A stretch of DNA of 63,227 nt, counting the filler, from Kipferlia bialata (taxonomy: Eukaryota), in the NCBI GenBank assembly GCA_003568945.1. It is 5 parts of 5 records of this genome, joined end to end, with 100 filler letters (N's around TTAATTAATTAA, not from the genome) between each part and the next. Parts side by side here need not be neighbours in the genome. Positions count along the whole stretch, not along the records: positions 14,081 to 28,055 come from BDIP01000873.1; 4 more parts are not named here. The stretch is one strand, 5' to 3'. The translations under genes were made by a program, and so were the position numbers. Below, one piece after another: positions 1-63,227 of the stretch (the first letter of the stretch is position 1; the number at the start of each line of letters is the position of its first letter). A model generated the notes under the pieces. The model saw only the letters and a program-made list of their open reading frames with translations. It did not search any database and was not told the DNA's origin.

Positions 1-197
1 GTGTGGGGTTTCTGGTGTACCCCCCCCCCCCCCCCCCTCCTCCTTCCCACACTCCCATTTGCATCATCTCTCTCTCTCTCTCTCTTCTTTCTCTCTCCCT
101 CACCCCCAAGTCCCCCTCTTCGATGACACAGTCTCTTCCTCTCTCTCTCTCTCTCTCTCTCTCCCACCCTCACCCCCAGGTCCCCCTCTTCGATGAC

Positions 198-235
<38 letters not shown>

Positions 236-247
236 CCTCACCCCCAG

Positions 248-3200
248 GTCCCCCTCTTTGATGACACTGTGTCCTTTGGCCGGTATGCCTCCTTCATCCA
301 GAGGAGCAAGGAGGCAGCTGCTGCAATGGCACCCACACAGGGGGCAAGAGTAGGTAGGACAGCTGTGTCTCGCTCTCACTCGCTCTCACTCTCTCTTTAG
401 ACACACCCATGTGGTCCAGAGTAGGTGTGACATCTCCACCTCTACCTACCAAGTTCTTTCCTAACTCCCAGCTCTATCACGTGACACACTCTCTCCACTG
501 TTATCCCTTACTCTAGGCCTCCCCCTGGACACCCTGTCTCCCTATGCCTCTGTCTCTGGCACAGTGGACACAGACACAGGTAACTTGGTATATATTTTTA
601 CAGATAGATAGAGAGTGTGTGTGAGAAAGTGAGAGAGAGTGATATGGCACAGTGGACACAGACACAGGTGGGTGCATGTATGCATATATGCATGTGTATA
701 AAATATATATACCCACTTGTGCCTCTATATGTATATATACAGAGAGACAGAAAGAGAGAGAGAGAGAGATGCCACAGATACAGGTGTTTATGTTTACAAT
801 CTAGTATTACGATGCCTCCCTACTGTGACTGACCCCCAGGCACGGGTCTTGGGTACATGGTCAGTCTGCTGGAGAGAGAGAGCGAGGCACAAGGTGGGGC
901 AGATGTATACCTATATGTATACTATGTGTATAGATCATGTACCCTCTGTGCCCAGACTCTAGTGACTCTGACCCCACCCACCCTATCTCTCTCTCTCTAT
1001 TTCTCTCTCTCCCTAACCTCAGACTCTGTTGACTCTGACCCCACCCATGCACATACCCATGGCATAGAGGAGACCCCCCTAGGGACTCTCCTCAGACACC
1101 ACGGCAGCACACTGGTGGAGGACCACTGGGTACCCTCAGGGCACCATGTGCAGGAGATATGCGACAGGGTCACCCACCTCAAGCTGGATGACACACACTC
1201 CAGGCAGAGTGGGAGACAGAGTATGGGTACACCTGGCCAGAGGGTGTCAAGGGGCAGGGTGAAGGGGAGGGGGGTGGCCTCACCTGGCAGTGGTATCATA
1301 CGGAGGGGGAGCAGGAACGATCTGACCGAGGGAGACAGAGAGAGAGAGAGTAGCTCCCCTAGGAACTCCAGGAGCAGCAGTGTGGTGGGGGGTGGGGTGG
1401 GGCTAGGCAGGGAGGGGCCCATGTCGCCCCTGACCTGTGTGGACCTGGCACCATATACCCACCTGGTCTCTCTCTCCCTCTCCGTGCCTGGGGGTCCCCC
1501 TCTCCTAGTGGGTATACAGCCCCTCAAGCAGACTCTGACATCAATAGCAGTAACAAACACACCAATAGGTACAGTACAGTGTGGATATGGATATACTGTT
1601 TGCTCTATGTCATCCGCCCATTTAACACCCGAGGTATTCCCTATGGTATCCCTCAGTATCAGTATCAGTATAGGTCCTATGTATTTACTTATATACATAC
1701 CCTGCCTGTCTGACCCCCAGGCCTCCCCTCCGGCATCCTCCTAGCCGACCTAGGTGATGGTGGTCTGGACTCTGACCTGGGGGATGACACATTTGGCCTA
1801 TCAAGTCAGGGGGCAGACCTATATACCCGGCTGATGCAGGTACTGATGTTTATATGTGTATGTATATGTATATCATTAGTGTTTATTATAATGCTCTACA
1901 CACGGCTGATGCAGGTATGTATAGGGTGTGTATATACAGATATTCATGTAGAGTTATAGTGTATATGGTAGTGAGGTATCTTATCCCAGGTCCCCTCTCT
2001 GTCTGCTGACGCTGACCCCAACCATACCCCCAGTGGCACAGGCACCCACACACCTCTGTCCGGGGTAGGTGCCCATAGTGGCACACCCACTACCAGAGGC
2101 ATCATGAGTGGTATGAGTGGTGATAGCCCCACCCCATCTGGCCTAGGGGTGCGTGGTGTGCTGTCCCCAGGTACCCATGCACTGGGCACATACGACCTGG
2201 TGGTGCATAGGTCGCCATACAGGTAGGGGACATATGTATATATATACACACACACACACACACACTCTCTCTCACTCTAGGTGGGAGGCCCTGACCTCTC
2301 TCTCCCTCACCAACTGTGGCATAGCCGCCATGGACCCCTCCCTCCTTCTGCTGCCCTGCCTCACCAACCTGGACCTGTCCTACAACGATATCAGGTATAC
2401 TCTGGTGTATATGCATTCGTATATATGTACTAATTCTCATTTGTATACAGTGTATATATTACGAGCTTTACCGCCACTCTATATATTGCTTCTGAATGAT
2501 TATTCATACAAAGAATGAGAGAATGAGTGTGTGTGTGTTTTGAACCTACCCAGTGTGTATTACGTAGCCTCACCCCCAGACGTGTTGCCTATCTGTTCAT
2601 GTCTCCCTGTCTCCACACTGTCAACCTGTCCTTCAACAGAATAGCCAGTCTGCAGGGGATAGGGGCAGAGGTCGGATCAGTGGCAGACCTTAACTTGAGG
2701 TATCCAAGTCTAAGTATATATAATTGTTAGTATTAGTATTTGGTGCATATCTTCATATATGAGTGTGTATACAAATATTCCTCACCCCTCAGGGGCAATG
2801 AGCTCCGCAGTCTGGGTGGTCTGTCTGGACTGGTGGGGCTGGAGAGACTGGACCTGTCTAAGAACATGCTGCCTAGGTATTGTATGTGATATATATACAT
2901 ATATATGTATACATATACTCAGATGGTAGTATGTATAACACTATATACTAGAGGCTGGATCTGTCCAAGAACATGCTGCCTAGGTTTCAATATTAATATA
3001 TGCATTTATGATTGATATATGCATTTGTATTCATATGTGTGTGTGTGGTAGTTTGTGGTATTTCATATAGTAGAGGCTGGACCTATCGAAGAACATGCTG
3101 CCTAGGTATATATCATATGTATTTGAATATGTGTACATACTATATATATATATGTATGGTAGTATGATATATACTAGAGTCTAGATCTATCTAAGAACAT

Positions 3201-6200
3201 GCTGCCCAGGTATATGATATATATGTATATATATTAGTATATGTATACTTAGATGGTAGTGTGTATTATATAATATACTAGAGACTGGACCTATCTGAGA
3301 ACATGCTGCCCAGGTATAGGGTTTGTATATGCATATACATGTACATACAGACTTCAAGAGACACATTAGTCTGGACCTGCCCAAGAATATATATATAACC
3401 CCCCTCACCCCAGGTTCCAGTCCATCCTGCCCCTGGCCAACCTATGTATATGTTAGTCTATATTATCTTCATATATACTATGTATACTGTCGATATAGTA
3501 AAGCGTATGTACCCTGACCCCAGGTTCCAGTCCATCCTGCCCCTGGCCAAGCTACCTGTGCTGTACAGTCTGTTGCTGGAGGATAACCCCATGTGCACCC
3601 TGCCCCAGTACAGGTATGTGTAGATGTATATATATACTATATCATAGATGAGAGATATTGATTGATATAGAGTTCTTTACTAGTATTAGTATACATTCTA
3701 TTCAACCCAATATGCACCCTGCCACAGTACAGGTGGGTATATATATATATATGTATGTATATATTGATATTGATATAGAGTATATATGGGTATATGTACA
3801 CTCTATTCAACCCAATGTGCACCCTGCCCCAGTACAGGTATGTACAGATAGATATATATATATGTATATATATATTGATATTGATATTGATATAGAGTTA
3901 TATACATATATGGGTATATGTACACTCTAGTCAACCCCATGTGCACCCTGCCCCAGTACAGGTATGTATCCATTGTATCATTATAGTATACTAACCATGT
4001 ACCCCGGTACAGATAGGGCACAGACACCTAGGTACACATCCACTCTTCACCCTCCTCACCCCTAGGGTCCAGACCCTTATTCTCCTCTCCACCCTGTTGC
4101 AGGACAGAGGGGTCGGGTTCTGCCTCGACGAACTAGCACCCAGTCAGGTATGTATAATAATATACCATATTATATATACAATAATATATATATAGATATA
4201 GAAAAATTGTATATGACTTGTCCGTACTCCGTCTCGATGAGCTAGTACCTAGTCAGGTATTGATCTACAACACACAATTTCATACTCATACTTCATTTAG
4301 TGCCATAGTTTATCACCCGTCAGCCATGTTTATAACTGGCACCCAGTCAGGTGTATATATACCCACTAATACTTTCCACAAAGAATTGAATTAGAGTGTA
4401 TCATCTTCGTATCTTACCTGTCAGGAAGAGCTGCTCAAGGTGCACCGTGTGCTTGATAGGGCAGAGGCACGGAGGAGAGAGGCAGCCGTAGTAAGTGCCG
4501 ATGCAAGGGTGACACATCTGCTGAGGGGTGGGAAGGAGAGGGGGGAGAGCATGGAGTCTGAGGAGGAGGAGGGGGAGGGGGAGGAGAGTGACATGTCAGA
4601 TGAGGGGTCCTGGGGAGAGGGGCCAGGACTGGTGGTGGAGGAGGCGTACACACACACCTCACCCACCCTACCCACACACCCTGAGGCTGCAGATGGTCTT
4701 CAGTCCCTACAGTCCCCAGGGGGAGAGGGAGAGAGAGAGGGAGACGAGTCCACCCTGGAGGGGGACGAGGCCTCTGTGTGGTGCATAGATGGCACTGATA
4801 ACGAGGTGTCACTCACTGATAGAGAGAGAGTGCTGTCACCCGGGGGTACTGGGGTGGGGTCGCCTGGCCTCACTCCCTCTAGGACTAGGGGGAGGGGTAG
4901 ACGGAGAGGCGCTAGGATACAGCGGTACGCACATGGGTAAACCCTTCCATGACGGGATCCACTTCCCCCCTCTCTCATCCTCTCTGACCCTCAGACATAT
5001 TGTGGACATCCCACCCCTCCAGTCTGTCCAATATATACATACATACATATATATACACAAGCAGTACATATTTCCTTCTGACCCATCAGACACATTGTGG
5101 ACATCCTCCCCCCCTCCAGTCTGTCTGAGCCATTGGAGAGGGCACAGGGCGAGGTGGAGACACTCTTGACTAAGCTGGAGGACGCCCTGTGGCTCAGGGA
5201 CTATTGCAGGTATGCCCTTAGAGTAGTGTAATAGTATGCTATTCATGTCCTTCTTATAGTAGCATAGTAGTATACCTATGTCTCACCCCCAGGGCTGGCA
5301 AGGCCCAGGCCAGGGATGGCCGCCATGCCTCGTGGACATCGGTGCATATGGAGGTGTGTCACTACTCTATATACTGTGCACTCTCTCTTAATGACACATC
5401 CCTCATCTCACTTTCAGGGTGCCCCCACGTGTGCCGACCTCAGCCACATCTATGAGAGACTGACAGCACTCATAGACGGGTACCCATACTCAGTACGGGC
5501 TAGTATCACAGGTGGGTGTATCTGTAGTATAGTCCCTACCAAGTACCCCCCCCCCCCGTGGATATGTATGTGTATTAGCGTACCTGCATACTCCCTCTCA
5601 CCCCAGAGCAGTACATGTCTAGACTGTCCTCTCTGTCTGAGGCAGTGTATGCTGCTGAGACCGGGACAGATAGGGATGGGAGGGAGGGAGAGACTCTTGG
5701 GGGGCAGACTCTGCCTGCCACAGACTCCTCTCACTCTCTCTCCACATCCACCTCCCCACCCCATGCACTTGAGGTGAGTTCTCTCTCCTTCCAGGCTGGG
5801 ACATCCCTAGGCAGAGAGAGAAACAGACACCTGCTGCATGTAGAGGAGTCGGACACGGAGAGGGAGAGGGAGACAGCCATAGCACTCCAGGCATCTGCCC
5901 TTCCAGGTACACTGATTACTGATTCTAATAATGATCCTGTACACTGATACATTACTGATTACTGATACTAACACTGTATACTAGTACTGACACTGATACC
6001 CAGGTGGTGCCTCTGCCAGCCTTGTGTCCCAGGCACCTACTATGAGGGTGTTCCTATTGGACCAGGAGGTGCAGGTGGGGGATGTCTTAGATAGTACACT
6101 ATATTAATACGTGTATATCTTCTTACCCCCCAGGCCCTTGCCGATGCTGTGTCCACCCCGATGGTCCAGGGTGACACGCTCAGGAGAATGGCACAGAGGC

Positions 6201-9200
6201 TCAACAGGTATAGGGGGGTATATATGTAAATATATATAGAGAGAGAGTATATATGTGTATGTCTAGAATGGGTTGTATATATACAACATGAGAATGGCAC
6301 AGAGGCTCAACAGGTATGGCAGTGTCATTAGTTTGGCATCAGTGTAATCATGCTAGTGTATACACTACTACTCTGTACTTATCATTCTACCTGACCTCCA
6401 GGAGCATGCCTGTCCCCCTGGCCCTCAAGCATATACAGGACGCAGTGGACAAGGCAATCAAGATCACAGGTAGGGGCCTCTCTAGTGTATGTGTCTCTGT
6501 ATACTATGCCCCTCATACCCCAGGCGAGACCCCCCCCACCTACCCCGAGTACGATGAGTACAGGTCTCTCTGGACACACACCTCTGGTAGTGCCACAGTC
6601 AGACAGTACCTAGAAGCTAGGCGGAAGAGAAGCCTCGCTGTGAAGCAGGTACATATATCTACACTATACCCCTCACTCTTATACTGTCCAACTTACCATA
6701 GGCCTCTCTAGCCGTGGCCCAGCGCCGCATTCAGTACATCCAGCTGAGGGAGAGGCACATCAGAGGGACGGTGAGGGAGAACGACCCACCATTGGGGGAG
6801 GGGTACTTTGTGCTGCGTGATCCTGTGGCAGTCCTAGTGAGGTGCCCACTATAATCCTGTCTTCCTATAGTTACAGTCTCATATATACGTTATATTACGC
6901 GATGCTCACGGGTAGGAGACTGTTCAAGTACAACAGCAAGGACAGGGGTCACAGGCAGAGGGAGGATGAGAGAAAGGTGGTGCCCCCCCTTGTCCTGCTG
7001 TCCTATGCGGCAGATGCAGTGGCCAGGGAGGTGAGGGGGGTGGTGACCAGAGACGACTGCCCCAGGACGGCCTATGACTCACGGGTCCAGACATGCAGAC
7101 TGGCCAGTCTCTACCAGGTAGGGAGTGTGTGTGTATGTATACTGTATAGGCGCCATCTGTTCGGGTGGGTGTGTGTGGTGGATAGGAGTTACGTGTGGGT
7201 TAGTGTGTAAGTGGTCATTAAGGTCTCTCTGACCCCCTAGGCCATGGAGGAGAAGGAGAGAGAGAAGAGGGAGGAGGAGGCGAGAGAGAGAGAGAGAGAG
7301 GAGAAGGCCCGCCACACCTCCACCCTCAACACGTCTGACCTCGACCTAGAGCATGACAGTGAGGACATAGACAGTCTGGAGGAGGCAGAGAGAGAGGCAG
7401 AGAGAGAGGCAGAGGCCCTGGCTGAGGAGTCTGAGACTGATAGACTGCCTGTCCTCGTATCCATGTACCCAGACTCTGACCCTGTGACTGGGGTACTCAC
7501 ACTGGGGGACGGGGTGCCTAGAAGGGCCACCCTCATATACGACAGACATAGTGACACCTTACTGGCCTTCCCCTCGGAGAGAAGGAGACACCAGCTGTAC
7601 GGGGGGCCCATACTACCTGTGGGGAGACCTGAGCCCATCAGGCAGTGGCCAATGCGTACGTGCACACAGTATCTATATACGTATATATATATATATATAC
7701 ATATATATATCCGTCACTAATGGATGTATACTTGTGTGTACATAACCCCCGCCTCCCACCCCAGGTGACCTAGTTGCCCCTCTGTGTGTCAGTGGTATAA
7801 TGGGACCTACCCTGACCCTGCTCTTCTGCAACGCTCGCAAGGTATAGTATACATGATACACTTCACATTACTATATATTTCCATTCACCCCAGGCCTCTG
7901 TGTCCGATGCCCACCCAGTTGTGCATGCCCTGAGGGCAGACCCCATATACCCTCTGCCCCTGGCCACACTGGGTATGGTCATGTATATATATAGTGTGTA
8001 TATATATATATATATAGATAGATGGATGGACACGCATGTATATATGTGTACCCTCTGCCCATGGCCACACTGGGTATGGACATGTGTATATATAGACATG
8101 CATGTATATATATATATCCGTATGTCCTCCCACCCACCCCCCTCACCCCCCAGACCGCCTTAGGTCCATGCAGTACCCAGACAGAGAGGGCAAGGGACTG
8201 CTCCCCCTAGCATGTGCTGACAGTATGGTGTCTGCTGAGGCGTCTCTTAGGGGTCTAGTCTACAGTGCCTGTGCCATCCAGTTTGAGGTGGACGGGGAGG
8301 GTGTCTGCAAGGGTCTGAACTCTCTCATGGGCGGGGTGATAGGGCCCTACATACTGAGGAGGGATAGGCTGGAGGCACGGCACAGGAGGAGTCACGGGGT
8401 GCAGACGGCACAGTGCTTCTGGACACTATGCATGGGGTGCTCTAGGTATATATGTGACTTCATATATATATAGTTATGCATTAGTATATGTGTATGGGCA
8501 CACTACCTCTTATCGCCAGGACCTTCCGCGCCACCCCCTCCGGCTTCTGCCCCTTCTGCCGGAGAGGATGCTATGCATGGGACATACGCACAGTGAGGGA
8601 GATGCCAGAGACAGGTGAGGAGACACCCATAGGGGGAAGTGCCTCTGTGATGGACAGGTCTCTCTCTCTCTCTCTCTCTCAGACAGAGAGGGAGGGGTCA
8701 GTGCTAGAGGCATCCACCGCCTCTGCCTCTGCCTCTCTCCGCTCCCCTGGTCCCTCTGCACCCCCTAGCCCCACTATGTCCCAGGTTGGCAAGGAGGTGC
8801 TAGACACAAAGAGCCCAGGGTACATCCTGAGGCCTCTGAGGGCTGGTGTGCTACTAGACAGGCCCCAGCTGAGTGAGAGGCTGGCCATATGTGGAGGGAT
8901 ATACGGTGAGGAGGCTGGCACTGCAACTGGTGACAATGAGGATGGTGCAGAGGGTGTAGACCACCTAGAGGGTATGTCTGACCCTGTCAACAGTGACTAC
9001 CAGAGTGGGTGTGAGTGGGCAGGGGGCATGGGGGTAGATGGGGCAGCACCTGGCATGGATGACATGGGAGTGGAGGTCAACGCAGAGGTGCCTCTGCCAT
9101 CAGTGCTGATGAGGAGGTCGGCATTCCTTCCCACAGACACAGACCCCATCACCAGTCCCTTGTATGCACAAGTGCTCAGGTAGGGTGATACTGGGTGTTT

Positions 9201-11346
9201 ATCCACTCATTCATACTCCGTCTGTACTACGAGATATACCAACACCAACCACCAGGCAGGGATGTCGATCCCTGCCTCCACTCCTTCCTATTTACTCATA
9301 GTGGTACCTGTTGGCCCTACTGTATATATATGTGTGTGTATACATGAGCCTAATATATGTATCTCTGTATACACCAACCCCCAGGGATGTCGAGCCCTGC
9401 CTCCACTCCTACATCGAGATGGGTGTGGGTCAGGCCCGGTGTCCAGAGCCTGTGCTGAGATGCACGGCAGCAACCACACACCCAGAGACATACAGGCAGA
9501 GGTAGGGGCTTGTGGAGTACATTCACTCTGAGAGTCTTGTCTTGTTTGTATATATATACGTCTGACCCCCCAGGTACATCTCCTCATATATAGTCTTGTC
9601 TTCATTGCATGTGTACTTCTGACTCAGGTACATCTCCTCGTATGAGAGGACCTTCCCCGGTGCCTCTCATCACATGGCCGGGGCAGCGAGGGGGGGTGAG
9701 GGGCTGGTGGCCAGGTATGCGGTATATACATATACATATATAGTAGACCGTGGACTCTAAGCAAGTCTGTCTGCTAACCCCCCAGGGGCTATGGTAATAA
9801 TTCATTATATATGTACAGAGTGTATATATATACTGATCCTTATATTACTGATCTCCAGGGGCTATGACAAGAACGCTGTGCTCCCCCCCACCCAACCCAT
9901 GCGGGGTATGGCCATGGACCTGGATACCACCTATCTCCATCCTGTGTCGGTGCCGGCTGATGACCTGAGTGTGCTGGCATCCCCAGAGGTCATGCAGGTA
10001 TAGAAATGTGTGTATATACATATATGTAATCACACCAGTATATCTATATTCATAAATATAACCCTCACCCCCAGCTCCTTCTGGAGGACGGCATGCCAAT
10101 GTCCACTATTAATATATATATATATATACATGTATGTTCATCTACATACCTCACCCCCAGCTCCTTCTGGAGGACGGCATGCCGCGCCTCCCCTTCTCCC
10201 TGCTCAGCCACTGCCTAGAGGTACCCTTCAAGCAGCAGTGGACGCAGTGGCAGGAGAGTAGCACCCAGACATCAATGGGTGACATGGGTGATGTGGATGG
10301 TGACACTGTAGAGGCAGAGTATGGGGAGGAGCTGGTCTCGGCCTGGATAGTGTCTGTGTGCATGTTCCACCAGCCAGAGTCACGGGCCGTGCTCGCCATG
10401 TACCTCACCAACAGACGCATACTCCTGGCAAGGTGGGTGTATGCACACACAGTGTCTCCATCGTTATGTGTGGATTGTGTGTATACTTGCTCCCCCGTAT
10501 CGTGTTGATTGTGTGTATACAATCCCCCTTTAACCCCAGGTTTGAGGACTCCTGTGACGATGACTCTGAGTACTACAGAGTCAACACATACCTGTCTGTG
10601 GCCCACCCCCCTAGGGTCATACCATACGCGGCATACCCACTCACAACGGTGGGAGAGGTGAGACTTATTGCTGTATATATATATAGAGAGAAATCAGCTG
10701 ACAATGCAATGCGACCTACATATCATGTGTATTGTCCCCTACCCCCAGGTCCGTGTAGGTCTTGCTGGGCAGCGCCTGAGGATTGAGTTCCAGACCGACC
10801 CATACACGGATGAGATCAGAGCACCCCTAGTGCTATCACTCAGGGATGCCAGACTGGCAGTGGAGGTGGCGTCTGGGCTGGAGAGACAGGTCGAGGCGGT
10901 GTATGCACAGAGACAGGTGAGGGGGGGCATATCTCTCTCTTCTGTCCACATCTCGGCTTAGTTTTGTGATATATATGTCTCTCTCCCTCAGCACATCCTT
11001 ATGCCAGATCACTGTCCCCTCCTCCTTCCGGGTGATCGATGAGAGAGAGGACACAATGACTGCCCTAGGTAGGCGCGCTGGTGATACGATGTGTCTTACA
11101 TAAGATCGTATCGTATGTTTTGGTCACAAGACGTAAGCTTGTGTTTCAACATGGATTATTCTGACCCCCAGGTGTATCCCTTGATAGACCCTTTGAGCCT
11201 GTGGAGAGGCTGCTTGGATACAGTGTCATGTGGTACAGCATAAACACTAGGTATGGGGTGTGTATTGATGACGGACTTGTGTATACATCTATCTGCATTC
11301 ATCCATACCCCTTACCCCCAGGATGGACAGCACCAGATACATATGT

Positions 11347-11391
<45 letters not shown>

Positions 11392-12252
11392 GTTTCTCCT
11401 GCCTCACCCCTGGGATGGTCTCTATCTCTCATATATATATATAGATAGATAGATAGATATTGATAGATGCCCCTCACCCCCAGGATAGGCAGGACCATAT
11501 TTACATGTATGTAGTACATACATATATATATATATTTATGTGTATACACGGCCTAATCTATACATCTTATCCATAGGATGGGCAGGACCAAGAAGGACAC
11601 CGAGCGTCGACCCCTGGAGGAGGGTGCTCTGCTAGTCACCAACAGGAGACTGGTGCTGTTGGTAGAGGACTATGTGCACCATCCTACCAGTAGGATATTC
11701 GAGCCAGACATGTTTGTCACAACCCCACACTTCAGACAGGTGGGTATGAGTATATATACACTTATGTGTATAGTGTGTTGTCTTCCCCCCTAACCCCCTA
11801 GGTGGCAGGTGCCGACCGTTCCCTGTCTGAGGTGGAGGGTGTGCATGTCACAAGGCACAGGGCACGGGCAGAGCACAGGGAGTACACAGACTGCGTAGTC
11901 ATAAGGTGTGTGGGAGAATAGCAGTTATATACCATAACTTATAGTGGATTTAGCTTCATGAGTGAGTCATGGTGTCTCACCCCAGATTTGCCCAGGACCT
12001 GTCCTCCGGCATGAGGGGCAGGGGTGGGACCAAGACAGAGTGGAGGCTGTACTTCGAGGACTGGCTCCACAGGGCTAGGTATACATGAATTTGTATATAT
12101 ACATCTGAATCTGGTGGTGGAAGTGTTTACCCCCATGGCATCTGGTTTCTTATGCATATAAGCCTTATATATGTATATGTATATGCCCTTACCCTAGGTT
12201 TGTGGTGCAGCTTGGCGCCATGATGCCAGGGGTCAAGATACAGGCCATGTAG
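248..12252 (+). CDS. STK11-interacting protein (LIP1)/nischarin-like LRR protein, multi-exon, 5'-partial
   Basis: Spliced LRR exons (~2281-2394, 2579-2699, 2793-2876, 3523-3613, 4066-4147) give WEALTSLSLTNCGIAAMDPSLLLLPCLTNLDLSYNDIR...LNLRGNELRSLGGLSGLVGLERLDLSKNMLPRFQSILPLAKLPVLYSLLLEDNPMCTLPQYR...GFCLDE. This matches the STK11IP/NISCH LRR plus LRR-cap from memory. Later exons have a CxxC..CPFC Zn-ribbon-like motif (~8430-8560) and PH-like LTNRRILL/LVTNRRLVLL segments. Stop TAG at 12250-12252. That the whole span is one gene is inferred. Confidence 0.7.
2952..3313 (+). repeat. Four intronic tandem copies (~110-bp period) of the exon 3' end plus donor at 2845-2876
   Basis: Copies at 2952-2983, 3074-3105, 3178-3209 and 3282-3313, each followed by GT. 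Confidence 0.9.
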
Positions 12253-12563
12253 AGTGTATATACAGGCCATGTAGAGGGATTTTTGTAATGGGTGAGGCTA
12301 GAGTGTCTAGTTGGTTGGTCTGATGACTTGCTCTTCATGCTATGAGGGTGTAGATCATCTTGTGCTCGGGTAGCCTCCCCACCTAATTTAATATTTATTT
12401 GTGTATAGTAATACCCCAGAGTATTGGGTGTTGTAGCAATAGAGTTGAGGAGATAGGTCCATAATCAACACGTTTTCCGACGCTGTACTGAATTGAATAA
12501 GGGTTTTAGATCTTCAGAGTTTTTTAACTGGACGAATCTCCTTGACTTCGCTTTGTATCGCAC

Positions 12564-13865
12564 ATGATCGTATCGCTGCTGCTGTGTGCGTGTGCGTGCC
12601 TGGCCCTGGGCAGTGTGCCCCCCAGTGGGTTCATGACCTCCCTAGACATAGAGGCCATAACCAACATACAGGACACATTCCTGCCAATGTGAGTGGAGTC
12701 TATGTATACACGTGTCATCTCACCCACAGTCTGAAGGTGGTAGTATCACATTCCCCACACGGATATATTGCATTTATACACCATTTTCGTGTAATGGTAG
12801 CTCTACACACCCCGTGGATCTCCCTATACCATGGTTATACTGGAGTGGATGAGTATCCATACACATGAACAGTAACCATACACCTATGTCTCTTCTGACC
12901 ACCCAGGCTTGAGGCAGCATTTACGTCCATCACAGTCCCCGATGTCAGCATAGAGGACATAGACACACCTCTAGGTACGTGATGGGGTTGAGATATACAC
13001 TATTGGTAATTGGATATGTGCCAAAACGGCTAACTTGGGACAATTGAGAGATACCTCCACTGCGTCTCTTTCTATATCGATACTAGAAGACATACTGAAT
13101 ACAGAGGTAGACCAGTATTACCTTAGTCTGTGTGAAGTTGGGGCAGTGACATATGTAAACTCTCTGTCAACCCAACCGCTCTATGAGCTGCTCCTAGTCT
13201 CTCTACCTCTCTCTTCTCTCTCTCCTTCTCCCTCTCTCCCCAACCCCAGGCCATGCCGGGTTTGAGCTGTCTAACATAGCCATAGACGTGGCACACTGGG
13301 GGGTCACAAACGTCAGGTGGGTATGTATCTATATTCATATATGTCAGACTCGTTACCCAGGGATACCTTTCTCTTTCTCTCTCTCTCTCTCTTAAACTAC
13401 TTCCACCTCTCACCCCAGGTTCACCCCCTCTGGCATCCATGTCTCCATCTCTGGGTTCAGTATGAAGGGTGTCATGGACTGGCACTACCACACAAGGCTC
13501 CTATCAGACGGGGGGTGAGGCTAGATATATGTGTATACATACTGCTAGTGGCAGAGGGGGCGTGAGGCAGATATACCGAGTATGGATGTGTACTATACTC
13601 CTAGTATACTATACTCCACATAATCAGACTGCAATACAAGTAGGTACCAATGCTTTCCTCACCCCAGCCTGGCTGACCTGACTGTGGACAGTGTGTCCAT
13701 AGAGTTCACACTCGGCATACACGACAATGGGGGGAAGGTATGGGTTAGGTCTCTCCTTGCTCTCCCTCTCTCTATATATATATACATACACTGTATACAA
13801 TGTATCACCCTCACCCCAGCTGCTGGTCGATGTGCCTGAGATCCGTGTGCACATCGGGGAGATAG
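12564..13865 (+). CDS. BPI/LBP (TULIP) family secreted lipid-binding protein, 3'-partial
   Basis: Signal peptide MIVSLLLCACACLALG, then GFMTSLDIEAITNIQDTFLPM/LEAAFTSITVPDVS.../FTPSGIHVSISGFSMKGVMDWHYHTRLLSDGG/LADLTVDSVSIEFTLGIHDNGGK/LLVDVPEIRVHIGEI, the pattern of the BPI N-terminal barrel. Runs into the contig end. Confidence 0.7.
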
Positions 13866-13943
13866 GTATGGATAGGCTGGGTGTAGACTCATAGGTCTCT
13901 TCAAGAGAGATAGTCTCTCTGTGTGTGTCTCTCTCTCTCTCTC

Positions 13944-13980
<37 letters not shown>

Positions 13981-14080
13981 NNNNNNNNNNNNNNNNNNNN
14001 NNNNNNNNNNNNNNNNNNNNNNNNTTAATTAATTAANNNNNNNNNNNNNNNNNNNNNNNNNNNNNNNNNNNNNNNNNNNN
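13981..14080. other. Artificial contig spacer (N-TTAATTAATTAA-N)
   Basis: Six-frame stop linker flanked by Ns. Confidence 0.98.
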
Positions 14081-14130
<50 letters not shown>

Positions 14131-14155
14131 AATATCTGCGTCCTGACATGCAGAA

Positions 14156-14520
14156 GTCACCCTCGGGTATATATAGGTTATCTCCGAGCGTCCATGCATA
14201 AAAGAGAGGCACATTGACACTGGCAGCTGTTATCAAACATGTACACCTCTCTACTAATACCTATGTACATATACAGAGTGAAAGTCTCCGAGTCCAGCAG
14301 GTTCAGAGGCCATATGTCCATCATCCCCATTGTACTGGCAGAGATCGACACAGAGGGTACTCTGGACCAATTGAGAAAGACCATCAGTCAATCAGGACCA
14401 ACAAACCATTTCCCGTTTGCCAAACGGTCAGTATCAATCTACACGTATATATACTTCCCGAAGTGCCTGTGAACTGTTCACTGTGACTCTGAACGCACTG
14501 CATCGTTGATGGTCTGTTAA
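14156..14520 (+). CDS. Possible 3' exons of a hypothetical gene converging on the RNF213-like gene
   Basis: AG-bounded open segment ...VKVSESSRFRGHMSIIPIVLAEIDTEGTLDQLRKTISQSGPTNHFPFAK (~14278-14425) has coding-like composition. No family recognised. Confidence 0.3.
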
Positions 14521-14628
14521 TAGACATCTTACATGATTCCCAGGAGTTTAGTACAAAGCAATGCCTCAATCGATACGATATCTCTATTCCAGTAGACTCA
14601 AGAGAGACTAAATCATATCCTCACTTTC

Positions 14629-17600
14629 CTACTCTTCAGCTCCAATCTCCTCCTCCTCGACCTCAAGGGGTTCTTGGTCTGACTCGGTCTCAGCCTCAGT
14701 TGCTCCCGAGACACAGGCCAAGGCCTCGATCATCGTCCCTGAGTGGCAAATGCACATACCTAATTTCAGAAGAAGAAGAACAGTATTGAATGTATATATC
14801 ACATCAAACTTACCCTCCAGCATGTCGAGGTGGTCCTCGTTGGCAAGCTCAATATATTCATCAATGGGATAGTGAGCGAAGCTCTCGTTCACACTGAACC
14901 CAGGGATCGCAATTGATATGGCATTAGAGAGGTCAGTGAGAGAGAGGGTGTCTAGGTGCTCAAAGAGATGGTCCAGAAGACCCTCAGGGAGAGGCTTCAT
15001 GAGGAAGGCTGGGATAGGGGGAGGTACCAAGAGCTGTAGCAGCGCGTCCATGTGGCACAGACACACGGGTGCACACTCCACCTTGGCCAGAAGGTCCCTG
15101 AGGCAGTCAAACAGGGGATCAGAGGGTAGGTGCTCTGCCACGGTATCCGCCTCCACATTGACCGCTGGCCTCTGGTTCAGAGTGAAGCACACACGCAGCA
15201 AGGGGTTACGCAGATGGTCAAGGCGTACACCGCGTAACTCTGCCACTGCGTCCTGGAGCTGGTATATCTGCGTAGGCATCAGAGGTGTCTGGGGATTGTG
15301 TAAGCACCTCATGCTCACCCCACTGACACCAGAGTCCACAGGAAGAGGCCGTGTGGGAATGTCACCATGTGCTAGAACAAGTAAGGGGACACCCCTTGGC
15401 AGCAGCAGGCTGTGGAGCGAATACATCCGCTGGGTGTATGCCGCATCGGCCTCCTCTGCGGTAGGGTAGTCATTCCCTAGTCTGCTCTGCAATGCAGCCA
15501 CAAGGCCCAGGGACATGGACGTGTCTGTGACATGCACAGGTGTGTGCCACGCAGAGACGTTCCCGGCATTTGGATCGAGTAAGGCACTGAATGTGTTGAG
15601 GGCAACAACCAGCGCCTCCACATACTGTTCCACGAGGGAGGGATCAGATGCCCCAGCGTCTCTGGGCAGTACCATGGCACAGAGACAGTCATCAGAATCC
15701 ATGGTCTTCCAGACAAATGCCTGAGAGTTAGGTGTCGTACACCCACTATATTATGGCTATTGCAAGATCTATACCTCACACTGGAAGGACAGGTCTCCTG
15801 CCAGGTCTGGGACACTGTTCCAGGCTTCAGTGAAGCCTGTGTACTGGGAGCCAAGCCCAATGTCCTTGCACGTGTCACTCAGGTTGGCAGCCGGGTCGCA
15901 GTCGATGGCAACCGCGTAGAAGTCCTTCAGGAACGCTGTTATCACCTGTGTCAAAACAAGAACTGAAGGTGTTCACTACACACTATTATAACTCACCTGA
16001 GTAGCCTCCATGAGCTTGCAGAACCTGGTTGTTCCCTCCAGCAGCTCTATGGATGACACTGGGTCACTGTCCTGTCTCTGCGGCATACGTGGCATCTCAG
16101 GCTGCGAGAGTGGCAGAAGGGCCAGTCTGTACTGGTCAGGACTGGCCTCAGCGGCAGCTTCGACCTCAGTCTGGCTGTAAGACCTTCCAGTATGGCACCC
16201 TCCCACTTGGTTGGAGATGTGGGCTGTAAATGCCTCCAGGACATGGTTGGCAAAGTGCTGCATGTGTGCCAGACGGGGGGACGCGACACCAATATCCTTG
16301 GGTAAGTAAAATTGAACATCAAGATAGACGGGATACGACCATGACGTTGTAAACACATTACCCACCTGCTGCATAACGGCCATCACTCTGGCGTGGAAGG
16401 CAGCCTCGGGCCCTGCTCTTTGGGCCTGTGAAGGGAAGGATAGTGTCAGAGAGGAGGAGGCAAGTGCCTTGGACACCTTTACCATGGTGATAAGGGCGGC
16501 GTCCCTGCTGACCTGTGGGTAACGCATTGACTCTTTGCACTATTATATACAGATATATATATATCACCGCACCTCTAGAGCCTTGGCAAACAGAGCCAGT
16601 TCCTCTTCCAGACGAGTAGCCCAGAGACGCCTGATCTCGGCATCCTGAGTCTGCGCCTGGACTAGGGAAGCATGGGTGGCAGCAATACGGGCAACCCCAG
16701 TACTGAGCCTTGAGAGACTGCGCAGCTTGGGTAAGACACATGGTAACGATTACCACATACACTGTAGTATGGGAGCCTACCTCCATATAGTCCTTTTGCG
16801 TCTGCCAGCCACGCAGGTCTGCCCCTGTGTTTACAGCCCTGTTTCCAGCCACATAGCTAACGATCAGTGAGGTACAACAATGAATATGGATGAGAGTGGC
16901 GAGGAGAACAGACATACTTGTGATGGGTGCCTCCAATTGGCCGCCCACAGCTGGGGCACTTAGAGATCTCCATGGGGCGTCCACAGTTGGTCAGCACATA
17001 GATTTCTCCGCATACACAGCTGGGTAAGTGTGGAGATGTATGTGGCAGTCTGACTTGTAAAGACCAAAGACACTACTATTTTCAGTGTAAGACTCGTACC
17101 TGTTAGTGCTAGTACCAAGCTTCCTGAGGGTGTCCATCAGGTCGTCTCTCATGCCCATGACGTACTGGTTGGGTGTCAGCACACACTGGAGTCCGACCTG
17201 TCTCAGGAGAGCATCCAGCACTGCCCCATGGGTAGGTCCCTCAAAGAGGGCAGTGTCAATTCCGAGACTGTCTGTCATTCCCTCGACTGTCAGGGGTCCA
17301 AGGCTGGATGGCAGGAGATCAGAGGCACCAAAACGAACAGGGTGTGTCAGGAAGTCTTCGTCGACAGGACTCAGATCAAACCAGTCTCCACAAGCATGCT
17401 TCATAGCTGCGCAGTACTCTCTATCGTTGCCAAAGGATGAGTTGGCAACCTGGCGCATCAGGTAGTTCCGAAGAGGTAACACATGGTGGTCGTTGATCTT
17501 CACAATGGAAAGAGCCTCGGGAGAGGGGACCTGGCCAGTCATGATGTCCTGAGGTTAGCATCAGCTACGCGGCACTGACATACATGTTTGTCGCATACGC

Positions 17601-20600
17601 CTTGATCAATAAATCAGGTAGCCTAATCTTCTGTCTTCTATACCTGTCTCACAACCCTCCTTAGCTGCATCTCTCCAACTGCTAGGGCACAGAACTGACA
17701 CTGGTTCTTGGAGAACCATCTGAAGGCGGCAACAAGCTCCTCACTCGCCAGACCATACCTTTTGTGAGGGTGACGAAATCGTAGCAATCGCAGCAGAGAG
17801 AGAACGTATGATAGAAGATTCTGGAATGTGGCTCAAATCTCCCTACCTGCATCCAGCTAGGACATTGACGAGAGAGCAAATGACAAAGGGGCTGTCCAGC
17901 AGCAGTCCCTCTGAGAGAGCAAGCCTTTCCTACGTGTAAGTGTGTGATATGCGTTTGTATACACGTTTCACAACAGTCTACCTACCTTCACAGCATCCCA
18001 GGGGACATCCACATGGTTGACGGTCAGGGCAAATAACTCACACCAGTCTCTTGCCCTACCCGTACTAACCATGTGCTTCAAGAGCTCGTGCAAGGCAGCC
18101 CACATAGTTTCCAGACCCATACCCTGTACCATGTCAGCCAGGAGGACACACAGAGGCCCTGGGAGAGCATTCACCACATCGAACATGTTGTGGGACATAA
18201 CAGCCCGTGCTGCACGGATTGCGGGGCCGCAGACACTGCCATCCGCAACGTGCTCGCTTGCATGGGATACTGCCTGGTACACCCTATAGGCGTGACGTAC
18301 CGGACAGCGTGAGGGCAAGGCACATACGAGCTCCGACACGAAGTCTGCGTCAAGGTCGAGGAGTCTCTCAATACCGACTGCCTTGGCAAATGAGGCGGCT
18401 CGGTCTGCAAATGTGTCTCCACTGAGGGCTGCGAGGTCTATGTCTGTGCCAGTGTACTTGGCCATGGAGATGGCAAGGTAGAGACAACGGGTCTCCAGGT
18501 AGTGGGCAAACCCAACCATCAAGCTATTGGCCCCATCGGCAGGGCGTATGGGAGAGTCGCACCTCAGCACGGCCTCCAGCCTGGGCACCAAGGTGTCGAC
18601 ACTAGAGGCAGTGACAAGTGGAGCGTCTGGGTTACCACGGAGCTTGTACTTTCCAGAGTGCTCTACGGTCTCTCTCAGAATGGCACGTAACACCACGTGG
18701 GAGTCCTGCAGCCCATCAGGGAGGTCCCTCAACAACTCTGGAGTGAGGTGCTTAGCAAAGGGCACGTTGGCTACCGTGACAGAAGCAGCACACGAGGTGT
18801 CCAGACGGGCATCGAGGTCCACAAGCTCTGTGACGCCGTTAAGGTACGTGGTCCATTCTCTAAGACCGCACTTGGGAATGAGGTGGGCAAAGAACAGAAT
18901 GATGTCTGACTCGGCGGGAAGATGCGGCACTCTCGCACATAGCTGACCGGCAAGAAGCGGAAGGATGCGACCAAAGAACCACATCCACCCGTCCCTAGGG
19001 GATCCACTGCGGAACAGAACTCTAAAGAGCTCGGGGAGGGCCTAGGGTGAATTTCTATAAATACATAGCACAACCACTCTTCAGTGTGTTAACTCAAAAC
19101 TCTAAATAACAGATTACCCACCTGGGGGTTGCTTAGAGACCTGTGGACTACTGGAAGCATCATGAGTCTCTTGAACACAGCTGAGGCAACCGCATCAACT
19201 GCAGCCTGAGTAGCAGTCCCAGAGACGTTCTCTACTGACCAGCGCACTGCTAAGTTCCGCCGGACCTCTGTCTTCAGGGTGTACATCATGTGGCTCTTGA
19301 GGGTGTCGATTGACTGCTGAGTACATGAGAAGAGGTCCCTAAAGCTGATGCTTCTGCTGGTAGTGTCTGACGGGTCTAGGGATGGGAGAGACCATGTGGG
19401 ATCCGACAGAATGGTCTCCTCAACGGACCAGTACTTGGAAGTCTCTGTTCCAGAGTTCTTAGAACCACCCCTAGCATCACGCGCAACACACTCAGCATGT
19501 ACAGTCCTATGGTATGGCAAGTATCGGCGGCGCTGGGCGGGTGTGAGGCACTTGACCAGGTCCCGACGAAGGGACAGTGGGGCAAAGACACTAAGACACT
19601 TGTACTTGGGACCAAGTGAGGGGAAGACTTCAATGAAGCCAAGTCGGGAACTGAGAATGAGAATTTGATAATCTAAGTTCAATGATATGGTTGACCTATA
19701 CGGAGACATACTCACCGGAGGTCTTCTGAGGTGTTGCCATGGAGGCTGATACGGTGGACACCCTTGAGAGTCCTCTTAAGACTTCTGCGGAGTTCAGAAT
19801 CAGTGGGCTCTCTGTCCATCCGTTGCTTCAACTTAGAGACATCTGCCATGGTGTACACAGTCTCTATGCCAGCGTCGCTACTGACATGAGGCAGGAACGG
19901 ATCCCGAGTGAAGCATGCATTGATGTAGTGGCACTTCTTGGTACGAGCATCCTCCCTGAGGCTCCTCTCCTTGGCTACCCAGTCATCACAGCTCACATCC
20001 CATGCTGCACCCAGACGCTGCCAGGCCGCGGTGTCAGTCTCCCCCTTTGTGTTGACGAATGTCGGAAGCGGGTCAAGGTCCCGGTTGATGTGGTAGACAG
20101 ACATGCGGGACAGAGTGGAGTCTGGGATGTGGGTAAGGGCAGAGCGGTGCACAATGAACAGCAGCCGCATTTGCGAGTTGACGCTAATGGTTTCCTGATA
20201 GGACCCATGGGCTAGAAGAGCACTCCCACTGCCACTAGTCTGGTAGGACATGTTCAGAACCTGTCGTCAGACTCGTAAGATAGCTGAAGGATATATCAGC
20301 GCGGACATTTGCATACCTGCTGCAGTGCTATGAGGAGATCCCCAGGGTTGTGGAGAATCAGACTGTTGGCCGACAGTGCTGTGTTCCGAACTCTGCCATC
20401 AGACACACCTGAATGCTGGTAGAGTGACTTCACATCTATCTCATATACATCTGTATACCTGTGAAGACTGGCAAATGCCGATGTGCGGCTGCACTGCCAC
20501 GTGTGGTCCTTACATCGATACTTCTTCTCGCCAATCGCCATGAAGGCTGCCACTATATTCTGAGTCAGGCGATGTCAAGTTACTATGTAACTTCATATGA

Positions 20601-23600
20601 AATCAGTGGTAACGATTGACTAACCTTGTGTGCAACAGCAACTGCCTCCTCAGAGTCTACCACGAAGAGACAGTGGCGAAGCGGCTCGGGACTGAGAGTA
20701 AGGGAGCGGGCTATTGAAGAACGTAAGTCGTCTTGACATGAGATGACTGTAGATACATGTGCCATATAGTATTCAAGTACCATGTATAATCTTGGACAAT
20801 AATAGTAGATCAAACCTGGAGAGCGTCATGTATTTGCGGAGCGGCATCGTGTCTTCCTTGTTGACGACCTGAAGGAACCGGTCAGGCGTCTTGGCATCGC
20901 GAGACCCCAAGCAAGTGTACACAACGCGTCTGTAGAGGTTGTCAGTGTCGTTGGATGGGTGGGCCTTGAGGAACCGGGCAACAGCGACAATGTGCCTGCA
21001 GTGAGATATATCTATGGACACAATCTAAGGAGTGACTGACCTTGGAGAGAGACGGAGGGAACTGGCCACGTCCTTGTATCGGTCCAATACTGACTTGAAG
21101 ACCTCCTCTGTGGCAGCTGGGACGTCCCCGAGGTGCATCCTGCCTATGGCCTCGAGGGCAGGGCCAGAGAGGGGCTCGTATATGGCCTTCATGAACCTGC
21201 CTCCAAGGGCATGGTCGTAGGGCAGAGACCCGTCCAGTAGACGGTTGGTAGAGCAAATGACGGTGAAGTTGCGGCGCCCTGTGGATGTCTTGGGGTCCTC
21301 CTGCTTGTCAAGGAGGTGATGCAGTGCCTTGCGGGCGTTCTGCGTCATCAGAGACATCTCCTCAATCACAATGATGGTGGACCCAGTGCCAGGGGTGGTG
21401 TCGTCCTCCACCATGTGGGCCAGACGGTCGATAACGGTCACAGAGTCCCCCTGAGTGAACTGTAGTGTCCTTACGTCTGGATACAACAGGAGCTGCTTTG
21501 GAACAGCAAAGTGCTCAGTCTGGTTCCTCCCCCGTCTCTTCTCGTCTTTGCTCTGCTCAGTATCTCTGAAGGGAAGCATGTGCACAAAGCTTGATATGCA
21601 CATGGTCTTAGAGACACCTGAGTCAGAAATGTGGGAGTCAGTAATGTCAGGAAGAGCAATGCGCTGCTTCGTTTATATCACATACCTGCTCCTCCGACTA
21701 GAAGAAGTGACCTGTTGCATGCCACCGAAATGGCCAGGAGCAGGAAGTTCTGCTTGACGTATGGGGTGGCGACCATCTTGTCCTCCTTGACAAAGCGAGT
21801 CTGAGGGTGAGGCCAGAGAAATTGAGTAATAAGTATATAGACATGGTACTAACCTTGACATCGTCTAGGAGAGACTCGAATGCCTCTCTGCAAGTATCCG
21901 AGTCCCCCTCAGCATCTAGGTGACTCTCTGCCAGGGAGAGGAACCCCTCCAGAGTAAGCTGTGCGCCAAACACAGCAAACGTGGCGATGAGAACGACAAG
22001 CTTATTGTCGACAGTGCCTTGGCGGATATACTTCAGCAGCTTGACAAACTCTCGGTGCTCTAGCAGTTCTGCCAAAGACCGCAGGTCTCTGAGCGAGGGC
22101 TCAGCAAGCCGTTCGTCCTTGATTGTCCGCATCACAGCAGTGCAGAAGGTGACAACGCTGTCCGTCTCACTGCTACTCCAGGTGCTGGTGGCTCTTCTGA
22201 TGAAGTCATGGCGTTGGACATCAGTGGGAGGCCGTACATTGAAGGCGCACCTTGCCACAGCAGGATGAATGCGGTACACGTGGTAACGGTGGGAGTCACT
22301 ATCAGATGAGGAGGGAGACCCAGGGTTGCATGTGCCAATGAAGCGCAGGTTTGGAGGGAGAGGAGTCCATCTACCCAGGACCTCGTCCTTGTACATGCCA
22401 TCGACAAAGAGGGCCTTGAGGGAGTCGCCGATGTCTGAGGCATTGAGCTCGTCCAGCATCACAACGTAGTTCTTGCCACGGTTGGTGGTGCTCTTGGCTT
22501 CCCTAACGTATTCACAAACGCTGTTCTTCCAGAGCTGTTTCGTTACAAATCCAGCCGTGAGGATAGTCACGTTGAACGTAACATCTAGGTGACGGATCAT
22601 CTTGAAGTAGTGTCTGAGCAGGTAGGTCTTGCTGGATCCAGTGGCACCGCACAGTATGAGAGGGGGAGGGGAAGCTCTCTTGCAGCTGCTGGTCAGAGCT
22701 GTGGCGTCACCTTCTAGCCAAGCCGTCATGTTCTGGTGCACATACTCTAGAGTCTCCTGAACGTCAGCAGCCGAAAAGAAGAGTAGACACTCCATTAGTA
22801 GTATATATGACACAGTACTGAATCTACCTGACACTGCTCTGTATATACAAAGCCCTCTGTTCCACGGGTCTCCACTGGAGTGAGGTCCACGTTATGGTCC
22901 TCACAGAGCCTCTTGTTCCAGAGAGCGTCGGTGTCACATGGGGAGGCCGGAGGGTCATCTTCACCATCAGTCGGCTTAGGAGTAGCCCACAACCCACCGT
23001 TGAAAGTGATGCAACGGTCTGGGGGAGCCAGACACTCTGCAACAGACCAAGGAGATTCATCGAAGTTGGGCACAACAATGTCAAGAGTGGGAGTGAGTAG
23101 AGTCTGGGGTGAGAGACATCTGCATACAGTCACACCTTAATGTCTTAGACAATTAACGTACATGCATGCTCTCCATCACTAAGCCGCAGACACCAGTCAG
23201 AGCAGCAGACAAGAGCTCTACGAAGAGAGAGCTCTGACGCACAGCAGACGCAATGGGGTCAGTCCCAGTGAAGAAAGTATCAGTGACCCAGGTGGACTGA
23301 GGTTAGGATCAGGACTAGTACTGAGACAACTACCGACAAAGTGCTATCGTGCCTCCTTTGGGCGGGCCATTTCACATGGCAGCACAGAGCTGAGGAACAC
23401 ATCGGGTAGTCTGGATGACTCGTCACAGTTGTACACCCTGAAGGACTTATCCTGCTCGGGCCAGCAGTAGTCACCTTCACACTTGTGCACATACACCTTC
23501 CTGTTGGACACAGTCCTGGAATAAGTGTGACATACTGCGGGATGAACATAATGGAACTTGTCTTACAATAGCTTGTATATACCTCAGCTTCGGTGGAACA

Positions 23601-26600
23601 CGGTCAGTGGCTGTCACAGTAGAGCCAGAGGGAAAGAGTCCAGAGAGTGCAGATCCGGGTACCAGTAGAATGATCCACTGGACCCCAGCACATGCTCTCA
23701 TGCGCTTAATAAGTGCCATGCAGCTTGGGTAAGAGGCCTAAATTTCAAACATGGGAAGATAATCTCTATACCTGTCGAGGGGGAGTGCATCCAGACCGGA
23801 CACAACCATGAGAGGCCTGACATAGCGGTTCTTTATCCGCCACATCACTCCAGCTAACCTGGAGTCCCTCACTAGGTTGTCGTGCAATGCTATGAATGAC
23901 AGTGGCTCAAACGACTCAGAGGGCGAGAGGTCTCCGAGAGTATTGGCGAGAGTGTTGAACCCTGCCTTGAGCGTCTGGGGGGCAATGATGCGGAACCCGG
24001 CCTGTGCCCCGCTATCAGGCAGTGGCACCAGAGATAGACCAGAGGGAGTCGGCCTGACCTCTCTCCCAGGACCCCAGAAACCGGTGTCAAGGAAAGAAGC
24101 CTGATGTGGGAATGAAATACGCAAATGCAATGAATGCTACCACTACCCACCTGTGGGTTGAGGTCCTTCTCGCTTTCGACATCCCTTGGATGCAACTTGC
24201 CATATACTCCGGTGGCTCTCCTGACGTAGCGGGCCAAGTCATGGTTGCTGTCAACCTGTGTGAGAACTGGATGTGTGACAGTATGAGGAGGTCCAAAGGT
24301 AATGATGATCTACCTCCGAGAATCTGATGTCGTCGACGGTCCATATGGTAGTGTAGGTTTTAGGAAGCCCAAGAATGCTCTTTGTCGCCTGGCACTTGTA
24401 CTCTCCATCGACAGGGTCAGCCTGGACCAAACACTTAGGTATCTGGGGTAAGACCTACTTATGGATTGATACTGTACCCAAAATAGCGGCCCAAGAATGT
24501 GCATAAGTACCTTTCCAATGTCAATGACGGCAATGTCCCTCAAGGTCTGGATATAGTCAGACACCAACTCAAGTCTCTTGAAGAGGTCCTGCTCGCACTC
24601 TCGTGCTAGGTACATGACAAGAGGCTCGATGTTGTGGCTGCGAATGACAGCAGTGCGAGACTCCAGGGTGCCGCTGGAGGTGTCTTCCCTCTGCTTGGTT
24701 CCTGCCACATACATGTTCTCGCAGTTGGTGGACCTTGGAACACGGAGACCATATCTGATCTCGTATCCCCGGTTGTTGACCCCGACCTCTATCACGACGA
24801 GGGCGGCAGTCACAACGTCAGTGGCCGAGTCATTGAGCTTCAGACTTAGCTTGGTGGAGTCCTCTCCCAGTACAACCTGACATTAGCAAATGGCACTAAG
24901 AGTGACTGTTGCATCAGTATCAACATCAGCATTACCCCTATGTACCTGAGAGAAGCGGGACAGTACGGACTGCATCCTCAGAGCAGGGATAGAGACAGGT
25001 ATACCAGCCGGATCCAGTTTAGCAAGGTATGCGGTGAGAACCTTCTCTGAGGGGTTGACAGCTAGCAGAACCAAGTCATCTGTTGGTCCGAGCAGCCACT
25101 GACATGAGAATAGGACAACGATGGTATGAGGCAGCACTGTTGTATGTCACGATTACCTGTACATTCTTTCTGAGCACGTCGAAGTCCCTCCCTGCCCCCC
25201 TGGTCTCACAGGTCAGGAAGTAGTTGGACAGGGACTTGGCGTCCTGTAGCAGCTTCATAGGCTCCTCTGGATGGTCCTAGGGTTAGAGGGATATGACAGA
25301 ATACGCAGTTAGTGACTATTCAGCCCTATATTACCGCCGCACTAACCTTAAGGTAGGATATGCATGTGTAGAGGACCAGTGAGACCTCATCTACGTGCTG
25401 CACCACACCGCCATTAAGGCTAGGAGTCGTGGACCCCTGTATGGGACAAAAGGTACCCAGATACTCCAGATCCCGTCTATGGATCGAAGGCCAGTCCTTA
25501 ACAGGGAATGGGTTCTTCAACCTGGAGCATTAGCTGAAGTCATATGCCAATTGTATAAACGTCTCTCTGTACCTCAGTCTAATGAGTATGTTTCTGATGT
25601 GGCCCAGCATGGACCTGTGGGGCAGGATGTCAATGGCACTCTCTAGGAACCCTGCCAGACGCTCACACTCTTGGTCTCCCAGACCCCTGAGTAGCCCTAT
25701 GTCCTCCTGAGACACATCTGACACATAGGCAGGGATGTGGTCCAGGTACCGGCTGCTGGCCCTGAGAACACGCTCTACACCCTTAAAGAAGGAGGTATCG
25801 TGGGGCACAGAGGGCCGAGCCTGGGCCACCAGGTCACGTGTGAACGGGGCCATGCGGAGGAACTGGCACGACTCCACGTTGTTGAGAACAACACACCCGT
25901 GCAGGGCCTCATCCACCTCCTGCTGGACTATGCTCCAGGGGGTGTCGGGGTGGAAGAGGGGGATCTCGGCCTCCCCCTCCCCGAGACTGACCACTGCGTC
26001 GCCTAGGAACTCCTTAACAAAGGCCAACCGAGCAGTCTCTGGCTGGGAGTTAGTAATGAGTAAATAGAAAATGAGTATACACCGTACCACTATACCACAC
26101 CTCCATTGTCTCTGAAGGAATGCGTTCGCCCAACACCTGGATATCTCCAAGGGTGGCAATACCAGATGAATACCTGAGGGTTACTATACCTATATAGTCT
26201 CAGCTGTATATAGCCTCAGTTAGTCACCTGATATAGAACAGCAACACAACCACTCACCTCACACTAGATGCAAGCACCGGGGCCCTGGCGGCCAGTGACT
26301 CAGGCACGCGGGCAGTGGTGAGGGACCAGCCCTTGGCCAGTGTGAACTGGAGGCCGATGGAGGGGCTCTTGAAGTGGTCCAAGACAAGGCGAACGAAGGA
26401 ATTGGAGTGCACCCCCTTGTCGATGTGGGGCATGATGAGGCTAATGTGCTCCTCCTTGACACAATCGCCATGCTCACTGAGTAGAACCCTGGCCACGCGC
26501 AGAATAGAGGACGGGGACACAGAGCCTTGGTTCAAGAACTCAGTCAGGACAGGCTCGTGCAGCAGGACTCGGCAGCAGGAGGTGAGGAGAGGGGCCTTCC

Positions 26601-27902
26601 AATCGCCTCTCTTGGATGGGACAAAAGAGGTGGGCTTGGGGGCAGCAAGGACGACGTTGAGCAGAGCGATGCTGCCATATGCCGTCACTGCTAGGTCCTG
26701 CATCTGATTGAGGGTTGCGTTATTGGGAATAGTAGACTCTAGTTGCACAGCCGACGTCAGGAGGGTCTCCTTGTCCTCCTACAGTTAGATTAGACATACA
26801 AGAAGAGACACTGTGGACACTCATATATAACGGTAGAGGATGACAATACCTGGAAATATATACATCCATATATAGTGGATGTTCTTACCGGGGAGAGGGA
26901 TGACAGGTCTGGGCACCCCCACTCTGCAGCCAGCATGGAGGGGTTGGCCACATAGGCAGAGAGGTAGGCGGCGGGGTCCTTAACCTGAGAGGTCTTGATA
27001 CTCTGTTGCACAGCGTCCTTCACAACCTGACATCAGGGAATGGGGGGGAGAGAGAGAGGGGGGGGGAGTGCACATGGCTATAAGTGATCCCTGAACCGCA
27101 TAATCACACCCATACACATAGACATACATTCATATATATACATATATATTGCTTGTGTCATACCTTCTGCAACTCCTGGGGCCTGTCAAATAGAAATCCT
27201 ATCAGCTCTGGGCATATGTTGCACCTCTTTAGTCTGCCGAGGGCTTTTTCTAGGCTATCATAGCCCGTAGACTCGAAGTAGGATGTGACCTGGGTGAGGG
27301 TATGACAGAAGAGAGAAAGATCAATACGACAGCCGTACTAGGCCTAGTAGCATTAGGAATGTCATTGAACACATATGAATTCCAGTCGCAGTACCTTGGG
27401 GTCGTTGAAGTGGTTCTTGATGTGCAGAAGAAGGGCCTTAATATACCTGGTTGTGGGTATTATATAATAGAGGGTTTCTGAGTACATGGTACTCATACAG
27501 ACTGATCTCATGAATTGAGGAATAGAGGGCTGGCTCATACAGTGTCAAGGTATAGGACACCATCCTAGGTGTGGAGTGGACATATTAAGTAAGTGATACA
27601 CTACTACTACTGTGCTAGAGAGAGAGACTCTGGTCTGACTTGGGTGTAGCTATGAACCCTAGCATATGGGACAGGAAGCCCAGCCCCTTGATCTGGGGGA
27701 GGGGGAGGGGGGATGACGGGACGTGATCAGGAACCTGAGGGTAAGGATATATATGTGAAGAGGAGGGTGGGGGGTGGGGGTGGGGGGTGGGGGAATCTGA
27801 ATAACATTGTGAGCAGAGAGAGACCAGGTAATTCACACACACCTGCATCCTCACAACTGCACTTGTGGTCTCCCGACTTCGTTTAGACCCCCCAGAAGCC
27901 AC
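14629..27902 (-). CDS. Giant RNF213/mysterin-like dynein-type AAA+ ATPase, many short introns, probably 5'-partial
   Basis: First module PPLILCGATGSSKT..VVMLDELNAS..LKALFVDG..LPPNLRFIGTCNP..YHVYRIHPAV. Second module VATPYVKQNFLLLAISVACNRSLLLVGGAG|VSKT (intron 21618-21685)..IIVIEEMSL..KALHHLLD..VICSTN. Downstream LILHNPGDLLIALQQVLNMSYQ..LLAHGSYQETISVNSQMRLLFIV..IPDSTLSRM. These follow the RNF213 AAA core motifs in order (GETGCGKT..FFDEANT..IAACNP..VYRVH; NLALKENVFMMVVC..LFLVGKPGSSKS..VLDEVGL..KTLHPLLE; LLLNLQNLYESLYDALNQ..LGLGTHRV..VHPNFRLIVIE). Last exon 14629-15702 ends in an acidic tail. Single-gene continuity over 13 kb is inferred. Confidence 0.8.
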
Positions 27903-28055
27903 CTGGTTCTGCCTAGACCGAAGGGTGCCCAGAACTGGTTGAATCTACTGTGAGGCAGTGAACAGAGAGTCTCTAGTTGACAACTCAATGGATTGAGATG
28001 GCGCGGGGGGAGGTGAGTGCGGGGGGGGGGGGGGGGTGGCAAAGGAGGGGGGAAA

Positions 28056-53146: not shown

Positions 53147-56122
53147 GCCCCTTATTCATGGACGTCACAGATGGTAGGGGACATCTCTCTCTCTCTCTCT
53201 GTAGCCCCTAACCTATATATATATTCTGTTTCTTTAGTAATTATTTCCCCCTTCTCTCCCTCCAATCCCTATTCTCTTTTCTTTAGCGTATACTATCTCT
53301 CTCTCTCTCTCTCTAGCCCCTTATTCCCAGATGTTGGTGTGGATGACATGGAGGAGGCCGCCAGCAGGCCCCCCTGCCCTATGTCTTCGATGCATACAGC
53401 ACACCCCTCGACAGACAGGTATATATATATATATATATATATACATATATAATATTGTATATATATTACCTTCTAATACATATATATATTCAATTATATG
53501 TATGTGTTTATGCCCCCCTACCCTATGTCTTCGATGCATACAGCACACCCCTCGACAGACAGGTATTTGTATTGTAATATATACTTAGAGTATAAATTGT
53601 AATATATATGAAGTGAATGTACATACCTATATATTTGTGTGTTTGATGCATACAACACACCCCTCGACAGACAGGTACTGAGTATAAGTGTCACACTATA
53701 TGTAATTATTGTGTGTAGCTCTGTTTCTCCCTCAACTATGCCTAACTCTCCCTCTCTCTATGTGTGTGTGTATGTGGCTCTGTCTCTTCTAACCCCAGTC
53801 CGACTCCTTCAAGAGTGCCGGTCGCACCCTAGAGTCCAGGTACAGTATATATCTCTCTCTCCTTCTCTCTCTTACACACACACACACTCTCCCTCCCTCT
53901 CTATACGTCTTAACCTGCAGGGACCACCTTGTGGGTCAGACCGATGATGACATTGCAGACATCGAGGGCGGAAAGAGGGAGTCCGGAAGGTAATCATTAG
54001 TATTATTATATATACAAGCATTCTATTAGTATTATTGTAACATTACTATTGCAGACATCGAGGGGGGAAAGAGGGAGTCCGGAAGTAATTTATATATATT
54101 TGTATTAATATATATGCACTTCTAATCCATAGACCCTCCTCCCGTGCCCCCAGGTACAAGGTTGAAATATTCATACATTTATATACACACAGAGGCGTAT
54201 ATCTAACTCTAAGGCCCTCCCGTGCCCCCAGGTACGGCAAGGTGCCCCCCCATGACTGGGACAGTGCCAGGGCACATGTACACGAGCCTAAGCCCAGGGC
54301 TCAGGTATGATACACTATAGTATATGTATGTGATGCGGCTAGTATACTCTATATGGGTATAGCATACTATATGTATATAGTGTATTGTATATATATATAT
54401 GACTGGGACAGTGCCAGGGTACACTTCCATGAGCCAAAGCCAAGGGCTCAGGTATGTAATGAACAGTATATATATATTCATATATCATCGTTGTTTTCAC
54501 TCTATCTCACCCTAGCCATCCAAGCCTGCCCAGGTCTCCTCCATCGTGGACCCCACCCTGACAAAGCCAGGTACATAGTACATGTACACTGTATACTATA
54601 TACTCTATATTCCATATATACACGCTTCCACAATTATTGGACCATCGTGGACCCCACCCTGACAAAGCCAGGTACATGTAGTGTATGCTCTATATACTAT
54701 ATACTCTATAGACTATACCCCAATATATACAATGTCCTCACCCCAGTGGCTGCTGCCCCTGCCCCAGCTGCTGCCTCACATGTCATATATACCATATATA
54801 TATATATGTATATGTATATTCTAGTACTATTTATATACACTAGTATCTCTGTTTAACCCCAGTGGCTGCTGCCCCTGCCCCAGCTGCGGCACCTTCATCT
54901 GCCGGGTCCAAGGTGGCGGTACGTTAAATAGTTAATATATATATAGAGAGAGAGAGATGCATATATATTAGTTATACTGCCCCATCATCTGCTGGGTCCA
55001 AGGTGGCGGTACGGCAAGATAGTATGTATGTATGTAGGTATATTGTATGTGAGATGATGTGAGTTTTGGTGTATCTTACTTACTCTAGAACCTGTTTGAC
55101 AAGCTCGACATCAAGGGTGTATTTAATTCTTTTTGTCACCCCTATACATACATCACATGTAATGATTGATGTATAGTGTATTGTTTTGTATCATACTTAC
55201 CCTAGAACCTGTTTGACAAGCTGGACATCAAGGGCATATTTAGTAATTGTCTCTCTTCTCTCTCTATATATATGTGTGTTCACGTACACTTATACTATAT
55301 ATACACTTATTCTTACCCTAGAACCTGTTTGACAAGCTGGACATCAAGGGCACCCCCGACTTCAACCCCTCCAACCCCCTGCCCACAGCTGCCCTGCCCA
55401 CCCCACAGGTACTCTCTCTCTCTCTCTCTCCTTCTAGACCCTTATTCTGAGTATATATATACATGAGTACATATATACTATGGTGTATATGATATGATAT
55501 GTATATGACATCACCTGCCCACAGCTGCCCTGCCCACCCCACAGGTACTCTCTCTCTCTCTCTCTCTCCCTCTCTCTCTCTCTCTCCCTCTCTATCTCTC
55601 TCTAGCCCCTAATACCAGACCCAGTCCCAGATGCCCTTTGTCCCCGCTATGCCCTATGCCCCACCCTTCCAGCCAACTGGGTTCACCCCCGGCATTTCAG
55701 TCCAGGTATGTACATTGTATATTATTTTATATGTATATATATAAGCATATATATGTATATGTACATTATATGTGTATTTGTATGAACATATATATGTACA
55801 TTATATGTATATGTATATGTATACATTATATATGTATATGTATGCATTCCTTCAATAGTCCTCATGTTATGCTTCAACTATATTCTATGCCTCACCCCCA
55901 GCCCTCCCAGTTCATCCCTGGCCCCCAGTACCAGGCATATGGACAGCACGTGGGATACAGGTATATATATATATACATATACTATATATATACACTATAT
56001 ATATTTACTATATATATATATATATACTATATATATATACTATTTATATATACTATTTATATATATATACTATATATTAATAATACCCAGTACCAGGCAT
56101 ACGGACAACACGTGGGATACAG
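51416..56122 (+). CDS. Hypothetical protein with low-complexity P/Q/Y-rich C-terminal part, 3'-partial
   Basis: MSGWSNTGRFGAKRWSSVTEALPAL|GQSVVVTSDFDANKHRTNWPRGQVVRVGHRAVDGK|DVPVPPAGDLVVQKDSDGSYMVFNRATHHGMAYKFMK..., in-frame GT-AG exons. No family recognised. Confidence 0.65.
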
Positions 56123-56142
56123 GTACAGTTATATATACCATA

Positions 56143-56195
<53 letters not shown>

Positions 56196-56295
56196 NNNNN
56201 NNNNNNNNNNNNNNNNNNNNNNNNNNNNNNNNNNNNNNNTTAATTAATTAANNNNNNNNNNNNNNNNNNNNNNNNNNNNNNNNNNNNNNNNNNNN
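56196..56295. other. Artificial contig spacer
   Basis: N-TTAATTAATTAA-N. Confidence 0.98.
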
Positions 56296-56728
56296 GCTGC
56301 TCTACCCCAACGAGCAGATGGGGTGGGGGCGCCTGATAGAGTGGGACCTGGACCGAGAGAGGAAGCTAGGGAGAGCGGATGATGACGCACCTCTGGAGAG
56401 GACAGAGAGAGTGGAGGTAGAGAGGAGAGAAAGACAGGGTGACGAGAGGAGAGAGAGAGTGGATATGCCGAGAGTGTATATGCCGGCAATGTTTATGCCG
56501 AGAGCGGATATGCCGAGAGCGGATATGCCGAGAGCGGATATGCCTAGGGCGGTTATGCCGAGAGGGGTTATGCCTAGAGGCTTCGAGGGTATGAATGACA
56601 GCGACAGTGAGAGTGAAGAGGAGAGTGAGAGTGGAGAGGAGAGTGAGAGTGGAGAGGAGAGAGAGAGTGGAGAGGAGAGTGGGAATGTCACTACGGATGG
56701 CTATCTTCAGAATATTAACTGGATGTGA
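56296..56728 (+). CDS. 3' end of a hypothetical protein with xMPRx pentapeptide repeats and an acidic tract
   Basis: Open frame ending ...DGYLQNINWM* (TGA 56726-56728). Confidence 0.5.
56462..56581 (+). repeat. 15-bp coding minisatellite, ~8 units (GATATGCCGAGAGCG consensus)
   Basis: Directly visible. Followed by 18-bp GAGAGTGGAGAGGAGAGT-like units. Confidence 0.85.
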
Positions 56729-56939
56729 GTTGTCGGTCTCAGGAATCAACATGGAATAGATATCATCGTTCATTTACTCACAACAACACACTCAAACCCA
56801 TTCCAGAATGACACATCCACTTCATAGGATATACCCATCACAGCTCTACCAGTCAGTGAAGAGGTCTCTCATACTCTCTCCCTTTCTGTCTCTCTCTTTC
56901 ACACACACTACTCACTCCCTCTGAGTCTCTCTCCCTCTG

Positions 56940-56986
<47 letters not shown>

Positions 56987-56989
56987 CCC

Positions 56990-57814
56990 TCACCTCTGCC
57001 CCCCTCCGAGTATGGACCTGAACATGTTCTTGACCACTGTGGTATCCACGCTCCCCCTATACGACACAGAGGGAGAGTTGGAGCCAGACACACTCCTCGA
57101 GAGAGAGGGGGAGGGAGAGGGGGAGGTGGGGGCACCGGTCACAGCCCACTTGATGGGGGCGGGGCGCTTGTCCGTCTCCCTCTCTCTCTCCCCTCGGCCA
57201 GAGAGAGAGGCAGGGGCTGGGGAGGAGTCTCCCTCGCTGGCACTGACCCTAGCCATCCCCCCTCTGCCCCTCACACTGCCCCTGCCACGGGGGGTGCCCT
57301 TGGGCCTCACGACGCCAGTCTCTCTCTCACCCTGTGTCTCTGTCTGAGGTACAGTGGGAGAGGGAGTGTCAGTACTCACAGTCTCCTCGGCCTTGCCACG
57401 TGTAGTCTCTGTCTCCCCCTCCCTCTCTCCTGTGTTGGACACCACCTTGTGGCTGCGTCTGGGTATGAGTGAGGGGGGGGGGGTATATACAGATGATATC
57501 CATATAAGTAATCTAAACAATACATATACATGTACGCCACATACACACCTGTGCCTGGAGGAGTGTCAGGGTATATACTGAAAATATACACACAGGTATG
57601 TGTTTGGATACTATATGTATAGGAACAATACATACACTTCACCCACCTGTGCCTGGAGGAGTGTAAGGCACGGGAGATGTGCTCGGCAGACTGAGAGTGA
57701 GATGCATATGATATATACAATAGAATGCAATATACCTGAGCTGCCAGCCTCTGGTCTGTCCTGGCACTCAAGGGATATACTCATATGTATACATATATGA
57801 ATACACACGTGAAA

Positions 57815-57854
<40 letters not shown>

Positions 57855-58017
57855 ATATATATATATACATCTATATACCCACCTGCGCTGCCAGCCTCTG
57901 ATCTGTCTTTACAAACTGGAGGGACAGGCACCCCCCTTCCTTGTGGGACTGACTGAATTCAACACCCGGCACCGCATGGATCTGGGTTAGTGATAGGGGT
58001 ATGTTTGCATATATATG

Positions 58018-58057
<40 letters not shown>

Positions 58058-59105
58058 AGAGAACTCAACACCCGGCACCGCATGGATCTGGAGGGTTAGA
58101 TATATATCAGTATCAGATATACATAGGTAGAGAGAGAGAGAAAGAGAGATAGAGAGAGAACTCAACACCAGGCACGGTATTGACCTGGAGGGCAAGAGAG
58201 AGAGATACAACTATATATATATGGCAACCCAGTATGGGGGCGCGGGTAAGAGAGAGAGAGGCAGAGAGCCAGTCCACGTACGAATGAGCTTGTACCAGGC
58301 AGAATCTAACCATATATATCAAAATTAGATATATATGTATATATATAGAGAGAGAATCTCTCAGAGATACAACTACATCACTATATAGAGAGATGCATAG
58401 ACTGAGTCCACGTACGAATGCCTTGTACCAGGCTGCGAGGCTGGGCTCCAGGGTGAGGTGCATGTCTCCATACTCGGTGCCTGTCGGATTAGAAAATATG
58501 CAGAGAGAGAGAGAGAGAGAAAGGGGGAGAGAGATGCTGTGTCAAAATGCTCTGTGTCTGTCTCATATGTATATGATTAGTGAGTGACAGCGACAGAAAT
58601 AGGGAACCGGCATACCTGTGAGGAAGTCACAGAGGGGCCGGGCCAGGCTGATGAAGGCAAAGTTATGCACTGAGGATTAGTATACCAGAGCAGTATATAT
58701 AGAAGTGGATACACCAGTTTTGTCTCTGGGGAGAGAGGGATGCATGGATATGTGTATGGTACCTTATCTGTCATGTATTACAGTATTCAGACTGATAAAT
58801 CCGCATGACATGTGTGTGTATCAGTGTATGACAAGTGACTGAGTGTGTGACAAGAACACTGAAGGAGAGAGGGTATGGGGCACTGTGGTGTATACATACA
58901 AAATATAGCATTGGATTCGGTAAACAACCAATACTAAGTCTAAACACACTGCAGGGAGAAGTGCAGAGAGAGAGAGAGAGAGACTGGCATCCATTGGTTT
59001 ACACAATCCATACACCATTGACATCCCCTATCCACCACCACCCTGCATACCTGGGTGTTGTCTGATTATGCTCAGAGACAGGTCCAAATGGTCTGCCGCG
59101 GGCAT
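56990..59105 (-). CDS. Hypothetical protein with a possible R3H-like N-terminal domain and disordered tail
   Basis: ATG 59105. Spliced ..DFLT|GTEYGDMHLTLEPSLAAWYKAF|IHAVPGVEFSQSHKEGGCLSLQFVKTD resembles the R3H layout with K-x3-H in place of R-x3-H. Last exon is ORF 56990-57520. Confidence 0.5.
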
Positions 59106-59404
59106 CGTATCAACTAGTGGGGCAATACAGGTTGGATTGATTGTGTGAAGGTCGTTGATTGGACCGGATTCAGACGCTTTTCAAAGCAAAGGGTTGGAAA
59201 CAGAGAGACGAGGGGCAAGAGAGAGTATCCAGGATACTCACTCTGCCACTCTCGCTCTGTTCTAGGTTCCAGGTGGGCTGAATATCGTTTGTGGGTAGAG
59301 AGTGGGTTGCCTGTCCATCCACACAAACTGACTTGCCAAAAAAGACAAATCAACAAAGGGTTCACCAGAAGCTCATCCTCCACTTGACTGCTCCTTTCTC
59401 TGAG

Positions 59405-59996
59405 ATGGTTAGGTACATTTGCGCTGATTGCGGTTCTCCCGTTGTCCTCAAGCCCGACTCCATCCCCGAGTGTGATGTGTGCCAGCACAAGGTGTGTGTT
59501 GGAGTTGGGAGATGTATTATAATGTCGATGATTGATTTAATATTGCATTGACAATCATCTGTGCTGTTGCAGTTCTCTTTAGACTCAATCCTGTTGTGCT
59601 CATATCGCGCCTTGTTTGTATGGATGTAGACGCATTTAGCAGGGTGTATACTTACGTAATGGTGGCAGAGGAAGCTGATGTATCTTCCTTGTCTGTATCT
59701 TTCTGTTCATTGTCTCTCCCCCTCTCACACCAGGTTCTGTACAAGGTCAGAGAGCCCATGCAGGCCGAGGACACAGGTATGAGGGGACTTAAATATTGTA
59801 TATTTTTTGTATTTGACTTGTATTGGCGTTCATAACCTGATATATCTTGTGTGATTCTATTGAGTGCACCCCCCCCCTCCCACCCCCTCCCCCATCCACA
59901 TCCCATTCCGTCCCTCCATACATTGCGTCGGTTACTCTCTTCCTCCGCTGTCTACATCATACTCTCACCCCAGTCAACAAGGTCAAGGCTCGGTAA
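59405..59996 (+). CDS. RPB12: RNA polymerases I/II/III shared subunit RPB12 (RPABC4)
   Basis: Exons 59405-59491, 59734-59776 and 59974-59996 give MVRYICADCGSPVVLKPDSIPECDVCQHKVLYKVREPMQAEDTVNKVKAR*: YIC..C / C..C Zn ribbon and terminal AR. Confidence 0.92.
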
Positions 59997-60271
59997 TCAA
60001 CTGCCTCTATCAATGCCATCCATCACCCTATGGCCCTTGGTGACCTGAGCCTGCCTCCTTTGGGTTTGAGTGACACACTCATCCCCATTGGTCCTTTCTT
60101 TGTCCCCTGTTGGTGTGTGTGGGGTGCTTATCACCTCCCCTCACCTCCATAAATCTTCATTCTATTTTAGGTGGTTGGGTACCCTGAATTTATTTCATTT
60201 CGAACCAATTTGTACGCACCGGAAATGTCGGTCTGAACTGTCTTCTTCGTACGTTGTCGTGGTTACAGGCC

Positions 60272-63147
60272 ATGTCTGACGTTCCTACACTTCGCATTAA
60301 CGGGGTGGAGATCCGGGACATCCCTGATGCCCCGGTAGACTCCACAACAGGCTCGGGACTCTCTAGGGTCTCCGAGGCCGCCCTTTCCCGTCTCTCGGCC
60401 ACCGGCACTCTGCCCAAGGCCGAGATGAACGCCCTTAAGAGGTATGTGACGCGTATATGTGCCTATACTACTATACAGCGATATCTATTGTGTTGGGGAG
60501 AGCCACATGATGTCCGTGTGTCAACTGAGGAACACCGATATGTCTTTCCATTTTCGACCATATACTTTTGACAATATGTTCTCAGCGGTGAACTCTGATA
60601 TGGTTAGATGATGTCTCTCCATGTATATGCCGCATATTCATAGGGTAGAATTCGTGATTCCCGACCGTATACGGTGAATATGTATTGTACTTGGAGCCCT
60701 CACTGTCTACTTCCCACCTCTCGCTTCTTCTCACCATAGCGATCTTCTAGGATCCCGCAAGTCTGCAGCCGATGCCGAGCTTGTGACTGCCACGACTGAA
60801 GTTAGGCAGATCATGACCAAGGTGGGTAGTTGTGTGTATGCCCCCCCCCCCCTCTCTTCTCTCCCCCCCTTGTTCATATTCCTGCTACCTATTCCTTTCA
60901 CCTCCTCACACCCCCAGGTCCGTGCCCGCAAGACCATCGAGCTGACCAGGATGACCCAGGAGGTATATTAATAATTAATACTGATACTGTACTATACTGA
61001 TACTGTACTATACTGGTACTGATGCTGATACTGATACTGATACTAGGCCGAGAGGAGGATGTCCCTGCACATCGAGGGGGAGGTCAAGCCCAAGGTGCTG
61101 CCCCTCCCGGACATCGGTACGCGGCACTGCCCTCTCTCTCTATACTTATGGTATATTCTCTCGTCTAATTATGTGTATATGGATACTTCAACCTCTATCT
61201 GACCCCTTAGAGGAGGAGGAGGCCGTTGCTGAGCTCCTGGAGGTCATGGCACACCACAAGAGTGTGGACCAGATGGTCGAGGTATATATATGTATATTTG
61301 TGTCTGTGCTGCCGTATGTCCCTCTCCTCACCGTCAGGAGCACGACACCAACCTCGCCGTTGGTCTCACCTCCAAGGAGAGGGCCGCCAGGCTCGAGAGG
61401 TGGGTGTTTTGTACATATAGGGTGTTCTCTCTGTGATTGTACTCTTGGATGTTCTTCTAATTATTTTACTATAATACTGTGACTCTCACCCACCCCAGAC
61501 ACGGTCTCAACAGACTGACCCCCCCTGAGGAGGAGAGCAAGATCATCCAGTTCCTCAAGTGCCTCGTGGGTACGTATTAGTCTTCTCTCTCTCTCTATAA
61601 ATGTATGTGTATAATCTATAGTTGTATTATCTGTTATGCTAACTCTCAGGCATCTTCTCCCTGCTGCTGTGGGTGCATTCTCTCTCTCTATTCTATCACA
61701 TTTATGTTTTCTCATNNGCTGCTGTGGGTGCATTCTCTCTCTCTATTCTATCACATTTATGTTTTCTCATTTTCTAACTCTTAGGCATCTTCTCGCTGCT
61801 GCTGTGGGCCGGTGCCTTCCTGGCCATCGGTGCCTATGTCATCCCCATCATGACAAACTCTGACGTCGAGCCTGACGTCAACAACCTCTATGTTGGCCTC
61901 GTCCTTGTGTTCGTGGTGGTGCTCACCGGCATCGTCACATACGTCCAGGTAGTTACAATACACCTCCCCCAATGCCCCCCTCCCCCCCCTCCCCAGTATA
62001 TATTCCTAATGAAGTCCTCTATACATATCTGTTAGGGTATATGTATATATATATATATCTAACCCCCCAGGAGGCCAAGTCCTCTGCTATCATGAAGTCC
62101 TTTGAGTCCATGGTCCCATCCAAGTGCACCATCCTCGTCGACGGACAGGTACGTGCATATAGTATATATACCCTGGGTGGCCTCACATCACCAAGACCTT
62201 TGTCATCACCCGCCACTCTGTCTCTCTCTTTGTCTAAATATTCCTCCCCTCTCACCCCAGGTCACCGAGGTCGATGTCATCACCGTCGTCCCAGGCGATG
62301 TCTGCGTCCTCTCTGCTGGAGACAAGGCACCTGCCGACCTCCGTCTCGTCGAGTGCTCCAACCTCACAGTCGACCAGGTATATATTTTATATACGCAATG
62401 AATTTGTTACATATTAGTGTTTTTATTTGTCCTTACCCCCAGTCTGCCTTCGATGGCGAGTCTGTCCCCGTCTCCAGGAACACTGCTATCTCAGGCGCCG
62501 ATGACTTCCTCTCCGCTAGGTATATAGCTATGTGTTGATTATAATGCAAATGCATATCCCTCATGTTGAACGCTTGTTCATTATTAGTGCTGACCATTAG
62601 GAACATTGCCCTCTACCCCTGCCCCGTCATGACTGGATCCGGAAAGGTAAGCTTTCTACAACATCCCCCTTGCTCCCTCTCTCCCCCCCTCTATTTATAC
62701 ATATTCCTCTCACCCCCAGGGCATTGCCTTCTCCACCGGTGACCACTCCGCCGTTGCCCAGATTGCCCAGGCCACACAGGGCGAGGAGAGAGACACCCCC
62801 ATCCAGAGGTATATATACTACACACACTCTCTCTACGTATATATATAGTGTATTTAGATAGAATAGTGTGTAACCCCAGGGAGATTGAGCACTTTGTCAA
62901 GATCATCTCCGTCTTTGCCATCACCCTGGGCGTTGTCTTCTTCACCATCTCCCTCTTCGACAGCAGCACAGTCTTCCTCGAGTCCGTCCTCTTCGCCATC
63001 GGTGGGTACTCTCTCTCTCCCTCCATTAGTATATATATATATATAGTGTGTATAGTATATACCTCACCCCCAGGTATCATTGTTGCCAATGTCCCCGAGG
63101 GTCTGCTCACCACTGTCACAGTCTCCATGTCCCTGGCCGCCAAGAGG
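60272..63147 (+). CDS. P2C-type Na+/K+ (H+/K+)-ATPase alpha subunit, 3'-partial
   Basis: [131 protein letters not shown], the diagnostic P2C M1-M4 signature. Confidence 0.93.
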
Positions 63148-63178
63148 TACTCTCTCTCTCTCTCTCTCTCTCTCTGTA

Positions 63179-63213
<35 letters not shown>

Positions 63214-63227
63214 CCCCCCCCCCCCCC

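What the first reader, a model, noticed from the sequence alone, without database searches (positions are those of the whole stretch)
2845..4355. Three consecutive LRR exons each trail a train of synonymous donor-side echoes
Seen: exon end AGA CTG GAC CTG TCT AAG AAC ATG CTG CCT AG|gt has four echoes, and 12 of the 14 differences counted by hand are synonymous (some are shared between copies). The next exon end (NPMCTLPQYR, ~3585-3613) has three echoes differing only at third positions. The next (LDELAPSQ, ~4124-4147) has echoes with GAC>GAT, GAA>GAG, CCC>CCT and CTA>CTG. Different echoes carry different synonymous combinations, suggesting several source haplotypes rather than two.
Basis: seen in the sequence. 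Interest (0 to 1): 0.8.

Follow-up and report, generated by a model that had tools for sequence, protein, structure and literature searches.

The report
Exon-edge "mirage" repeats, silently diverged
Three introns of this leucine-rich-repeat gene hold head-to-tail copies of their own exon edge plus splice site, a repeat type known from lancelets as "mirages"; the sampled messenger RNA skips the copies, and their almost purely silent differences are likely kept that way by sequence exchange with the real exon.

Summary
The exon end at 2843-2876 has four full echoes and one partial echo. The exon end at 3585-3613 has three, and the one at 4119-4147 has two.

The echoes are real tandem DNA. Single DNA contigs at single-copy depth span the first and third trains. 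One spliced RNA contig removes all echoes as intron.

This is not special to three exons. A filtered survey of the 63-kb window found 33 donor-side and 27 acceptor-side trains (87 echoes), all strictly local. [quoted passage not shown] The human F7 intron 7 repeat is similar. This scan has noted mirages before on other DNA (323 notes, at least 48 genomes), but none on this genome.

The codon bias is real across the window: 111 of 158 codon changes are synonymous, against 24% expected. It holds among echoes alone (40 of 54 changes at position 3). Echoes lack in-frame acceptors, so they are not cassette exons.

My best reading, which is inferred, is that echoes keep exchanging sequence with the selected exon edge. 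Whether several source haplotypes contributed cannot be tested in one genome.

The parts
2793..2876 (+). Real exon (LRR unit). Its last 34 nt (2843-2876) are the master copy of train A; the donor GT is at 2877-2878.
   Evidence: The RNA contig piece ends here and continues at 3524 (table 8). Pfam LRR_4 E=0.0019, below the curated cut-off.
2950..2985 (+). Echo E1 of train A (34-nt exon-end copy plus GT).
   Evidence: D4, 89%. Three differences from the exon, all synonymous.
3072..3107 (+). Echo E2 of train A.
   Evidence: D4, 92%. Three synonymous differences.
3176..3211 (+). Echo E3 of train A.
   Evidence: D4, 87%. Four synonymous differences and one R>S.
3280..3315 (+). Echo E4 of train A.
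   Evidence: D4, 92%. Two synonymous differences and one K>E.
3368..3390 (+). Partial, degraded echo E5 of train A. Its 3' part is lost.
   Evidence: D9, 83%.
3402..3444 (+). Acceptor-side echo: pyrimidine tract, AG (3412-3413) and the first 31 nt of the next exon.
   Evidence: D12, 95% to 3512-3554. The single difference in the exon part (AAG>AAC) is at a third codon position but changes K>N. The RNA contig uses the acceptor at 3522-3523, not this one.
3524..3613 (+). Real exon. Its last 29 nt (3585-3613) are the master of train B; the donor GT is at 3614.
   Evidence: RNA contig, joint 3613>4066 (table 5).
3704..3734 (+). Echo B1.
   Evidence: D5. Three third-position differences, one of them M>I.
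3809..3839 (+). Echo B2.
   Evidence: D5. One third-position difference.
3933..3963 (+). Echo B3. It is identical to the master over the last 29 nt, but it shares a 9-nt deletion and the left flank with B1 and B2, so it is a mosaic.
   Evidence: (3585-3619 = 3933-3967, 100%).
4066..4147 (+). Real exon. Its last 29 nt (4119-4147) are the master of train C; the donor GT is at 4148.
   Evidence: RNA contig, joint 4147>4425 (table 5).
4228..4258 (+). Echo C1.
   Evidence: D16, 82%. Carries GAC>GAT, GAA>GAG and CCC>CCT, plus A>V and C>R.
4334..4352 (+). Short echo C2 (17 nt plus GT).
   Evidence: D10, 88%. Carries CTA>CTG.

Best explanation
The three trains are real head-to-tail copies of an exon's last 17-34 bases plus its GT donor and the start of the intron (splice-junction minisatellites, "mirages"), lying in introns that the one RNA contig laid here removes whole, and their nearly silent differences are likely kept so because the copies go on exchanging sequence with the real, selected exon edge.

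Shown:
- Tandem units of about 100-120 nt straddle exon-intron borders.
- The outermost junctions (first donor, last acceptor) are the ones in the RNA.
- The copies are local only.
- The same thing happens at donors and acceptors of genes on both strands across the window.
- Differences between copies fall mostly on third codon positions, also among echoes alone.

Inferred:
1. Short tandem duplications arise anywhere. Those that span a junction leave a half-exon, meaning a donor without an acceptor or the reverse.
2. The splicing machinery would ignore a half-exon because it lacks the partner site needed to define an exon.
3. Gene conversion or unequal exchange, within the array and possibly between alleles, keeps moving short patches between the echoes and the real junction. 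A replacement change in an echo is removed when it reaches the real exon, while silent changes pass freely.
4. The flanks, which have no selected partner, decay into (TA)n and (GA)n.
For: Physical reality: DNA contigs span trains A and C at single-copy depth with 0 differences.

Splicing: the RNA contig joins 2876>3524 (by contiguous record coordinates, table 8), and 3613>4066 and 4147>4425 (table 5), with GT..AG ends.

Window-wide pattern:
- 33 donor-side trains (51 echoes) and 27 acceptor-side trains (36 echoes) pass the filters.
- Variable columns by codon position 1/2/3 are 13/9/61 for donors and 13/14/30 for acceptors.
- A frame-free test gives 105 of 140, against a null mean of 85.5, sd 3.3 and maximum 99 in 5000 shuffles.
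- 111 of 158 codon changes are synonymous, against 24% expected.

Echoes alone, master left out: changes by position are 9/5/40. P=1.1e-9 against 1/3 and 2.7e-4 against 1/2.

Signs of exchange:
- Echo B3 is a mosaic.
- In the train at 30828, a 27-nt patch with 6 silent differences lies between flanks that are 97% and 96% identical.
- Three of 5 informative site pairs show all four combinations.
- In train A the echoes share a rearranged left flank that the master lacks. Yet the master is nearer to each echo (3, 3, 5, 3 differences) than the echoes are to each other (3-6).

Third-position differences look like differences between working alleles. GC3 is 0.66 in masters and 0.67 in echoes, and W>S is 53 against S>W 43. 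First- and second-position differences run GC>AT (30 against 14), as in decay. Fisher P=0.011.

The published description of amphioxus mirages reports concerted evolution within clusters and undisturbed splicing (PMC3087553, section 16 passages).
Against: - No conversion event is observed directly, and there are no population or sister-species data. Two metagenome scans found no relatives.
- The shared tract is only about 30 nt, which is a poor substrate for recombination.
- Zero stop codons among 158 codon changes also fits direct selection on the echoes. About 2 stops were expected among 47 replacements.
- The near-saturated silent divergence in the 30828 patch needs either a very diverse population or a long history.
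- The RNA evidence is one contig from the same sample as the DNA. Contigs drop rare isoforms.
- Outside 2230-4560, master status and reading frames are inferred from position, open frame and codon usage, not from RNA.
Confidence: 0.6

Rival explanations
1. The echoes are themselves translated, as in-frame cassette micro-exons or alternative exon ends, and are held by direct purifying selection on the peptide.
For: The replacement/silent ratio is about 0.13 overall and 0.09 on the donor side (from the counts). Changes among echoes alone are codon-aware. There are no stops among 158 codon changes. The train A echoes could be 30-nt in-frame exons after AGAG.
Against: - AG sites at the left edge of donor echoes show no preference for an in-frame length: 21/25/24 by length mod 3. 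At least one such AG occurs in 19, 19 and 19 of 51 echoes for the three classes, and 17 of 51 echoes have none.
- Real acceptors are C-rich, whereas echoes are preceded by TA- or GA-rich DNA with in-frame stops right at the edge.
- The RNA contig skips all echoes.
- In the train at 47545, read in the frame that I judged correct by eye rather than the one the codon-usage score picked, both echoes carry AGA>TGA.
- The habit affects unrelated genes alike, which argues against gene-specific function.
Confidence: 0.12
2. Units were imported from several diverged alleles. Inter-allelic minisatellite exchange copies the other allele's first unit, which is its real exon edge, into the array, so each echo is a recent snapshot of a different working allele.
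For: The same codon-aware pattern and the stationary third-position composition apply. Different silent combinations occur per echo. Polar inter-allelic transfer is known at human minisatellites (recalled, not read here).
Against: - Echoes of trains A and B share derived left flanks and a deletion that no working allele could carry, so they multiplied as echoes.
- Third-position divergence averages 13% (122 of 935) and approaches saturation in one patch. That is high for alleles of one species.
- No second haplotype is seen in the DNA run: there are no alternative letters over the trains (table 3).
Confidence: 0.15
3. Plain neutral decay. Each echo is a one-off copy that decays freely, and only the real exon is under selection, so the silent bias comes from the exon's branch alone.
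For: First- and second-position changes are GC>AT biased, as decay predicts. The flanks have decayed to microsatellite.
Against: This model allows at most about half of the differences at third positions. Observed figures are 61 of 83 variable donor columns (P=1.1e-5 against 1/2) and 40 of 54 changes among echoes alone (P=2.7e-4). Echo GC3 has not drifted towards the intron's roughly 0.2-0.3 GC.
Confidence: 0.08
4. Assembly artefact: divergent haplotypes or reads stacked in tandem.
For: The window has scaffold gaps, one of them inside a train (30601-30623, flanked by a 32-nt exact duplicate). The amphioxus draft mis-assembled one mirage (PMC3087553).
Against: Independent k-mer contigs span trains A and C at full depth with 0 differences. 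Each echo is preceded by intron-like DNA rather than by the rest of the exon.
Confidence: 0.02

Closest known systems
Amphioxus "mirages" (Adh3, troponin C, globins BflGb6 and BflGb9, PGBD5). I read passages of PMC3087553 section 16 and PMC3902484. The original Canestro et al. 2002 paper is not held.
   Same: Minisatellite-like tandem duplication of an intron-exon boundary. Either the 5' or the 3' boundary can be copied. Units are tens to about 160 bp. Many units keep AG or GT. Regular splicing is undisturbed. There are signs of concerted evolution.
   Different: In this window the repeats are pervasive: 60 filtered trains in 63 kb, on genes of both strands. The copies are older and imperfect. 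A codon-aware, silent pattern of divergence is measured here; the passages I read do not report such a pattern. The organism here is not identified.
Human F7 intron 7 37-bp VNTR, whose first unit spans the exon 7-intron border (PMC1557585; abstract only).
   Same: Tandem pseudo 5' splice sites lie downstream of the real one, and the most upstream site is used.
   Different: It is a single locus with near-identical short units. No acceptor-side arrays and no codon pattern are described in the abstract.
Intron gain by tandem duplication of an AGGT-containing exon segment (Rogers model, as cited in PMC3087553; Drosophila cases in PMC2891723, abstract only).
   Same: Tandem duplication creates extra splice sites from exon sequence.
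   Different: Here the introns already existed. The acceptor echo includes the pyrimidine tract (D12) and the donor echoes include the intron start. The duplications lengthen introns; they do not create them.
Tandem exon duplication and mutually exclusive exon clusters.
   Same: Local tandem copies of coding sequence with their own splice site, conserved at the peptide level.
   Different: The echoes are half-exons: they lack the partner splice site and show no in-frame length preference. They are absent from the RNA contig.

Membership tests
Mirage (splice-junction) minisatellite | Head-to-tail local copies | tested here: met
   TRF periods of 104 and 111. Spacings of 104-124. 0 of 60 masters has a distant copy in the window.
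Mirage (splice-junction) minisatellite | The repeat unit spans an exon-intron boundary, at the 5' or 3' side | tested here: met
   The first unit of trains A, B and C ends at RNA-supported donors. The acceptor echo matches the RNA-supported acceptor region. Window-wide there are 33 donor and 27 acceptor trains.
Mirage (splice-junction) minisatellite | Copies keep GT or AG | tested here: met
   59 of 65 downstream matches keep GT. The other 6 all belong to one wrongly anchored train; the trains themselves had been found with a GT requirement. Signal strength is equal in masters and echoes: 4.82 against 4.78, and 0.75 against 0.76.
Mirage (splice-junction) minisatellite | Regular splicing is not disturbed | tested here: met
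   One RNA contig joins the authentic sites across all four arrays in 2230-4560. Contigs cannot exclude rare isoforms.
Mirage (splice-junction) minisatellite | Length instability between haplotypes or individuals | not testable with these tools
   Only one sample is available. No relatives were found in the metagenome scans.
Mirage (splice-junction) minisatellite | Concerted evolution within clusters | tested here: inconclusive
   Mosaic echo B3, patchy identity, and 3 of 5 four-combination site pairs. Recurrent mutation is not excluded.
Cassette or mutually exclusive exon array | Each copy is bounded by an acceptor and a donor, with in-frame length | tested here: not met
   AG sites at the left edge number 21/25/24 by length mod 3. 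17 of 51 echoes have none.
Cassette or mutually exclusive exon array | Copies appear in mRNA | tested here: inconclusive
   The single RNA contig joins across them. Raw reads are not available.
Introner or transposon-derived intron sequence | Dispersed copies at unrelated sites | tested here: not met
   0 of 60 masters has a copy more than 1 kb away in the window. The whole genome is not held.

The most novel reading that the evidence does not exclude
Protein-level selection reaches into introns. The decoy half-exons and the real exon edge form one exchanging pool, a standing library of silent variants for the exon. Alternatively, ribosomes read the decoys in rare isoforms, so that thousands of "junk" junction copies are kept peptide-true over long times.
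Probability: 0.15. Interest if true: 0.7.

Novelty: new member of a known kind. Interest (0 to 1): 0.4.

Why it matters
- It shows one way introns grow. The three echo-bearing introns are 647, 452 and 277 nt, against 93 and 185 nt for the two neighbours without echoes.
- It offers dozens of natural tests of splice-site choice, because decoys are as strong as the real sites.
- Such arrays mislead gene predictors and assemblers.
- The silent pattern of divergence, if it holds in population data, would be a clean case of selection on a coding sequence shaping its non-coding copies through exchange.

Tried and rejected
- No whole genome is held for this window, so all counts are for the window only.
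- Run search: no RNA holder is listed. X2 is "RNA?" by guess. I treat it as RNA only because its contig shows GT..AG joints.
- No RNA contig lies on the echoes at 97% likeness or more, and no DNA contig lies on 3790-3867 and 3166-3243 at that threshold. These are blanks, not evidence.
- The many joints and loose ends near 1350, 1653, 9720 and 10680 are contigs meeting at microsatellites, not a mobile element.
- Protein search with the 171-aa exon against longer proteins gave no hit.
- The Atlas search gave only AAA-family look-alikes and no useful taxon.
- Metagenome scans with a degenerate pattern for the train B peptide and with a 373-aa exon found no relatives.
- Rfam gave no match in the window.
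- The first-pass survey mixed strands, because a C-rich acceptor read backwards looks like a GTGAGG donor. I replaced it with the strand-mapped survey.
- Aligned identities of AT-rich flanks are inflated by low complexity. I use them only for the 30828 train, where the alignment is unambiguous.
- Recursive splicing was considered and set aside from reading. Only one acceptor echo starts with GT, and donor echoes do not regenerate a site.
- Repeat-targeted mutation and CpG decay were considered and set aside by inspection, without a formal test. The changes are not CpG-bound, and they include silent first-position Leu changes.
- Literature searches found no description of codon-aware divergence in such repeats.
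Full report
**What is there**

The region is an intron-rich gene on the + strand. Its GC-rich exons lie among AT-rich, microsatellite-laden introns. Single exons give sub-threshold LRR matches (LRR_4 E=5.5e-05 and 0.0019), so "LRR exons" is reasonable.

The repeat finder confirms three donor-side trains:
- Train A: 38-nt copies at 2843, 2950, 3072, 3176 and 3280 (87-92% identical, spacing 107, 122, 104, 104), plus a partial sixth copy at 3368-3390.
- Train B: copies at 3585, 3704, 3809 and 3933 (spacing 119, 105, 124).
- Train C: 4119-4147, echoed at 4228 and 4334.

TRF sees the same arrays with periods of 104 and 111. Read in frame, train A shows 14 differences, of which 12 are synonymous.

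**Are the echoes real, and are they used?**

Two coded runs of one sample hold the stretch. One DNA contig of 1188 nt, depth 488.5, covers 2282-3436 with no differences. Its pieces are contiguous in record coordinates. It therefore spans the exon end, E1-E5 and the acceptor echo. Another contig (669 nt, depth 433.6) covers 3938-4560, which includes B3 and all of train C. Neighbouring contigs have depths of 434-491. The DNA run may be the source of the assembly, so it is a second assembler rather than a second sample.

One 2113-nt RNA contig is spliced 2394>2580, 2699>2793, 2876>3524, 3613>4066 and 4147>4425, with GT..AG ends. Four of these joints appear in table 5. The joint 2876>3524 follows from contiguous record coordinates in table 8. 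All echoes are therefore intronic in this transcript. The first donor and the last acceptor are the ones used. Further along, an RNA piece starts within 3 nt of the last copy of the acceptor pair 10075/10161.

**It is a habit of the window, not of three exons**

TRF lists 17 arrays of period 50 or more. Self-comparison gives 177 local, non-simple repeat pairs within 900 nt.

A first survey mixed strands, because the C-rich acceptor motif read backwards mimics a GTGAGG donor. I therefore mapped gene strand from splice motifs and kept only families on the mapped strand.
- 33 of 53 donor clusters and 27 of 50 acceptor clusters passed a splice-score filter. The rest were dropped.
- Train B was entered by hand in its full form.
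- The train at 47545 fell out of the set.

The surviving trains hold 51 and 36 echoes. Neighbour spacing has quartiles of 105/118/142 for donors and 95/110/131 for acceptors. Identity is 0.9 or more over roughly the 20-25 exon bases next to the splice site. It falls to background by about 45 nt on the exon side and to 0.5 or less within about 5-10 nt on the intron side. Echo flanks are AT- or GA-rich where the master has exon. None of the 60 masters has a copy elsewhere in the window. Outside 2230-4560 the masters and frames are inferred, not RNA-supported. At least one "train" (7973/8074) lies wholly inside an RNA-defined intron.

**The codon bias is general**

Frames were chosen from the master's open frame and codon usage alone, without reference to the mismatches.
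- Variable columns fall on codon positions 1/2/3 as 13/9/61 at donors and 13/14/30 at acceptors.
- A frame-free test gives 105 of 140, against a null of 85.5 with sd 3.3.
- The binomial P is 8.8e-14 for donors and 0.002 for acceptors against 1/3.
- Codon changes are 82 silent and 23 replacement at donors, 29 and 24 at acceptors, with no stops. Random expectation is 24% silent.
- With the master left out, changes among echoes alone are 9/5/40.
- One train (30828, minus strand) keeps the peptide VVLGETNGE through near-saturated silent change, including Leu CTA/TTG/TTA.

**What this excludes**

- Free decay of one-off copies. With selection only on the real exon, at most about half of the differences can be at third positions. 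This is rejected at P=1.1e-5 for donors and P=2.7e-4 for echoes alone.
- Cassette exons. AG sites at the left edge show no in-frame preference (21/25/24). 17 of 51 echoes have none. In-frame stops abut the conserved zone. Read in what I judge the correct frame, the two echoes of the 47545 train share a nonsense change.
- Assembly artefact, by the spanning contigs.

**What fits best**

- Third-position differences behave like differences between working alleles. GC3 is 0.66 in masters and 0.67 in echoes, although the surrounding intron is about 0.2-0.3 GC, and W>S is 53 against S>W 43.
- First- and second-position differences run GC>AT (30 against 14), as decay would. Fisher P=0.011.
- There are mosaics. 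B3 equals the master next to the donor, but it shares a 9-nt deletion and the left flank with B1 and B2. In the 30828 train, a 27-nt patch with six silent differences sits between nearly identical flanks.
- Three of five informative site pairs show all four combinations.
- In train A the echoes share a rearranged left flank, yet the master is not an outgroup within the conserved zone.

I therefore infer ongoing exchange between the echoes and the selected junction, by gene conversion or unequal exchange and possibly between alleles. Replacement variants would then be purged when they reach the real exon. From recalled theory of multigene families under conversion, silent divergence among n exchanging copies can reach about n times allelic diversity, so this needs a diverse, large population. 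That step is inference.

That echoes are ignored because they are half-exons without a partner site is also inference. Their signals are as strong as the real ones.

**Comparison with the known**

[quoted passage not shown] They occur at either boundary, many keep AG or GT, splicing is undisturbed, length is unstable, and clusters evolve in concert (PMC3087553, passages; PMC3902484, passage). The human F7 intron 7 VNTR is a single-locus analogue (PMC1557585, abstract).

Four of the six defining features are met here. One cannot be tested and one is inconclusive.

This scan holds 323 earlier mirage notes in at least 48 genomes, including urchin, annelid, abalone and clam. None is on this genome. 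In the passages read and in searches, I found no report of codon-aware divergence of the copies. Supplements of PMC3087553 with unit alignments were not opened and may bear on this.

**Verdict**

It is a member of a known kind of repeat, unusually dense here, with a measured silent-site pattern whose cause is inferred rather than shown.

Noticed in passing
window 13981-14080, 28056-28155, 42131-42230, 56196-56295: Four identical N patterns (44 N, 12 bases, 44 N) recur at steps of 14075, 14075 and 14065 bases. Spacing this regular looks like masking or a scaffolding artefact, not biology.
   Followed up: no
window 30569-30655: A 23-N gap inside the four-copy train at 30430-30828 is flanked by an exact 32-nt duplicate. 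The unit count of this array is therefore uncertain.
   Followed up: partly
window 14629-22891, minus strand: A giant gene with unusually long exons (228-397 aa) and an AAA_5 domain (E=5.9e-05). It has few introns, and no train passed the filters between 10.2 and 28.4 kb. Echo density seems to follow intron density.
   Followed up: partly
window 7948-8117: A two-copy repeat with donor-like ends (7973, 8074) lies wholly inside an intron defined by RNA pieces 7424-7655 and 8153-8443. Either its master is lost or it marks an unsampled exon.
   Followed up: no
window 3368-3445: The degraded fifth donor echo runs almost directly into the acceptor echo, like a collapsed miniature of exon end, intron and exon start.
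   Followed up: no
window 62096-63225, plus strand: Exons that read like a P-type ATPase. E1-E2_ATPase is weak, E=0.061. The motif resemblance to Na/K-ATPase is recalled, not tested.
   Followed up: no
window 31090-31371, minus strand: A weak CwfJ_C_1 match (E=0.056) in the gene whose exons carry many of the trains between 30 and 41 kb. This is an ordinary housekeeping-type gene, not a repetitive protein.
   Followed up: no

What the first reader, a model, noticed from the sequence alone, without database searches (positions are those of the whole stretch)
19712..22834. RNF213/mysterin-like giant AAA+ protein in an apparent metamonad flagellate
Seen: three successive motif blocks matching the RNF213 AAA core within a ~13-kb, nearly all-coding locus (roughly 3,500-4,000 aa by span). 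Established: animal RNF213 is an ATPase/E3 that ubiquitylates LPS on cytosolic bacteria via its RZ finger. Inference: a bacterivorous anaerobic protist may have a related cell-autonomous defence sensor, pointing to deep eukaryotic ancestry or lateral transfer.
Basis: partly seen in the sequence, partly recalled or inferred. Interest (0 to 1): 0.7.

Follow-up and report, generated by a model that had tools for sequence, protein, structure and literature searches.

The report
Compact RING-less RNF213 relative in Kipferlia
A bacteria-eating anaerobic flagellate has a spliced gene for a very divergent, shortened relative of the human immune ubiquitin ligase RNF213, with the two active ATP sites and the catalytic RZ zinc finger but no detectable RING finger, so it likely works as an ATP-switched ubiquitin ligase; a role in defence is untested, and similar proteins are common in other single-celled eukaryotes.

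Summary
The three blocks are AAA3, AAA4 and AAA5 of one minus-strand gene (14629-27848, 40 exons, 3,451 aa), already deposited as Kipferlia bialata GIQ82956.1, 'RZ-type domain-containing protein'. An RNF213-family profile built without it matches all three blocks in order (64 bits; best of 200 shuffles 3.0). RNA contigs confirm all 28 splice joints that were displayed. Profile and Foldseek searches rank RNF213 above dynein and midasin, although the first exon alone hits dynein weakly. No RING, CBM20 or AAA2 P-loop was found; AAA1, AAA2 and AAA6 are unresolved. An ATP-gated RZ ligase is likely; defence is inference. Homologues in ciliates and rotifers, 39 introns and no true bacterial hit favour old vertical inheritance over transfer, but no rooted tree was possible. 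This scan has noted RING-less protist RNF213 relatives several times on other DNA. New member of a known kind; its value is the metamonad data point and a culturable test system.

The parts
14629..27848 (-). Whole gene: 40 exons, 39 introns, 3,451 aa (P0001 = GIQ82956.1, KIPB_004190); ATG at 27848, TAG at 14629-14631
   Evidence: P0001 found at 100% identity, named, mapped to the window; 28 of 28 displayed RNA joints match its exon borders
27849..27950 (-). Transcribed leader with an in-frame TAG at 27945-27947, 33 codons before the ATG; about 700 further nt of the RNA contig are not in the window
   Evidence: RNA contig of 2,049 nt maps to 27950 and then runs on as a loose end; frames; loose-end letters not found in the window
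24443..27848 (-). N-terminal region, residues 1 to about 770; no Pfam family, no CBM20 detected
   Evidence: Pfam on exons and on the whole protein
22828..24442 (-). Expected place of AAA1/AAA2 (residues about 770-1190); unresolved, no GK[ST] P-loop
   Evidence: No GK[ST] anywhere in the protein; region profiles find nothing; pLDDT under 50
22070..22666 (-). AAA3: Walker A G1228-ATGSSKT, Walker B MLDE1294LN, sensor 1 GTCNP, sensor 2 SLRD
   Evidence: Pfam AAA_5 E 3e-5; family profile E 4e-16; motif columns; pLDDT mostly 80-90
20974..21764 (-). AAA4: Walker A G1528-GAGVSKT, Walker B VIEE1617MS, sensor 1 CSTN, arginine finger GGR1671F, sensor 2 SPRH
   Evidence: Pfam AAA over 1524-1677; family profile E 2e-6; alignment
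20084..20681 (-). AAA5, degenerate (no Walker A or B), keeps the arginine finger LSR1916 that would serve AAA4
   Evidence: Family profile E 1e-4 at 1830-1923; aligned to family PFLNRFEK
17986..19041 (-). Largest exon, in the E3-scaffold region where vertebrates carry the RING; no RING motif
   Evidence: No Pfam hit; no RING pattern in the protein; Atlas hits weak and helical-repeat-like
16920..17140 (-). RZ finger: C2791-x-C2793 ... C2802 (nucleophile position) ... C2811, C2814 ... H2823 (base position), preceded by a helix with L2777
   Evidence: PF20173 E 7.5e-13 on the exon, 3.2e-14 on the protein; aligns to mouse RNF213 4403-4497
15775..15942 (-). Weakly conserved post-RZ block F..AW...F.C (residues 3051-3106)
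   Evidence: Post-RZ family profile E 0.008, 0.6 bits against best shuffle -2.9, at the expected place; marginal

Best explanation
This is a spliced, transcribed gene for a compact RNF213-family protein that likely works as an ATP-gated, RING-independent ubiquitin ligase, and whose likely job is to coat bacteria that reach the cytosol, or damaged food vacuoles, with ubiquitin. Shown: one reading frame carries AAA3-AAA4-AAA5, then an RZ finger, in RNF213 order; AAA3 and AAA4 keep Walker A Lys, Walker B Glu, both sensors and the arginine fingers that serve them. Inferred from mammalian RNF213: ATP binding at AAA3 and AAA4 opens the ligase; an E2 docks at the C-terminal domain and passes ubiquitin to C2802, with H2823 as base; the zinc is held by C2791, C2793, C2811 and C2814, the second Cys standing in for the mammalian His. 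Odds: RNF213 family about 0.93; ATP-gated RZ ligase about 0.8; antimicrobial or vacuole-surveillance role about 0.5; LPS as the substrate about 0.25.
For: Family profile without the query matches three blocks in order, far above 200 shuffles. All 7 non-self hits among 1.84 billion representatives carry the RNF213-type AAA3 motifs; the best, P0002, hits only RNF213 in the PDB (E 9e-38). Whole-protein PDB search returns only RNF213 (5 of 5 rows, E 0.003-0.005). Profile of the AAA3 exon with 6 of those hits: RNF213 1e-27, dynein 1e-10, midasin 9e-9. Foldseek ranks 1-8 are RNF213 (2e-25 to 4e-23), dynein follows at 6e-20. RZ spacing 11-9-3-9 from C2791 equals human C4505-C4516-C4525-C4528-H4537 (residue numbers from PMC11549300, passages). 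Only AAA3 and AAA4 are active in mouse RNF213 (PMC7311170, passages); ATP binding there is necessary and sufficient for E3 activity and the RING is dispensable for LPS ubiquitylation (PMC12075652, passages). L2777 sits 14 residues before the first Cys, like ZNFX1 I1835, which is needed for activity (10.1101/2025.10.14.682297, passages). The organism feeds on bacteria.
Against: No functional data. The AAA3 exon alone hits dynein (E 0.01) and not RNF213 in the PDB, the AAA4 exon hits nothing, and the Atlas lists midasin clusters among equal 0.95 scores. The Foldseek result is partly circular, since the model was folded on an RNF213-family alignment. AAA1, AAA2 and AAA6 were not detected, so a six-module ring is not shown. 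The E2-docking domain and the scaffold before the RZ finger match no family profile, apart from one marginal block. The mammalian His ligand is replaced (E2795), and in mouse loss of a zinc ligand kills activity (10.1101/2021.05.10.443411, passages), so the CxC substitute is an assumption, though 41 of 77 homologous RZ fingers show it. No CBM20 or other sensor was found. Mammalian RNF213 also has non-immune roles (lipid droplets, hypoxia; abstract).
Confidence: 0.55

Rival explanations
1. Same enzyme, housekeeping job: an ATP-sensing RZ ligase for lipid droplets, organelle membranes or protein quality control, with immunity a later animal use.
For: No sensor domain detected; transcribed in the one RNA-like run laid; no paralogue from this organism surfaced among the named hits or in the window, unlike an expanding immune family; mammalian RNF213 acts in lipid droplet formation and hypoxia (abstract).
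Against: Extreme divergence (terminal branch 2.66 against a median of 0.39) and many distinct copies in rotifers fit conflict, though metamonad proteins are often fast-evolving (recalled). Paralogues could not be counted, since no genome was held.
Confidence: 0.3
2. A decaying or uncoupled relic: the ring has lost modules, the ligase no longer answers to ATP, and only parts work.
For: Shorter than relatives: AAA3 at 1,228 against 1,436-2,518 in 59 long homologues, AAA3-to-RZ 1,563 against 1,855-2,373 in 43; AAA2 P-loop absent; in-frame stop in the leader could mark a lost N-terminus.
Against: Intact 3,451-codon frame over 39 introns; every catalytic motif of AAA3, AAA4 and the RZ finger kept while overall identity to the family is only 18-25%, which points to selection on those residues.
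Confidence: 0.08
3. A dynein or midasin derivative that picked up an RZ finger independently.
For: Single-exon PDB hit to dynein AAA3 (E 0.01); Pfam AAA_5 and AAA_7 labels; VIA lists dynein and midasin on top (Z 17-19, rmsd 4-6, 530-640 aligned).
Against: VIA leaves out chains over 3,000 residues (note) and the RNF213 chains are 4,387-4,584 long, so it did not compare them. Dynein has a long stalk between AAA4 and AAA5: the model's three modules span about 1,150 residues of dynein but 750 here. No dynein-specific tail, stalk or MIDAS/vWA Pfam hit. RNF213-type blocks lie in family order with the RZ finger near the end.
Confidence: 0.05
4. Origin rival: the gene came by lateral transfer (from bacteria, a virus or another eukaryote) rather than by descent.
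For: An RNF213-like frame of over 2,941 codons lies on a giant-virus-labelled contig (L014), so a vehicle may exist; no other metamonad homologue was seen among named hits.
Confidence: 0.15

Closest known systems
Mammalian RNF213 / mysterin (PDB 6TAX, 7OIK, 8S24, 9JW1)
   Same: Order AAA3-AAA4-AAA5 ... RZ ... C-terminal domain; only AAA3 and AAA4 with full catalytic motifs; RZ nucleophile and base at identical spacing
   Different: 3,451 aa against about 5,150-5,250; no RING, no CBM20 detected; no AAA2 P-loop; first zinc ligands CxC instead of CxxxH; 13-15% identity in the structural alignment
Unnamed protist and rotifer RNF213-like proteins (P0002; Stentor SteCoe_6230; Blepharisma; Adineta, Rotaria)
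   Same: RING-less (0 of 43 with a RING pattern between AAA3 and RZ); CxC-type RZ in 41 of 77
   Different: Those are 35% identical to each other at the median and keep GE[TS]GCGKT at AAA3 and often an AAA2 P-loop (38 of 92); this one is 18-25% identical to any of them and about 1,000 residues shorter
Cytoplasmic dynein and midasin (Rea1/Mdn1)
   Same: Tandem AAA modules in one chain; same fold for modules 3-5
   Different: No stalk, no MIDAS; RZ finger present; lower profile and Foldseek scores
ZNFX1
   Same: RZ finger with a preceding ubiquitin-binding helix
   Different: SF1 RNA helicase engine instead of an AAA ring

Membership tests
RNF213 / mysterin family | Tandem AAA3-AAA4-AAA5 homologous to RNF213, in order | tested here: met
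RNF213 / mysterin family | Full catalytic motifs at AAA3 and AAA4 only | tested here: met
   Walker A, Walker B, sensors and arginine fingers aligned; AAA4 Walker B reads EE for DE, as in 6 of 100 homologues
RNF213 / mysterin family | Six AAA modules in one ring | tested here: inconclusive
   AAA1, AAA2, AAA6 profiles find nothing, but they also miss the divergent control P0006; model unreliable before residue 1165
RNF213 / mysterin family | RZ finger with catalytic Cys and His, C-terminal to the ring | tested here: met
   PF20173 E 3.2e-14; C2802, H2823 at human spacing; same frame as the AAA core
RNF213 / mysterin family | C-terminal E2-docking domain | tested here: inconclusive
   661 residues follow the RZ finger (family 510-909); only a marginal block matches; the fold job for this part had a wrong alignment
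Vertebrate-type RNF213 (full architecture) | RING finger in the E3 module | tested here: not met
   No Pfam RING, no RING pattern; only 3 CxxC in the protein
Vertebrate-type RNF213 (full architecture) | ATP-binding P-loop in AAA2 | tested here: not met
   No GK[ST] in the whole protein
Vertebrate-type RNF213 (full architecture) | N-terminal CBM20 | tested here: inconclusive
   No Pfam hit; N-terminus not folded
RNF213 / mysterin family | ATP-gated transthiolation; ubiquitylation of LPS or pathogen surfaces | not testable with these tools
   Needs biochemistry and cell work
Dynein heavy chain | Stalk between AAA4 and AAA5, dynein tail and linker families | tested here: not met
   About 60 residues between the AAA4 lid and AAA5; no dynein-specific Pfam beyond the generic AAA_7 score under its cut-off
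Midasin (Rea1/Mdn1) | C-terminal MIDAS/vWA domain | tested here: not met
   No vWA Pfam hit on a C-terminus that is complete to the stop codon

The most novel reading that the evidence does not exclude
RNF213 is a last-eukaryotic-common-ancestor machine for ubiquitin-tagging microbes, and this metamonad protein shows its minimal working core: two ATP sites and a four-cysteine RZ finger, without RING, CBM20 or the AAA2 nucleotide, used against bacteria that escape the food vacuole of an anaerobic phagotroph.
Probability: 0.3. Interest if true: 0.75.

Novelty: new member of a known kind. Interest (0 to 1): 0.42.

Why it matters
Papers in the held library treat RNF213 as a vertebrate or mammalian immune factor, and my searches found none describing it in protists. 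A transcribed homologue in Metamonada, added to ciliates and animals, puts the family in three distant eukaryote branches and argues for an origin near the last common ancestor. Its stripped architecture shows which parts selection keeps (AAA3, AAA4, RZ) and which can go (RING, AAA2 P-loop). The organism grows with a single Gram-negative prey species, so the question whether LPS ubiquitylation predates animals can be tested directly. The surprise is moderate: the RZ label is already in the public record and RING-less protist relatives are common.

Tried and rejected
No whole genome was held, so paralogues were not counted; within the window the family profiles hit only this gene. Word-index protein searches with the AAA3 exon and with residues 1190-2010 found no relative: the protein is too divergent for them. 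My own splice model had 50 introns, several false; RNA joints and P0001 replaced it. VIA searches listed no RNF213 because chains over 3,000 residues are left out; they do not rank RNF213 against dynein. The second fold job (residues near the C-terminus, pLDDT 46) rested on an alignment that scattered the query over whole proteins and is discarded; it was not searched. Profiles for AAA1, AAA2, AAA6 and the 420 residues before the RZ finger found nothing; shuffles reached 5.5-9.3 bits on two of them, so weak blocks need care. The tree is unrooted, lacks vertebrate, dynein and midasin rows, and pairs the query with P0006 (support 0.99), probably long-branch attraction; it says little on origin. 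NCBIfam gave no hit. 26 other long frames of the window gave no Pfam hit. No run is on record as RNA; X2 is a guess, but its joints are absent from the DNA run. Ten paper searches listed no paper on RNF213 in protists or metamonads; I saw listings only for most. The paper that defined the RZ finger was not held; its extended data, and the alignment supplement of PMC7311170 (not read), may list non-animal homologues. Stop-codon readthrough at the leader TAG was considered and not supported: the upstream sequence is not in the window.
Full report
1. What is there. The region 14.6-27.8 kb reads as short exons and 45-190 nt GT-AG introns on the minus strand. A search of 1.84 billion representative proteins with the AAA3 exon returned the gene's own product, P0001, 3,451 aa, at 100% identity; its sources name it GIQ82956.1, KIPB_004190 of Kipferlia bialata, and 'RZ-type domain-containing protein'. 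It maps to 40 exons from an ATG at 27848 to a TAG at 14629-14631, 10,356 coding nt. Kipferlia is a free-living, bacteria-feeding, intron-rich fornicate (PMC5874029, passages).

2. One transcript. Contigs of run X2 (RNA by guess, same sample as the DNA run X1) cover all 30 bins of the locus and show 38 CT..AC joints that the DNA run lacks; one more joint was dropped at a repeat. P0001 has 39 introns. The 15 joints displayed and the 13 all match its exon borders; 10 joints in the middle were not displayed. No single contig spans the gene. Four contigs tile it: they overlap at about 18.8 kb and at 25805-25825, and two end about 10 nt apart inside the 903-nt AAA3 exon (my arithmetic from record lengths). 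Each junction lies inside an uninterrupted exon, so 'separate transcripts' is not supported. X2 is not independent of the annotation. The 5' contig runs about 700 nt beyond 27950 into sequence not in the window and has an in-frame TAG 33 codons before the ATG, so the short N-terminus looks real.

3. The three blocks. From a search with the best non-self hit P0002 I took 120 of 248 relatives; with P0006 that gave 121 proteins, 100 had a regex-detectable AAA3 Walker A, and 55 non-redundant ones made a profile without the query. It matches P0001 at 1222-1336, 1505-1640 and 1830-1923 in family order, 64.4 bits; the best of 200 shuffles gives 3.0. These are AAA3, AAA4 and AAA5. AAA3 has GATGSSKT, MLDELN, GTCNP and SLRD; AAA4 has GGAGVSKT, VIEEMS, CSTN, the arginine finger GGRF and SPRH; AAA5 lacks Walker motifs but keeps LSRM, the family's PFLNRF arginine finger. 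This is the mammalian pattern, in which only AAA3 and AAA4 are catalytic (PMC7311170, passages). AAA1, AAA2 and AAA6 were not detected (the same profiles also miss P0006), and the protein has no GK[ST] anywhere, so the AAA2 nucleotide site seems lost; 38 of 92 homologues keep a strict AAA2 motif.

4. RNF213 against dynein and midasin. Against: the AAA3 exon alone gives dynein AAA3 at E 0.01 and no RNF213, the AAA4 exon gives nothing, the Atlas ties RNF213-like and midasin clusters at 0.95. For: the whole protein returns only RNF213; all 7 non-self hits have RNF213-type motifs and P0002 hits RNF213 at 9e-38 with no dynein or midasin at 0.01; a 7-row profile gives RNF213 1e-27, dynein 1e-10, midasin 9e-9; an AlphaFold2 model of residues 774-1970 (mean pLDDT 59, mostly 70-90 over the three modules, under 50 before them) has RNF213 at Foldseek ranks 1-8, with the caveat that it was folded on a family alignment. 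VIA put dynein and midasin first but cannot hold chains over 3,000 residues.

5. The exon 16920-17018 is an RZ finger (PF20173, E 7.5e-13). C2791, C2802, C2811, C2814 and H2823 are spaced 11-9-3-9, as are human C4505, C4516, C4525, C4528 and H4537 (numbers from PMC11549300, passages). The human ligand H4509 is Glu here, with a Cys two residues after the first (CVCG). That form is common: of 77 RZ fingers found in the 121 homologues my pattern classed 41 as CxC, 8 as other, none as CxxxH, and missed 28. The helix before the finger aligns with RNF213's, and L2777 matches the place of ZNFX1 I1835, needed for activity (10.1101/2025.10.14.682297, passages). No RING was found here, nor in 0 of 43 homologues tested between AAA3 and RZ. 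A marginal conserved block follows at 3051-3106. The rest of the E3 scaffold is unrecognised.

6. How it likely works. By analogy with mouse and human RNF213, where ATP binding at AAA3 and AAA4 is necessary and sufficient for E3 activity, the RING is dispensable for LPS ubiquitylation, the E2 docks on the C-terminal domain and the RZ Cys takes the ubiquitin (PMC12075652 and 10.1101/2021.05.10.443411, passages), this protein is likely an ATP-gated transthiolating ligase. The residues kept against 18-25% background identity are exactly those of that mechanism. The target is inference. A phagotroph meets bacteria that may escape or damage food vacuoles, so surface tagging is my first choice (about 0.5), with a lipid-droplet or membrane quality-control role close behind.

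7. Origin. Named homologues come from ciliates (Stentor, Blepharisma) and bdelloid rotifers; 12 more loci came from metagenomes. The gene has 39 introns. Old vertical inheritance is the simplest reading; the unrooted tree is uninformative because of the long branch. A giant-virus-labelled contig with an RNF213-like frame (L014) leaves virus-borne movement open.

8. Novelty. The protein already carries an RZ label in UniRef. Ten paper searches listed nothing on protist RNF213; one paper calls it 'expressed in all vertebrates', and another traces the ZNFX1 RZ domain to choanoflagellates. The paper defining the RZ finger was not held. This scan has recorded several RING-less protist RNF213 relatives on other DNA; my reading was set before that look-up and agrees with them. 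Verdict: a real, divergent new member of the RNF213 family, with a useful phylogenetic position; interest 0.42.

Noticed in passing
L014:1-8823 (IMG/VR contig labelled GVMAG, 35,857 nt): An uninterrupted RNF213-like frame of over 2,941 codons, 57% G+C, on a giant-virus-labelled contig (841 bits to the family profile). Either a giant virus carrying an RNF213-like gene or a misbinned eukaryote contig.
   Followed up: partly
L001:1075-6460 (record titled Stappiaceae MAG, chromosome 48): RNF213-like gene broken into many short collinear frames, as introns would do; likely eukaryotic DNA in a bacterial bin.
   Followed up: partly
window 27849-27950: The RNA contig carries a leader of about 800 nt, of which 700 are not in the window, with an open stretch ending in a TAG in frame with the gene. 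Could be a long 5' leader, an overlapping upstream gene, or a split N-terminus.
   Followed up: partly
window 28160-32500: Short exon-like pieces recur in near-identical tandem copies separated by (TC)n and (TA)n runs, for example around 28430-28590 and 30450-30900; real exon-end duplication or an assembly effect.
   Followed up: no
window 13981-14080, 28056-28155, 42131-42230, 56196-56295: Scaffold gaps written as N runs around TTAATTAATTAA; the gene fills one 13,975-nt contig between two of them, so neighbours beyond the gaps are only scaffold-linked.
   Followed up: yes
window 14130-14593: A second, separate RNA contig covers the stretch just past the stop codon and has a loose end at 14261; a neighbouring gene of unknown kind.
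   Followed up: no
P0006 (unnamed, 1,797 aa): Another very divergent RNF213-like AAA core, the nearest sequence to the query (25% identity); no RZ finger in the record, which may be cut.
   Followed up: partly
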